Part shown: positions 1 to 37,346 of the stretch, one piece after another
Position numbering within the stretch: position 1 is the first letter of the stretch
Layout of the letters: every line of letters begins with the position of its first letter
From: Promethearchaeota archaeon
Lineage (GTDB): Archaea; Asgardarchaeota; Lokiarchaeia; Sigyniarchaeales; SOKP01
Assembly: GCA_016839745.1 (NCBI GenBank)
Contig: JAEOTS010000081.1
Span: forward strand, 1-37,346
Length of the DNA stretch: 37,346 nucleotides
Direction: 5' to 3'
Notes under the pieces: generated by a model
Database searches by the model: none
Seen by the model: only the letters and a program-made list of their open reading frames with translations
What the model was told of the DNA's origin: nothing
Position numbers and translations under genes: made by a program

Positions 1-1527
1 ACTGGAGAAATAGGTGTTTGTTTAGGAACAGCAGGACCCGGAGTAACTCATCTGATTCCAGCTGTTGCTGCGGCATATGCTGATTCGATACCAATGTTGG
101 TAATTGGTGCTCAAGTTGGTAGAATGTTTGACAATATTGGAATATTACAAGGAGATTTAGACCAAATGAGTCTAATGAAACCTATTACAAAATTACAAGT
201 TTCTATAGAAGATCCATATGAAATACCACATGCTATTCAAAGATGTATAAGAACTGCTATGACTGGAAGAAGAGGCCCTGTTTTTCTTGAATTAAGGGAA
301 ACAGCATTAGTTAGAGATGCTACAGGGGTTGGTCAAAAAGAAATTTTAGATCCAGAACAATACCGCCCAGAATATAGACCTGCTGGAAATATAGAATGCA
401 TAATAAAGGCGGTAGAAATTTTAAAGAATGCTGATAAACCTTTAATTGTAGCTGGTGGCGGTATCAATGCTTCAGAAGCTTTTAATGAGGTAAGTAAGTT
501 ATCAGAAACATATAATATTCCTGTTGGAACAACTTTAAGTGGTATAGGAGTAGTAACAACGGATAAAACATTTGTAGGGGGAAAATTGACTGCAATGGCT
601 TATAGAAGAGCTGCTATTGAAGCAAATGTAGTTCTCTCTCTTGGTTGTAAATGGGATCATACGATTCTTTACGGAGCTTCCCCAATTTGGAATCAAGATC
701 AAAAACTCATCCAAGTTGATATAGACCCAACTGAAATTGGTAAAAATAGACCTGTAAACGTTGCTATTGTTGGAGATGCTAAAGCTGTTATTAATCAATT
801 ATTAGAAGAAATGGAAAAGAATCTTCCTAAAGAAAAAGTAACTGAATGGTCTCAATGGAATGAATATTTGCAGGATGTAAGAAAAAATGATAAACATCAA
901 TTAGAAAAAATGTTAAAATCTAATAAATTACCTATGAAACCTCACAGACTTGTGTATGAAGTACTAGATTTCATACCAGATGATACACAATTAGTCATCG
1001 ATGGGGGAGATATTTATGTTTTTTCATTGGATTTAATAAGTCTTAAACCACGCCCACCACGAAGTTTTTATCGCTCTATTTCGATGGGTCATTTAGGTAC
1101 CGGGATTCCGTATGCTATTGGCGCACAAATGGCTAAACCAGATAAATTAGTCGTTTGTATTACTGGAGATGGTAGCTTTATGTTTAATATACAAGAATTG
1201 GAAACAGCAGTAAGGTTAAATCTACCTATAATTACTATAATCGGAAATAATTGTTCTTGGGGGATGATTAAATCTGCTCAGAAACTTAATCTTGGAAAAA
1301 GATACTGTGATGTAGATTTTCCACCAATAAATTATTCTGAAATTGCTCGTAGTTTTGGGTGTTACGGAGAAAAAATTGATAAACCAGAAGATATAAAACC
1401 GGCATTACAACGAGCGATTAACTCAAAAAAACCAGCTGTACTCGATGTTGATATAGCTTTTGAAACGCCCTCAGCAATGAAATTACTAGGCCTGTATAAA
1501 AAGAATAAAGGCTTATTTGGAAAATAA
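1..1527 (+). CDS. Thiamine-diphosphate-dependent enzyme (acetolactate synthase large subunit-like / 2-hydroxyacyl-CoA lyase-like), 5'-truncated
   Basis: Frame is open from base 1 (TGEIGVCLGTAGPGVTHLIPAVAAAYADSIPM), so ATG 94 is internal. ThDP motif GDGSFMFNIQELETAVRLNLPIITIIGNN; QVDIDPTEIGKN and GHLGTGIPYAIGA segments. Confidence 0.9.
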   Translation, partial: TGEIGVCLGTAGPGVTHLIPAVAAAYADSIPMLVIGAQVGRMFDNIGILQGDLDQMSLMKPITKLQVSIEDPYEIPHAIQRCIRTAMTGRRGPVFLELRETALVRDATGVGQKEILDPEQYRPEYRPAGNIECIIKAVEILKNADKPLIVAGGGINASEAFNEVSKLSETYNIPVGTTLSGIGVVTTDKTFVGGKLTAMAYRRAAIEANVVLSLGCKWDHTILYGASPIWNQDQKLIQVDIDPTEIGKNRPVNVAIVGDAKAVINQLLEEMEKNLPKEKVTEWSQWNEYLQDVRKNDKHQLEKMLKSNKLPMKPHRLVYEVLDFIPDDTQLVIDGGDIYVFSLDLISLKPRPPRSFYRSISMGHLGTGIPYAIGAQMAKPDKLVVCITGDGSFMFNIQELETAVRLNLPIITIIGNNCSWGMIKSAQKLNLGKRYCDVDFPPINYSEIARSFGCYGEKIDKPEDIKPALQRAINSKKPAVLDVDIAFETPSAMKLLGLYKKNKGLFGK

Positions 1528-1550
1528 AATCTAGTGAAAAGGGAAATATT

Positions 1551-2360
1551 ATGTCTGAAGAAAAATTTTTAGATGGTAAAGTAGCTCTCATAACTGGAGC
1601 TGGAAGCGGATTTGGAAGAGAAATGGCATTGTCTTTTGCCAGTAAAGGTGCAGATTTGGTTTTAAATGATATCAATTTGGAAGGTCTTGAGGAAACTCGA
1701 GACATGATTCTAAAATCTGAAAAATCTGATGTCTTATTGGTGAAGGCAGATATTTCTAAGATTGATGAAGTCAAAGAAATGAGGAAAAAAGCCTTTATCC
1801 ACTTTAACAATTTATATATTTTGGTAAATAATGCAGGTGTTAGAGGAGTGGGAAAAAGAGCAAGCAGTTTTTCACTAAGTTCCAAAGAATCCGAATATGA
1901 CAGAATAATGGATGTCAATTTGAAAGGTGCATGGAATATGACTAGAGTATTTTCTAAAAAAATGAAAAATCAGTCTTATAGACCAATCGCGGGAAAGATT
2001 ATTAATATTACATCTTGTGCCGGAACTGATTGCGGATCAAACCCGCTTATAGGCCTATATAGCGTAAGCAAAGCAGGTCTCATTATGTTCACTAAAATAT
2101 GGGCTCTTGAGCTAGGAGCTAGTCATATCACCGTAAACGCTATCTGTCCAGGTATTTTTTTCACCCCAATATATGAAAGTCGAGAATTTATTAAGGAATG
2201 GATGAAATTAAGAAATGTCTCACTTCCAATTGATAGGATTGGGGAAACAACCGATGTTGCAGATGTTGCCCTGTTTTTAACTTCACCAGCAGCAGATTAT
2301 ATTACTGGACAAAATATAATCATCGATGGCGGAATGACAATATCAATCAATAAATTATAA
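1551..2360 (+). CDS. Short-chain dehydrogenase/reductase (FabG-like)
   Basis: TGAGSGFG Rossmann motif, NNAG, catalytic YSVSK, C-terminal YITGQNIIIDGG. Confidence 0.93.
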   Translation: MSEEKFLDGKVALITGAGSGFGREMALSFASKGADLVLNDINLEGLEETRDMILKSEKSDVLLVKADISKIDEVKEMRKKAFIHFNNLYILVNNAGVRGVGKRASSFSLSSKESEYDRIMDVNLKGAWNMTRVFSKKMKNQSYRPIAGKIINITSCAGTDCGSNPLIGLYSVSKAGLIMFTKIWALELGASHITVNAICPGIFFTPIYESREFIKEWMKLRNVSLPIDRIGETTDVADVALFLTSPAADYITGQNIIIDGGMTISINKL

Positions 2361-2374
2361 TTTTTGATTTTTTT
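2361..2374 (+). terminator. Putative archaeal oligo-T terminator
   Basis: TTTTTGATTTTTTT directly after the SDR stop, between convergent genes. Confidence 0.35.
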
Positions 2375-2415
2375 AAAACTATACAAATAAATAGGAGAAA
2401 AAGCTTTTAGTTATT

Positions 2416-3000
2416 CTATTTACCACGACCTTTTTTCGCTCCTAAACTCGGTCTTGTCTTTTCAGATCCCCATCCTTTCTTATGCAAACCTCTAGCTCTA
2501 TGACCCGCAGAAGTTAATCCCCGAGTAACTCTTCTAGTGTGTTGAGGTTCGCAAATCCAATTAATTTTTGGATCAGATTTGATTACGGGGTGATTTGGGT
2601 CGACCATAATAACTTCGTAATACCAACTCCTTCCGTCGGCATATACTTTATAGCTATTCAATACCTCTAAATTTGGGTATTTCCGTTGTACGCGTTCTTC
2701 TGCAACCCATTGTAAATTTTTACCGGTTGTGTACTTAGAGACCCCCATAGCTCTGGGTTTTCTTCCTCGTTTCGGTCGGACTTTATGCATTCCGCCTTTT
2801 CTGATTCTGGCTCGAACGATGACGTACCCTTGTTTAGCTTTATAACCAAGGGTTCGTGCTCTATGTAATTTAGTTGGTCTTTCGACGCGTTCAATCGATT
2901 TTCCTTTTCGATATTCAATTCCTCTTTCCCAGTGAGTTGTTTTGTAACCAGTTTCGTGTTTTTCGAATGTGTCCTTCACATGACTATATCCAGACTTCAT
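2416..3000 (-). CDS. rpl15e: 50S ribosomal protein L15e
   Basis: [41 protein letters not shown] and RGLTSAG are diagnostic eL15 motifs. Confidence 0.97.
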
Positions 3001-3155
3001 GATTTAGGCAATCTCTAATTTTGTAATAAATAATGAAATCAAGTAAAATTAATTAATTTTATTATTTTATCGTCTTTTTGGATCGTGAATAATTTTATAA
3101 TTTCACTCTGATTTTTATAAGTAACACACCCTCAAATATTTTTCTACAGGAAAAC

Positions 3156-3644
3156 ATGAAAATGGAAGAACAAAAGAAATCAGATTTAAAGAAGAATTTG
3201 ATTGTTACCGACGAGGATGGTTTGAAAATCGCATATGATAAAATGGAACTTAAGCGCCAATTTCCTCAATTAATGCGGGAATTATCTGAAAAGAAGAAAT
3301 CTCTAAAGATAAAGGGTGTTGATTATGAAATTGAACAAGCAAAAGAAGAACTTAAAGCAAGTCAAGATACTAATTATTGCGAAGACTTACTTAATCCCGG
3401 TGCAATTGATTTTATTAGGCGGTGTACAGATAAGGAAGATGCTTTAGAGATTTTAGATTATCTTATAGAAAGAAATGAGTTAACCGTCCAAGATTATAAC
3501 GCGTTAAAAAATCGTATAAAAGAAGAGGGTGGGTTAGAGAAGTTAATAACAGAATGCGGCGGATTAAAAACACCGGGATATTACGAAAGGAAGTTTCCAA
3601 GGAAAATAAATATATTGAATAATAAAAATGAGAATTTAGATTGA
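3156..3644 (+). CDS. DUF2095 family conserved archaeal protein
   Basis: NPGAIDFIRRCTDKEDALEILDYLIERNEL and C-terminal KTPGYY match the family pattern. Confidence 0.75.
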   Translation: MKMEEQKKSDLKKNLIVTDEDGLKIAYDKMELKRQFPQLMRELSEKKKSLKIKGVDYEIEQAKEELKASQDTNYCEDLLNPGAIDFIRRCTDKEDALEILDYLIERNELTVQDYNALKNRIKEEGGLEKLITECGGLKTPGYYERKFPRKINILNNKNENLD

Positions 3645-3719
3645 TGATGAACTTATGACAATTGAAAGAGCTATTGCTCATAGCGATGACGTTGTCGCCC
3701 CAAACTGAAATTCAAATTC
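3632..3719 (+). ncRNA. Box C/D 2'-O-methylation guide sRNA; predicted D-guide target is the 23S P-loop G2251 equivalent
   Basis: C box ATGATGA 3644-3650, D' TTGA 3662-3665, C' GCGATGA 3683-3689, D box CTGA 3705-3708. Terminal stem GAATTT/AAATTC. D-guide TGTCGCCCCA pairs with the conserved UGGGGCGGCA. Overlaps the upstream stop codon. Confidence 0.8.
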
Positions 3720-3722
3720 GAT

Positions 3723-3977
3723 TTAAGAGTTGGATTCGATTTTTTCCTTAAAACTTAAACCTTTATTAGTTAAGAAATAGCCATCATTTTTTTTTATAAT
3801 GAGTTTTAACTCCAATAGTACCGGAACTCTTCCTTTAATACATGCCATGGGAAGTCCCGAGAACATCTTCATGGTTTCAAAATCTTTTGCTCCCTTATCA
3901 ATAGCAAAAAAAATATCCACGCCCATGTTTCCAAGTAAACATTTTAGTTCTTGAAGGGATTCGTCTTCTTTGCTCAT
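3723..3977 (-). CDS. Small winged helix-turn-helix protein
   Basis: 84 aa; helix-turn-helix followed by a typical wing ending LIIKKNDGYFLTNKGLSF; 6 bp downstream of the longin-domain gene. Confidence 0.65.
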   Translation of the reverse strand: MSKEDESLQELKCLLGNMGVDIFFAIDKGAKDFETMKMFSGLPMACIKGRVPVLLELKLIIKKNDGYFLTNKGLSFKEKIESNS

Positions 3978-3983
3978 ATCTTC

Positions 3984-5144
3984 TTAATCTCCTTTTGGTT
4001 TATATTTTTTTGCTATAACCGGTTTAGATTCTTTCGGTAACGATTTTCTTAAATATTCGGGAAAAGCAGTAGATATTTGAATATTAGTTTTTAAAAAGAT
4101 ATAACGCTCGTTTTTGTATTTTAATTCTTCAATAACATCATGTTTTTTTAGGAAAGAAAGCGAGGAATTTAAATGATCTAAAGCTCGTTTCGAGACTAAT
4201 TTTGGTAATTTGTCTTTGGAGATTAATCCACTTCTTAATTCTGAAAGGAGATTGTATTTTTTGGGGTCTGATACGATTTGAAATAAAGTGAATGAATCTT
4301 CCTCTAACTCTTCCTTACTGTTATTTTCATAGATGCTAAAATATTCTTGAACTTTGGGAAGTAGTAGCTCTATTAATTCGAGCTCGATTAAATCGGGATT
4401 TTCATCAATATATTCAATTACGCTGTCGGGAGGAATTCTTTCAGCATTCACTTCTTTTAAAAGTAACACATATTTTTCGACAATTCCGATTTGATTGATA
4501 AAAATAAATTGTTTTGAAACCAGTGTATCGATTAGCTCTTTAAAATCTAACTTTGGAAATGTATCATTATACCATTCTCTTAATCCATCTATTGCAATTG
4601 GACCTTTTGACAATTTTTTTAACGTTAGGAATATGAATTTTTTATTCAATAAAGTAGCAATTTTCTCTTCTTCGCTCCTTTCTCTTGTGTCTTCAAGTGC
4701 CGCCCAGTACAATTCTTTAACCCATAATTTTATCAACGAGTTGTTTTTATAGATAAGGTCCTTGTCGGGTTCATCAAAATTATTTATATCGTTAATGTAA
4801 AATGCTGTATAAATCTCTTCATTAGATAAGAGTTTTTCTAAAAATTCTGTACATAATACATTTACACTTTGTTCAATTTCGGAATTAATTTGTTGGTCAA
4901 AAATTATGGAAACCATTAACATTTCTTTATTCCCACGAGCCCAATCTGAATGGATTTCGAAGTAATAATTATTTGAGTTGTTTTTTTCAAAAGAATGAGT
5001 AAAGAATCCTTCGCTAACCGTTTGGTCCATTATGTTTGCTATTCTGGCTGAAAGTTGTTCGTCTAGCATATTCTCCGGATAGGAATAGAACACTAAAGGG
5101 CCTATTTTTCGATGGAAATACGATAAAGCTACAATTGGTTTCAA
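3984..5144 (-). CDS. Longin/uDENN-like domain protein with C-terminal winged-helix-like domains
   Basis: N-terminus IVALSYFHRKIGPLVFYSYPE resembles the hhhxxFHxxxGPxhxxxxP start of uDENN/NPR2 longin domains; two later wHTH-like segments; TTG start after GGAG. Confidence 0.6.
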   Translation of the reverse strand: MKPIVALSYFHRKIGPLVFYSYPENMLDEQLSARIANIMDQTVSEGFFTHSFEKNNSNNYYFEIHSDWARGNKEMLMVSIIFDQQINSEIEQSVNVLCTEFLEKLLSNEEIYTAFYINDINNFDEPDKDLIYKNNSLIKLWVKELYWAALEDTRERSEEEKIATLLNKKFIFLTLKKLSKGPIAIDGLREWYNDTFPKLDFKELIDTLVSKQFIFINQIGIVEKYVLLLKEVNAERIPPDSVIEYIDENPDLIELELIELLLPKVQEYFSIYENNSKEELEEDSFTLFQIVSDPKKYNLLSELRSGLISKDKLPKLVSKRALDHLNSSLSFLKKHDVIEELKYKNERYIFLKTNIQISTAFPEYLRKSLPKESKPVIAKKYKPKGD

Positions 5145-5296
5145 TTAATGACTCTCCACTTAATTTTCTATTGTGGTTTTCTTTAAATTTTTAATAGTTT
5201 TACCTAGAATAAATTAATATTAAAGGTTATATATTCATAAAAATAAATAAATTTATTTTAATTAAATGAAATTCGAAGGTTTTCCCTAGAAAAACT

Positions 5297-6052
5297 ATGA
5301 GCCCTATAAAACTTGTAGGATTTGACCTTGACGATTGTCTCTATAATTCAACCGGTCTTTCTCAAATAGCAAGAATTAAGGGCATCGATGCAATGATAAG
5401 TTTAGGTTTAAAAATTGAGCGACAAAAAGCATTATTATTAATAGAAGAAATTGTAACTGAATATGGATCTAATTCTTCGAAACATTATGATTACTTTATT
5501 AGGAGATTAAACCAATATGAAAAATACAGTATTTCTTTTAACGAACAAGTTAGATATGTAGCAGCAGCTGTAATGGCTTACCACGCTCAAAAAATAAAAC
5601 ATATTCAATTGTACGATGATGTTAAAAAATGTTTAGAAAAGCTTAAAGAAAACTCGATAAAAACAGCGATAATTACTGATGGAATCCCTATTAAGCAATA
5701 CGAAAAGATTTTACGGCTTGGAATCGACGATTTAATTGACTTGGTTGTAATATCTGATGAAATAGGGATTAGAAAACCTAATCCAAAGTTGTTTTCGTAT
5801 TGTTTAACCAAATTTAAAGTCAAAGGATACGAAACCATATATGTCGGGGATAATATATATAAGGACATAGTCCCCGCAAAACTAAATGAAATTCATAGCG
5901 TCTATATTCATCGTGGAGGAAAATATGATACAAATACAACAGGCGAAGAAATTGCGAAAGAAAATAAACCTGACTATGAAATTTATAAGTTGGATGAACT
6001 TTTCGATATTATTAATGACCTCAATAAAAAATTTTATATTGGTAAAGTTTAA
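5297..6052 (+). CDS. HAD superfamily hydrolase (TIGR02253-like)
   Basis: Motif I FDLDDCL, motif II ITDG, motif III KPNP, motif IV VGDNIYKDI. Confidence 0.92.
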   Translation: MSPIKLVGFDLDDCLYNSTGLSQIARIKGIDAMISLGLKIERQKALLLIEEIVTEYGSNSSKHYDYFIRRLNQYEKYSISFNEQVRYVAAAVMAYHAQKIKHIQLYDDVKKCLEKLKENSIKTAIITDGIPIKQYEKILRLGIDDLIDLVVISDEIGIRKPNPKLFSYCLTKFKVKGYETIYVGDNIYKDIVPAKLNEIHSVYIHRGGKYDTNTTGEEIAKENKPDYEIYKLDELFDIINDLNKKFYIGKV

Positions 6053-6870
6053 TGGTTCAAATCACATGTATTCAGCCAGAAGTTTTTCAAGAAAATAACA
6101 AATGTTATACAGAAATAGAAGAAATATTAAAGAATTTCTTTTCTAAATACAATTCTTGCGATATTATTTGTTTGCCTGAAAGATGGATACCATTAACGAA
6201 TGAGAAAAAAATAAATGTTCAAGAGGAAAGAGGGAAGAATTATCAATTCATTAAAAAACTTGCAAAAGAATATAGCGTCGGAATAATCTCTGGAGCCATT
6301 TGGGAAAAGAGGGAAGCTTCTATTAAACCGAGGATCACGAGTTATTTTTTTGATGATACTGGTGAAGAGATAGGTAGACAAGATAAAATCCATTTATATT
6401 CTTATGAAAGAAAAAATTTCCAACCAGGAGAAGATTTAATTATGTTTTCCTTTAAAAATATCTGCTTCGTAATTTTAATTTGTTTTGATATGGCTTTTTT
6501 TGAAACTCCGAGGTTAGCTGCAGAAAACGGTGCCGATATATTATTCTCTCCTACGCAAATTAGAGCAGAAGGCATTGAAAATTGGGAAAGTTATTTAAAA
6601 GCTCGAGCTCTTGAAAATAGAATTCCGGTTGTAGCATGCAATACTTATGGACAAATATTAAAAAGTAAATTTCCCGGGAATAGTAAAATAATCTCATTTA
6701 TCAAAGATTTTATTTCACCTTCAAAATTAAGAATTATTGAAGGTCCTATTAACTCAAGTGGATATGCATTTGATGAGTTTGATTTGCTCTTCCCAAAAAA
6801 GCTAAGAAAGTTGCGTTTTAAGGAGATTATCGAAAAGAGTGAAATTAATGTAAAAAAAGCAGGCTTCTAA
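6052..6870 (+). CDS. Carbon-nitrogen hydrolase (nitrilase superfamily)
   Basis: E-K-C triad contexts CLPE, DKIHL and ICFD; ARALEN motif; TAATG overlap with the HAD gene. Confidence 0.9.
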   Translation: MVQITCIQPEVFQENNKCYTEIEEILKNFFSKYNSCDIICLPERWIPLTNEKKINVQEERGKNYQFIKKLAKEYSVGIISGAIWEKREASIKPRITSYFFDDTGEEIGRQDKIHLYSYERKNFQPGEDLIMFSFKNICFVILICFDMAFFETPRLAAENGADILFSPTQIRAEGIENWESYLKARALENRIPVVACNTYGQILKSKFPGNSKIISFIKDFISPSKLRIIEGPINSSGYAFDEFDLLFPKKLRKLRFKEIIEKSEINVKKAGF

Positions 6871-7040
6871 AAGATTTATTACTGTATTCCTAAATTTTAA
6901 TTATAAGATTTTATATTTTTTCTTGTCGGTTAACAATACTAATTATTTATTAAATTTTAGATCCAATGATCCCTCCCCCTCTCGGGGGGTTTAAATATGA
7001 AAAGTAAAATTAAAAGTAAAAAATTAAAAAAAAATTAATT

Positions 7041-8234
7041 ATGATATCAGCACCAAAGATCAATAGTAGTTTTGCAGGCCCTCGAGCGTTGTTTGATCAA
7101 TCTTATATCCCACCTCAAATTCTCTATAGAAAAAACGAAGAAAAGGCTCTTTTTTCAATTCTAAAAGACTCGTATATAGATGGATTTTGTTTAAATATAT
7201 TATATCAAGGGATTCAGGGAATCGGAAAGAAAGTTATAATAAATAAAGTTATTAGGGACTTGTCGCTTTTAAACCCTGAGCTCTTAAACATCCGTAAGGC
7301 TTACATAGATTGCAGGGATAAAAATTTAGAGGAAATAATTATTTCTCTACTTACTGAAATTGGGTTTCATCAGAATATTAATTTCAATTTTAAGAGTATT
7401 ATAAACTCTAATATATCTGATCTATGGAACATCTTTAAATTAACCTGTAAAAAAGCTGACCACAATCTTTTATTTGTTTTCAATAATATTGAGCATTTAA
7501 AACCAGAATTTATTAAGAAATTTCTTCAATATGGCAAAGAAACCAATATTAGCTTAGTATCTACTGGAAATCAAGTTTTAAAATCCTCTACTCTAGATGT
7601 TTTAAGCGAATTCGACATTAAAAAGAAGTTAAATTATTTCTCATATAACGAACTTCACGATATTATAAAACAGAGAATCTCATTAACTTTTAAACATGAA
7701 GTAGATAAAGAATTGATAGAATTTATAACAGATTTAATTTTTGAGCATCATGTTCCTGTACCCGGAAAAGGAATCGAAATTCTTAGAGATCTTTATCCAT
7801 TTTTAAGTAAACAAGTAGAATTGAACCACCTAGAGATCTTTGAAATACTTCAAAGCCAGTTTGAAACTTTACAAATTTCAGACGAATTTAGCATGCTATC
7901 ATACATTTCTGAAGCAGAACTTTTAACTATAATATATCTTGATAATTTATCCAATTATTTCTTAAAAAAATCCAACTTTTATATAACAATAAAGGAATTA
8001 AAAGAATTATATTATGTTTCATGTGAATCCATCAATTTTGAAAAAAGTGAAGAGGAGTTTAAACATCTAATTACAACTTTACGCAATTTAGGAATAATAA
8101 ACGCTTCAAGAAAAAATCTCATCAAGAATTTCAGATATTTCAACGAAAACATATTAAATTATAATTTCTACTTTATGGTGATTAATCCCCAAAATCTAAA
8201 GCACATTGTGGATGCGATTTTTAATAAGCATTAA
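7041..8234 (+). CDS. Divergent, probably ATPase-inactive Cdc6/Orc1-family protein
   Basis: N-terminal LFDQSYIPPQILYRKNE, YIDC and FSYNELHDIIKQR (YxxxELxxILxxR type) motifs; C-terminal wHTH. Walker A GIQGIGKK and Walker B LFVFNNIE are degenerate. Confidence 0.8.
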   Translation: MISAPKINSSFAGPRALFDQSYIPPQILYRKNEEKALFSILKDSYIDGFCLNILYQGIQGIGKKVIINKVIRDLSLLNPELLNIRKAYIDCRDKNLEEIIISLLTEIGFHQNINFNFKSIINSNISDLWNIFKLTCKKADHNLLFVFNNIEHLKPEFIKKFLQYGKETNISLVSTGNQVLKSSTLDVLSEFDIKKKLNYFSYNELHDIIKQRISLTFKHEVDKELIEFITDLIFEHHVPVPGKGIEILRDLYPFLSKQVELNHLEIFEILQSQFETLQISDEFSMLSYISEAELLTIIYLDNLSNYFLKKSNFYITIKELKELYYVSCESINFEKSEEEFKHLITTLRNLGIINASRKNLIKNFRYFNENILNYNFYFMVINPQNLKHIVDAIFNKH

Positions 8235-8275
8235 TATATTTTAAAGCCAATAAACTACGCACAGCAGAATTAGAA

Positions 8276-8303
8276 TTTTCATGGATATATGAAAAACTTA
8301 TAA
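8276..8303 (+). promoter_or_regulatory. Candidate smc promoter: inverted repeat overlapping a BRE/TATA-like element
   Basis: TTTTCAT-N6-ATGAAAA (8276-8295) runs into GAAAAA-CTTATAA (8291-8303). Confidence 0.35.
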
Positions 8304-8398
8304 CTAAAACCTTATTTTTTTAAATGCTGAGTAAGTATATATATAGATGAAATTACTCTTTAATTTTATAATAGGATGAAGAAATGGCGATTTAAAAA

Positions 8399-11300
8399 TT
8401 GACGCATATTAAAAAAATCTCAATGACCGGATTTAAATCATTTGGCGATCGTACAGTGACATTAAGGCTCTCTTCAGGGTTCACATGTATCGTCGGACCT
8501 AACGGGGCCGGTAAATCGAATATTATAGACGCTCTAACATTTGCTTTAGGTCGTTTAAGTAAAAAAACCATGAGAGCTAAAAGTCTTGAAGATCTGATTT
8601 TTGCTGGCTCTAGAGGTAAAAATCCTTCAAATAGAGCTTCAGTTACTTTGTATTTCGATAATTCTGAAAAAGTTTTCCCAGGTGGAACTGACACATTTGA
8701 AGTCACTAGAACAATTCAAAGAGGAGGGGGAGGGGGCTATAAAATGAATGGTAAGAAAGCCACCAGACAACAAATTCTTAACGCTCTTGCAACTGCAAAT
8801 GTAGATCCTGATGGTAGTAATCAATTCGTTCTTCAGGGAAAAATAGTAGAGATGACTCATATGAACCCTGAATCTCGTAGAGTATTCATTGAAGATCTTA
8901 TAGGACTTCAGAAATACGATGAGATGAAAGATGCAACAATGAAGGAGTTAGAGAAAGCGGAAAGAGATCTCGGTCAATTTGAAGCAATTTTCAAAGAAGT
9001 ATCATCTCAGTTAAAGAAAGTCGAAAAGGAGAAAAATGACGCTTTAGCTTGGAAGGAATTGGACGAACAGATCAAACTATATAATGCTCAACTAATAGCT
9101 TTAAAAATTGAAAAATTAAGAAAAGAAGAAAATGAACTAGAAGCAAAAATAGAAGAATCTAACACAGCAATTGAAGAATTACAAGAAAAAATAACGAGAC
9201 AAGATGAAATCTTAAAACAAGAATCGTTAGTAATGGAAAATATTCAAAAAACTATATCTGAAAAAGAGAAAGAGAGAGAATTAATCAATGAAAGCATCAC
9301 TCAGCTTAAAACACAGCAATCCTCAAATCAAACCTCTTTAAATCTAGCTAATAAATCAATTGAGAAGATAGCTCAAGAGATAAAAACTTTAGAAAATCTA
9401 CAAATGGTACTCGAAGAAAGTCAAACATATGATTCTTTAATTGAATCGGAATCAAAAATTGTAACGGAAACAGAGAATCGAATTGAGGGTGCAAAGGGTG
9501 AAATAGAAACTAGGCAACAAAAACAAGCCGAAATTGATGTTAATATTAAAAATAACAATGATACACAATCGGGTTTTAAAGGAGAAATTTCTACGGTTAA
9601 ACAGAATATTTCCTCGAACAAAGCTCAAATAAAAGTTTTGAAGGAAAATATAAAAAAAAATGAAGATAAGAAAAAGAAATTAGAAGTAGAACTTAGTAAA
9701 TTGAAAGGAGAATCTGAAAGCGTTGAAGAAGCAATAAAAAGTACAAACAAAGATGCTGAATTAATAAGAAAAGAAATAAGCGACTTAAATATAAAAATAT
9801 CCAAAGAAAATGATAATCAACAAGAATTAGAAAAACTGATAAACGGTTTAAGGGATGAAAAAACTCAATTAAATTCGAAAATAGCTGATTTCAAATCTAT
9901 GTTATCATCTTTAAATACCGAAATTACTATGAACACTAGTAGAATAGAGCGGCTAAATTCGAACAAATTAGCAACAGAGAATAAAATTAAAGAGTTAAGT
10001 AAAGGAAAGGATACAGAAGAAGTTTTAAAGGAATTATTAAAAGAGAGAGAATCCTTCCTTAATGAAGTTAACGATTATAAGGATAAAATAAAACAAGAGG
10101 ATTCTATTTATAGAAAAAATGAGCAGGATTTAGAACTATTACTAATGAAACAAGATTCGGTTGAATCAGAAATTTATGATAACAAGACAAAAATTGAAAA
10201 TATCAACACTAAGTTGAAATTATTAAAAAAGGAATTAACAAATCTTGAAAGAGAAAAACGTGATTTAGTACTAAAAACCTCCACATTAAATGATAATTTA
10301 ACTAAGACTGAGAGTGAATCTCAAAAACTCAATACGAAAAAAGATAACATACAACGACGGATGGGAGAATTAACAACTGAGAAAGATAATTTGTCAGTAA
10401 AAATTGAAAACACAGAAAAAGAGTATGAACGAAATACTGAAGATATTACGGGAATTTTGCAGATATTAAATATGTTGACTCAGAACATCAACATATCCGT
10501 TGAGTCAATAAAAAGCAATATTCAACAATCAAACGCAGAGGCAATTGAAACATCCGCAGTTAACTTCAAACAGTTTGTCTTGGATATAGTCGATATCATG
10601 AAAACTGTTGAAGATGTAAGCTCAGAAGCCGAAGAGGAAGAAAAGTCTGAAACCTCTGAAATGTCTGAAACCCTCAAATCAATTCTTCAAACATTAACCC
10701 TCTTTACTGAGAATGTCGATACAACAATAGATCAGTTAATAGATAATGTAAAAGAATCTGCAGATGTAGAGATACAGCAGTCTACCTCTACATTTGATAG
10801 TTTCGTCCAAGATTTAATGGAAATTTTAGAAAATGTATATCTTTCCTTAAGAAAACTGACTATGTCAAAATCCCAGGAATTATATAAACAACTTGAAGAA
10901 ATCACAGAAAATATCAATTCCCAAAATAACGACTTAAATATCATTGATCGAGATTTAACACGGATAACTACTCAAAATAAACACGATTCAGAAGATTTAG
11001 CAACGAACACCAGAAAGTTAGAAGAAGTCAATAAAAGAATTAGTGAGATAAACGAAAAAGTTGAAAAATCTGAAAGCGAGATCAACCAAAGAAACGCTGT
11101 AATAGGTGAAAAGCAAAAAGAAAATTTCGAGGAAGAAATAAAAAATTTAAAACAAATTAAAGAAGATTATTGGGATAAAATCTCTAATATTAAAAACGAT
11201 ATGGAGATTAAACAAAAGGGATTAGACGAATTACAAACTAAAATGCAAGAACTTCAAGGAATTCAGACCTTCTATGAATCCATCCTTGATATTGAAAAAA

Positions 11301-12862
11301 ATGTACAGGAATTAAATACTGCTATTGACGAAAAGAAAACTGTTATAACCAATACTGAGGACAACATTAAAAACCTCAAACTTGAACAGGATGCTATAAA
11401 TAAGAACATTAAGACTAAAATTGTTGAAAAAGATAACTTTTGGGAAAATACTGAAAAACTTAGAGCGCAAATCGACGATCAAAATAAGAAATTAGAAACT
11501 ACTATGGATAAGTTAAGAGCTCTTGAGAATGTTATGATGGTAATCAATTCAATTGATGAACTTTCTAAAGAAAATGTTGAAGCAAGCAATAGTGTTAATC
11601 AATGCAATCAAAATATAGAAAGTCTAAACTCTCAGGTAGATGAACAGCAAAAAAAGGTCGATGAAGTACAGGTAGTAATAGATTCTTTGAGAGACGAAAA
11701 GAATAAGGAATTAGAGGCACAAAAGAAAGCACAGAAAGAGTTAAATAAACTGAACAAAGATCTTCAAAAATCTCAATCAAAACTTAACGAATTGAACAAG
11801 AACAAGGAAAGAGAGCAAAAAATCATATCACTTAATGAAGATGTAAAAACTACTGAAAAGCAAATAGAATCCATTTTAAAAGATATAGAAAAAATTGAAG
11901 TTGAACTGAAACAGGAAGACGCTAAAAAGAACATTAAGCAGGAAGAAATAAATAAGGAAATACAAGGTAAAGATTTATCGTGGAAGAAGCAGAAGAACTA
12001 TCAAAAGCAAATAAACGATTTAAAAGCCGATCACTCAATGGAAAATTCCAAGTTAAATAATTATGAATCTAAAAAAATTATAACAACAGATCAAATAGAA
12101 ACCTTGTATCAACGCTCTAAAGATTATGGTGCTTTACCTCCATTTACTGACGATTTATCTGAATCAGGACTTCAATCAGACATCTCTACAGCTGATAACA
12201 AGAAAAAAACTCTGGAACCTGTTAATTTAAAAGCTATCAAACAATTTGATACCGTAAAAGAACGTTTTGATGAAATTGATATGAGGAGACAAACTATACA
12301 AAGGGAGAGAAAATCGATTCTCGACGCCATCGATAAAATCGAGCTAGAAAAAACTAGAACCTTTATGAAAGCGTATCACGAAATTAATCGAGAATTTGCA
12401 CGGATCTTCCAAAAACTATCTCCGGGAGGTTCAGCGAAGATGATTTTAGATCGCCCTGATAAACCCTTTGAGGGAGGTGTAAGCATAGAAGCTCGACCTC
12501 GAGGAAAAAAAATCAGTAGTCTTGAAATTCTCAGCGGAGGCGAAAAAACGCTCGTCGCCCTCTCGTTTATCTTTGCGGTGCAGGAGTTCTATCCTGCTCC
12601 TTTTTATATAATGGACGAGATCGATGCGGCCTTGGACTCGCCGAATGTTCACAGAGTCTCCATGGTCATAAAGGAATTTGCACGACAGGCACAATTCATG
12701 GTTATTAGCCACAGAGAGGAGAATATTGTAAACGCCGACCGGATTTATGGAGTTTCAATGCAACAAAGTGGAATCACTGACATTTTTAGCGTTGATTTAG
12801 AAGAAGAGGCGAAAAGGCTACTTGAATTACCAGATGTGCCTCCTAATATTGAAGAAAATTAA
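8399..12862 (+). CDS. smc: Chromosome segregation SMC ATPase (long, non-canonical hinge region)
   Basis: GFKSF, Walker A GPNGAGKSNIIDA, Q-loop FVLQG, signature LSGGEK, Walker B/D-loop YIMDEIDAALD, H-loop VISH, long coiled coils; TTG start. Confidence 0.96.
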   Translation: MTHIKKISMTGFKSFGDRTVTLRLSSGFTCIVGPNGAGKSNIIDALTFALGRLSKKTMRAKSLEDLIFAGSRGKNPSNRASVTLYFDNSEKVFPGGTDTFEVTRTIQRGGGGGYKMNGKKATRQQILNALATANVDPDGSNQFVLQGKIVEMTHMNPESRRVFIEDLIGLQKYDEMKDATMKELEKAERDLGQFEAIFKEVSSQLKKVEKEKNDALAWKELDEQIKLYNAQLIALKIEKLRKEENELEAKIEESNTAIEELQEKITRQDEILKQESLVMENIQKTISEKEKERELINESITQLKTQQSSNQTSLNLANKSIEKIAQEIKTLENLQMVLEESQTYDSLIESESKIVTETENRIEGAKGEIETRQQKQAEIDVNIKNNNDTQSGFKGEISTVKQNISSNKAQIKVLKENIKKNEDKKKKLEVELSKLKGESESVEEAIKSTNKDAELIRKEISDLNIKISKENDNQQELEKLINGLRDEKTQLNSKIADFKSMLSSLNTEITMNTSRIERLNSNKLATENKIKELSKGKDTEEVLKELLKERESFLNEVNDYKDKIKQEDSIYRKNEQDLELLLMKQDSVESEIYDNKTKIENINTKLKLLKKELTNLEREKRDLVLKTSTLNDNLTKTESESQKLNTKKDNIQRRMGELTTEKDNLSVKIENTEKEYERNTEDITGILQILNMLTQNINISVESIKSNIQQSNAEAIETSAVNFKQFVLDIVDIMKTVEDVSSEAEEEEKSETSEMSETLKSILQTLTLFTENVDTTIDQLIDNVKESADVEIQQSTSTFDSFVQDLMEILENVYLSLRKLTMSKSQELYKQLEEITENINSQNNDLNIIDRDLTRITTQNKHDSEDLATNTRKLEEVNKRISEINEKVEKSESEINQRNAVIGEKQKENFEEEIKNLKQIKEDYWDKISNIKNDMEIKQKGLDELQTKMQELQGIQTFYESILDIEKNVQELNTAIDEKKTVITNTEDNIKNLKLEQDAINKNIKTKIVEKDNFWENTEKLRAQIDDQNKKLETTMDKLRALENVMMVINSIDELSKENVEASNSVNQCNQNIESLNSQVDEQQKKVDEVQVVIDSLRDEKNKELEAQKKAQKELNKLNKDLQKSQSKLNELNKNKEREQKIISLNEDVKTTEKQIESILKDIEKIEVELKQEDAKKNIKQEEINKEIQGKDLSWKKQKNYQKQINDLKADHSMENSKLNNYESKKIITTDQIETLYQRSKDYGALPPFTDDLSESGLQSDISTADNKKKTLEPVNLKAIKQFDTVKERFDEIDMRRQTIQRERKSILDAIDKIELEKTRTFMKAYHEINREFARIFQKLSPGGSAKMILDRPDKPFEGGVSIEARPRGKKISSLEILSGGEKTLVALSFIFAVQEFYPAPFYIMDEIDAALDSPNVHRVSMVIKEFARQAQFMVISHREENIVNADRIYGVSMQQSGITDIFSVDLEEEAKRLLELPDVPPNIEEN
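10454..10837 (+). repeat. Protein-level tandem duplication (2 x 52 aa) at the SMC apex
   Basis: 10454-10609 ILQILNMLTQN...FKQFVLDIVDIMKTV aligns without gaps to 10682-10837 ILQTLTLFTEN...FDSFVQDLMEILENV; 16/52 identical by hand count. Confidence 0.85.
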
Positions 12863-12900
12863 AAGCTTAATTAAAAAATATAATCCTAAGGTGAAAAATA

Positions 12901-13908
12901 ATATCAGAAGACAACGGTGGGGAGAAAAAATATAACTTCAATGATTGGACTGTAAAACAGTTAAGAGATTTTGCTAGCAGGAATCATATTAAAATTCCCA
13001 CTAAATCTAAGAAGAACGAAATTATTAAGCTTATAGAACAAATTTCTTCACATCCTGAATTCGTTGATAGAACTCAAGAAGACGAGGTTGAAGAAGAGGA
13101 AATAGAAGAGGAATTAATTGCCGGTGAAGAAGAAGATCCAGCGTTACTCCACAAAGAAAAGATGGAGCTCAAATTCTGGCAAAAACCTCCCTATTCTAGT
13201 TTATTGGACCCAGAAGTGGCAAAAGAGTCCAATGTTGCATTCTATGACTTATCTTCATTAGTAGATAAATTCTTTAATAATATGCTTCACGAAGATTTAA
13301 TCAATTACAAAATCTCGGGCATAGCACTTAAGACATCTGCAATTTTGCATCACTACAAGATATCTAGTATAATTCGAGAGGAAGAACAAATACAAAAAAA
13401 AGAAGAGTTAGAACGTTTTAGGGAAAGGCATGGTAGATCAATACCCAAATCTTTAGCACAACCCATTCAACCTAAAATGTTGATTTCTACAAAGGATGAA
13501 TTATTTGAAGCTATGAGATCTGCTATAATCGAAACGATGCAAAACAAAGAGAAATTGAAACGCAGAAGAATGAGACGGGACGAATTAAAAGAACAAAAAC
13601 TTCAAATAAAATCCAAAGCCCAATTACCAAAAGAACTTTTAAAGCACATTAGTGGCAGGGAGCAAACCGTACAAGAATTACATGATTCTTGGTTTAACCG
13701 CATCAAATCTAAAATACAACTTGATGATAAAGAAACATCCTTTTTTGAAATAGCTGAGCTTATTAATACCGAAGAAGAAAGCGACCTTGGCAAGAAGTTC
13801 GCTTTTGTGCGTATGTTTTTAGCTTTAATGTTCCTCTCGACTGGTAGTAAGTTAGAACTTTATCAAGACGAGGATTTTAAGAATTTCTCAATAAATTTAA
13901 AGAAATAA
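12901..13908 (+). CDS. scpA: Kleisin ScpA with N-terminal SAP/HeH-like domain and acidic linker (335 aa; probable ATA start)
   Basis: ScpA N-domain (YDLSSLVDKF...NYKISGIALKTSAILHHYK) and C-terminal wHTH (FVRMFLALMFL...LELYQDEDF). Frame is open upstream of ATG 13162 to TGA 12892-12894; GGTGA at 12890-12894 lies 6 nt before ATA 12901. Confidence 0.85.
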   Translation: MSEDNGGEKKYNFNDWTVKQLRDFASRNHIKIPTKSKKNEIIKLIEQISSHPEFVDRTQEDEVEEEEIEEELIAGEEEDPALLHKEKMELKFWQKPPYSSLLDPEVAKESNVAFYDLSSLVDKFFNNMLHEDLINYKISGIALKTSAILHHYKISSIIREEEQIQKKEELERFRERHGRSIPKSLAQPIQPKMLISTKDELFEAMRSAIIETMQNKEKLKRRRMRRDELKEQKLQIKSKAQLPKELLKHISGREQTVQELHDSWFNRIKSKIQLDDKETSFFEIAELINTEEESDLGKKFAFVRMFLALMFLSTGSKLELYQDEDFKNFSINLKK

Positions 13909-13937
13909 ACTAGATCCCTAATTTTTGGTGATAGAAA

Positions 13938-14810
13938 CTGAACGAAAGAAATGAAAAAGAACAAGAAGATCAATTCGAATCCGAAACGGAAGAAGAAACA
14001 CCTTTAGACGAGACTAGTGATGAAGAAATTGTTCAAGAAGAAAGGATTATAGAAGATACTGAGATCGATATAGAAACCGAAGAGACAATAGAAGAATCTC
14101 TTAAAGAAGATTTTGAAGAAAAATATACCCAAGAAAATATTGAAGTAGAAATTGGTATTGAGAAGGAAGATTTATTGAGTCTCCAACCCTCAGTAGAAAG
14201 TTTAGAAGAACAAGATACCGAAGTTATAGGAGAATATACAACTGAATCCCACATGACTCAAGAACTCACGAAAGAAGATTTAGAATTACAATTAAAAGTT
14301 CTACGAAGGAATCTTATAGAAGGTGCTCTTTATGCTGCCGGTAGACCTCTGGATGTAGAGGAATTATCTACTAAATTAGAAATCCCAAAAAAAGAAGTAG
14401 AAGAACTTGTGAGAGTTGTTGCTTTTGACTATTTAGAGCGTGAGGGTGCATTGATTGTTGCTCAAATTGGAGAAAAATATCAAATGCAGCTAAGACCTGA
14501 ACTTACCGAGACAGTTTCCAAATTTGCTAAAGGAGGTGCCATTGCTGAGCGCTATTTAAGAACACTTACTGTAATTGCTTTAAAACAACCAATTTTAAAG
14601 TCAACAGTTATTAAAATACGAGGAACCGGTGCTTATGAGCATGTTAAATACCTCTTAGACAATGATTTGGTAACTGCTGTAAAAAAAGGAAGATCAGCTG
14701 AATTAACCACAACAGATAAGTACGCAGACATGTTCGGACTACCTAAAAATAAGGAAGAACTGAAAAGGATGATGATTTCACAATTAGATCTTGGAGAAAA
14801 TAACGATTAA
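13938..14810 (+). CDS. scpB: SMC-Scp complex subunit ScpB (kite) with long acidic N-terminal tail (290 aa; probable CTG start)
   Basis: IEGALYAAGRPL, LRTLTVIALKQPI, KIRG, YEHVKYL and TTDKYADMFGL are ScpB motifs. Frame is open back to TAG 13932-13934; GGTGA at 13927-13931 lies 6 nt before CTG 13938. Confidence 0.88.
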   Translation: MNERNEKEQEDQFESETEEETPLDETSDEEIVQEERIIEDTEIDIETEETIEESLKEDFEEKYTQENIEVEIGIEKEDLLSLQPSVESLEEQDTEVIGEYTTESHMTQELTKEDLELQLKVLRRNLIEGALYAAGRPLDVEELSTKLEIPKKEVEELVRVVAFDYLEREGALIVAQIGEKYQMQLRPELTETVSKFAKGGAIAERYLRTLTVIALKQPILKSTVIKIRGTGAYEHVKYLLDNDLVTAVKKGRSAELTTTDKYADMFGLPKNKEELKRMMISQLDLGENND

Positions 14811-14874
14811 ACACTAATGATCTTCGATTTCTAGGGAAATTTAGAATTTTTTAATGAAAGCCTAAAAATAATAG

Positions 14875-14946
14875 TGGACCTGACGGGAATTGAACCCGTG
14901 ACCTCTTGATTGCGAACCAAGCGATCTGCTACTGATCTACAGGCCC
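14875..14946 (-). tRNA. tRNA-Ala (anticodon CGC), no intron, CCA not encoded
   Basis: Reverse complement GGGCCTG TA GATC AGTAGCA GATC G CTTGG TTCGCAA TCAAG AGGTC ACGGG TTCAATT CCCGT CAGGTCC A; cloverleaf with the G3:U70 Ala determinant. Confidence 0.95.
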
Positions 14947-15042
14947 TTTTTTATCCTCTTTAATACAATAGAAAAATAATAATAAACTAAAAATTTTTGT
15001 GATTTTGCTTAAAGAAATTAAGTAAAATGTATTTCAAAGTGA

Positions 15043-17421
15043 TTAAAATTGTGTTCGAGCAATGATATCATCTTGTGCGGGTTTTGATAATTCTGTGAAT
15101 AGAACAGAATACCCAGCTATCCTTACTACTAATCCTTGGTGTTCTTCAGGATTTTCTTGGGCGTCGCATAGAGTCTGTTTTCCCACTACATTAAATTGGA
15201 TGTGAAATCCTCCATTTTCTACGAAATAAGTTCTAATAAGTGGTACAAATAGCTCAATTTTAAGACTATTAGGATGAAACGCAAGAATTATTGAATTCCC
15301 ATTCGTAATAAGTTCATTTTCCAACTTTTTAATTGAATTAAGTATCGCAGTGGGACCATTTTTATCCATTCCATTAGTAGGTCCAATTCCATTAGAAAGA
15401 CAATATCTTGATTTGCGTCCATCTGCAGATGCTGCTGTAAAAACTCCAAATGCTAAGTGAAAAGATGTAGTGTAAATCCCGGGATTATAATTACCTCCTC
15501 TATAATTATTATGTTTAAGAATTTCCTCACAAAATAAATTTGCAACATCACGAGCTATACTATCGACAAAATCATTGTCGTTTCCGAACTTTGGGATTTT
15601 ATGGATAAAAAATTGTCTCCACTCTTCACCCTTTTTCCCGTTATATGTACCTCTATAATTCTTTGAGAGCATGGTTATAAGCTCTTCCAAAGAAAGTAAT
15701 TTATCATCAAAAACAACTTTTTTAATTACTGCTAAACTGTCAACAACGGTGGCAAACCCAATTAGTTGAGTAGTAGTGAAATCATACTTAGCACCTCCAT
15801 TTGTAATGTCTAATCCTTTATCGATACAATCATCTGTTGTAGCAGATAAAAATGGTTGTGGACTAAGTTCTGCTATAGTTTTTTCCAAAAAATACATAGT
15901 TTTTACCATATTTTTAACAAAATATTTAAGCTGATACGAAAATTCGTCCCATAAATCATGATATGAAGTAATTTTTTTTGAATTTTGAATACCATATTCC
16001 TTGCGAGAAAACATATCTGTACCGTTATTTAGAGTTAATTCTAGATACTTTACGATATTCATTTGAGTAGCATTAGTACATCCGAATGATTTACATGGGT
16101 GTGCTGGCTCTACACATCCTATTGGCGCGTATTCGCGTGAATCTTCCAGAGAATAGCCAAGATCATTGAGACCCGGAATCATTACTAAATCGTTAAACAA
16201 GGCAATGCTTGCTCCAGATTTAATTGCCTCTCCGGTTTTAATAACTAAATCATCTGGAGTTTTTTCATGAACGCGAACGGAAAAAGCAGGTTGAATTGTT
16301 TTTAGATTGTTATATGCCTTCAAGAGGAGATATGATAATTGATTGGTTGCATCATTACCATCCCTATCTACGCCTCCAATCGTTAAGTTTTCAGCAATAG
16401 GTGGTCCTTCAGCGGCTACAATTCCTTTATGGGGCACATAATTCCATAATGTAGAAAGTTTTAGGTAAAAGCATTCGATTAAAAACTGAATTTCTTCGTC
16501 ATTGATAACTCCTTTCTTTTTGTCAATAACATAATATGGGTATAAAACTTGATCTAAACGACCTATACTAATTGCAAAACCTCCGTCTTCTAAACCAGAT
16601 ATAATGTGAGTAAAATAAATTAATTGAAGAGCTTCTTTAAACGAATTAGGTGGATTATAAGATATATTAGAACAAATTTCAGAAATTTCAATGAGTTCAT
16701 TTTTCCTAGAATTTATATTCTCTTTTTCCGCCAGTTCGGCTGCTAAATTTGAAAACCGTTGAATAAATTTTTTAGCGCCCTCTAAAACAATGATAACTGT
16801 CTCTAAAAAGTTTAATTTTTCTTGATCTTCCGAAAAATCCTTAATTTTTTCTGTAGCTTTTTGGATCAAGCCATTAAATCCTACTTTTAAGACATTCTGG
16901 TGTCCAGGGAAAAAATGCCCAACTCCATTTGTTATATTAGTGTCTACTACATAAAACAGGTTTAACATAAGCTCAGTTAATTCAGGGTTAAGATAAGAAT
17001 CAAACCTAGATTTAACAGTTTCCTCTTCGTGTCTCCAATAGGGGATAACCTGATCTTTTAATATCTTTTTATCCTCTTCTTTCAGTAAAAATCGTTGGAT
17101 TTCGCGATTATTATACAACTCCAAATCTTGTTCAAGAGTATCAACACGTATTTCAGGGTATAGGGGTGTTCCTACAAACTTAGTACATCGATTCCCAACA
17201 ACAAATTCATCTTCCCATATTTTTATTGTCATATTCGTCAATAAATGGTACACAGCTTTCGCAAACCTAATATTTTGGGGTTTATTCTTTGTAGCCTTAT
17301 AGGACTCAGTGAAAAGTTTAGCTCTTTCTATACAGAGTTCATGCGGCTGGGAAACAACTTCCTTTTTCATTCTTAGAATACGATCCTTATAACCAGAGGG
17401 AGAAAATTGCTCTAATTGCAT
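15043..17421 (-). CDS. Glycyl radical enzyme (PFL2/eliminase-like), substrate unknown
   Basis: Gly loop LVVRIAGYS, single-Cys loop GCVEP, PKFGNDND, GRLDQVLYPYY, HIQFNVV. Confidence 0.93.
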   Translation of the reverse strand: MQLEQFSPSGYKDRILRMKKEVVSQPHELCIERAKLFTESYKATKNKPQNIRFAKAVYHLLTNMTIKIWEDEFVVGNRCTKFVGTPLYPEIRVDTLEQDLELYNNREIQRFLLKEEDKKILKDQVIPYWRHEEETVKSRFDSYLNPELTELMLNLFYVVDTNITNGVGHFFPGHQNVLKVGFNGLIQKATEKIKDFSEDQEKLNFLETVIIVLEGAKKFIQRFSNLAAELAEKENINSRKNELIEISEICSNISYNPPNSFKEALQLIYFTHIISGLEDGGFAISIGRLDQVLYPYYVIDKKKGVINDEEIQFLIECFYLKLSTLWNYVPHKGIVAAEGPPIAENLTIGGVDRDGNDATNQLSYLLLKAYNNLKTIQPAFSVRVHEKTPDDLVIKTGEAIKSGASIALFNDLVMIPGLNDLGYSLEDSREYAPIGCVEPAHPCKSFGCTNATQMNIVKYLELTLNNGTDMFSRKEYGIQNSKKITSYHDLWDEFSYQLKYFVKNMVKTMYFLEKTIAELSPQPFLSATTDDCIDKGLDITNGGAKYDFTTTQLIGFATVVDSLAVIKKVVFDDKLLSLEELITMLSKNYRGTYNGKKGEEWRQFFIHKIPKFGNDNDFVDSIARDVANLFCEEILKHNNYRGGNYNPGIYTTSFHLAFGVFTAASADGRKSRYCLSNGIGPTNGMDKNGPTAILNSIKKLENELITNGNSIILAFHPNSLKIELFVPLIRTYFVENGGFHIQFNVVGKQTLCDAQENPEEHQGLVVRIAGYSVLFTELSKPAQDDIIARTQF

Positions 17422-17530
17422 TTTTAATCAATAAAATTCGTAATTTTTAATATTGAATAAATGATTTATATTAAATTTTAATATAACTGTAAAACTAAAT
17501 AAAAGTTGTTAAAATTGAATTTCACTAATC

Positions 17531-18373
17531 TTAATTTAGAATCAATACTTCGTTTATTAAACCCCTCTTCTGGGAATTACTATTTATATTTCGTTTAGCT
17601 CTCAATGTAACAATTTTAAAATCTTTATATAAATCTAATACGAATTCGGAATAGGAATTACTCAGCATTAAATTGCACCCTCTTCTATCAAGTTCCTTAA
17701 ACACCTCAAATAATTTTATCTGGGAAGGTTTATCAAAAATATCTTTTGTATAACTTGTAAATAAAGCAGTGTCAGAAAGTGGAAAATAAGGTGGATCTAG
17801 GTAAATAAAATCACCCTTTTCGGCAAAATCTAAACAAACTTCGAAAGAACCTAAATATATTTTAACGTTTTTTAAAACTTGACTTACTTTTCTTAAATTT
17901 TCCTCGTCGCATATTTTTGGATTTTTATGCCTTCCAAAGGGCACATTAAAGAAACCTTTACTATTGACGCGATATAGGCCGTTATATCCACTTTTGTTTA
18001 AATAAATTGATCGCGAAGCTTTCTCAATATCTGATAATTCTGCGTATTTATTTTGATCCCGGTCGAGAGCTCGAATTTTATAATAATAATCCTTTTCGTA
18101 TCTATGTTTCTTTAAAGATTTTATCAAACCCTCTACATTTTCTTTTATAACATTATAGCAATTTACTAAATCGGGATTATTATCTGATATAATTGAATTT
18201 TCGGGAAGTAAATAGAAAAAAACGGCTCCACCACCAATAAAAGGCTCAATATATTTATTATAATTTTTAGGAAAAAATTTATCCATTTGAGAAATAAGTT
18301 GCCTTTTACCTCCAGCCCACTTTAAAAAAGGATGTGGTTGAGTATTTTGAGTCAAATTTCTAATGAAGATCAA
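17531..18373 (-). CDS. dam: Dam-family (D12 class) N6-adenine DNA methyltransferase
   Basis: LKWAGGK, YIEPFIGGGAVF, GYNGLYRVNSKGFFNVPFG, catalytic YLDPPY. Confidence 0.92.
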   Translation of the reverse strand: MIFIRNLTQNTQPHPFLKWAGGKRQLISQMDKFFPKNYNKYIEPFIGGGAVFFYLLPENSIISDNNPDLVNCYNVIKENVEGLIKSLKKHRYEKDYYYKIRALDRDQNKYAELSDIEKASRSIYLNKSGYNGLYRVNSKGFFNVPFGRHKNPKICDEENLRKVSQVLKNVKIYLGSFEVCLDFAEKGDFIYLDPPYFPLSDTALFTSYTKDIFDKPSQIKLFEVFKELDRRGCNLMLSNSYSEFVLDLYKDFKIVTLRAKRNINSNSQKRGLINEVLILN

Positions 18374-18481
18374 AATATTTTTTGTACTGTTTATACTATA
18401 TAAAAATATAGATTAAAAATTAACAATTACTATAACCATAAATAAAATATATTTAGAACCATTATTCCAGTAGATTTTAAG

Positions 18482-19423
18482 ATGATAGATAAACAAAAAT
18501 TTGAGGAACTGTTTAACAAACGACTTATCAAGGATATTTCTGAGGAACAAATTGATATTGTTTTATCAGGACAATATGGTAAAGCTTTAGAATTGCTTAG
18601 AGACGCAGAAGCAACGGGATTATTCCCTGCTCTTGTTGGACCGCCCGGAGTAGGAAAGACAATTCTATGCCGATATTTTGCTAGGTTAAGAGCTAAGGAA
18701 AACAAAAATAAAAATTTTAATTGGTTAACAATGGATGAATCTATAAAACCTAGCCACTTCATAGGCAGTTTCGACCCGGCTATTACATTGAAAAAAGGTT
18801 TTGTATTAGAAGCTTTTAATCCCGGACCTCTTTTGAGAGCAATGTTGGAAGGTGGAACATTTTTAGCAAATGAAATAAATCGAGCTACGGAATACTCGCA
18901 AAATACATTATTAGAACCTTTAGAGGAAGCATCAATTAGCATCCCTCATTTAGGTAGAATTAAGGCTGATAAAGATTTCTTTTTTATTTCTGCCATGAAT
19001 CCGGAAGAACTTTCAGGAACTCATAGGTTGTCTGAGGCATTAAAAGATAGAATAAAAGTTTGGATAAAATTATCTTATCCAGATAAAGCAACCGAGCTTG
19101 ATATAATAAGAATAAATTTACCAGAACATTTCATTATAGAAGAATCTGAATTAGAATTGATTTATTCAATTATTAATGAAACGAGAAAGAATAAAATAGA
19201 CATTGAAATACCTGCCTCTATTAGAGCCGGTATAGCGATTGCTAAACTATTAGCTCGCAGAAAAACTTTAGAAAAAAAAGGAGAATTAAAAGAAAAGACA
19301 ACAATCAATGAATATCTTTCACAAGTTACCCAGAATGTGTTACTAGGTAGCATCAAACCAAAACCGGGCGCAAAAGTTGAAAACATCATTGACAGTATTA
19401 TCCATAAAACATTAGGTGCCTAG
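18482..19423 (+). CDS. MoxR-family AAA+ ATPase
   Basis: Walker A GPPGVGKT, PGPLLRAM, Walker B variant FLANEINRA, AMNPEE, Arg finger LSEALKDR. Confidence 0.9.
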   Translation: MIDKQKFEELFNKRLIKDISEEQIDIVLSGQYGKALELLRDAEATGLFPALVGPPGVGKTILCRYFARLRAKENKNKNFNWLTMDESIKPSHFIGSFDPAITLKKGFVLEAFNPGPLLRAMLEGGTFLANEINRATEYSQNTLLEPLEEASISIPHLGRIKADKDFFFISAMNPEELSGTHRLSEALKDRIKVWIKLSYPDKATELDIIRINLPEHFIIEESELELIYSIINETRKNKIDIEIPASIRAGIAIAKLLARRKTLEKKGELKEKTTINEYLSQVTQNVLLGSIKPKPGAKVENIIDSIIHKTLGA

Positions 19424-19441
19424 GAGGTAAAGAGTAATTTT

Positions 19442-21943
19442 ATGGGAGTTTTTCCAGAAAATCCATGTGAATTTGCTGTAGATTTCATTCGAAAAATGCG
19501 AAGACATCGCGAAATTGTGCAAATCCCATCTTCACGTCAAGTCTTATCCATTCCTAAATTAATTTTATCGAGATATTATCGTAAGGGGTTGGTTAACCCC
19601 AACGATTATATTGAGATTAGCACTGTTACTTCCTTCCCTGACAATCAAGAGTTAGCGAAAGATATTGCTTTTCAGATTCTGTTTCCAAATTACAAAAAAG
19701 ATATCATGGATTCCTTTTTTAATGGTGATGATTATGGTGAAGGCGATTCTGCTGAAGACCTTCTAGGAACCGATATTCAATCAGAATTGGACAAACTTCA
19801 AGAAATGATTGATGAAATTGAGATGACTAAATCAATAGATACTGAAAAAATCCAAAAATTAGAAGAATTTCTTAATGAGTTAAACTCTAAACGTGATGAA
19901 GATCCATATAAGTCTGCATTACAATTTTTTAACGACGACTCAGAATTATACAAAGAAGAAATAACCTCCTTAGAAGATTTGATTCAAGAAGCGCAAAGAA
20001 GGTTAGAACAGAAAATCAACTCCCTGAATCCCGAAGATTTAAAAGCAGGCTCGAACTTAGGTTTAAACGATTTAATTCAGCAAAAATCATTAAGAGAATG
20101 GGAAAAACTAGCAAGCAAAGCACTGAATAATCAAAATATTGCTGAAGATTTATCTAAATTAATTAATTCCGATAAACTAGATGATCTTTTAAAATCTATT
20201 AAATTTATCGATGAGACTTCGGATAATCAAAGTGTAAAAGACCAAATCCAAAATGCAAAAAATCAACTAAAAAATCAACTTAAAAATTTAGACCAGCTAT
20301 TTAACGCTGCGAAAACTTTAGGTGAACTTCCTAAGTTTGATCTAGATAACATTTTAAATAACTCTTTACAACAATCTTCTTTCGAACATAATTTTAGTTT
20401 AGCAGATTCATTAGATCAATATTTTGGTACCAATCTAAGAGAAAAATTGCTTAATAGCCTTGATCAGCAATCGTCAAATTCTCAGATGAATCTATCGTTA
20501 GAGAGTTTGACAAAAAATGCATTTGCTAATAAATCTTGGAACGATCTATTTAACCAAGCTCTTGAGAATGCAATTAATGAAGCCAGTAATGAAAATATAA
20601 AATTTGAAGCGTTTAAATCGTTATCTCATCAAATACAACAGTTAATGAATAGTTGTCCTAATATGCACTGTGGCCAAAAAATATCCCAAAAATTACCTGA
20701 TTTAATCTCAAAAACTCTAGAGGCTTGTGAAACTGCTGATCAATTAAAAAACGCAACAGAATTCCTTAGAAAGATCGGATTGGATCCTGATTCTGAAGAT
20801 ATTAAAAGGATTGGGAAAAATTTAGAAATGTCCGAAGAAGAAATATACGAGTTAATTGAACCCAACTATCAATTGCTAAAAAAAATGGTTGAAAAAAATA
20901 TTGCCGATTTTCAACGAGTAAGTAATTTAATGGAACAGTTACGCGATCAGTTAAATAGAGAAAGAATTAAAGAACTCCTAAGCAGTGCTTTCGCTAACGA
21001 CAACAGAGATGCTTTAGGAGCTCTTGGTCATTTTGATTTGGCTGAAGCTTTGAAAGGAGCTCAACAAATTGGAGGAAAAGAGGGACAGGATAAAGTAATA
21101 TCTTGTTTATCTGCTGGAAGTGGCGAAAATCTCCTTAGACAATGGTTTATCCATAGGTCAACTTTACCAGAAAAAGTAAAAATAAAAGTGAAAGAATTAG
21201 CAAAGAAAATGCTAATTGATTTAGGTATTTATTACTCAAGAGCTCGCTTAGGAAGCGCAACAACAGGAACTATACCTATCAATGTAGTAAGGCCATACAC
21301 TATAGGAGACGATTTTGAAAACATTGATTTAGAAGAAACTATATTCAATCTTTTAGAAAAAGGGAAAAAATTAGATCATATAAATTACGATGATTTTTAT
21401 GTTTACGAGACCGCGAAGGGATTACGTTCATTTTGCTTTGAACTTGACATTAGTGGCTCAATGACGGGTGAAAAGCTTGCGTATATGGCTATTTGTGTGA
21501 CAATGTTAGTATATGGCATGCGAAAAGACGAAATAGGCGTTGCATTTTTCGAGTCAGATACACATGTATTAAAGAGATTATCTGAAAAAGTAGATATGGA
21601 AAAATTAGCAGATGAATTACTTATGGTTTCTGCCAAGGGAGGTACCCGGCTTCAAGGTGCTTTAGAATGGGCAAACAAACAATTTAAAGAAAACTCTAGC
21701 TCTCGCGAGAAATTAAATGTTCTTTTTACTGATGCAGAAATTTACGATATTCAACAAGCTAATGAAGAATTAAGGAAACTTCGTTCTTTAAATGTAGATT
21801 TCATTTTAGTCTCTCCAGAATCCTCCTTTAATTTAAAAGAAGCGGAAAAAATGGTAAAAATAGCAGGAGGACAACTTTTGACAATTAAAGATTGGAATGA
21901 ATTTCCAAAATTAATGTCAGAGATTATAAACTCGAGATTTTAA
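19442..21943 (+). CDS. VWA (MIDAS) domain protein, MoxR partner
   Basis: C-terminal DISGSM, GGT and LFTD MIDAS elements; preceding RPYTIGDDFENIDLEET motif; GGAGG ribosome-binding site. Confidence 0.88.
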   Translation: MGVFPENPCEFAVDFIRKMRRHREIVQIPSSRQVLSIPKLILSRYYRKGLVNPNDYIEISTVTSFPDNQELAKDIAFQILFPNYKKDIMDSFFNGDDYGEGDSAEDLLGTDIQSELDKLQEMIDEIEMTKSIDTEKIQKLEEFLNELNSKRDEDPYKSALQFFNDDSELYKEEITSLEDLIQEAQRRLEQKINSLNPEDLKAGSNLGLNDLIQQKSLREWEKLASKALNNQNIAEDLSKLINSDKLDDLLKSIKFIDETSDNQSVKDQIQNAKNQLKNQLKNLDQLFNAAKTLGELPKFDLDNILNNSLQQSSFEHNFSLADSLDQYFGTNLREKLLNSLDQQSSNSQMNLSLESLTKNAFANKSWNDLFNQALENAINEASNENIKFEAFKSLSHQIQQLMNSCPNMHCGQKISQKLPDLISKTLEACETADQLKNATEFLRKIGLDPDSEDIKRIGKNLEMSEEEIYELIEPNYQLLKKMVEKNIADFQRVSNLMEQLRDQLNRERIKELLSSAFANDNRDALGALGHFDLAEALKGAQQIGGKEGQDKVISCLSAGSGENLLRQWFIHRSTLPEKVKIKVKELAKKMLIDLGIYYSRARLGSATTGTIPINVVRPYTIGDDFENIDLEETIFNLLEKGKKLDHINYDDFYVYETAKGLRSFCFELDISGSMTGEKLAYMAICVTMLVYGMRKDEIGVAFFESDTHVLKRLSEKVDMEKLADELLMVSAKGGTRLQGALEWANKQFKENSSSREKLNVLFTDAEIYDIQQANEELRKLRSLNVDFILVSPESSFNLKEAEKMVKIAGGQLLTIKDWNEFPKLMSEIINSRF

Positions 21944-21947
21944 AAAC

Positions 21948-24317
21948 ATGACTAAAAATTTGCTTTCAGGAATAATAATTGAAAGATATGGAAAGGAGTT
22001 ATATAAAAAATCGGTTGAATTCCCGAAAAGTAAAGTTAATATAATCTCGTTAAAAGAAGATCCAATAAAAATTAGAGCAATCATTTTAGATAATGAACGC
22101 GAATATCATTTAGTCATAAACGAAAATAAAAATGAAATTTTTCATGATTGCCCCACTTTTTTAATACACAGTGAAATTGATGACAAAATATGCATTCATC
22201 TAATAAAGCTTTTAACTATGCTTAAACCATCAATTTCTTTAAAGCTCATAGAAAATGTAAACAAGTTTTATTTAACATCTGAGGATTTTGGTTCAAAAAA
22301 GAAGAGTACGAATTTTCAAAAGCTAGCGAATACATGTATTAACAGCAATAATTGCGTTGAAGGTTTAAGTTATTTAAACAAAGCCATTATAAATCAACAA
22401 GATTGTGAGCCAATAATTGAAAGATATTTAAAAACAGCAATTGAAAATAATTTATTCATTGAATTTTTTGAATTCTTACAATCAGCATATAGTAACGAGT
22501 TAGGTACTTACATTCTCAAATACAATCATTACATAGAAAAAGGTATAAGATTATTTTTAAAATCTACTTCAAAATATACATTCTTTGAGATATTAAGAAT
22601 AATTGATTATACTGATAAATTATTAGATTTCTATGAATTTCAGAGTGAGTCATTCGTTGAATCTTTAATTACAATATTGTTAAAAATGGCTAATTCGAAG
22701 GACTTTAATGAGAGATATTTCTCGATGTATTTTATAAAAAGGAAATACGAAGCTCTTGTTAGGCTCAATTCACTTTTTAAAGATTTTATTATATCAAAGA
22801 GTTTTGAATCATTTAAAGTTGAACTTATTCACTATTTTAAAAATGAGATAGAGAACTTCAGTGTTATTGATAAATTAAAGCTAATGAAGAAGCAATTCGA
22901 AGTATTTGAAATTCCAAAAATCTCGTATTTCGATGAATATAAATCTTATAAGACCGAAATAAAGGAATTAGAAAAAAAAATATATCTTAAGAAGTTTGCA
23001 TTTCTCAGACTTCTTAAGGAAAAGTATAATATTAAAAAATCCAAAATCGATTTTAGAAAGAAAAGAAATACTTATATCGTAAATCACAATAAAGAGAATC
23101 TTGAGAATCCTGCTTACCACTATATCATAAATCATATAGGATTTTACGGACTAGATGACTCTACTATTAAGTCTTCAGAAATAGGAGTTAATTATTTAAT
23201 AATTAAAGAATTGTTTTTAGACGATTTACATAACTTTCCAGATATTTTCTATTACAAAAAACAGTTCTGGGGCGAAGATAATGATTACGAAATTAATTAT
23301 GTTGATGTTTTCTCACTAATAAGTAAACCTATAGAATATAAATACGATGTTGATCAAGGATACTCCGGTATTAAAGATCTTATGATCATTGAATGGGATT
23401 TAGCTAGTAAACCAAGGCAAGGGAGTTTAGTAAATGCTTATGGGGCACAAATTGTTATCCCAGATCAAAATACATCTCTCTATCACGATTTAAAGCCATT
23501 TGATTTGTGTTATTGCCAAAAGACACCTGTAAAAATCGAAGGAAATATCATCAAGACAATTAATGTAATCACAAAATGTTCATTCAAGGACGCTATCAGC
23601 AGTATTGAGAAAGGTATAGTATTTATCGAAGGATATTACCCCTTAGGTTTAATTAGATCTGTTCTTAGTAAAAAAATAAGCCCTTTTGAAGCGTATAAAA
23701 TGGCATTAGACAATCCTAATAAGCAATTTGTCCCAAATTATAATAAGTTTTTAATATCATTTAGAAAGTTTTTATTTAATTTCATAAATAAGGAGAAAGA
23801 GTTTATTTATGAAACACTCAAAACGAATCCTGAAAAGAACACAAATCAATTCATAATTCTATTAAATTTATCTACCGAATTAGCTGGATTAGAATTACCA
23901 TATTCTGAAATAATTAACGACCTACTATATGAAGTTAGTAGTCTGGATGAATTTCGAACAAAATTAATGAGTAGAGTTCATTCAGCCATAAAACAACTTC
24001 TCAAAGAAAGAGAAGTGGGAAGTACCATTATATTTGATCTTAAAAAGATGCGACATACTCCCTTCGTAAAATATTCTAATGAGATATTAAAAATCAGAAA
24101 AGAAGAATTTGAAGGTTCACAGGTATATAGGATTACTAAACAAGACACAAGAATATATAACATGTCAGAATTGGTTAACACTTATTATGGTAACCAGTTT
24201 TTTAAAATTCTAAACTTAAATCTAAACAAACCTATCAGTCAAGATTTCTTTAATAAGATATATAATTATAGCGCTAAACTTAATTTAAAGATAAATGTGC
24301 TTGAAGAGAAAATTTAA
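21948..24317 (+). CDS. SWIM-type zinc finger protein (HxC...CxH variant), otherwise uncharacterised
   Basis: EYHLVIN...FHDCPTF-x-KICIHL near the N-terminus; 4 bp after the VWA gene. Confidence 0.65.
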   Translation: MTKNLLSGIIIERYGKELYKKSVEFPKSKVNIISLKEDPIKIRAIILDNEREYHLVINENKNEIFHDCPTFLIHSEIDDKICIHLIKLLTMLKPSISLKLIENVNKFYLTSEDFGSKKKSTNFQKLANTCINSNNCVEGLSYLNKAIINQQDCEPIIERYLKTAIENNLFIEFFEFLQSAYSNELGTYILKYNHYIEKGIRLFLKSTSKYTFFEILRIIDYTDKLLDFYEFQSESFVESLITILLKMANSKDFNERYFSMYFIKRKYEALVRLNSLFKDFIISKSFESFKVELIHYFKNEIENFSVIDKLKLMKKQFEVFEIPKISYFDEYKSYKTEIKELEKKIYLKKFAFLRLLKEKYNIKKSKIDFRKKRNTYIVNHNKENLENPAYHYIINHIGFYGLDDSTIKSSEIGVNYLIIKELFLDDLHNFPDIFYYKKQFWGEDNDYEINYVDVFSLISKPIEYKYDVDQGYSGIKDLMIIEWDLASKPRQGSLVNAYGAQIVIPDQNTSLYHDLKPFDLCYCQKTPVKIEGNIIKTINVITKCSFKDAISSIEKGIVFIEGYYPLGLIRSVLSKKISPFEAYKMALDNPNKQFVPNYNKFLISFRKFLFNFINKEKEFIYETLKTNPEKNTNQFIILLNLSTELAGLELPYSEIINDLLYEVSSLDEFRTKLMSRVHSAIKQLLKEREVGSTIIFDLKKMRHTPFVKYSNEILKIRKEEFEGSQVYRITKQDTRIYNMSELVNTYYGNQFFKILNLNLNKPISQDFFNKIYNYSAKLNLKINVLEEKI

Positions 24318-24467
24318 ATTAATTGTAGTTCACCATATATACTATTGTGACTAAACAAGATAAATGAAAAATTAATCATCTAAATTGAAAAAAGAGATAA
24401 AGGATTGCAATATTTTTAAATTGAACATATATTTCTATTAAACATATTAATTAAAAATAACAATAGA

Positions 24468-25754
24468 ATGATGGTAAAACATCCATTACATCATCCTTCC
24501 AAGGACATTACTGAAAGTAAAGGGACGATATTAAGAGGAAAGACTATATGTATGTGTTTAACTGGTTCAGTTGCATTAGTCAACGCGCCTGTAATTGCGA
24601 GGGAATTAATGCGCTTAGGGGCTGAGGTGATTCCTTGTATGTCAAAAGCAGCTACAACTTTGATAGAACCCTCCCTAATGCACTGGGCGACAGGGAATCC
24701 TGTAATTACTAAGTTAACTGGAGCAGTTGAACATGTTTTTCTAGCGGGAGATAGACCTAATGCGAGCGGTAAAGCAGATCTAATATTAGTTTGTCCAGCG
24801 ACAGCAAATACAATATCCAAAATTGCTAATGGTATTGATGACACCCCAGTTACTACAATGGTTTCAACTGCTTTTGGTTCTTCTATACCCATCGTGATAG
24901 TTCCCGCTATGCATGAAAGCATGTATCATTCTATAATTGAAAAAAATATTTCTCTTTTGAAAGAACATGGTATTAATGTATTAGGACCACGATTATCTGA
25001 GGGAAAGGCTAAAATCTCAAAGGTGGAGGATGTAATTGATAAAGTCTTAGATTTATTAATCACAACAAAAGATCTCGAAGGCAAAAAAATCCTAATAACT
25101 GCTGGTCCAAGTCGCGAAGCGATAGATGATATAAGATATTTATCAAATAAATCGTCTGGGCGAATGGGAATCGAAATTGCTAAGGAGGCTTCAGCGAGAG
25201 GTGCTGAAGTACTCTTAGTAGCAGGTGAATGCATGGTGAAGATTCCAGACTATATTAACACTATTCATGTCGAATCAGCTGATGATTTTATTAAAACTAT
25301 CAAAGATGAGCTCTCTTATTCAAACTACGACATTTTTATATCCGCTGCTGCAATCTCTGATTACAAACCTACTGAATATGTTGAGGGAAAAATCTCCTCT
25401 GATAAAGTAGAAGAATTGAAAGTAAATATGAAATTAACCCCTAAAATATTAGGTGCAGCGCGAAGGAAAGATTATAAACTTTTTATAATTGCATTCAAAG
25501 CAGAGATTAATGTTTCTCGTTCCGAACTAATCGATCGTGCTTACAACCGACTTCTAAAATCTGAGGCAGATCTAATCGTTGCTAATGATGTGGGACGCGA
25601 AGATATTGGTTTCAATAGTAAGGATAATGAAGTATACATAATAAATAAAGAAAAGCATATAACACATATTGAAAAACATACTAAAAGATATGTAGCATCA
25701 AAAATCATTGATGTGGCTTTAGAAAATTATAGAACCAGAGAAGTTAACAAATAG
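24468..25754 (+). CDS. coaBC: Bifunctional phosphopantothenoylcysteine decarboxylase/synthetase
   Basis: TGSVA, PATANTISKIANGIDD, PAMHESM, ITAGPSRE, SNKSSGRMG, AAAISDY, FKAE, VANDV. Confidence 0.95.
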   Translation: MMVKHPLHHPSKDITESKGTILRGKTICMCLTGSVALVNAPVIARELMRLGAEVIPCMSKAATTLIEPSLMHWATGNPVITKLTGAVEHVFLAGDRPNASGKADLILVCPATANTISKIANGIDDTPVTTMVSTAFGSSIPIVIVPAMHESMYHSIIEKNISLLKEHGINVLGPRLSEGKAKISKVEDVIDKVLDLLITTKDLEGKKILITAGPSREAIDDIRYLSNKSSGRMGIEIAKEASARGAEVLLVAGECMVKIPDYINTIHVESADDFIKTIKDELSYSNYDIFISAAAISDYKPTEYVEGKISSDKVEELKVNMKLTPKILGAARRKDYKLFIIAFKAEINVSRSELIDRAYNRLLKSEADLIVANDVGREDIGFNSKDNEVYIINKEKHITHIEKHTKRYVASKIIDVALENYRTREVNK

Positions 25755-25805
25755 TCTACTACTCCTTAATAAATTTTTTCATTTAAAGAAAAGATTTAAA
25801 TAGTA

Positions 25806-25856
25806 AATCAATTTCTGTTCAAAATGATTGACCAAATACATTTTGAAAAATTGATT
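25806..25856. promoter_or_regulatory. Long inverted repeat upstream of top6B
   Basis: AATCAATTT(ctg)TTCAAAATG-N12-CATTTTGAA AAATTGATT: 18-bp stem with a 3-nt bulge. Confidence 0.5.
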
Positions 25857-25969
25857 GAATTGCGTAAGAATTAGATTATTCGTGCAATATTAATTATAAT
25901 ATCTATAAAATTAAGTATAATTAGTTAGATATCAATTTTATTATAAAAAAATAGAAAGGTGTAAGTGAA

Positions 25970-28900
25970 ATGTCCTCTGATGAAGAAGATCGAATTAAAC
26001 AAGGAACAATAGCTCAGTTTATGAGAAAGCGCACGCAATTAGTGGGTTTTGAGTTTGGGTATTGGAAACACCAGCAATATGCTTCGGAATTCCTAGATAA
26101 TGCGTTAGACGCAATAGAAGAATTCCAATGGAAAGAATTAAGTGAGGGTGATTCAAGAATTCAATTTTCTCTTGATCAAGAATTGTCTTTAGAGAATTTA
26201 TCCATCCTTCAGGAAGCAAGAAAAGATGAAGTTGATCAACCTCTAAATAATGAAGCAAAAATAGCATTAATGCAAGAAATTGGTTTAGCACCCACCGAAC
26301 CTTCTGAACCTGAGTTAGTTATTTATAAAGATAAGGAGGAAGAATCTGGAGAAATTATTGATAAAGAGGAGATTGAGGTTGAGGAAGAAGTAAAACGAAT
26401 TATTGAAGATATGAACGAAATTCTTAAGCCAGTTGAACCCATTGTTGATATTGAACCCCTTGTTATAATTCGGTTAAGAGAATCTGAAGCTGCATCCTTT
26501 TTAACATCAGAGTTATCACAAAAGAATATTATGAGTTACACTTTTGAAATGTTTGATAATGGTGTAGGTATGCACAAAGGAGATTTACGTAAGTTTGGAA
26601 AATATCTAGCTTCTTCAAAAAGCCTTGAATTGAAACAAACTCGCGGAAGTCAAGGATTTGGGGCTCCAAGTGCATTCAGTGATGCTCAAAATACAACCGG
26701 GAAACCTATTGTTGCAGTGTCAAAGTCTAAAGATTCTATCTATGCTACGGTTTCAGAATTTTTTACAACTTCAAAGAACGAAAAGAAATATTTAATTCGC
26801 CCAACTGAAGTAGATAGTCAATTCCTCCACGGGACTTATATCAAATTAAATTATTTAAATGTAAAATATGTTAGGGGTTATGTTGACACATATATTAAAG
26901 AAACTGCACTATTAAATCCCCATGTAACTTTAATATTTATTGATCCTTCTGGAAAAGAATGGATTTATAGAAGATTAGTATCAAGTTTTCCTAAACAACC
27001 AAAATATGCAAAACCACATCCATCATCAACTAATATAGGGGATTTGCAAGATCTCCTTACAAAATCAGAAAATTTAACGATTTCAGCTTTTTTACAAGAT
27101 AATTTTGTCCGAATGAGTTCAAAAACTGCTAAGGAAATTTTAACTATAGCTGAAAGAAATTTACAAGATAAATTATCCATTTTGATACTAAAAAATGGAT
27201 TTGTAAACAAATTACTGAAAAAAACTGATGTCATTAATTTCTTTAAATTCGAAAAAAGAGTTTTTGGTCGTTCGACAAAACCAAGAGATAAATTGATAAT
27301 TTACAATGTTGATTCTGAAGAGTTGAAGAATAGCTATTGGGAGGTTATGGAAAAATATAACCAATATGATAAAAGTTTAGAAAGATTGACTAAAGAAATC
27401 AAAAAACATCAAACGCGTATAGAGAAGTCTGAAACTAAAAAAGACGAAAAAAAGATTGAGAAAGACATAGAGAAAGTAATAAAAGAGATAGATAGCATTA
27501 TTAAAGAAAGAGAAAAAATCAAAAATGACTTAGATAAGACTTTTAGTGTTAATCAAGGATTAGTCGAAGCTAAAAAATTAAAAAATAGAACCGAACTCGA
27601 AGATTGGGTTAATGAGGTTCAAATTTCAAAAGTAAAACCTTCTGCATTAACAAATGAACAATTTAATGCACTTTTTCACGCTTTTAAATCTATTAAATAC
27701 ATGAATCCTCCGACGGATACGGCAATCCCGGTAGGAGATATCGTTTTAGAAAGCACTTTAATCAAGGAGATTGGACTAAAAATATCAGATAATGTTGATT
27801 ATTTCGATGATCCTACAGAAAATCTTAAGACCTCGCTTGAAATCTTGCATGATAAGATAAAAAAGGATAAAGAAAAACATAAATTATCGTTGGAGAGTGA
27901 AACCATTGAAGATGATGCTGTTGGAATCGAAGATATTAGAGTTTTTAACTCAAAAATATTAACCAGTGTTGATATTAAAGATCAATTCATAGAATCAGAT
28001 CAATTTCAACAGACTATTCAAAAAAAAATAACTTCGTCGACTGAAGTACTAATAGACTCATATCAAGAAGTATTTGAGTTTTTCACGGAAAATTATACGA
28101 AAGATGATGATTTCGTCAGCGCAGAAACAAGACCCCCAACTTCAGGCAAAGGTTTAGCTTACGTTGTTGAAGCTTCAATGGCTTATTGCAACGATCCAAA
28201 AAAACTTGATACTCCTAAGCGTTCTAGAGATGTGCTTTCACGTTTTGTGAACAGAACCCCTAAATTAAGAGATAGTGCCGATTGCGCAATAACAAAAGCT
28301 GTTCAATCAGTAAATTGGAAAAATTATAAACTAGATACTTACGATAACAATCTTCCAAAGGGTCCAATCAAACTTATAGTAAATGTTTCCGGTCCTTATG
28401 TTCATTTGATGTTTAAATCGCAATCGAAGAATGCATTAGCTGAAGACGAGGATTTACTCAAAGAAATAAAATTTTGTCTTGAGGCAATAGGAAGAAGATT
28501 ACGAGTATATCTTAACAGAAAAGCAAATATTCGAAAAAGCGAGAAGAGATCGGGTTTAATTGAAAAATATATTCCAATATTCGTTCAGAGTGCTTACAAT
28601 ATCGTTTCGCAGGGTGATGGAAAATACAAAGGTAAAATTTCAGAAAAAGAATTAGAAAAGTTAATGAAAGACGCAATTGGAGTAAAAGTACCTATTAAAA
28701 TTACAGAAAGCAAACCAAAACCAATTGTAAAAGAAGAAGCTGATAAAGATATATATAAAAAAGTTGAAGTCAAATGGGAAGAAACGAGTGAAAAAGAAGA
28801 AATTCTTCCTGAGATAGTGGAACTTGACCAAAATTTTTTAACTGAAAAAACTCTTCGGAATTGGACAATTAACGAATTAAGAGAATATTGCACAGAAAAC

Positions 28901-29365
28901 GAGATAGAAGTATCATCTTATGTTCGAAAAGATGATATTATAAATAGTATTCAAGATTTTTATAAAAAAGGAAAACCTGAAAAAGTTGCCCCATTAGTTA
29001 AGGAAGTAAAGAAACCAATAAAGATTGAACCTGTTAAACCCGGTACAATTGCTGAAAAAAGAAAACAATTGCAAATCGCTAAGGGTGAAGCGATAACCCA
29101 ACCTATTAAGAAAAAAGAACCACCGGTACGAACTCAACCACTTCAACCCCAGTTAACTCAAACTCAATTGCCAATCATTACATCAGATAAAATAACAGAA
29201 GCATTATCTGATGAATGGCAACCAATAACATCTCTAATTTTTAAAATGAAAATAAAAGACATGATGGATGCTCGGTTCTTACAAATCAAACTAAAAGAGT
29301 TAGAGCGAAAAGGTTTAGTGTTAGCTGAATCAAAAATGGGTAAAAAGCATTGGAAGTTAAAATAA
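25970..29365 (+). CDS. top6B: DNA topoisomerase VI subunit B, enlarged (1131 aa)
   Basis: GHKL boxes EFLDNALDA, DNGVGM, TRGSQGFG, HGT; NPHV and KPHP motifs; transducer RFVNRTP, WKNYKL, FKSQSKNAL; directly upstream of top6A. Confidence 0.92.
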   Translation: MSSDEEDRIKQGTIAQFMRKRTQLVGFEFGYWKHQQYASEFLDNALDAIEEFQWKELSEGDSRIQFSLDQELSLENLSILQEARKDEVDQPLNNEAKIALMQEIGLAPTEPSEPELVIYKDKEEESGEIIDKEEIEVEEEVKRIIEDMNEILKPVEPIVDIEPLVIIRLRESEAASFLTSELSQKNIMSYTFEMFDNGVGMHKGDLRKFGKYLASSKSLELKQTRGSQGFGAPSAFSDAQNTTGKPIVAVSKSKDSIYATVSEFFTTSKNEKKYLIRPTEVDSQFLHGTYIKLNYLNVKYVRGYVDTYIKETALLNPHVTLIFIDPSGKEWIYRRLVSSFPKQPKYAKPHPSSTNIGDLQDLLTKSENLTISAFLQDNFVRMSSKTAKEILTIAERNLQDKLSILILKNGFVNKLLKKTDVINFFKFEKRVFGRSTKPRDKLIIYNVDSEELKNSYWEVMEKYNQYDKSLERLTKEIKKHQTRIEKSETKKDEKKIEKDIEKVIKEIDSIIKEREKIKNDLDKTFSVNQGLVEAKKLKNRTELEDWVNEVQISKVKPSALTNEQFNALFHAFKSIKYMNPPTDTAIPVGDIVLESTLIKEIGLKISDNVDYFDDPTENLKTSLEILHDKIKKDKEKHKLSLESETIEDDAVGIEDIRVFNSKILTSVDIKDQFIESDQFQQTIQKKITSSTEVLIDSYQEVFEFFTENYTKDDDFVSAETRPPTSGKGLAYVVEASMAYCNDPKKLDTPKRSRDVLSRFVNRTPKLRDSADCAITKAVQSVNWKNYKLDTYDNNLPKGPIKLIVNVSGPYVHLMFKSQSKNALAEDEDLLKEIKFCLEAIGRRLRVYLNRKANIRKSEKRSGLIEKYIPIFVQSAYNIVSQGDGKYKGKISEKELEKLMKDAIGVKVPIKITESKPKPIVKEEADKDIYKKVEVKWEETSEKEEILPEIVELDQNFLTEKTLRNWTINELREYCTENEIEVSSYVRKDDIINSIQDFYKKGKPEKVAPLVKEVKKPIKIEPVKPGTIAEKRKQLQIAKGEAITQPIKKKEPPVRTQPLQPQLTQTQLPIITSDKITEALSDEWQPITSLIFKMKIKDMMDARFLQIKLKELERKGLVLAESKMGKKHWKLK

Positions 29366-29366
29366 A

Positions 29367-30569
29367 GTGATTAAAATGGCAAGTAAAGTGGAAAGTAAAA
29401 AATGGGATATAAAAGAAGCAAAAAAACTTTTTCAAGAATATTTGAAGAAGGGTTTAGAAGAAGAAAAAAAGGAAATCAATCTACCTGAAGGTACTGTTAA
29501 AATTGATGATCTTAATAGAAAACAAACTTTGGAACGAATTTACATATTAACAGACTCAATTATTGAAAAAATTTATGCTACGGGAAGACCCACTATTAAA
29601 TTACCTTCGAGAACCAGTGCAAATATAATTTGGGATGAAGAAAATGATTTGCTACTTTTAGGCAAACAAATTATGGAAAAACAATTTCACTCTCTTGCAA
29701 GCGTTGCTGATATTACAAGATTGATGAAAGTGCTCGAAAAGGTAAATGAATTACTACTTAAAGATATGCATGCTACAAAAAGAGAAATATTTTATTCTGC
29801 AGTTCAATTATTTGGGGATCAAAAAAATAGTGATAAGTGTATTGAAGATGTTGCAACGATGCTGTATACAACCAGAAATTCCACCCATATTGTTGCTTCA
29901 GCCAAAGGTTCGTGCATAGGGCGTCTTAGAATTAGAGATAGAAACGATATTATTGACTTAGAAGGCTTAGGGAGTGGTGGATGGACTATTAGCCCCATGC
30001 TTGATAATATTGAAATATTAGAATCAGATGCAGAATTTATATTGGTTTTAGAGAAAGACGCTGCTATGATAAGGTTAGCAGAAGCCAGATTTTGGCGTAA
30101 ATATCCGTGTATTATATTAACAGCAAAAGGGGCTGCTGATATCGCTACAAGAATGTTTCTAAGGAGAATCAATAAGGAACTCAAATTACCGGTGTTTACT
30201 CTTGTCGATTCGGACCCTTACGGGCATTATATTCATTCTGTTTACTTGCGAGGATCTAAACGGTTAAGCTACGAATCACCATTCTTAGCAACACCTAATA
30301 TTAAACTTTTAGGTGTATTAACCAGAGATTTAGAAAAATATAAAATCCCTAATGACTGTAGAATCCCAATGAATCAAACTGATATTAAAAGGACTAAAGA
30401 GTTGTTAAACGAAGGTTTTGTAAAAAAAAATAAAGCATGGGAGACTGATCTTAAATTAGCTTTAAAACTAAAAATAAAAGCTGAGATTCAAGCATTATCA
30501 ACTTTTGGATTTGAATTCTTGACAGATCAATACATACCTGAAAAATTATCAACAGGAGATTGGATATAA
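29367..30569 (+). CDS. top6A: DNA topoisomerase VI subunit A (start may be ATG 29376)
   Basis: TKREIFY (catalytic Tyr), TOPRIM VLEKDA and DSDPYG, C-terminal KAEIQAL. Confidence 0.96.
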   Translation: MIKMASKVESKKWDIKEAKKLFQEYLKKGLEEEKKEINLPEGTVKIDDLNRKQTLERIYILTDSIIEKIYATGRPTIKLPSRTSANIIWDEENDLLLLGKQIMEKQFHSLASVADITRLMKVLEKVNELLLKDMHATKREIFYSAVQLFGDQKNSDKCIEDVATMLYTTRNSTHIVASAKGSCIGRLRIRDRNDIIDLEGLGSGGWTISPMLDNIEILESDAEFILVLEKDAAMIRLAEARFWRKYPCIILTAKGAADIATRMFLRRINKELKLPVFTLVDSDPYGHYIHSVYLRGSKRLSYESPFLATPNIKLLGVLTRDLEKYKIPNDCRIPMNQTDIKRTKELLNEGFVKKNKAWETDLKLALKLKIKAEIQALSTFGFEFLTDQYIPEKLSTGDWI

Positions 30570-30586
30570 GTAGGGTGGTAAAAAAA

Positions 30587-31105
30587 ATGAAAATATTTCA
30601 TAAAAAAGATGGTGGAATAGTTCAATTAATTGGTAAGGATAAAATGAAAGAGTGGCCGATAGAATTACCGCTTATTTTTATTGAATATGTGCGTACTAAT
30701 CAATTAAACACTTATAACGATTCAAAGTTAAAGAAAGATATAGAACAATATCTCAATGAAGTAGTTAGAGATGTGGCTATTCCTGGATTAATTAATGTGC
30801 TTGATGGCGATAATTTTGAGGAAATAAATAAAGCTCTTGCTCGAATCGAAGAATTAGCTAAGAAAAATATCGAAATGGTTAAACCAATAAAACCCTATGT
30901 TGAAAACTTATTAAAAAAAGAAAATAAAGAAGTTAATAAACTTAGTAAATCAATTCTAGAAAGCTTTAATAAAGCAGAAAGAAGAAAAAAGTTAGCTGCG
31001 AAAAGGAAAGTAATGCAAGAAAAGGAAAAAGAATTTTTGGCTGGTAGCATTAGTGGAGAAGAATACGCTAAAGCACGTAAAGAGTATTTAATTTTAAAAG
31101 AATAA
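30587..31105 (+). CDS. Hypothetical protein with HEAT/ARM-like pair and C-terminal SHOCT-like motif
   Basis: ATG 30587 follows GGTGG; helical AIPGLINVLDGDNFEEINKALARIEELA; C-terminal FLAGSISGEEYAKARKEYL. Confidence 0.6.
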   Translation: MKIFHKKDGGIVQLIGKDKMKEWPIELPLIFIEYVRTNQLNTYNDSKLKKDIEQYLNEVVRDVAIPGLINVLDGDNFEEINKALARIEELAKKNIEMVKPIKPYVENLLKKENKEVNKLSKSILESFNKAERRKKLAAKRKVMQEKEKEFLAGSISGEEYAKARKEYLILKE

Positions 31106-31106
31106 G

Positions 31107-31790
31107 TTGATCCTAATGAGCTGGGAAACAGAAAAAAAAACTTTTTACGATTTTATTATAGAGAATAATGTTATTGGATTTTTTGACGAGCCACTAACAT
31201 TAAAGTCAGGAAGGAAGTCCTATTGGTATGTAAACTGGAGAACCGTAGCTGAAGATGTATTTTTGTTGGATAAAGTTAGCGACTTTCTTCTTTCATTCGT
31301 AAAACATTTAAATCTTAAACCAGATTGCTTTTATGGAGTCCCAGAGGGCGCAACCAAATTAGGAATATTAACCCAATATAAATGGGCATTCAATGATAAA
31401 AATATAAAACCTGGTATGTACGTTCTACCAATGGGAAGGGGAAAACCAAAAGATCACGGTGAACTAAAAGACAAATTTTTTTTAGGAATTCCTAAAGGAA
31501 AAGTTGTACTCGTTGAAGACACCACGACTACGGGAAGTTCGATGCTTAAAGCAATCGATGATTTAGTAGATAATAAAGTAAATATTATAGCAGCTATCGG
31601 ATTAACAAATAGAAATGAAATAAGAGACGATGGTAATACGGTCGAAGAAGCCATCAAAAAAAAGAAAGTCCAGTACTATGCCATGAGCAATGCTATAGAC
31701 TTGTTACCAAAATTAAATCCTAATTCAACAATAACTAATCACATTAAAGATTACTTTAAGAAATATGGGGCAAGTGATATAAAATTCTAA
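31107..31790 (+). CDS. pyrE: Orotate phosphoribosyltransferase (start may be ATG 31116)
   Basis: TLKSGRKSYWYVN, KPKDHG flexible loop, PRPP motif VVLVEDTTTTGSS. Confidence 0.88.
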   Translation: MILMSWETEKKTFYDFIIENNVIGFFDEPLTLKSGRKSYWYVNWRTVAEDVFLLDKVSDFLLSFVKHLNLKPDCFYGVPEGATKLGILTQYKWAFNDKNIKPGMYVLPMGRGKPKDHGELKDKFFLGIPKGKVVLVEDTTTTGSSMLKAIDDLVDNKVNIIAAIGLTNRNEIRDDGNTVEEAIKKKKVQYYAMSNAIDLLPKLNPNSTITNHIKDYFKKYGASDIKF

Positions 31791-31831
31791 TGATTTTATA
31801 TAAAAACAGCTAAATATAAAATTGATTTCTT

Positions 31832-32392
31832 CTATTCCTTCATCAAAAAGAAGTTTCTCCATGCTTTTATAATGTCAAATAGTTTGGTAAATAATAATTT
31901 TTCAGAAGTTGTCAATTTTCTTTCATCATTTAATGATAAATTTGTTCTAGCTAGTTTTAGTAATTTAAGTAATCTATTATCAACGATGTTTATCGAGTAT
32001 GAATTAAACCGATCTAAATCTAATTTTGGTATTTTCTTTTCTATTACTTCTTTTTCTATGAAAAATCTAAATTCCTTAATTTTATTTAAGAAGAATTTGT
32101 TTTCTCTCTGTAAAAGCTTCTGATCATCGCGCTCACTTATAGCGTATCTTTGGACATCAGTATTATCACATTTTTCTTTTGAATCTATCTTTAAAATATT
32201 ATTTTCTATGAATGGGAGTGCTACAAAATATGGTAGTCTGTATTGTTTTCCCTGTTCAAATGGTCCAAACGACTCTCCTAATATAGAAAATCCATTATGG
32301 TCCCCAATACACGCGGTGGTAATTTCTTCATTCTTAAAAACAAAATTCACTCGATTTAAAGAATCCTCTAATTGGATTTCAATTTTATTCAA
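31832..32392 (-). CDS. GINS complex subunit, Gins23 (B-A domain order)
   Basis: N-terminal beta B-domain GPFEQGKQYRLPYFVA, then helical A-domain with RLLKLLKLA and LTTSEKLLF...WR; close to mcm. Confidence 0.8.
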   Translation of the reverse strand: MNKIEIQLEDSLNRVNFVFKNEEITTACIGDHNGFSILGESFGPFEQGKQYRLPYFVALPFIENNILKIDSKEKCDNTDVQRYAISERDDQKLLQRENKFFLNKIKEFRFFIEKEVIEKKIPKLDLDRFNSYSINIVDNRLLKLLKLARTNLSLNDERKLTTSEKLLFTKLFDIIKAWRNFFLMKE

Positions 32393-32498
32393 CTCTTATC
32401 ACACCATATTTAATAGTATTCAATTCTTTTATAAACTAAATATATGTAAAGCAACAGAAATATAAATATATTAAATTATTAATATTCCAAAAATTATC

Positions 32499-35400
32499 GT
32501 GAATAATTTGCTTATAGAACTTATTCTTTTTATAATTTTTATAGTTTTTTTCATAATTGGATTCATTATTATTTATAGGCAAGTCGCTTTAGTTAAAAAA
32601 GGGGAATTTGATAACAAAGATCGCCTTCAGTGTTTAATTTATGGACTTATTTTTAGTGCTAGTGTAATGGTTGTTATTGCGATGGCGTTTATCTTTGCAG
32701 TGAAAACTCCCGAATTTTGGCAGGGAAGTTCATTGACACCTCCTGATGTGAATCCCCTTTCATTACTTCTCCCATTTGCTTTTTGTTTAGGATATATTTC
32801 CATTTACCCATTAATTGATTTCTTATTTATTGCTTTAAGCTCCGAATCAGACGAGGGCCTTACGCCCTTTCATAAATTTATCGGGAATAAAATTATAAAT
32901 ATATCTAAGAGTAGAATAATTTCTGTCAGCATGGCTTTTCTCTTATATTTTTTATTTATTGTCCCTCCTCTGTTATTATCTCTCACTGGTTTACCCTTTT
33001 TAATGATATGGATTTCATGGTTACTTGTGTATCCATTAATGATATTAACATTTTATGGATCGAAAGGTTATATAGCGGGGATTTCTAATGAGTTTTATCA
33101 CATTCCCGATATTAAAAGGTCCGTTTTCTTAAACTTTGAGGATAGTAAAAGAGGTATGAAACAATTCGCATCAAATCCTAAACCATACATAGTGTTAGGC
33201 TTAATGTTGTTTGTTTTTGTTTGGGCATGGATTTCCATGTTTCAGACAGTAATTTTCTTTTTTTCAGGATCATTAGCAATCTCTACTATGACTTCATACT
33301 TTGTGTTTGTTACACTCCTATTTGGAATAATTGGATATTTCACACGATTTTGGGGCAGGAAAATCAAATATAGAGGGATAGATATCTATTTTGCAGCTTA
33401 TTTAATGGCTGCAATTGGAATTAATGTCTTGGTCAACTTTTTAATAGTGAATATTGACAAACTTACGGAAACTTTTAATTTTTGGACGATTACCGTTAAT
33501 ATCTCTCCTAATTTTATAATGTTCGCTTGGGCAGCAGTAATTGAAGAAATATTTATGCTCACTTTTACTACATATTACTTCTTGTCAAAAAATAATGAAT
33601 TCACAAGAAACCTCAAATACTCTAAAATTACTGATTATGGTCAAACTTTTGATGCCATTCCACTGTTTAACTTAATAAAAAGTTCTGATCCTAAACTGAG
33701 AAAGCACGCAGAAAATACTCTTTTAATGATGTATGAAAGAATTCCATTAAAATCAGATATTTCTCTGAACGATTGGAAATTTAAAAATTCATTATTAGAT
33801 GGACTATGTGATTCAAATCCGAGTTCTAGGGATATATCATATAAAATATTAACAAAATTAGAAAAGGATGTACCAAATGTAGTATTACCATGGATAATTG
33901 AATCTTTAGAATCGCCTAACTATGATAAAAGTATTCCCATTGCTAAATCATTACTTGATGCTGACGATAACCTAATTAAAGAAATACCCGTTGGTGTTGT
34001 AAATAATCTAATTTTTGATTCTGAGTGGAGAATGAAATTAACAGGATTAAAAATAATAAAAAGACTTACTTATATAGAACGAGGAACAATTCAAAATCTA
34101 GATTTTTTAAGATTAATAAACGATCCAAATAGTACTGTTCAGGTAGAACTTCTTAATATTTTATCAGAATCTTCATTGGATATTCCTATTGAAGTATATT
34201 TAGATAAAATACATCACAGGAATAAGGATATTAGAGCGGCAGCAATTAAAAACATAAAGAATATTAATATTGAACAAATTGACTCGATTCTTATTAATAC
34301 AATAATTCCCTTGATGAGCGATGCTAATAGTTCGGTAAGAGCTTCTGTTTTTGAAGTTATTTCTAAGATAGGAAATTTTAAGAAATTATCTATTCCAATT
34401 TCTCCTATTTTTGATGGTCTTTTAGATTCAGATGAAAATGTAAGGAAATTTTCCGTATTAGCTCTTGAGAAGTACCATATTGAGGAGCCAAATTCAATTG
34501 ATATAGATAAAATTATTCATAGAATAGATTCTCAGAACTTTCAGTCTATAAATAGCGTTTGTCACCTCCTAAGTAAACTTTGGGATATTAATCCTGAGAA
34601 AATCTTGACTACTCTTTTGATTTTTATAAAATTCGATAATCTTGAATTAAAAGAAAGAATTTCCAATAGTATTGTTGAAAACTTCCAAAAAAATCCTTCC
34701 TTAATTCTTGATAATTTAATAAGAGTAAAGGGCGAATCAAAATATATTTCGAAAGGTATAATTTCAAAAACAATTATAAAATTAAGTAAAGAGTATCCTA
34801 ATGATGTTATTCCCAAGTTAATTGAAAGTTTAGGGTTAGGTAACAAGGATATCACATTAAATATAATTTCTTCCTTGGACGACTTAATAGAAGATTATAT
34901 TGATTTAATCAATTTAAATTCTATAATAGAGCTGTTTCGAGATGACAATGATAAGGAAGTCAAGAAAGGAGCATCGCAATTAATTTCAGAAATTTCAAAA
35001 ATTAACCCTCTATCATTAAAACCAGTCTTAGCGGAATTATTACGACTACTTCCAAACCAAGATTTATCAGTAAGAATAACTCTCACAAAATCTATGTTAG
35101 AAATATCTAAACGAATACCAGATATGATCTCAATTCCTCTCACTATTAATTTTCTTTCAGATTCTGATTCATTTATTAGAGAAACTGGCGTAAAAATCCT
35201 AGGTTATGTTGGTAATAAACTCCCATTCGTGGCTGTCGATGCCTTAATAAATAAGGGATTAGTTGACGAGGAATGGATAGTTCGAGACGCTACTGTCAAT
35301 AGTATGGGAAAACTTTTCCAATATGTTGAAAATCGAGAAGAAGTGATTGAAAAACTTGTTAACTTGCTTGATGACGATAAAAGCTGGGTTCGTCGATCGT

Positions 35401-35855
35401 CTATGAATCTTTTATCTTCAATTAAAGGAATATCGTCATCTCAGATCCCTTTTAAAAAAGTTTCAGAGAATCTGTTGAATAAGGATTCAAAGATCAGAGA
35501 AGGCGCAGTTAAATTATTAAAAATTTACAGTCTTGATAATATAGATAGGATTTTTAATAATATTCTTTCATTACTGGGCGATGAGAGTGAGGAGGTTAGA
35601 GACACCACTGTAGATGTAATGGTTATCATTATTCAAAAAATTGGTATTTCTAAAATGTTATCTAAACTATTGAGAAATTTAAGTGACGAATCCACAATAG
35701 AGACACAACAATCGATAGCTACGATATTGGGTCGTACAGTGAGATATGAAGATGAAAATATAAAAAAAAGAGTGCTCTCTTTACTCAAAATTAGATGTGA
35801 AATGTCGCAAGATCCTATAATATGCGAAGTTTTAACGAAATTAAAAGGGAGTTAA
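32499..35855 (+). CDS. Multi-pass membrane protein (~9 TM) with long C-terminal HEAT-repeat solenoid
   Basis: Hydrophobic segments across residues ~5-360; many LLxDxxxxVR-type repeats (LMSDANSSVR, LLDSDENVR, LVDEEWIVR, LLDDDKSWVR, LLGDESEEVR). Confidence 0.85.
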   Translation: MNNLLIELILFIIFIVFFIIGFIIIYRQVALVKKGEFDNKDRLQCLIYGLIFSASVMVVIAMAFIFAVKTPEFWQGSSLTPPDVNPLSLLLPFAFCLGYISIYPLIDFLFIALSSESDEGLTPFHKFIGNKIINISKSRIISVSMAFLLYFLFIVPPLLLSLTGLPFLMIWISWLLVYPLMILTFYGSKGYIAGISNEFYHIPDIKRSVFLNFEDSKRGMKQFASNPKPYIVLGLMLFVFVWAWISMFQTVIFFFSGSLAISTMTSYFVFVTLLFGIIGYFTRFWGRKIKYRGIDIYFAAYLMAAIGINVLVNFLIVNIDKLTETFNFWTITVNISPNFIMFAWAAVIEEIFMLTFTTYYFLSKNNEFTRNLKYSKITDYGQTFDAIPLFNLIKSSDPKLRKHAENTLLMMYERIPLKSDISLNDWKFKNSLLDGLCDSNPSSRDISYKILTKLEKDVPNVVLPWIIESLESPNYDKSIPIAKSLLDADDNLIKEIPVGVVNNLIFDSEWRMKLTGLKIIKRLTYIERGTIQNLDFLRLINDPNSTVQVELLNILSESSLDIPIEVYLDKIHHRNKDIRAAAIKNIKNINIEQIDSILINTIIPLMSDANSSVRASVFEVISKIGNFKKLSIPISPIFDGLLDSDENVRKFSVLALEKYHIEEPNSIDIDKIIHRIDSQNFQSINSVCHLLSKLWDINPEKILTTLLIFIKFDNLELKERISNSIVENFQKNPSLILDNLIRVKGESKYISKGIISKTIIKLSKEYPNDVIPKLIESLGLGNKDITLNIISSLDDLIEDYIDLINLNSIIELFRDDNDKEVKKGASQLISEISKINPLSLKPVLAELLRLLPNQDLSVRITLTKSMLEISKRIPDMISIPLTINFLSDSDSFIRETGVKILGYVGNKLPFVAVDALINKGLVDEEWIVRDATVNSMGKLFQYVENREEVIEKLVNLLDDDKSWVRRSSMNLLSSIKGISSSQIPFKKVSENLLNKDSKIREGAVKLLKIYSLDNIDRIFNNILSLLGDESEEVRDTTVDVMVIIIQKIGISKMLSKLLRNLSDESTIETQQSIATILGRTVRYEDENIKKRVLSLLKIRCEMSQDPIICEVLTKLKGS

Positions 35856-36034
35856 TGAGTCTTATTATTTATTAAAATCCGCACGCGGAGTATTTCACTA
35901 AACCATTTCTCTCCCATTATTTTTTTCCGACAAATTTATTTTCTGTTTAATAAGCTTAAATCGTTAATATATGGAATTAAAATATCACCAAAAATATTTC
36001 TGGTATATCAAAATTAAAATGTAAGTGATCTTGT

Positions 36035-37346
36035 ATGACAACACCAATGTCCCGTCCTAGTGTACCTATTAATAAAGTCCAGCGTTTCGAAGATTTTTAC
36101 AGATTATTTGAAGAAAAACCTGGAGAATATAAGTATCAAGACCAAATTAACGATATTTTTTCTAAAGGCGGTAACACGTTAGTAATTTTTTATGAAGATT
36201 TACTAGCTTATGACCCTCAAATTGCCGAACTTCTTAGAAAAAATCCCTCTGCTTTAATAGAAGATGCTACTGACGCTTTTAAAAACATGTTGAAATTTCA
36301 AGCCGGGAAATTAATTGAACAAGATTACTTCCTAAGGATAAAAACTAAAGATGAAAAAAGTCCATTACTTATCGCATTAAGAGGATTAAGAGCAAAAAAT
36401 ATTGATAACCTCGTTTGGACTAAGGGAATTTTAGTTAGAAGCTCAGGCATACGCCCTAAATTAATGAAAGCAGAATTTGAGTGTATGAGTTGTGGTGCGC
36501 ATTTTGAAGTGCTGCAAATTACTTCCAAAATTAGATGGCCTAAATTTTGCTCCAATACAAGGTGTAAAGCTAAATCTCAATCAGATTTTCGCTTAATTTC
36601 TAGGAATTCAGAGTTTATTGACTGGCAAAGCGTTATGATCCAAGAAATTCCAGAAGATCTGCCGCCTGGTAGAATCCCAAGATCAGTCCAAGCAATTTTA
36701 ACTTACAATTTAGTTGATACTGTTAAACCAGGCGATAGAGTTAAGTTCATGGGAATATTCAAATCTGTATTAGCCCAATCGGCTAAAAACATTAATAGTA
36801 CATTATTCAAAACTTTTGTCGAAGTAAATTTTATTGATCCTGAAGATAAGAGCGATGACTTCATAGAATTATCCAAAGAAGATAAAAATGAGATTGAAAA
36901 ATTATCAAAAGAACCAATGATACAGAGAAAAATTGCTAGATCTATTTCTCCTGTAATTTACGGAAGAGAAGAACTTAAATTAGCAACAGCTTTAAGTCTT
37001 TTTGGAGGTACGAGAAAGAAACGACCCGGAGGTGGTTACAAGCGAGGTGATATTCATATTCTATTCGTTGGTGATCCCGGTACAGGTAAATCTGAAATTT
37101 TAAAAAGTGCCATTGAAGTTTCTCCTCGTGGATTATATACTTCTGGAAAGGGCTCTACAGCTGTTGGTTTAACTGCGGCAGTTATAAAAGATTCTGATAC
37201 TGGCCAGATGAACCTTGAGGCAGGGGCTATTGTGTTGGCAAATGGAGGTGTAGCAGCAATAGATGAATTTGATAAAATGGATACTGCAGATAGATCAGCT
37301 CTACACGAAGCGATGGAACAACAAACCGTAAGTATTGCTAAAGCAG
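36035..37346 (+). CDS. mcm: Replicative helicase MCM, 3'-truncated (absent from the ORF track)
   Basis: Hand translation from ATG 36035: MTTPMSRP..., Zn finger CMSC...CSNTRC, IQEIPEDLPPGRIPRS, Walker A GDPGTGKS, YTSGKGSTAVGLTAAV, IDEFDKM, LHEAMEQQTVSIAKA. Confidence 0.97.
   Translation, partial: MTTPMSRPSVPINKVQRFEDFYRLFEEKPGEYKYQDQINDIFSKGGNTLVIFYEDLLAYDPQIAELLRKNPSALIEDATDAFKNMLKFQAGKLIEQDYFLRIKTKDEKSPLLIALRGLRAKNIDNLVWTKGILVRSSGIRPKLMKAEFECMSCGAHFEVLQITSKIRWPKFCSNTRCKAKSQSDFRLISRNSEFIDWQSVMIQEIPEDLPPGRIPRSVQAILTYNLVDTVKPGDRVKFMGIFKSVLAQSAKNINSTLFKTFVEVNFIDPEDKSDDFIELSKEDKNEIEKLSKEPMIQRKIARSISPVIYGREELKLATALSLFGGTRKKRPGGGYKRGDIHILFVGDPGTGKSEILKSAIEVSPRGLYTSGKGSTAVGLTAAVIKDSDTGQMNLEAGAIVLANGGVAAIDEFDKMDTADRSALHEAMEQQTVSIAKA

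Follow-up and report, generated by a model that had tools for sequence, protein, structure and literature searches.

The forward strand of the window (by which we mean the entire 37,346-nt stretch of archaeal DNA analyzed here) probably encodes, at positions 3632 to 3719, a dual-guide box C/D sRNA of about 88 nt and of the Lokiarchaeia (Promethearchaeota) type, in which the arm preceding box D directs 2′-O-methylation of 23S rRNA nucleotide G2251 (E. coli numbering) and the arm preceding box D′ pairs with helix 89. Sequence comparison across relatives points to this P-loop guanosine as the most likely target of sugar methylation by the 88-base guide RNA. G2251 pairs with C75 of the P-site tRNA, at the site on the ribosome that accommodates the CCA terminus of that tRNA. 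Very few ribose methylations are shared by all three domains of life, and Gm2251 is among them; bacteria install it with RlmB and eukaryotes with the U31/snR67 snoRNAs. Asgard archaea of the Loki type are relatives of the eukaryotic ancestor, and they very probably install Gm2251 by means of an RNA guide. The RNA class is long known, and the 88-nt element is a further example of it without a new mechanism; what is added here is the covariation of the helix 89 arm, a caution regarding the D′ box, and a possible second target in 16S rRNA, along with a covariance model that can now be used to annotate this sRNA, which goes undetected by Rfam families at their gathering thresholds.

The layout of the element is given in Table 1. 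Box C (RUGAUGA) lies close to the 5′ end and box D (CUGA) close to the 3′ end, paired ends flank the two in kink-turn geometry, and the antisense element that precedes box D places its target at the fifth nucleotide on same-genus rRNA, a match that is not significant by itself. The 11 positions of the closing stem comprise 9 Watson-Crick pairs, one G:U pair, and one A.C mismatch. Compact canonical archaeal C/D sRNAs typically, though not by definition, measure about 50 to 60 nt and have spacers of 12 ± 1 nt and an unstructured D′-C′ linker of 3 to 9 nt. The 88-nt sRNA departs from that form (12-nt spacers and a 3- to 9-nt linker) in having spacers of 11 nt (C to UUGA) and 15 nt (C′ to D) and a 17-nt D′-C′ linker that includes a 4-bp hairpin; its sister-family orthologues are more compact, with 62 to 66 nt between the stems and likewise a D spacer of 15 nt. 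A complete C-D′-C′-D arrangement with a terminal stem, filling the gap between convergent genes, had been proposed from the letters of the window (the sequence-only reading). The stem and boxes C, C′, and D stand, but the D′ box is weak, its TTGA varying even inside the genus, and the element extends beyond the gap, its first 13 nt overlapping the end of the DUF2095 open reading frame (ORF) at 3156-3644 (stop codon TGA at 3642-3644).

Table 1. Features of the box C/D sRNA, in window coordinates
Feature	Position	Strand	Remarks
Closing stem, 5′ strand, GAATTTAGATT	3632-3642	+	Pairs with 3709-3719; shared with the final codons and part of the stop of DUF2095
K-turn bulge nucleotide, G	3643	+	Read from sequence
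Box C, ATGATGA (AUGAUGA)	3644-3650	+	ATGATG invariant in 39/39 aligned orthologues
Antisense element 1 (D′ guide), ACTTATGACAA (RNA ACUUAUGACAA)	3651-3661	+	Partner is the 5′ strand of 23S helix 89 (E. coli 2457-2467)
D′-like box, TTGA (UUGA)	3662-3665	+	Genus specific, variable
Second D′ candidate, AAGA	3666-3669	+	Aligns with NNGA/CUGA of other genera
Internal hairpin between D′ and C′, GAGC-TATT-GCTC (GAGC-UAUU-GCUC)	3668-3679	+	Kept within the family
Box C′, GCGATGA (GCGAUGA)	3683-3689	+	A.GA invariant, U nearly so across orthologues
Antisense element 2 (D guide), CGTTGTCGCCCCAAA (RNA CGUUGUCGCCCCAAA)	3690-3704	+	Core pairs with the 23S P-loop helix
D-guide core, GUCGCCCCA, guide positions 11-3	3694-3702	+	Pairs with 23S U2249-C2257
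C3700, D-guide position 5	3700	+	Opposite G2251
Box D, CTGA (CUGA)	3705-3708	+	Invariant in 39 orthologues
Closing stem, 3′ strand, AATTCAAATTC	3709-3719	+	Pairs with 3632-3642

It is conservation, not the presence of motifs in one sequence, that marks the element as more than chance. The element is single copy, the stretch that contains it is present in 21 of 24 same-genus genomes, and in several relatives the BLAST match is restricted to the sRNA (query positions 74-159, equivalent to 3633-3718 of the window). Our covariance model finds exactly one copy, at 60 to 94 bits, in 23 of the 25 genomes of the family and in both sister-family genomes (2/2), and just two marginal matches among 123 genomes outside the order. 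Because the genes that neighbor the sRNA differ outside the genus, it is not the tail of a neighboring gene. Across 39 aligned orthologues, boxes C, C′, and D are invariant, as are the cores of both guides; these orthologues had been collected by the pattern GTCGCCCCA, itself invariant among them. Exact matches to the pattern outside the order are mostly coding or chance, and a second one in this genome lies inside a gene that by eye resembles elongation factor 2. One genome outside the order (G145, whose LSU rRNA is unassembled) contains a candidate with the guide GGCGCCCCAC, which would fit a CC-type helix 80.

In the closing stem, all of the tested pairs (6/6) have changed on both sides among the 39 orthologues; the stem has a covariation score of 0.56, versus 0.175 for shuffled alignments (0 of 500 reach the observed value) and 0.04 to 0.09 for slid controls. 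The two pairs adjoining the boxes are paired in every aligned sequence, and at least seven different closing-stem sequences occur across genera, the stem having been rebuilt genus by genus. The internal hairpin (helix 2) shows little covariation, with 77% of cells paired and one pair changed on both sides. The unannotated box C/D sRNA that the sequence-only reading had placed at this locus is borne out by this conservation and stem covariation: boxes, guides, and closing stem are all kept in relatives, and stem and guides covary across the whole order. At gathering thresholds, an Rfam search, which had been suggested as a check, returned a single match in the whole window, a tRNA, and nothing at the sRNA locus, where a permissive search gave matches that were all to C/D families below threshold. 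In two metatranscriptomic libraries, the sRNA is covered by contigs from relatives, including a 239-nt contig that spans 3575-3803; such contigs cannot reveal ends, strand, or transcription, and stretches lacking coverage are uninformative.

The closing stem and boxes C and D would form a kink-turn that, with the C′/D′ region, would assemble L7Ae, Nop5, and fibrillarin. Genes for nop5 and fibrillarin are adjacent on contig C160 of this genome, which also has two L7Ae-family genes, and from the presence of these genes we infer assembly of the three proteins on the RNA with S-adenosylmethionine (SAM)-dependent 2′-O-methylation.

Since neither LSU nor SSU rRNA was found in the assembly of this metagenome-assembled genome (MAG), which derives from marine sediment, the rRNAs of relatives were used for target pairing, and the E. 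coli numbering of both 23S sites was verified on E. coli rrlH. In three same-genus 23S genes, the P-loop region reads GGCUGGGGCGGCU and is complementary to the D guide at guide positions 3 to 11; position 5 lies opposite G2251, so that the earlier assignment of G2251 to the fifth base upstream of box D holds. The duplex with U2249-C2257 in these genes amounts to 9 bp (8 Watson-Crick and one G:U), not the 10 bp with one G:U originally predicted, because the P-loop helix of the genus reads UGGGGCGGCU rather than ending in GGCA. Seated in this way, as in the pairing with relatives’ rRNA, the D arm would set the G2251 ribose at the fifth position from box D. Invariance within the D guide covers exactly positions 3 to 11. 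In the sister family, a G at 2248 and a C at guide position 2 lengthen the P-loop duplex, and in copies found by the model in genera g13, g15, and g16, C-to-U changes in the guide keep the pairing by G:U wobble. Guide position 10 (U) forms only a wobble in this genus and is mismatched with the P-loop in the sister family.

Complementarity by itself is not significant in a single genome, and the target calls therefore rest on conservation and covariation. When shuffled D guides were compared with the 23S and 16S rRNAs of the genus, 372 of 1,000 (37%) matched equally well or better, as did 167 of 1,000 (17%) shuffled D′ guides, and a ranking by duplex energy singles out neither the P-loop nor helix 89, other rRNA sites being comparable. 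If the target calls hold, this organism’s own helix 80 would read UGGGGCGGC and its own helix 89 UUGUCACGAGU.

For the D′ guide, the sequence-only reading had predicted a target of the form UUGUCAUAAG, possibly downstream in the same 23S region. There is a partner in 23S rRNA downstream of the P-loop, but the predicted sequence is absent from both the 23S and 16S rRNAs of the genus. The best ungapped 23S match in three genus LSU genes is UUGUCACGAGU, with 10 of 11 positions paired, and maps to E. coli 2457-2467 on the 5′ strand of helix 89, about 210 nt downstream of the P-loop site. Only guide position 7 is unpaired in the genus; it forms an A.C mismatch and lies two positions away from the nucleotide presumed to be the target. 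Pairing with helix 89 is complete (11/11) in sister genera g13 and g15 and extends over 9 contiguous pairs in g16, and compensatory changes of guide and target occur in f2, g9, and f3. When five guide types are set against five target types, the cognate assignment is the single best of 120 permutations. At the level of sequence, this covariation shows the D′ arm to pair with the helix 89 5′ strand at the peptidyl-transferase center.

Other partners were considered and rejected. All ten exact genomic occurrences of UUGUCAUAAG lie in ordinary sequence, and the hairpin on C17 at one of them, with its anticodon-loop-like TGTCATAAG, is not a tRNA according to ARAGORN. Among tRNAs, C34 of tRNA-Met(CAU) was considered, a guide target for which there is a precedent in Haloferax, but no tRNA offers more than 6 to 7 bp to either guide; the best tRNA match of the guides lies in the intron of a tRNA-Thr-like gene. 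A putative third contact, kept as a lead, would join the internal hairpin region (3666-3684) to the 23S segment immediately 5′ of the P-loop; at −16.8 kcal/mol this duplex ranks first in the LSU yet is no better than background sites, and the sister family lacks the hairpin segment concerned.

The D′ arm might either guide a second methylation or merely hold two rRNA segments during folding. Were UUGA at 3662-3665 to serve as D′, C2461 would be methylated; the box spacing of most other genera would put U2460, not C2461, at the fifth position. Given the degenerate D′ box, either nucleotide might be the target, or the arm might only pair. Whereas C′ (GCGAUGA) is kept, D′ is ambiguous in register (UUGA at 3662-3665 or AAGA at 3666-3669): its variants inside the genus include TTGA, TCGA, TTGT, TAGA, GAGA, AAGA, ATGG, and GTGG, or the box is missing, and the GA at 3668-3669 is nearly invariant whereas the TTGA position varies. 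A possibility that we take seriously while leaning against it is that the sRNA is genuine but that its D′ arm is no methylation guide, acting instead as a helix 89 tether or chaperone that joins helices 80 and 89 or stimulates methylation of G2251. Some eukaryotic snoRNAs show extra base-pairing of this sort. The D′ antisense element is far better kept than any D′ box, there is no GA in a usable register in g12a, g13, and g15, the A.C mismatch at guide position 7 is tolerated in this genus, and lineages differ by one nucleotide in D′ box spacing, which would shift the fifth position onto different nucleotides. Against this, a good NNGA still lies one nucleotide past GACAA in many lineages, the box of g14 is a canonical CUGA, and in Sac-sR110 of Sulfolobus a helix 89 antisense element precedes a canonical box D. 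A tether or chaperone role would concern one arm only and is a variant of the dual-guide explanation.

The D arm raises the further question of whether 16S helix 33 (ACC-GGGG-C/A-GACAGCAG, approximately E. coli 985-997) is its real target or an additional one, with one guide serving two sites. This could explain the retention of U at guide position 10 and of GU at positions 11 and 12; the sister-family guide UGUCGCCCC forms 9 to 12 contiguous Watson-Crick pairs with 16S GGGGCGACAGCA (−21 to −25.5 kcal/mol), a better duplex than that with the P-loop in that family, and U at position 10 pairs with an A. Throughout the sRNA’s own family, this genus included, however, the site reads GGGGAGACA, producing a G.A mismatch at guide position 8 for which the guide does not compensate, and the invariant position 3 (A), as well as position 2 (C) of the sister family, has a pairing partner in the P-loop and none at the 16S site. 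We know of no methylation at this helix 33 position in other organisms and think it quite improbable as a target. Still less probable, indeed very unlikely, is that G2251 is methylated by a protein enzyme of the RlmB/Pet56-like SPOUT type, or not at all, and that the sRNA acts on another RNA (tRNA or mRNA). The lack of statistical significance in a single genome would allow this, and since the assembly is 89% complete, such an enzyme could be absent from it. A search of that assembly found no RlmB-like enzyme, its only SpoU-family gene being TrmJ-like (39.9 bits on the RlmB model, versus a cutoff of 160); no tRNA exceeds the 6- to 7-bp pairing given above, other genomic sites exactly complementary to the guides fall in ordinary coding or AT-rich sequence, and both 23S sites agree with the covariation and with the part of the guide that is invariant. 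Finally, the locus might not be an RNA gene, its conservation stemming from the 3′-terminal part of the DUF2095 coding region or from a terminator or other DNA-level signal between the convergent genes. The overlap with the DUF2095 ORF and an unremarkable whole-sequence folding energy (z = −0.79) are compatible with this, but low folding energy is normal in C/D RNAs, because the guides must stay single-stranded, and the element recurs beside different neighbors in other genera, its conservation falls precisely on the C/D box motifs and on both antisense elements, and its closing stem covaries, so we consider a non-RNA origin extremely improbable. The dual-guide box C/D sRNA remains the preferred interpretation and is the one compared below with known systems.

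Guides for the G2251 site are already known from archaea. Sac-sR110 of Sulfolobus acidocaldarius is a C/D sRNA that was identified by RNA-seq (Dennis et al. 2015, PMC4644070, additional file 1) and for which no predicted target is listed in that paper (PMC4644070). Like the Asgard RNA, it carries two guides, with antisense elements that match this same pair of 23S sites, and it appears, on the basis of complementarity, to share both targets: its CGCCGCUCCAGU is complementary to the Sulfolobus P-loop CUGGGGCGGC with G2251 at position 5, and its CAACGCGACGAG is complementary to a CUCGUCGCG-type helix 89 5′ strand with U2460 at position 5 (the helix 89 rows being from Pyrobaculum and Thermoproteus only). 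The 88-nt sRNA carries the same pair of P-loop and helix 89 guides with the arms in the opposite order, since in Sac-sR110 the P-loop guide precedes D′ and the helix 89 guide precedes D. Sac-sR110 is also compact, at about 56 nt with 12- to 13-nt spacers and no internal hairpin, and there is no sequence similarity between the two RNAs outside guides and boxes, such that homology is not established by sequence.

Elsewhere in archaea, C/D sRNAs have been predicted for alignment position G2520 (equivalent to E. coli G2251) in 3 of 7 species (Dennis et al. 2015, PMC4644070), and Gm1950 of Haloarcula (H. marismortui) has been attributed to fibrillarin plus an sRNA (PMC11542601). These cases share with ours the ribonucleoprotein class, the target nucleotide, and the fifth-nucleotide rule. 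They come from thermophilic or halophilic lineages rather than Asgard archaea, and the second guides listed for the G2520 sRNAs are directed to alignment positions U2544 and G2490, not to helix 89.

Among eukaryotes, the U31/SNORD31-snR67-snoR35 clan (Rfam CL00053) has the same target nucleotide and mechanism. Its members guide Gm2619 in yeast, Gm4166/4196 in humans, and Gm2610/2620 in Arabidopsis (human and Arabidopsis numbering varies by source). The comparison with yeast snR67 made in the sequence-only reading proved apt, in that snR67 is the best subthreshold Rfam match and its consensus has the identical guide stretch GUUGUCGCCCCAA, down to the U that faces G2256. The RF01177 snR67 model yields 24.5 bits (E = 0.0035 in a 231-nt search) against a gathering score of 55, and a sister-family orthologue scores only 13.2 bits. 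Moreover, the shared stretch sits before D′ in snR67 but before D in the Asgard sRNA, the other snR67 guide targets Um2724 rather than helix 89, and similarity is limited to boxes and guide. RlmB and mitochondrial Pet56/MRM1, both SPOUT 2′-O-methyltransferases, modify the same nucleotide with the same presumed P-site role but are protein-only enzymes, unlike the RNA-guided Asgard case.

Similarity between guides is dictated by an invariant target, and the resemblance to snR67 may therefore be convergence (cf. PMC3511168). That the Asgard P-loop/helix 89 sRNA, Sac-sR110, and the U31/snR67/snoR35 clan constitute one vertically inherited lineage of guide RNAs seems to us unlikely; if they did, the U opposite G2256, common to the Asgard guide and yeast snR67, would have been inherited rather than acquired by convergence on an invariant target. 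An Asgard guide that is nearly letter-identical to that of snR67 and is linked to helix 89 provides one data point on the age of RNA-guided modification of the peptidyl-transferase center.

Except for the lack of a clean D′ box, every feature examined in the 88-nt candidate at 3632-3719 (plus strand) identifies it as a box C/D guide RNA. It exceeds the usual size of the compact archaeal form, its linker is structured, and its two spacers measure 11 and 15 nt. Its closing stem spans 11 positions (nine Watson-Crick pairs, one G:U, and one A·C), and its first 13 nt are shared with the end of a DUF2095 open reading frame (ORF). At this locus, no Rfam family reached its gathering score. Elsewhere in the window, Rfam places a tRNA gene at 14875-14946 (minus strand; 66.5 bits), and ARAGORN run with an intron search reported none on the contig.

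Features of the guide RNA and its surroundings
Feature	Position	Strand	Remark
5′ stem GAATTTAGATT	3632-3642	+	read from sequence
Bulge G	3643	+	read from sequence
Box C ATGATGA	3644-3650	+	read from sequence
Antisense element 1 (D′ guide) ACTTATGACAA	3651-3661	+	read from sequence
D′-like boxes TTGA, then AAGA	3662-3665, 3666-3669	+	read from sequence
Small hairpin GAGC-TATT-GCTC	3668-3679	+	read from sequence
Box C′ GCGATGA	3683-3689	+	read from sequence
Antisense element 2 (D guide) CGTTGTCGCCCCAAA	3690-3704	+	read from sequence
Box D CTGA	3705-3708	+	read from sequence
3′ stem AATTCAAATTC	3709-3719	+	read from sequence
DUF2095 ORF	3156-3644		stop codon TGA at 3642-3644
Small winged-helix ORF	end at 3723	opposite to the sRNA	
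rpL15e	2416-3000		

As judged from comparison among genomes, this is a genuine, conserved, single-copy gene for a dual-guide C/D sRNA. A 231-nt query of the locus matched 21 of 24 same-genus genomes, several of the matches being reduced to query positions 74-159, the sRNA itself, and the pattern CGCCCCANNCTGA retrieved orthologues from throughout the order, among them the compact sRNAs of a sister family (f2) of Prometheoarchaeum-like archaea. In a 39-sequence alignment, boxes C and D do not vary, nor do the GAC.A core within element 1, the A.GA in C′, or GTCGCCCCA within element 2. The letters of the closing stem differ by lineage (AATTTAGATT/AATTTAAATT, GGAACGTT/AATGTTTC, GAGAAGAAA/TTTTTTCTC, GACA/TGTC, GGC/GCC, and CCGC/GCGG); all six pairs tested have changes on both sides, and the covariation score is 0.56, versus 0.175 when shuffled (0 of 500 reach 0.56) and 0.04 to 0.09 with the partner slid. 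A covariance model made from the sRNA alignment and run on the window's own family (f1), f2, and 123 genomes outside the order matched 23 of 25 f1 and both f2 genomes at 60 to 94 bits, with exactly one copy per genome, and gave only two marginal matches among the 123. The gene neighbors change outside the genus, and the sRNA is therefore an independent gene.

Relatives with exact matches are MAGs that carry the label Promethearchaeota or Promethearchaeia, Loki-type Asgard archaea. The assembly of the window's own genome (3.53 Mb, 192 contigs, 89% complete, 32% G+C) contains neither LSU nor SSU rRNA, so all target statements are based on rRNA genes of relatives. In three same-genus 23S genes, the P-loop helix (helix 80) reads GGCAGUUUGGCUGGGGCGGCUC; E. 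coli rrlH 2246-2258 is GACUGGGGCGGUC, G2251 being the second G of the run. A bacterial-type 16S-23S operon in a same-genus MAG (L008, contig C263 of G015), with the P-loop helix GACUGGGGCGGUC and a low archaeal LSU model score, is probably a binning contaminant.

If the D guide is numbered backward from its box (A3704 being position 1), positions 3-11, or 3702 to 3694, form eight Watson-Crick pairs and a U:G (at G2256) with U2249-C2257 of the same-genus 23S, and position 5 (C3700) faces G2251. The sequence-only reading had proposed 10 bp; its placement of G2251 at position 5 holds, and its tenth pair is lost in the genus, leaving 9 bp, because 2258 is U. An equal or better match somewhere in the ~4.9 kb of rRNA was found for 372 of 1,000 shuffled D guides, and duplex energies at other rRNA sites are similar to that at the P-loop. 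We assign the guide to the P-loop because of four observations: its invariant block in the 39-sequence alignment is exactly positions 3-11; in f2, where a helix 80 pair is flipped (CGGUGGGGCGCCA), guide position 2 is C and pairs with G2248, the f1 guide having A (G in genus g18) opposite C2248; changes in genera g13, g15, and g16 are C-to-U, with pairing kept through G:U; and the target is a known one. C/D guides for the G2251 site have been predicted in three other archaea (PMC4644070), and Gm1950 of H. marismortui has been ascribed to fibrillarin plus an sRNA (PMC11542601). Among permissive Rfam matches of the sRNA, yeast snR67 ranks first, and GUUGUCGCCCCAA is identical in the two. For the D arm, the most likely predicted function is methylation of G2251.

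The D guide of f2, UGUCGCCCC, is also perfectly complementary over 9 to 12 bp to 16S helix 33 (GGGGCGACAGCA, ACCGGGGGCGACAGCAG), ~950 nt into the 16S genes compared (L039 and L120-L124); this duplex is better than that with the P-loop, the guide U at position 10 being paired with A, and helix 33 may be a second D-guide target in that family. In f1, including the window's genus, the 16S site is GGGGAGACA, which produces a G·A mismatch at position 8 without compensation in the guide, and for the window the P-loop is the better-supported target. The linker and hairpin (3666-3684) could form a duplex of -16.8 kcal/mol with 23S sequence immediately 5′ of the P-loop (GUGGGCAGUUUGGC); no LSU site ranks higher for this segment, yet the duplex is no better than background, and the compact f2 sRNAs lack the segment. 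A candidate C/D arm from a different Asgard family (L143 in G145, 23S unassembled), UUGAUGA-GUGGUGGCGCCCCACG-CUGA, carries a guide that would fully pair with a CC-type helix 80, including the G at guide position 10.

A protein enzyme route to G2251 methylation appears unlikely: the single SpoU-family gene resembles TrmJ, with an RlmB-model score of 39.9 bits (cut-off, 160), an argument short of proof because the assembly is incomplete. The same genome encodes the protein partners expected of a C/D sRNA, with adjacent nop5 and fibrillarin (contig C160) and two L7Ae-family proteins. On its contig C167 (~2090-2340) are two neighboring tRNA genes with introns, a tRNA-Thr(GGU)-like gene with two introns (one in the D-loop region, the other at canonical position 37/38) and a tRNA-Met(CAU) gene whose 41-nt intron ARAGORN puts at 34/35.

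The D′ target predicted by the sequence-only reading, UUGUCAUAAG, is absent from the 23S and 16S of the genus, and tRNAs offer the guides 6 to 7 bp at most. When one mismatch is tolerated, the D′ guide fits 23S best at UUGUCACGAGU in all three genus LSUs, a site aligned to E. coli 2457-2467 in the 5′ strand of helix 89, ~210 nt past the P-loop. Within the genus, 10 of 11 positions pair (one G:U), with an A·C mismatch at guide position 7, a match equaled or bettered in rRNA by 167 of 1,000 shuffled guides. The guide of g13 and g15, ACUUGUGACAA, pairs at 11 of 11 positions with the UUGUCACGAGU of the family, and a g16 guide that shares the UUGUGACAA core forms nine contiguous pairs with helix 89. 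Target UUGUCGCAGGC and guide UCCUAUGACAA of f2 (g2 and g8) replace A-U with G-C at position 9; in g9, GGG is paired with CCC at the site; and in a further family (f3; target UCGUCGCGGGC, guide ending in GUCGACGAC), U2458C is met by A-to-G in the guide. When five distinct guide/target types are permuted in all 120 ways, summed duplex energy is lowest for the cognate assignment (-64.5 versus a mean of -49.1 kcal/mol). The predicted pairing with helix 89 is thereby well supported, the comparative evidence being strong and the single-genome match unimpressive. Two 23S genes (L085 in G089 and L159 in G194) depart from the conserved sequence within the loop region of helix 89 and continue as unrelated AT-rich sequence, which suggests an rRNA intron or insertion.

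With UUGA as the D′ box, C2461 would stand at position 5. The box aligned across genera is NNGA directly 5′ of the hairpin (CUGA in g14, AAGA in the window), in most lineages one nucleotide past GACAA, a register that suggests U2460. The D′ arm may thus methylate U2460 or C2461, or only tether helix 89; pairing alone, which we consider somewhat unlikely, is favored by the variability of UUGA within the genus and its absence from one subgroup and by the lack of a GA in usable register in g12a, g13, and g15.

Contigs of relatives from two metatranscriptomic runs extend over the sRNA, although contigs cannot reveal a small transcript and may stem from carried-over DNA; one is 239 nt long and covers 3575-3803, and the other runs on into a relative's version of the internal hairpin.

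The sRNA adds a member to the established C/D guide class, in which archaeal G2251 guides were already predicted. With 24.5 bits against a gathering score of 55, it falls outside Rfam snR67. The UCGCCCC core also occurs in the guide of nematode snoRNA ceN111, and likeness to the eukaryotic P-loop snoRNAs (snR67 and ceN111) is confined to the boxes and the target-dictated guide; common descent with them is possible (compare PMC3511168). Among RNAs already described, Sulfolobus Sac-sR110 comes closest. Its published sequence has a P-loop antisense element 5′ of D′ (compared with the Sac 23S row) and a helix 89 antisense element 5′ of D (compared with the Pyrobaculum and Thermoproteus rows only), so that the two RNAs appear to have two targets in common, with the arms swapped.

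Follow-up and report, generated by a model that had tools for sequence, protein, structure and literature searches.

In Smc, condensin, cohesin and Smc5/6 the hinge is treated as a defining and functionally important element, to which dimerisation and DNA binding are ascribed and, in some models, the role of a DNA gate. The window analysed here, the whole stretch of 37,346 nucleotides from a Promethearchaeota archaeon, contains a gene for an Smc-type protein whose arms appear to meet in a different structure. The question raised by this locus is whether a hinge persists at the apex in a disguised form and, if it does not, what has taken its place and how two such chains could be held together.

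The gene, its heads and its neighbours

The gene (8399..12862, on the forward strand, as are all features described below) encodes 1487 aa from a TTG start, and its orthologues begin with MTYIKKISM at the same place. The N-terminal half of the ATPase head (8399..8923, aa 1-175) gives an SMC_N match and contains the Walker A motif GPNGAGKS and the Q-loop LQGK. The C-terminal half (12119..12862) contains the signature motif LSGGEKT, the Walker B and D-loop segment FYIMDEIDAALD and the H-loop SHR. The canonical head motifs claimed by the sequence-only reading are all present in the translation, and the SMC_N match scores 139.8 bits in Pfam. Against the structures of Pyrococcus Smc, the N-terminal head half scores 160 bits (head 1xew) and the C-terminal half 212 bits (5xei). 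The whole protein scores 582.9 with TIGR02168, above the cut-off of 567.35, and 594.3 with TIGR02169, below the cut-off of 729.4. The NCBIfam models of Rad50 reach 33-91 bits against cut-offs of 700-1087, and the recN model TIGR00634 reaches 26.6 bits against 407.85, RecN being a protein of ~550 aa compared with the 1487 aa found here. By these scores the heads are closest to archaeal Smc, and the gene product is predicted from its intact heads to be an ATPase-competent Smc paralogue.

The heads are connected by two arm strands, one N-terminal (8924..10423, aa 176-675; no Pro) and one C-terminal (10871..12118, aa 825-1240). There is no Pro in aa 170-1240 and very few Gly. In an AF2 model of aa 580-930, computed as a monomer, aa 581-709 form one helix, which pairs with the helix at aa 824-906 at a pLDDT above 90 to give a predicted antiparallel intramolecular arm.

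The locus had been described as an smc-scpA-scpB operon. The scpB assignment stands, while scpA is recognised only weakly, by sequence together with position. The ScpB kite subunit (13935..14810) is encoded downstream in a frame that is open from 13935, with TTG at 14175 as the first common start codon, and it has an acidic N-terminal extension. It matches PF04079 with 116 bits and TIGR00281 with 97 bits, against a cut-off of 89. The middle gene (12895..13908) has an open frame from 12895 and its first ATG at 13162, and the upstream part contains an Ish1/HeH-type motif. A Pfam search with the single sequence gave no match. A profile of five kleisin sequences matches the ScpA N-domain of 6ivh_A at E 7.4e-4 and the C-terminal winged helix of ScpA (5xns_C and 4i99_C) at E 0.27-0.47, in the right domain order, and the orthologue in one other genome, G147, has a weak PF02616 match (E 3.7e-3). 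The gene sits between smc and scpB at every orthologous locus. Sequence and position together weakly identify it as a divergent ScpA-type kleisin. The neighbouring genes are this putative kleisin, ScpB, a 397-aa ORF with no Pfam match, a CN-hydrolase and a PFL-like enzyme.

The apex of the arms

The sequence-only reading placed an apex lacking a hinge at positions 10430-10900, corresponding to aa 678-834 of the Smc. Its claim that the alpha/beta hinge is missing is borne out, as Pfam gives no SMC_hinge match (PF06470) at E ≤ 1 and the predicted fold is all-helical. The interval aa 676-824 contains one Gly and no Pro, there are no beta strands in the AF2 model of aa 580-930, and hhalign of the apex against an alignment of Asgard hinges gives a probability of 1.1%. 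A six-frame search of the genome located a hinge match on contig C38 only and none in this Smc. In the fold searches with Foldseek and VIA, no hinge chain ranked above generic bundles. The arm-plus-apex model matched only generic coiled coils in the PDB by Foldseek (the MukB elbow, chemoreceptors and dynein stalks), a phmmer search of all PDB sequences with aa 568-967 yielded coiled-coil matches at chance level only (E at least 0.06), and a feature search of the ESM Atlas returned nothing above 0.80, the noise range. The condensins of the MukB/MksB/JetC family have a small alpha/beta hinge and partners of the MukF/MukE type. The sole match to MukB in the fold search was its coiled-coil elbow, 6h2x, no beta structure is predicted in the apex, and the partner is of the ScpB type; absence from such lists does not exclude this family. 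The reported lack of a Rad50-type hook was likewise confirmed. The protein has two Cys residues only, at aa 30 and aa 1069, so that no CxxC is possible; with neither a CxxC nor any apex Cys, there is no metal site in the apex.

The position of the hinge is occupied by a module of four helices (10424..10870, aa 676-824), which in the prediction pack into an up-down four-helix bundle prolonging the arm. Repeat unit 1 (10454..10609, aa 686-737) is the helical hairpin H1-H2 and repeat unit 2 (10682..10837, aa 762-813) is the hairpin H3-H4. Between the hairpins lies a variable, acidic and Ser-rich loop, SSEAEEEEKSETSEMSET (10622..10675, aa 742-759), which has the lowest pLDDT and differs in length among the orthologues. 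Both the pair of 52-aa units, aligned without gaps at an offset of 76 with 16/52 identical residues, and the acidic loop between them are as originally noted. The BLOSUM62 local score of unit 1 against unit 2 is 96, compared with 31.7±5.9 for shuffled sequences (n=1000, of which none reached 96) and 59 for the best arm control. An hhalign comparison of the units across 24 orthologues gives a probability of 98% (E 1.5e-13) with 58 columns in register, against at most 1.5% for the arm controls. Judged by these alignments, the two hairpins are true duplicates.

The suggestion of an all-helical apex, possibly a bundle, is matched by AF2, which predicts helices only and a four-helix bundle in the single-chain model (mean pLDDT 83; apex 70-80). 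Model residues 97-245 superpose on the designed bundle 6egc with Z 16.2 and an rmsd of 2.2 Å over 144 residues, and on the vinculin tail (3jbi) and the FAT-like domain of p130Cas (3t6g/5w93) with Z 14.7-14.8. The best superpositions overall span Z 14.7-16.2, rmsd 2.0-2.3 Å and 129-144 residues, and helical-bundle matches at Z 13-16 are close to what helical models attain by chance. These up-down bundles are 8-11% identical to the apex, and the likeness is one of generic fold that implies neither shared ancestry nor shared function.

The composition of the apex differs from that of the arms. Lys and Arg make up 6% of its residues compared with 17-18% in the arms, its net charge is -20, and its hydrophobic fraction of 0.46 is the highest of the entire rod (0.276±0.056). 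The apex probably has no hinge-type DNA-binding surface, as it contains almost no Lys or Arg. Conservation within the family is 0.85 in the apex helices and 0.72-0.76 in the arms, and H1 and H4 reach 0.92, near the 0.93 of the heads. The dN/dS of about 0.02-0.06 (dN 0.03-0.13, with dS saturated) indicates that the apex is under strong purifying selection.

Distribution and ancestry

Among 400 Asgard genomes, the module is all but restricted to one order, in which 130 of 153 genomes carry it. A search of 1.84 billion representative proteins returned only 31 matches. The two cultured species, Promethearchaeum syntrophicum MK-D1 and Ca. Lokiarchaeum ossiferum, are members of the order. The architecture of the orthologues is constant across more than 130 genomes, closed chromosomes of cultured strains among them, with a length of 1475-1510 aa in one open frame.

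Besides the hinge-less complex, sister lineages, including both cultured Lokiarchaeia, encode a hinge-bearing canonical Smc of ~1200 aa along with a second ScpB. The pattern is different in the genus of this genome (g1) and in a further genus (g12). No genome there that matches PF06470 has a strong hinge, and a single weak match occurs in 37/41 and 49/54, respectively. Because the hinge matches are weak only, the canonical Smc appears to be absent from both genera. The genome itself is an 89% complete MAG of 192 contigs, and the absence therefore rests mainly on the genus-wide pattern. It encodes one ScpB, beside the hinge-less Smc. With the canonical Smc and its ScpB apparently gone, the hinge-less complex is presumably the sole Smc-ScpAB-type chromosome organiser in the genus.

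The genome is not hinge-free, since contig C38 encodes a second Smc, SMC5/6-like, in which SMC_hinge matches weakly at 28-34 bits. This protein is of the same superfamily, and two small ORFs follow its gene, as expected of a kleisin-kite pair. It differs from the hinge-less Smc in having kept the hinge match and in its heads, which are 23% identical and fall in a separate clade (100/100).

In the tree of head sequences the hinge-less proteins form a clade of their own (99/98). Recent duplication of the order's own canonical Smc was considered as its origin. The best tree places this clade outside all Asgard canonical Smc (86/85), but a common clade is not rejected by the AU test (p 0.214). The hinge-less Smc is an order-specific extra paralogue and not simply 'the' Smc minus its hinge. 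Horizontal transfer from bacteria was set aside, as the heads score far higher against the Smc of Pyrococcus than against that of Bacillus; the canonical Smc of the order scores similarly. A different hinge-less Smc was sought in other Asgard families without a hinge match; in the four genomes of family f13 that were searched, no Smc-type head was found at E ≤ 1e-8.

A copy of the module also lies near the N-terminus of an unrelated, head-less coiled-coil protein of 920-1120 aa. This protein was found only in part of family f3 and not in f1, the family of the present genome. AF2 modelled its N-terminal 330 aa poorly (pLDDT 72.8, with 64-69 in the module), and neither the hairpins nor the bundle were reproduced.

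Role of the apex and comparison with known systems

The reading that we regard as probable is that the locus encodes a hinge-free Smc paralogue with a four-helix bundle apex and its own kleisin and ScpB, and that its arms dimerise at their tips. The paralogue would have arisen from a canonical archaeal Smc and would be confined to the order of Lokiarchaeum and Promethearchaeum. It would have retained the heads and the coiled-coil arms, with an ScpA-like kleisin and a ScpB kite of its own encoded alongside. The alpha/beta hinge would have been swapped for an acidic, all-helical module of ~150 aa, consisting of one hairpin duplicated in tandem. In the predicted path, H1 prolongs the helix of the N-terminal arm and, after a turn, H2 leads back down to the flexible acidic loop; H3 then rises to the tip, turns, and H4 extends into the helix of the C-terminal arm. 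The four helices would pack as an antiparallel bundle that caps the arm. This bundle may act as a constitutive site of arm-tip dimerisation, either by bundle-to-bundle contact or by a swap of hairpins across the flexible loop, and would hold the Smc-kleisin ring shut in the manner of a hinge or the zinc hook of Rad50. Dimerisation through the bundle is plausible.

The bundle could instead be a cap that does not dimerise, or a docking platform. The Smc pair would then be held by its ATP-engaged heads and the kleisin alone, giving an open two-rod complex, and the conserved acidic, hydrophobic tip would bind something other than a second Smc, for instance a loader or a basic protein of chromatin. 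In the AF2 model a single chain suffices to close the bundle, the duplication yields an internally satisfied pseudo-dimer, and a basic partner would fit the strong conservation, the net charge and the variable acidic loop. By closing the bundle inside a single chain, the tandem duplication may equally have removed a contact that once joined two molecules. The hydrophobic faces of H1 and H4 are, however, unusually wide, which suggests an interface beyond the four-helix core, and a comparison of the operon across orthologous loci showed no conserved gene for a candidate partner. To our knowledge, the long-armed SMC-family proteins characterised so far also all join their arms at the apex, by a hinge, a hook or a coiled-coil tip. 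We consider the cap or platform unlikely. Far less probable is a hetero-complex in which the partner of the apex is the module copy of the head-less protein, or the canonical Smc. That a second protein family in f3 bears a recognisable copy of the module speaks for such pairing, but the restricted occurrence of this family speaks against it, and the canonical Smc appears to be missing from the present genus, yet the apex there is 85-100% identical.

Two further readings deny that the hinge has been replaced, and both have next to no standing. A cryptic, strongly diverged hinge in aa 676-824 would sit where a hinge belongs, which is all that favours it. The silence of PF06470, the hhalign result against Asgard hinges, the strand-free model with one Gly and no Pro in the interval, and the absence of hinge chains above generic bundles in Foldseek or VIA bring it close to refutation, and it is scarcely credible. 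An assembly artefact or decaying pseudogene might be suspected in a fragmented MAG; the reading is refuted by the recurrent architecture and length, the closed chromosomes and a dN/dS far below 1, and its probability is negligible.

No description of a hinge-less Smc with a duplicated helical apex was found in the searchable literature. In an entire archaeal order, cultured species included, a hinge-free Smc has evolved and been retained together with a putative kleisin and a kite of its own, and nature appears to run an Smc-ScpAB-type machine without a hinge. Some lineages combine the canonical and hinge-less complexes and others appear to retain the hinge-less one alone, which offers a natural test of the essential functions of the hinge. 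The apex is a new candidate helical dimerisation module, and the lineage closest to eukaryotes gains a third SMC complex. A wider claim, to which we give slightly less than even weight, is that the bundle is a natural hinge substitute joining two arms of ~70 nm without a DNA-binding apex, in the only condensin-type motor of many Lokiarchaeial lineages. If this is true, the DNA-binding and gate roles of the hinge would be dispensable for a natural, working Smc-ScpAB complex, and this would be seen in the closest cultured relatives of eukaryotes.

Earlier examples of hinge replacement were chiefly an engineered Smc-zinc-hook chimera and, as far as the accessible part of its description goes, one metagenomic clade of Actinobacteria. 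The 'hinge-less' SMC proteins of this oceanic clade, obtained from metagenomes, are described there as having heads and arms but no hinge and no CxxC (PMC12153180). They are bacterial, the comparison is by description only, and the same part of the report describes no duplicated helical module, ScpAB operon or co-existing paralogues (PMC12153180). It has been reported that B. subtilis Smc is functional with the zinc hook of Pyrococcus Rad50 in place of its hinge, and an Smc can thus work with an unrelated dimeriser (PMC5344682). Hook and hinge are interchangeable as dimerisers (PMC6969161). In the hook of Rad50/SbcC and in the Smc(Zh) chimera, too, an SMC-type coiled coil ends in an element other than a hinge. 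The element found here is not a short hook but a module of ~150 aa and four helices, and it is natural, not engineered. The partner of Rad50 is Mre11, whereas a putative kleisin and a kite are encoded here and no Mre11/SbcD nuclease gene adjoins the hinge-less Smc.

The canonical Smc-ScpAB complexes of Pyrococcus and B. subtilis share with the present system the heads, the antiparallel arms and the adjoining ScpB kite, and probably the adjoining kleisin. Unlike canonical ScpA, the putative kleisin has diverged too far for Pfam and carries its HeH-type motif at the N-terminus. The arms of the hinge-less Smc are longer, as its non-head part comprises ~1070 aa compared with ~850 aa in the canonical protein. 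At the apex, where canonical Smc has its hinge, an acidic helical bundle of duplicated hairpins is predicted instead.

Smc heads and partner genes

The hinge-less Smc (1487 aa) is an ATPase-competent protein with partner genes, in which the hinge is replaced by a conserved, acidic and duplicated helical module at the arm tip, the apex (aa 676-824). Its gene lies at window 8399-12862 on the forward strand, with a TTG start that coincides with the start of the orthologue consensus, MTYIKKISM. The canonical head motifs claimed in the sequence-only reading are all seen in the ORF: Walker A GPNGAGKS, the Q-loop, the signature LSGGEKT, the Walker B/D-loop FYIMDEIDAALD and the H-loop SHR. The Pfam SMC_N match reaches 139.8 bits. 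By NCBIfam scoring the protein is identified as an Smc, with 582.9 bits for TIGR02168, over the cut-off, and 594.3 bits for TIGR02169, under the cut-off. The nearest solved relatives of both head halves are the Pyrococcus Smc heads (160 bits for the N half, 212 for the C half). These are followed by Bacillus Smc (~100 and ~150 bits) and then eukaryotic SMC1-4, with SMC5/6 at ~30 bits.

The gene was also said to lie in an smc-scpA-scpB operon. The ScpB gene, second downstream of smc, is confirmed (PF04079, 116 bits), and scpA is modestly supported. The 337-codon open frame between them (window 12895-13908) had no match in a single-sequence Pfam search. A profile of five orthologues matches the solved ScpA N-domain 6ivh_A (E 7.4e-4) and, near its C-terminus, 5xns_C and 4i99_C (E 0.27-0.47), which are ScpA winged-helix pieces co-crystallised with Pyrococcus Smc. 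The orthologue in genome G147 matches PF02616 weakly (E 3.7e-3). This is modest evidence on which the middle gene is read as a putative, divergent kleisin.

Both partner frames extend 5′ of their first start codons. In the kleisin gene, 89 open codons (window 12895-13161) precede the first ATG at 13162; this stretch holds no in-frame ATG, GTG or TTG, and the GTG at 12891 is out of frame. It matches the Ish1/HeH motif PF10281 with 29.5 bits against a cut-off of 26.6, and family-f3 orthologues carry a Lys-rich tail at this place. For ScpB, 80 open codons (window 13935-14174) precede the first common start codon, a TTG at 14175. The extension is very acidic, and in ScpB orthologues N-terminal extensions of ~165 aa precede the ScpB domain.

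The apex module

The stretch in which a missing hinge had been noticed (window 10430-10900) corresponds to aa 678-834. Neither a hinge nor a hook was found there or elsewhere in the protein: SMC_hinge is unmatched in Pfam even at E<=1, and CxxC is absent, the only Cys residues being aa 30 and 1069. Throughout aa 170-1240, Pro is absent and Gly very scarce. When the apex alignment was compared with that of 22 Asgard hinge regions by hhalign, the probability was 1.1% and the match was confined to the flanking coiled coil. A phmmer search of aa 568-967 against all PDB sequences returned no finding.

The module consists of two units, aa 686-737 and aa 762-813, on either side of an acidic loop at aa 742-759. 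Over 52 aa they align without gaps, offset by 76 residues, and share 16 identical positions; the BLOSUM62 local score is 96 (shuffles 31.7±5.9, 0/1000 as high; top arm segment as control, 59). The two units also match in profile-profile comparison across 24 orthologues (probability 98%, E 1.5e-13, 58 columns in register), against at most 1.5% for either unit with arm segments. The duplication is real. The earlier observation is confirmed, and every element of its description holds.

An AlphaFold2 model of aa 580-930, made with the 24 orthologues as alignment (A1), is all-helical with a mean pLDDT of 83 (flanking coiled coil >90, apex 70-80, loop ~53). Its helices span aa 581-709, 713-745, 752-786, 789-820, 824-906 and 911-929. 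Foldseek returned only generic coiled-coil proteins. In an alignment-independent VIA search, aa 676-824 (model residues 97-245) superpose on up-down four-helix bundles, namely the designed bundle 6egc (Z 16.2, rmsd 2.2 Å, 144 residues), the vinculin tail (Z 14.8) and the p130Cas FAT-like domain (Z 14.7), chance Z for helical models being ~13-14. The helical bundle that had been suggested is thus a plausible predicted fold class, with no relationship implied. The order of the helices, together with tight turns at 710-712 and 787-788, gives the predicted topology: the N-arm helix would extend as H1 to the tip and H2 would return. The variable acidic loop would then lie on the arm-proximal side, H3 would rise again and H4 would pass into the C-arm. 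Each repeat unit would be one hairpin, so the bundle would be a pseudo-dimer of hairpins.

The apex is the most hydrophobic part of the entire rod (0.46 ILMFVWY in a 35-aa window, against a mean of 0.276±0.056). Lys and Arg make up 6% of it, against 17-18% of the arms, and its net charge is -20, so the apex is unlikely to bind DNA in the way that the basic surface of a hinge does. Mean column identity within the family is 0.85 in the apex helices and 0.72-0.76 in the arms; H1 and H4 reach 0.92, near the heads (0.93). The loop, at 0.59, varies in both length and sequence. Between orthologues the apex helices have a dN of 0.03-0.13 with saturated dS, and dN/dS is ~0.02-0.06 where computable. Hydrophobic residues occupy nominally outward heptad positions of H1 and H4, the heptad assignment being approximate, and would fit an additional interface.

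Distribution and paralogues

A search with aa 600-900 against 5.8 billion proteins gave 169 matches. Among the 120 listed, identity is 62-100%, full-length proteins have 1464-1487 aa, none carries PF06470, and all named ones are labelled Lokiarchaeota or Promethearchaeota. Only 31 matches to the 160-aa core came out of an exhaustive HMMER pass over 1.84 billion representative proteins. Across 400 Asgard genomes, the core is almost confined to one order, whose four families have it in 113/134, 1/1, 14/14 and 2/4 genomes; elsewhere there were two stray strong and two marginal matches. The carriers include the closed chromosomes of Ca. Harpocratesius repetitus, Ca. Lokiarchaeum ossiferum Loki-B35 and Promethearchaeum syntrophicum MK-D1. 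Both stray strong matches are in genomes assigned to other Asgard families. Those in G039 (contigs C256, C234 and C278, all short) are ~80% identical to the type of family f1, that of the window's genome, and look like mis-binning. That in G063 (C70:3652-4110) belongs to a 1501-aa ORF of 40% identity and may reflect either mis-binning or transfer.

A head-less family also carries the module: L012:3997-7122 (-) in Ca. H. repetitus, L014:5688-9044 (+) in Ca. L. ossiferum and L015:3981-6746 (-) in P. syntrophicum MK-D1. These proteins of 920-1120 aa have no ATPase head and no Pfam match. A recognisable module copy lies at aa ~72-220, a possible second at ~320-470, the middle is non-helical-looking, and the C-terminal Lys-rich TTKK-repeat tail resembles a DNA-binding tail. 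Among the genomes scanned, they are confined to part of one family of the order.

The hinge-less Smc is an extra paralogue. A PF06470 scan of the same 400 genomes found that many genomes of the order, including 3/3 closed ones, also carry a canonical Smc of ~1200 aa whose hinge is strong (E 1e-25 to 1e-35), and that a second ScpB adjoins this Smc or sits within a few kilobases. There is also a third, SMC5/6-related Smc, whose hinge is weak. In 37/41 genomes of the genus of the window's genome and 49/54 of the largest sister genus, only a weak hinge match is present; the canonical complex therefore appears to have been lost repeatedly and the hinge-less one kept. The window's genome contains just two SMC_N ORFs of Smc size and a single ScpB, and the hinge-less complex is presumably the sole Smc-ScpAB-type complex of this lineage. 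The genome's second Smc, on contig C38 (L010:5502-8927), is SMC5/6-related with a weak SMC_hinge (28-34 bits). Two small overlapping ORFs follow it (L010:8930-9577 and 9570-10106); neither has a Pfam match, and they probably encode its kleisin and kite. In Asgard families f13, f14, f15 and f24 (e.g. G011, G015, G018, G019), SMC_hinge matches are few or absent. No Smc-type head was found at E<=1e-8 in four f13 genomes examined, and these seem to be without canonical Smc altogether.

In a head-domain tree (404 columns, LG+C20, rooted on SMC5/6-like proteins), the hinge-less proteins form a single clade (99/98), the canonical Smc of the order a separate one (100/99), and all Asgard canonical Smc cluster without the hinge-less clade (86/85). 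A clade of hinge-less and the order's canonical Smc was not rejected by the AU test (p 0.214). The duplication is therefore as old as the base of the order or older, and the stem is long; these data give no closer date. Hinge-less heads share ~40% identity with any Asgard canonical Smc and 23% with SMC5/6-like proteins. A shorter member of the clade, P0147 from the representative library (1296 aa, module at aa 588-730), has heads 63% identical to the window Smc and is sister to all ~1480-aa forms, so arm length varies by ~190 aa within the clade.

Possible role of the apex and known SMC systems

To our knowledge, every SMC-family protein with long arms has them joined at the apex. For this reason, and because constraint on the apex matches that on the heads and its hydrophobic surface is in surplus, the module may be an arm-tip dimeriser, a reading to which about half of the probability is given. 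The alternative, a cap or platform for partners that does not dimerise, receives most of the rest. The model closes the bundle within a single chain, and duplication is exactly the route from an intermolecular to an intramolecular four-helix bundle; both points speak against dimerisation. Hinge swaps argue for the dimeriser. B. subtilis Smc still works with a Rad50 zinc hook in place of its hinge (PMC5344682), and a hook and a hinge can stand in for each other as dimerisers (PMC6969161), so an unrelated constitutive dimeriser suffices. Of the sequence-only interpretation, the missing hinge and the duplicated apex, predicted to be all-helical, have been borne out; dimerisation is the part that we infer.

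Nothing relevant was found in searches for SMC literature on Lokiarchaeia or Prometheoarchaeum, and the hinge-less Smc of this order is without prior description in the literature searched. It should interest the SMC field greatly and, since cultured organisms carry it, can be tested directly. Passages of two SMC-evolution surveys that include Asgard archaea give two to three SMC complexes there and do not mention a missing hinge (10.1101/2024.01.07.573240; PMC8665677). Passages of a further report describe a ‘hinge-less’ SMC from an oceanic actinobacterial clade (PMC12153180).

Follow-up and report, generated by a model that had tools for sequence, protein, structure and literature searches.

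Is the long arm of an archaeal Smc protein built from repeated units and, if so, in what steps would such an arm change its length? The question is raised by a 37,346-nucleotide stretch from a Promethearchaeota archaeon (GCA_016839745.1 JAEOTS010000081.1:1-37346; here called the window), whose preliminary description pointed to an exact 90-residue periodicity in the C-terminal arm of an encoded Smc. The gene is the smc of a presumed smc-scpA-scpB operon in a Lokiarchaeia-type archaeon, with the following features.

8399..12862, plus strand: smc, 1487 aa with a TTG start, encoding a hinge-less Smc with a canonical ABC head
10454..10861, plus strand: conserved all-helical apex of Smc (aa 686-821) in the hinge position, with an acidic tip loop (aa 747-753)
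13162-13908: presumed scpA, between smc and scpB, without a Pfam match
14175..14810, plus strand: scpB (kite subunit), downstream of smc, matching PF04079 SMC_ScpB (1.6e-33)

The smc translation matched PF02463 over aa 3-1460 (1.2e-40) and scored 583 bits with TIGR02168, above its cut-off of 567, and 594 with TIGR02169, under its cut-off of 729. It contains GPNGAGKS, LSGGEK and MDEIDAALD, and among solved structures it is matched best by Smc head domains (5XEI and 4I99, for example). Rad50 models fell far short of their cut-offs (42-91 bits vs 700-1087), and no Rad50-type CxxC zinc hook was found in the translation, in which C30 and C1070 are the sole cysteines. An identical order of smc, unnamed gene and scpB occurs at a locus of the Sigyn clade (L053). 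The protein resembles canonical prokaryotic Smc-ScpAB (Pyrococcus/Bacillus; TIGR02168/TIGR02169; PF02463 + PF06470) in its ABC head with Walker A, signature and Walker B, its predicted folded-back helical arms and the downstream scpB, but differs in having a helical apex in place of the hinge, an arm region ~290 aa longer and internal repeats.

The PF06470 hinge domain had no match in this Smc at an E-value of 0.01, with a model that detected the hinge in another ORF of the same genome and in 10 control genomes. Relatives of 1473-1487 aa, more than 120 in number, likewise have no hinge domain, PF06470 being absent from every relative among the matches listed, and the hinge-less family was restricted to one Asgard order among those searched. 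Its existence indicates that an Smc without a hinge domain is a viable architecture. The apex contains many invariant residues and is a helix-loop-helix in the AlphaFold2 model (pLDDT 45-69). Between aa 170 and 1305 the model (pLDDT 77) is nearly all helix around the tip loop, and heptad periodicity runs throughout the arms. Hinge-less SMC variants consisting of head and arms, with neither hinge nor zinc hook, have been described in marine Actinobacteria (Sussfeld et al. 2025, PMC12153180); those variants are bacterial, and the account of them drawn on here mentions no arm repeat, length classes or Asgard members.

Other Asgard Smc proteins have 1183-1203 aa and a hinge, so that the present protein is 285-300 aa longer, in line with the excess of about 300 aa over typical Smc first reported for it. 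When long and canonical Smc were aligned globally with MAFFT, the extra residues were spread over 12 gaps and the extension could not be located. Alignment of arm profiles with hhalign gave clear collinearity only in the head-proximal parts (N-strand aa 171-337 to canonical 172-339, C-strand aa 992-1297 to canonical 685-1006), with distal correspondence at background level.

On the C strand, the W/L codons of KEDYW, KDNFW, KNKEL and KDLSW lie at 11171, 11441, 11711 and 11981 (aa 925, 1015, 1105 and 1195), and the 270-nt spacing originally noted is exact. The K-x-x-x-[WL] motif used to find it is too frequent to be meaningful (22 occurrences in the arms), and the signal is carried instead by the tryptophans. 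Three of the four in the protein (218, 925, 1015 and 1195) are spaced 90 and 180 residues apart, and across 150 family members, down to ~32% identity, they are conserved in 150 (W925), 141 (W1015) and 149 (W1195) sequences. Division of the strand at this spacing gives the following units.

10901..11170, plus strand: R0 (aa 835-924), beside the apex, not clearly repeat-like
11171..11980, plus strand: R1-R3 (aa 925-1014, 1015-1104 and 1105-1194), exactly 90 aa each
11981..12250, plus strand: R4 (aa 1195-1284), opening with the third conserved tryptophan (W1195) and continuing into the head-proximal joint

Self-similarity of the C arm peaked at offset 90, followed by offset 180; z at offset 90 was 3.7 in the single sequence and 4.7-4.8 in profiles. 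In shuffles of heptad blocks, which preserve composition and heptad phase, the best offset averaged -0.04 ± 0.08 against an observed 0.49, a value reached in 0 of 500 shuffles. Self-alignment at +90 by hhalign scored 167 with 20% identity; its gaps were confined to the first ~30 columns and it was ungapped over aa ~909-1226, within which segment 910-1226 has a constant length of 317 aa across the 150 relatives. R1, R2 and R3 open with [YF]W, [FY]W and E-L, respectively. R1 and R2 align over all 90 columns (score 74.5), R2-R3 and R1-R3 score 41 and 40, and the shift is 0 in each case. Heptad phase slips by about +1 residue near aa 960, 1050 and 1140, that is, every 90 aa. R0 scored at background against the other units (19-31), with a phase slip of about -1.3 near aa 907 and an AlphaFold2 break at 907-910. 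R4 resembles R3 over its first ~30 residues only; it scored 177 against the Sigyn block SD and has AlphaFold2 breaks at aa 1244-1254 and 1273-1278. Offset 90 was also the best C-arm offset in the single distant sequences of L. ossiferum P0299, P0125 and P0129; the distant member P0130 gave 97 and 104 rather than 90.

The N strand also contains a repeat, of a different length.

9128..10303, plus strand: N1-N4 (aa 244-341, 342-439, 440-537 and 538-635), 97-98 aa each
9401..9427, plus strand: break 1 (aa 335-343), EESQTYD loop, non-helical in the AlphaFold2 model
9704..9721, plus strand: break 2 (aa 436-441), KGESES loop, non-helical, pLDDT ~59
9998..10012, plus strand: break 3 (aa 534-538), SKGKD loop, non-helical, pLDDT ~54

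The N strand matched itself at offset 97-98 over aa ~278-634 (hhalign score 198, 21% identity), a segment (278-634) of 357 aa in 150 of 150 relatives. The best single diagonal lay at offset 195, reached in none of 500 heptad-block shuffles and best in the N arm of all long forms tested as single sequences; offset 195 here and offset 90 in the C arm are both outliers (z = 4.4-4.8). Unit-pair scores were 86 (N2-N3), 73 (N3-N4), 61 (N1-N3) and 55 (N1-N2), and in-register pairs on both strands together scored 40-86 vs 10-34 for unrelated pairs. Each N unit ends in a short loop, break 2 aligns in register with breaks 1 and 3, and the heptad phase slips by +0.9 at aa ~340 (break 1) and by +0.5 to 0.9 near aa 536 (break 3). 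ELSKLKGE (432) and ELSKGKD (532), previously taken to mark loose repeats of about 85-105 aa, are real, but belong to the loops of a regular repeat of 97-98 aa.

The repeat signal is well above the heptad background on both strands, as had been proposed. The self-scores of 167 (C) and 198 (N) compare with 60-106 for controls consisting of canonical Asgard arms against themselves, the long N arm against the long C arm, and Sigyn arms against themselves. No arm repeat was detected in the 17 canonical Asgard Smc proteins tested, and neither the 90-aa nor the 97-aa periodicity was present in three other long Smc proteins (P0233, 1331 aa; P0241, 1383 aa; P0253, 1276 aa). At the DNA level no tandem or direct repeat was found at 270 nt, the sole match being one of 34 nt at 79% identity and a spacing of 810 nt; the missing DNA-level repeat excludes both recent duplication and assembly artefact.

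The hinge-less family falls into two length classes, of 1462-1505 and 1290-1304 aa, which form reciprocally monophyletic sister clades. The short (Sigyn) clade has 97 N-strand and 88 C-strand residues fewer than the long class, a difference of one unit per strand, and no intermediate arm lengths were seen between the two classes, in agreement with the expectation that orthologues differ in whole steps. The Smc of L047 (1386 aa) is not such an intermediate, its extra 200 aa being one block after residue 39, near Walker A and outside the arm. The Sigyn repeat signal is weak (hhalign self-scores 60-70), with no 97-aa signal in the N arm. AlphaFold2 places N-strand breaks every ~98 aa; the long form has three and the Sigyn model two, with no predicted counterpart of break 3. 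The C-strand gap was placed at 888-975 by MAFFT and at ~838-927 by hhalign.

In the unit trees, units from different clades cluster according to position, with support ranging from weak to good; the units named as missing in Sigyn are N3 and R0, which are positionally unpaired under the strand pairing proposed below. It is conceivable, at somewhat less than even odds, that the hinge-less family began with a four-unit arm and that the Sigyn clade later lost one unit per strand. The N-strand tree, in which Sigyn SN3 groups with long-form N4 (98% SH-aLRT) and N3 falls outside, hints that the four-unit state predates the split, and in the C-strand tree Sigyn SA, SB and SC pair with R1, R2 and R3 at 70-82% support. 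However, reciprocally monophyletic sisters do not allow parsimony to settle gain against loss, and the long-form paralogue scores of N2-N3 and N3-N4 match those between orthologues of the two clades (59-75), in keeping with a younger duplication. Moreover, the trees were built on 90-97 columns and their support is too weak to date the last duplication, the weak C-strand tree naming a different missing unit from the N-strand tree.

We interpret these observations as a segmented, hinge-less Smc arm of tandem units, each of roughly one superhelical turn, which probably arose from old duplications; we assign this reading a probability of about 0.7. Under it, the antiparallel coiled coil from head to tip would be divided into tandem units of ~13 nm each. 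A C-strand unit would be 90 residues, or 13 heptads minus one residue, with the register slipping one residue at each unit boundary and a conserved aromatic-Trp pair lying ~30 residues ahead of each of the first two slips; the tryptophans are possibly points of arm-to-arm contact. An N-strand unit would be a 92-residue helix followed by a loop of 5-9 residues. From the geometry and the matching break positions, discontinuities on opposite strands probably form three pairs at unit boundaries, facing each other at N ~339 and C ~1140, N ~438 and C ~1048, and N ~536 and C ~955. In length the unit would equal the functional period of Smc arms, ~91 residues or roughly one superhelical turn, and old tandem duplications on both strands would have produced an arm ~1.5 times the canonical length.

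Gain or loss of whole units on both strands would keep the rotational phase between head and tip, which would explain the two length classes and the lack of indels in the repeat segments of the 150 long-class relatives. Phase-preserving extension of a natural Smc arm, as suggested in the preliminary description, has a counterpart in the one-unit step between the clades, which may be a gain or a loss; it concerns a hinge-less Smc, the step from canonical Smc not being a clean multiple of 90 because the hinge domain is absent. The larger ring, likewise suggested there, would be a predicted consequence of the longer arm. A more specific and tentative version, to which we give somewhat less than an even chance, is that the sequence encodes, in its 90/98-residue unit, a ruler of one superhelical turn, each turn carrying a conserved Trp contact and a paired discontinuity, such that the arm changes by whole turns only.

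The whole-length, in-register alignment of the units makes old tandem duplication their most likely origin, and ancient duplication is our best reading; of the modular duplication originally proposed, the alignable units and the longer arms stand, and the duplication itself is an interpretation. Against it are the ~20% identity between units, the lack of a nucleotide repeat, and R0 and most of R4 not being repeat-like. Such low identity would also be expected if the periodicity were real but had arisen without duplication, with a structural or binding constraint acting once per turn and moulding unrelated coiled coil into look-alike units; candidate constraints are contact with the partner arm or a need for discontinuities in supercoil relaxation. 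The best-conserved shared features do look like functional landmarks, namely the aromatic-Trp pair, the loops and the phase slips, and Bacillus Smc has a ~91-aa functional period without a sequence repeat (Burmann 2017, PMC5344682). We nevertheless consider this origin unlikely, as the units align across all 90-97 columns with a shift of 0-2, beyond the landmarks, their grouping by position across clades is like that of diverged paralogues, and canonical Asgard arms, presumably with the same period to judge from Burmann 2017, have no repeat. Chance over heptad periodicity and a low-complexity, K/E/N-rich composition is rejected as the source of the 270-nt spacing: although the K-x-x-x-[WL] motif is common and every offset that is a multiple of 7 or shares the heptad phase scores above average, neither arm's score was reached by shuffling, the tryptophans and segment lengths are conserved in the 150 relatives, and distant single sequences show the signal again, while canonical and other long Smc proteins lack it.

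Periods above the heptad are known from other coiled coils: tropomyosin has seven ~40-aa actin-binding periods, and the myosin II rod has 28-aa and ~196-aa repeats with skip residues, its heptad discontinuities being regularly spaced. In tropomyosin, whole-period deletions are tolerated and partial ones are not, as cited in PMC5344682. The likeness lies in sequence periods linked to the superhelix; those proteins, however, are parallel two-chain coiled coils that bind or pack into filaments, whereas the present arm is an intramolecular antiparallel hairpin with unequal unit lengths on its strands. Closer is Bacillus subtilis Smc, for which the preliminary description had quoted the ~90-residue rule correctly: resizing showed a 91-aa viability period, and natural arm lengths have modes at 341, 423 and 515 aa (Burmann 2017, Mol Cell, PMC5344682). 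That period compares with the 90 aa of the C strand and the 92 helical residues of the N strand here, and natural arm lengths likewise fall in ~100-aa steps, with arm indels poorly tolerated. The multimodal rule is already published, but no within-arm sequence repeat is given in Burmann 2017, whereas the present family has alignable units, putatively paired discontinuities and sister clades one unit apart. The sequence sets of that study were collected via hinge alignments (PMC5344682), so a hinge-less family was probably not among them, and a literature search returned no account of repeats within SMC arms or of the architecture of the Asgard hinge-less family.

Engineering in Bacillus showed that Smc arms work only at lengths ~91 residues apart, and the evolutionary route between such lengths was not shown there. 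In the hinge-less Smc this period can be read from the sequence itself, both strands containing alignable units, and the view that natural arm length shifts in steps of roughly 90 residues, like those tolerated in the Bacillus constructs, is largely supported. The Loki-type and Sigyn-type proteins, with four and three units and the same head and apex, constitute a natural arm-length pair. If the ruler reading is true, this matched pair could serve to test how arm length relates to DNA capture or the step size of loop extrusion, and how a hinge can be replaced, in a lineage close to the origin of eukaryotic SMC complexes, among the closest archaeal relatives of eukaryotes.

The window encodes an Smc protein of 1487 aa in the following gene neighbourhood:
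7041–8234, ORF of 397 aa upstream of smc, without a Pfam match at E 0.001
8399–12862 (+), smc
13162–13908, unnamed ORF of 248 aa between smc and scpB, without a Pfam match at E 0.001, presumed to encode ScpA
14175–14810, scpB, downstream of smc

The SMC head (PF02463) covers aa 3–1460, TIGR02168 scores 583 bits (above the cut-off) and the top matches among solved structures are crystal structures of Smc heads. The hinge domain (PF06470) was absent in a Pfam domain search, and inspection of the translation revealed no CxxC hook. The place of the hinge is occupied by an apex (window 10454–10861; aa 686–821), which is conserved more strongly than any other part of the arm region and is all-helical with two similar halves and an acidic loop at its predicted turn; AlphaFold2 confidence is low here (pLDDT 45–69). 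At the presumed ScpA position, the gene in the Sigyn locus L053 encodes 404 aa. Neighbouring genes at 15043–21943 encode a pyruvate-formate-lyase-like glycyl radical enzyme (792 aa), a D12-class adenine methyltransferase, and a MoxR-type AAA+ ATPase that precedes a VWA protein of 833 aa.

Both arms carry a long-range sequence period. In the C arm (aa 860–1250), the mean BLOSUM score per diagonal peaked at offset 90 (z 3.7 for the single sequence, 4.7–4.8 for profiles built from 42 or 21 sequences), with offset 180 as runner-up. The observed value of 0.49 was reached by none of 500 profiles shuffled in heptad blocks, a null that preserves composition and register and whose best offset averaged −0.04 ± 0.08. 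Comparison of the C-arm profile with itself using hhalign gave a second alignment at +90 (score 167, 20% identity), with gaps confined to the first ~30 columns and none between about aa 909 and 1226, a third at +180 (score 83) and a further, weak alignment at +270. The N arm has a 97–98-aa unit, with an hhalign self-hit of 198 over aa ~278–634 and a top diagonal at offset 195 (0/500 shuffles). Three controls (canonical Asgard arms and Sigyn arms, each compared with themselves, and the long N arm compared with the long C arm) placed the coiled-coil background in hhalign at 60–106. The arm periodicity proposed in the preliminary description therefore stands above the heptad background in either strand.

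Individual units align in register, with shifts of 0–2 and nearly the whole unit covered, both on the C strand (R1–R3, aa 925–1194; R1–R2 74.5, R2–R3 41, R1–R3 40) and on the N strand (N1–N4, aa 244–635; N2–N3 86, N3–N4 73, N1–N3 61, N1–N2 55), while cross-strand and remaining pairs score 10–34. As the flanking segment R0 (835–924) and most of R4 (1195–1284) show no repeat character, the C strand comprises some 3.5 repeats rather than five. Distant members examined as single sequences peak at the same offsets, among them Lokiarchaeum ossiferum (1505 aa), P0125 and the short-class P0129, with the exception of the C arm of P0130. Such offsets were not found in the canonical Smc alignment, in two ordinary-length single sequences (P0211 and P0222) or in three unrelated long Smc proteins.

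The period had originally been read from four K-x-x-x-[WL] motifs, whose W/L codons do lie at 11171, 11441, 11711 and 11981 (aa 925, 1015, 1105 and 1195). This pattern occurs 22 times in the arms and so carries no information by itself. The protein has four Trp in all (218, 925, 1015 and 1195), and among 150 aligned family members with identity down to about 32%, W925 is conserved in 150, W1015 in 141 and W1195 in 149, with Leu, Val or Ile at position 1105 in most. W925 and W1015 are each preceded by Tyr or Phe and followed by a slip in heptad phase about 30 residues further on; reading of the sequence around aa 910–952 places Trp at heptad e, adjoining an aromatic d residue. A search for a 270-nt DNA repeat found none, so the repeats are old and an assembly artefact is excluded. 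At the nucleotide level, only a 34-nt direct match (79%) between 11130–11163 and 11940–11973 keeps the phase of the repeat; it is spaced 810 nt (three times 270) and encodes the residues that immediately precede W925 and W1195. This match is rich in A and may be due to chance.

When the hydrophobic phase (3.5 residues) was followed through the family profile, the C strand showed plateaus separated by ~1-residue slips at about aa 960, 1050 and 1140, i.e. every 90 residues, which makes a unit one residue short of 13 heptads. N-strand slips occur at about aa 340 and 536; the loop at about aa 438 is in phase, since 14 heptads make up 98 residues. An AlphaFold2 model of aa 170–1305 (50-sequence alignment, mean pLDDT 77) is helical throughout bar a few non-helical breaks, which on the N strand (335–343, 436–441 and 534–538) enclose two 92-residue helices and on the C strand lie at 907–910, 952–955, 1244–1254 and 1273–1278, with a pLDDT dip at 1040–1049. 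The geometry of folding back at the tip loop (747–753) would pair N 536 with C ~955, N 438 with C ~1048 and N 339 with C ~1140. The arms of canonical Asgard Smc show one or two slips at irregular places and no periodic set.

Searching 1.84 billion representative proteins recovered hinge-less family clusters of 1464–1497 aa and one of 1296 aa, below which scores fall steeply to canonical Smc proteins, whose matches are confined to head and C arm. The protein of 1296 aa, which carries the label Sigynarchaeota, stands for nine clusters of 1290–1304 aa. A tree of head domains recovers the hinge-less family as a single clade (100% SH-aLRT) of two sister classes, short (99%) and long (1462–1505 aa; 97%). 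Relative to the window protein, the short class lacks 97 N-strand, 88 C-strand and 10 acidic-tip-loop residues and retains two Trp, 180 apart. It has two C-strand slips (88–90 apart) against three in the long form, and two N-strand breaks (AlphaFold2, pLDDT 80.5) against three. Segments 910–1226 and 278–634 are identical in length in all 150 long-class sequences. The span between two landmarks of the head, the YD and PVN motifs, is 807–821 aa in canonical Asgard Smc, 905 aa in the short class and 1099 aa in the long class, leaving arms of roughly 325, 390 and 480 aa after subtraction of the hinge or apex. The expectation that orthologue lengths would differ in whole units per strand thus holds from short to long, a step of one clean unit, whereas the canonical-to-short step is confounded by replacement of the hinge. 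A 1386-aa Smc (L047, G035:C14) was rejected as an intermediate arm length, as its 200-aa insert adjoins Walker A rather than lying in the arm. L047 is a canonical Asgard Smc with this single insertion directly after residue 39, absent from its congener L037 (1187 aa, 74% identical), and the insertion looks like a mini-intein or inserted domain.

The unit missing from the short class cannot be pinned down because the units resemble one another: the gap falls at C 888–975 and N 479–589 with MAFFT, and at C ~838–927 and N 490–586 with hhalign. In unit trees, the Sigyn blocks SN1, SN2 and SN3 pair with N1, N2 and N4 (88–98% SH-aLRT), leaving N3, and SA, SB and SC pair with R1, R2 and R3 (70–82%), leaving R0. 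These pairings hint at a four-unit state no younger than the split between classes, and the short clade may therefore have lost a unit. However, paralogue scores within the long form equal orthologue scores between classes, and with two sister classes parsimony does not discriminate between a gain in the long class and a loss in the short one.

Among the matches listed, relatives of the window protein (1473–1487 aa, none with a hinge) all carry Asgard source labels, mostly Lokiarchaeota, Promethearchaeota or Lokiarchaeia. In a survey of 151 Asgard genomes, full-length matches were confined to two families of one order (24/25 genomes of the window's own family and 2/2 of the second), and all other genomes with a match have a canonical, hinge-bearing Smc of about 1183–1203 aa. 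Five genomes of the order (G040, G144, G129, G089 and G138; loci L031–L035) encode both the hinge-less long form and a canonical hinge-bearing Smc of about 1195–1203 aa; the three canonical copies included in the head-domain tree (L031, L032 and L034) form their own long-stemmed clade. Within the window's genus, this query detected no such canonical copy, finding the hinge-less form alone in 11 of 12 genomes and neither in G109. Given these two patterns, the hinge-less form behaves like a paralogue that took the place of canonical Smc in some lineages. The window's genome also contains a second SMC-superfamily ORF, P0309 (about 1140–1160 aa; G000 contig C38, L052:1940–5428, +), with a hinge (PF06470, 33.7 bits) and a divergent head (TIGR02168 just 180 bits; Walker A GPNWSGKT), which may be a candidate for the SMC5/6-related archaeal type of Yoshinaga and Inagaki 2021 (PMC8665677).

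Resizing of the Bacillus Smc arm showed that function is limited to length windows with a 91-aa period, close to the ~99-aa superhelical period, and natural prokaryotic arm lengths, from sequences collected by hinge alignments, have modes at 238, 341 and 515 aa and minor modes at 163 and 423 aa (Burmann et al. 2017, PMC5344682). The rule that arm lengths are multimodal was already known. That study names tropomyosin and myosin alone as coiled coils with long-range sequence periods and reports no internal repeats in SMC arms; our literature search likewise found no report of such repeats and no description of the architecture of the hinge-less Asgard family. In the literature found, marine Actinobacteria are the sole group with described hinge-less SMC proteins (PMC12153180). 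As a pattern, phase-preserving change of arm length in whole units has good support. For the origin of the units, the main rival is a periodic constraint acting without duplication, which we consider unlikely; duplication is the best reading, with a probability of roughly 0.7. What is new is a sequence-level arm unit whose discontinuities would be paired across the strands, a pair of sister clades differing by one such unit, and the hinge-less context in which the units occur.

Follow-up and report, generated by a model that had tools for sequence, protein, structure and literature searches.

A putative ATA-initiated kleisin with a probable helix-extension-helix head in a Lokiarchaeial SMC operon

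The recruitment of SMC complexes to DNA is poorly understood in archaea, in which we know of no bacterial ParB loader. A locus bearing on this subject was found in an Asgard archaeon, a member of the closest known relatives of eukaryotes. The window, i.e. the whole stretch of DNA analysed (37,346 nucleotides), is a low-GC contig (ca. 31%) of this organism, and its homologues are publicly named Lokiarchaeota or Promethearchaeota archaeon. Between the end of smc and a gene publicly called from ATG 13162, which encodes a 248-aa protein, lies an apparent gap in which the sequence-only reading had recognised 87 codons that remain open in the scpA frame, encoding a stretch resembling HeH domains followed by an acidic linker. 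This description proved exact in codon count, coordinates and translation. Whether these codons belong to the kleisin gene, at which codon its translation begins, and what the additional segment may contribute to the SMC complex are the questions raised by this locus.

Immediately behind an in-frame TGA (12892-12894), the kleisin frame opens at 12895 and continues to the stop at 13906-13908. No ATG, GTG or TTG occurs in this frame upstream of ATG 13162, and the interval 12901-13161 consists of exactly 87 open codons; counted from 12895, 89 codons are devoid of any canonical start. By our own arithmetic, with about 8% of random codons being stops at 31% GC, some 89 open codons would occur by chance with a probability of about 7e-4. 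In this genome, the distance separating an upstream stop from the first canonical start has a 99th percentile of 72 codons, a value exceeded by the kleisin leader. In the first 60 codons of the window sequence, the two alternative frames contain 3 and 10 stops, versus none in that of the kleisin.

The smc (8399-12862), kleisin (12901-13908) and scpB (ca. 13938-14810) genes are located on one strand, and no terminator-like site was detected in the region 12600-14300. The upstream gene of the operon, smc (8399-12862, plus strand), encodes a product of 1487 aa from its listed TTG start, ends with a TAA at 12860-12862, and matches Pfam SMC_N (1.2e-40) as well as NCBIfam SMC_prok_A/B. On the other side, scpB (13938-14810, plus strand) encodes the kite subunit, identified by Pfam SMC_ScpB (1.6e-33) and TIGR00281. 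Its listed start is TTG 14175, and translation may possibly begin at CTG 13938, which is found behind a GGTGA with a 7-nt spacer, 79 codons ahead of the first canonical start. Two archaeal SMC complexes have been described, one of which is related to condensin and cohesin (10.1101/2024.01.07.573240); since a ScpB-type kite adjoins the kleisin, the complex encoded in the window is the condensin/cohesin-related one. In this Lokiarchaeial smc-kleisin-scpB operon, the kleisin gene most likely spans 12901-13908 and encodes a protein of 335 aa, not 248.

The product of this gene is identified as a kleisin by the winged-helix fold matches of its predicted structure and by gene order. The kleisin core (13150-13905, plus strand; aa 84-335) comprises a helical N-part (ca. 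aa 98-176), a central part, and a C-terminal winged helix (ca. aa 257-335, corresponding to 13669-13905 in the window). Foldseek searches with the full model returned a list headed almost wholly by kleisins, including Brn1 (7q2y_C), the C-terminal winged-helix domain of ScpA (4i99), Scc1-C and Rad21-C. The modelled winged helix (pLDDT ca. 70) aligned to ScpA 4i99 with TMt values of 0.66-0.79 and an rmsd of 2.8-3.4, and further alignments were obtained with 5xg3, 5h66, Scc1-C (1w1w/6qpq), Brn1-C (6qj2) and Rad21-C. The helical N-part is modelled with helices at 114-130 and 136-176, and the full-length Foldseek alignment to Brn1 chains is at a TM of ca. 0.2. At the level of profiles, a single weak match (Scc1-C 6qpw_B, E 0.54) was obtained when the full-length protein was compared to the PDB, Pfam SMC_ScpA (PF02616) did not match the window protein at E ≤1, and NCBIfam gave no meaningful match on the kleisin. 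PF02616 was matched by 13 of 34 orthologues (best E 2.9e-4), and among more distant relatives P0126 and P0127 match PF02616 and P0132 matches Rad21_Rec8, all below the cut-off; relatives were named 'Rec8/ScpA/Scc1 (kleisin family)' by JGI. A gene position between smc and scpB and a C-terminal winged helix are features held in common with the ScpA, Scc1, Rad21, Brn1 and CAP-H group, and the N-part is modelled as helical; the window protein differs in being missed by SMC_ScpA and in having 87 additional residues composed of the HeH domain and an acidic linker.

A six-frame search of 40 relatives for the kleisin frame revealed that it is open, with no internal stop, in every same-genus locus reaching the N-terminus (17 loci at 72-90% identity and one more at 63%), two further loci that end at contig edges being outside this count. 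Consistent with the earlier claim of a coding extension, neither stops nor frameshifts interrupt it in relatives. When the first 60 codons were compared among 17 species, pairwise differences at codon positions 1, 2 and 3 amounted to 2072, 1062 and 4252, respectively, and in-frame stops number 0 in the kleisin frame versus 3-11 in the other two frames. These patterns point clearly to purifying selection acting on the extension. In 151 genomes sampled across the order, the HeH domain is kept in 11 of the 13 genera sampled of family f1, and almost every complete hit of this family has a match starting between residues 1 and 14 (genera g1, g12, g13, g15-g18 and g20). Both the HeH domain and its translation can be considered real with high confidence.

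The opposite reading, in which the extension is an untranslated open remnant left by the loss of an ATG and the functional protein is the 248-aa form, has in its favour the lack of a canonical start and a public annotation beginning at 13162. It is nonetheless highly improbable, as at least 10 congeneric species devoid of a canonical start before the domain keep this domain intact under purifying selection, and as the same genome needs near-cognate starts led by a Shine-Dalgarno (SD) sequence to produce Ras, methylase, phosphoesterase and further domains in intact form. The internal ATG itself (Met88, 13162-13164, plus strand) speaks against this reading: it is not conserved, the corresponding column in orthologues being occupied by M, L, T, I, V, K, R, Q, F or A, and no SD or GGTG is found ahead of it, observations that also led us to discard a conserved short isoform starting at Met88. 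A fusion of smc and the kleisin by frameshift or read-through was likewise considered and rejected, several congeners having a frame that opens back into the end of smc; this configuration is not conserved, since the window and seven other loci have a stop directly before the start region.

The most likely start of the kleisin, as judged from its sequence context and its relatives, is ATA 12901 (12901-12903, plus strand). A Shine-Dalgarno-like GGTGA is found at 12890-12894 (plus strand), the last three bases of which form the in-frame TGA; its GGTG ends at 12893, 7 nt before the ATA, which is itself located two codons after this stop. Ahead of first canonical starts in this genome, GGTG is most often found at a distance of 5, 7 or 8 nt. 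The GGTGA sequence would thus position, from 7 nt upstream, the near-cognate ATA for initiation. The GTG contained in GGTGA was rejected as a start, being out of frame and followed by a stop after ca. 14 codons. In near relatives, the ATA is replaced by a methionine codon: the cluster mates at ≥90% identity are 335 aa long with an ATG exactly at the position of the ATA, and in these two proteins (P0233 and P0239), as in P0002, the motif M-S-(E/K)-N begins at the equivalent codon. Among congeners, this codon is ATT in eight cases, ATC in two, ATG in one, GTT in four and GTA in one. The five loci with GTT or GTA have an ATA or ATC 1-2 codons upstream, with a poorer spacer, and because these loci must start there the exact start is not uniform among congeners.

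This mode of initiation was further evaluated at the genome scale by a SD test restricted to long frames in which 25 codons or more pass without a canonical start, and to codons close to the 5' edge of these frames; a first version, which took in every codon ahead of the first canonical start, was abandoned for this stricter one as it was confounded by neighbours of true ATG starts. Genome-wide, GGTG at a spacer of 5-8 nt preceded 27 of 370 near-cognate codons versus 19 of 1456 other codons (OR 6, p 7.6e-9), and no enrichment was observed before near-cognate codons at spacers of 0-3 or 12-15 nt. At least 27 SD-led cases were counted among ORFs of at least 150 codons, with ACG and CTG also being used. 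Domain boundaries provide a second line of evidence: in most of 10 test genes, 2-9 residues separate the near-cognate codon from the Pfam domain, which begins far ahead of canonical starts, as illustrated by genes encoding Ras, RagA-like, metallophosphoesterase, C5-methylase and receiver domains, the Ras-like GTPase having its first canonical start 114 codons in. The margin is smaller for the IGPD domain, found at residue 32 of 51, and for DeoC, at 22 of 26, and the aminotransferase is not decisive. Because of this genome-wide enrichment and these domain boundaries, the ATA start is not a one-gene oddity, and SD-led near-cognate initiation is, as far as sequence data indicate, a habit of this organism that concerns dozens of genes. 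Near-cognate starts directed by a SD are known in bacteria, such as the AUU of infC. The kleisin resembles these bacterial cases in having an AUH codon at a proper distance behind a Shine-Dalgarno sequence, and differs from infC in that near-cognate initiation would here be a genome-wide habit in an archaeon with eukaryote-type initiation factors. No report of near-cognate starts in Asgard archaea was found in the literature searched.

One consequence of these starts is visible in public databases. The sequence-only reading had anticipated that gene callers limited to ATG, GTG and TTG would miss the extension, and this is what was observed, not only for the 248-aa public protein derived from this contig but also for 46 of the 120 best-matching relatives in databases (ca. 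38%), whose called start falls within the HeH domain or beyond it. Public calls cut the domain off as, in this lineage, ATA, ATT, ATC, ACG or CTG serves as the start of many genes, and for the same reason surveys of Asgard proteins based on standard gene calls will undercount N-terminal domains. The sequence itself is not new: full-length relatives with an ATG start are already public with HeH-clan Pfam matches, and database relatives carry precomputed matches to PF10281, PF12949, PF02037 and PF07498.

The N-terminal extension very probably folds into a helix-extension-helix domain of the SAP/HeH/LEM/Rho-N clan, probably of the DNA-binding type. This HeH/SAP-like domain (12937-13071, plus strand; aa 13-57), delineated by its Pfam Ish1 match, its model and its conservation, is predicted to consist of a short turn, a helix (18-27), an extended loop (28-37) with a basic K-S-K-K, a second helix (38-49) and a cap with the motif H-P-E-F-V-D-R. 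In the orthologue alignment, positions F13, W16, V18, L21, F24, N28, I30, P33, K38, F54, D56 and R57 are invariant or near-invariant. Pfam Ish1 (PF10281) matches aa 13-45 with 29.5 bits, above its curated cut-off of 26.6 (E 1e-6), and Rho_N and SAP match the window kleisin weakly; with the 34 full-length orthologues, matches were obtained for Ish1 in 28, Rho_N in 20, HeH in 17 and SAP in 3. The relative P0122 scores above the Rho_N cut-off (25.1 vs 24.9). When aa 1-60 were modelled with AlphaFold2, two helices connected by a 10-residue extended loop were obtained, with a pLDDT of about 85 over aa 10-50, and the same helix-loop-helix elements are present in the full-length model.

Structural comparisons with VIA-align placed 9 chains at Z ≥5, a modest range in which common arrangements can score. 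SAP domains are represented by PIAS1 (Z 5.7), SLX4 (5.4), the SAP-like domain of CDNF (5.3), E1B-AP5 (5.0), Tho1 (4.5) and Ku70 (3.5), other clan members by Rho-N (Z 5.4) and the LEM domain of emerin (Z 4.4). The list, which is enriched for the clan, also contains the SAP-like domain of MANF and the SAP domains of Hcc-1, MKL1 and FAN1, together with unrelated small helical pieces, and its maximum (Z 6.6) is held by the C-terminal domain of phage T4 endonuclease VII. Foldseek searches of the PDB with the 60-aa model gave nothing below E 3, and the sequence profile of the N-terminus had no significant match among PDB chains, with I-MsoI, R2D2 and GM130 occurring as chance-level rows. The clan assignment consequently rests mainly on Pfam and on predicted topology. 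The helix-extension-helix fold that had been proposed from the sequence is supported by an Ish1 score above cut-off and a modelled helix-loop-helix, with modest fold matches within the clan; a profile match is present on the extension. Profile matches and two helices joined by an extended loop of ca. 10 residues link it to HeH, SAP, LEM and Rho-N domains (PF10281, PF12949, PF02037 and PF07498), to solved members of which it also gives modest fold matches; several clan members are matched about equally, so that the domain is assignable to the clan and not to one family. Differences from known clan members are its own conserved C-terminal cap, H-P-E-F-V-D-R, and its attachment to an SMC kleisin. 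The literature searched on Asgard and archaeal SMC complexes yielded no description of a HeH/SAP domain on an Asgard kleisin.

Downstream of this domain is an acidic linker (13072-13149, plus strand; aa 58-83) with a conserved hydrophobic motif, E-E-L-I-A-G ... D-P-A-L-L, in which L72, A74, D79, A81 and L82 are invariant in the alignment. The linker has a net charge of about -16 and is disordered in the model, with a pLDDT below 50. Most kleisins of the order's other families have a motif that compares with it, (K/E)-E-V-I-(S/T)-(V/I)-G (L025-L031), with variants in three further loci (L021-L023). The 12 kleisin orthologues identified in these sister families have no HeH domain; their heads are rich in K, S and T, with a net charge of +6 to +40, and are followed by an acidic linker (net -2 to -16), most with the related hydrophobic motif, and then by the kleisin core. 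By comparison, the HeH head of the window has a net charge of only about +4. What is conserved across the order is a charge layout made of a basic head and an acidic leash at the kleisin N-terminus, and not the fold. An exhaustive profile search recovered more distant archaeal kleisins with short N-termini only, ca. 20-40 residues preceding the core motif, in line with the earlier statement that a standard ScpA has no such domain. To our knowledge, bacterial ScpA proteins have no extension combining a folded HeH domain and an acidic linker.

The HeH module is not confined to the kleisin. A second copy (28841-28987, plus strand) is carried by a Topo VI-B of 1131 aa (ORF 25970-29365; Pfam Topo-VIb_trans), in its C-terminal part, with a profile match at E 6e-8 and 29% identity over 34 aa to the kleisin HeH (E 3e-7). 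Two further proteins carry it, one gelsolin-like and one of 425 aa, for which no DNA role is obvious. Of the four proteins of this genome that have the module, two are DNA machines, namely the kleisin and Topo VI-B.

Taken as a whole, the explanation that we regard as reasonably probable is that of a 335-aa kleisin started at ATA and equipped with a HeH DNA-binding head. The HeH domain would act as a flexible, sequence-unspecific DNA-binding head on a leash of ca. 30 residues at the N-terminus of the kleisin, a position that would place it beside the neck and heads of SMC. There, it might hold DNA or hand it to the complex during loading, or anchor the complex during loop extrusion, and would in this resemble the basic N-tail of eukaryotic Rad21. 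Sister families keep the layout, their basic head being a disordered tail rich in lysine. A conserved basic K-x-K-K occurs in the loop and at the start of helix 2, which we take to be where SAP domains contact DNA.

The reading as a DNA-binding head derives from the conserved layout of a basic head and an acidic leash, from the Topo VI-B copy and from the N-terminal tails of Rad21 and CAP-H. In fission-yeast cohesin, the N-tail of Rad21 crosslinks to DNA and is required for topological loading via the kleisin N-gate, which decreases when the tail is removed (PMC7507959); loading of condensin I is regulated by the N-tail of CAP-H (PMC9797191). Like the HeH domain of the window, both are appendages at the extreme N-terminus of the kleisin, ahead of the helices binding the SMC neck. 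The Rad21 N-tail that has been characterised is a short segment, residues 1-17 (PMC7507959), and neither tail has been reported as a folded domain (PMC7507959, PMC9797191), in contrast to the window, where a folded HeH is predicted with an acidic leash; we infer a likeness that is positional and functional only. On these grounds, the role of the HeH domain as a DNA tether, including DNA binding and a part in loading, appears slightly favoured.

Members of the HeH clan can instead bind proteins, as LEM does with BAF and the SAP domain of MANF with BiP, or RNA, as Rho-N does. The HeH domain could accordingly be envisaged as a protein- or RNA-binding adaptor recruiting the SMC complex to a chromatin, membrane or cytoskeletal partner. 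Besides LEM-BAF and the MANF/CDNF SAP-like domains that bind BiP, this is suggested by fold matches that include the PIAS1 SAP ('p53 binding domain'), CDNF/MANF-BiP, emerin LEM-BAF, SLX4-MUS81 and the RNA-binding Rho-N, by the presence of the module in a protein resembling gelsolin and in another of unknown function, and by the low net charge of the head. We consider such an adaptor unlikely, however, as the basic disordered tails of sister families fit unspecific nucleic-acid binding better, half of the four carriers are DNA machines, and the K-x-K-K of the loop and helix 2 start coincides with the presumed SAP-DNA contact site. Even less probable is an autoinhibitory tail, in which the basic head would fold onto the acidic linker or the SMC heads and restrain loading instead of acting as a positive tether. 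The CAP-H N-tail does restrain condensin I, the layout of basic head and acidic linker is conserved across the order, and the short hydrophobic linker motif is invariant in family f1 with a variant form in most sister-family loci. Yet the control exerted by CAP-H runs via cell-cycle phosphorylation, to which nothing points here, and a folded HeH is more than a charge patch; DNA binding could, moreover, coexist with autoinhibition. The DNA-binding head remains our preferred reading, and the HeH-kleisin is a real and conserved protein that is, for SMC loading, mechanistically suggestive.

In archaea, a conserved appendage of a DNA-binding type at the kleisin N-terminus would represent a concrete candidate for SMC loading, the Rad21 N-tail meeting DNA at the corresponding position of the kleisin during ring entry. 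The condensin/cohesin-type SMC complex of Asgard archaea is thought to be a forerunner of cohesin and condensin (10.1101/2024.01.07.573240). A broader proposal, which we regard as doubtful, is that an N-terminal DNA-binding head was ancestral in Lokiarchaeial condensin/cohesin-type SMC, being kept as a HeH domain in one family and as lysine-rich tails in its sisters. Were this true, DNA entry through the N-gate and its control by a guiding tail would predate eukaryotes, and the HeH domain shared by the kleisin and Topo VI-B would bring loop formation and decatenation together on the same DNA. The occurrence of a folded HeH in one family versus basic tails in others offers a natural experiment on what is required of such an appendage. 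Variations on both themes were encountered: one sister-family kleisin has a zinc-ribbon-like C-x2-C...H-x-C in its head, and certain relatives of 400-410 aa carry two copies of the domain.

The start codon proposed for the kleisin has counterparts throughout the genome holding the window (G000), in which starts at ATT, ATA, ATC, ACG and CTG led by a Shine-Dalgarno-like GGTG were found in genome-wide use. Among the long open reading frames tested in G000, 27 such near-cognate starts were identified, including sites at C157:16100, C191:3661 and C93:60589, and those of the genes at C20:11601-12530, C88:141-743 and C189:211-1314 (C-numbers denote contigs of G000). The products of these 27 genes included a HisA/HisF fusion, an IGP dehydratase, a metallophosphoesterase, a C5 DNA methylase and two small GTPases. 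When 10 such genes of G000 were checked, the Pfam domain began 2-9 residues past the near-cognate codon in most of them. CTG 13938 may likewise be an early start of scpB; it lies behind a GGTG with a spacer of 7 nt and precedes the first canonical scpB start by 79 codons. If used, it would endow the protein with a strongly acidic N-terminal tail (window 13938-14174).

The helix-extension-helix (HeH) module of the kleisin also occurs in Topo VI-B (window 25970-29365), where the same module occupies part of the C-terminal region (28841-28987). With 1131 aa, this protein is long, archaeal Top6B usually being far shorter; it is followed by Top6A (29367-30569). Two further HeH-module proteins were observed in G000: a 379-aa protein (C172:13255-14391) with two tandem copies at its end and an N-terminal part that, judged by eye, looks gelsolin-like, and a 425-aa protein (C161:27014-28288) with a single C-terminal copy.

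Within the acidic linker of the kleisin (window 13072-13149), which is elsewhere disordered, the motif E-L-I-A-G...D-P-A-L-L was invariant in all 34 aligned orthologues of the window's own family. Kleisins from sister families of the same order (loci L021-L032) have N-terminal tails rich in lysine, serine and threonine, whose length reaches about 130 residues and whose net charge reaches +40. In most of these kleisins, the tail is followed by an acidic linker in which the motif (K/E)-E-V-I-(S/T)-(V/I)-G is conserved, and one of them displays a zinc-ribbon-like motif.

Many chromosome-maintenance genes surround smc, kleisin and scpB in the window. The order is a weak Cdc6-like protein (7041-8234, immediately upstream of smc), smc, kleisin, scpB, then Top6B, Top6A, a HEAT-repeat protein and, at the 3' end, MCM (36035-37345). 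The 1118-aa HEAT-repeat protein (32499-35855), whose gene is flanked by those for Topo VI and MCM, scored 43 bits, above the cut-off, against the Pfam model Cnd1 for the region of condensin non-SMC subunit 1; because HEAT models cross-hit easily, its possible hawk-like nature is only a lead.
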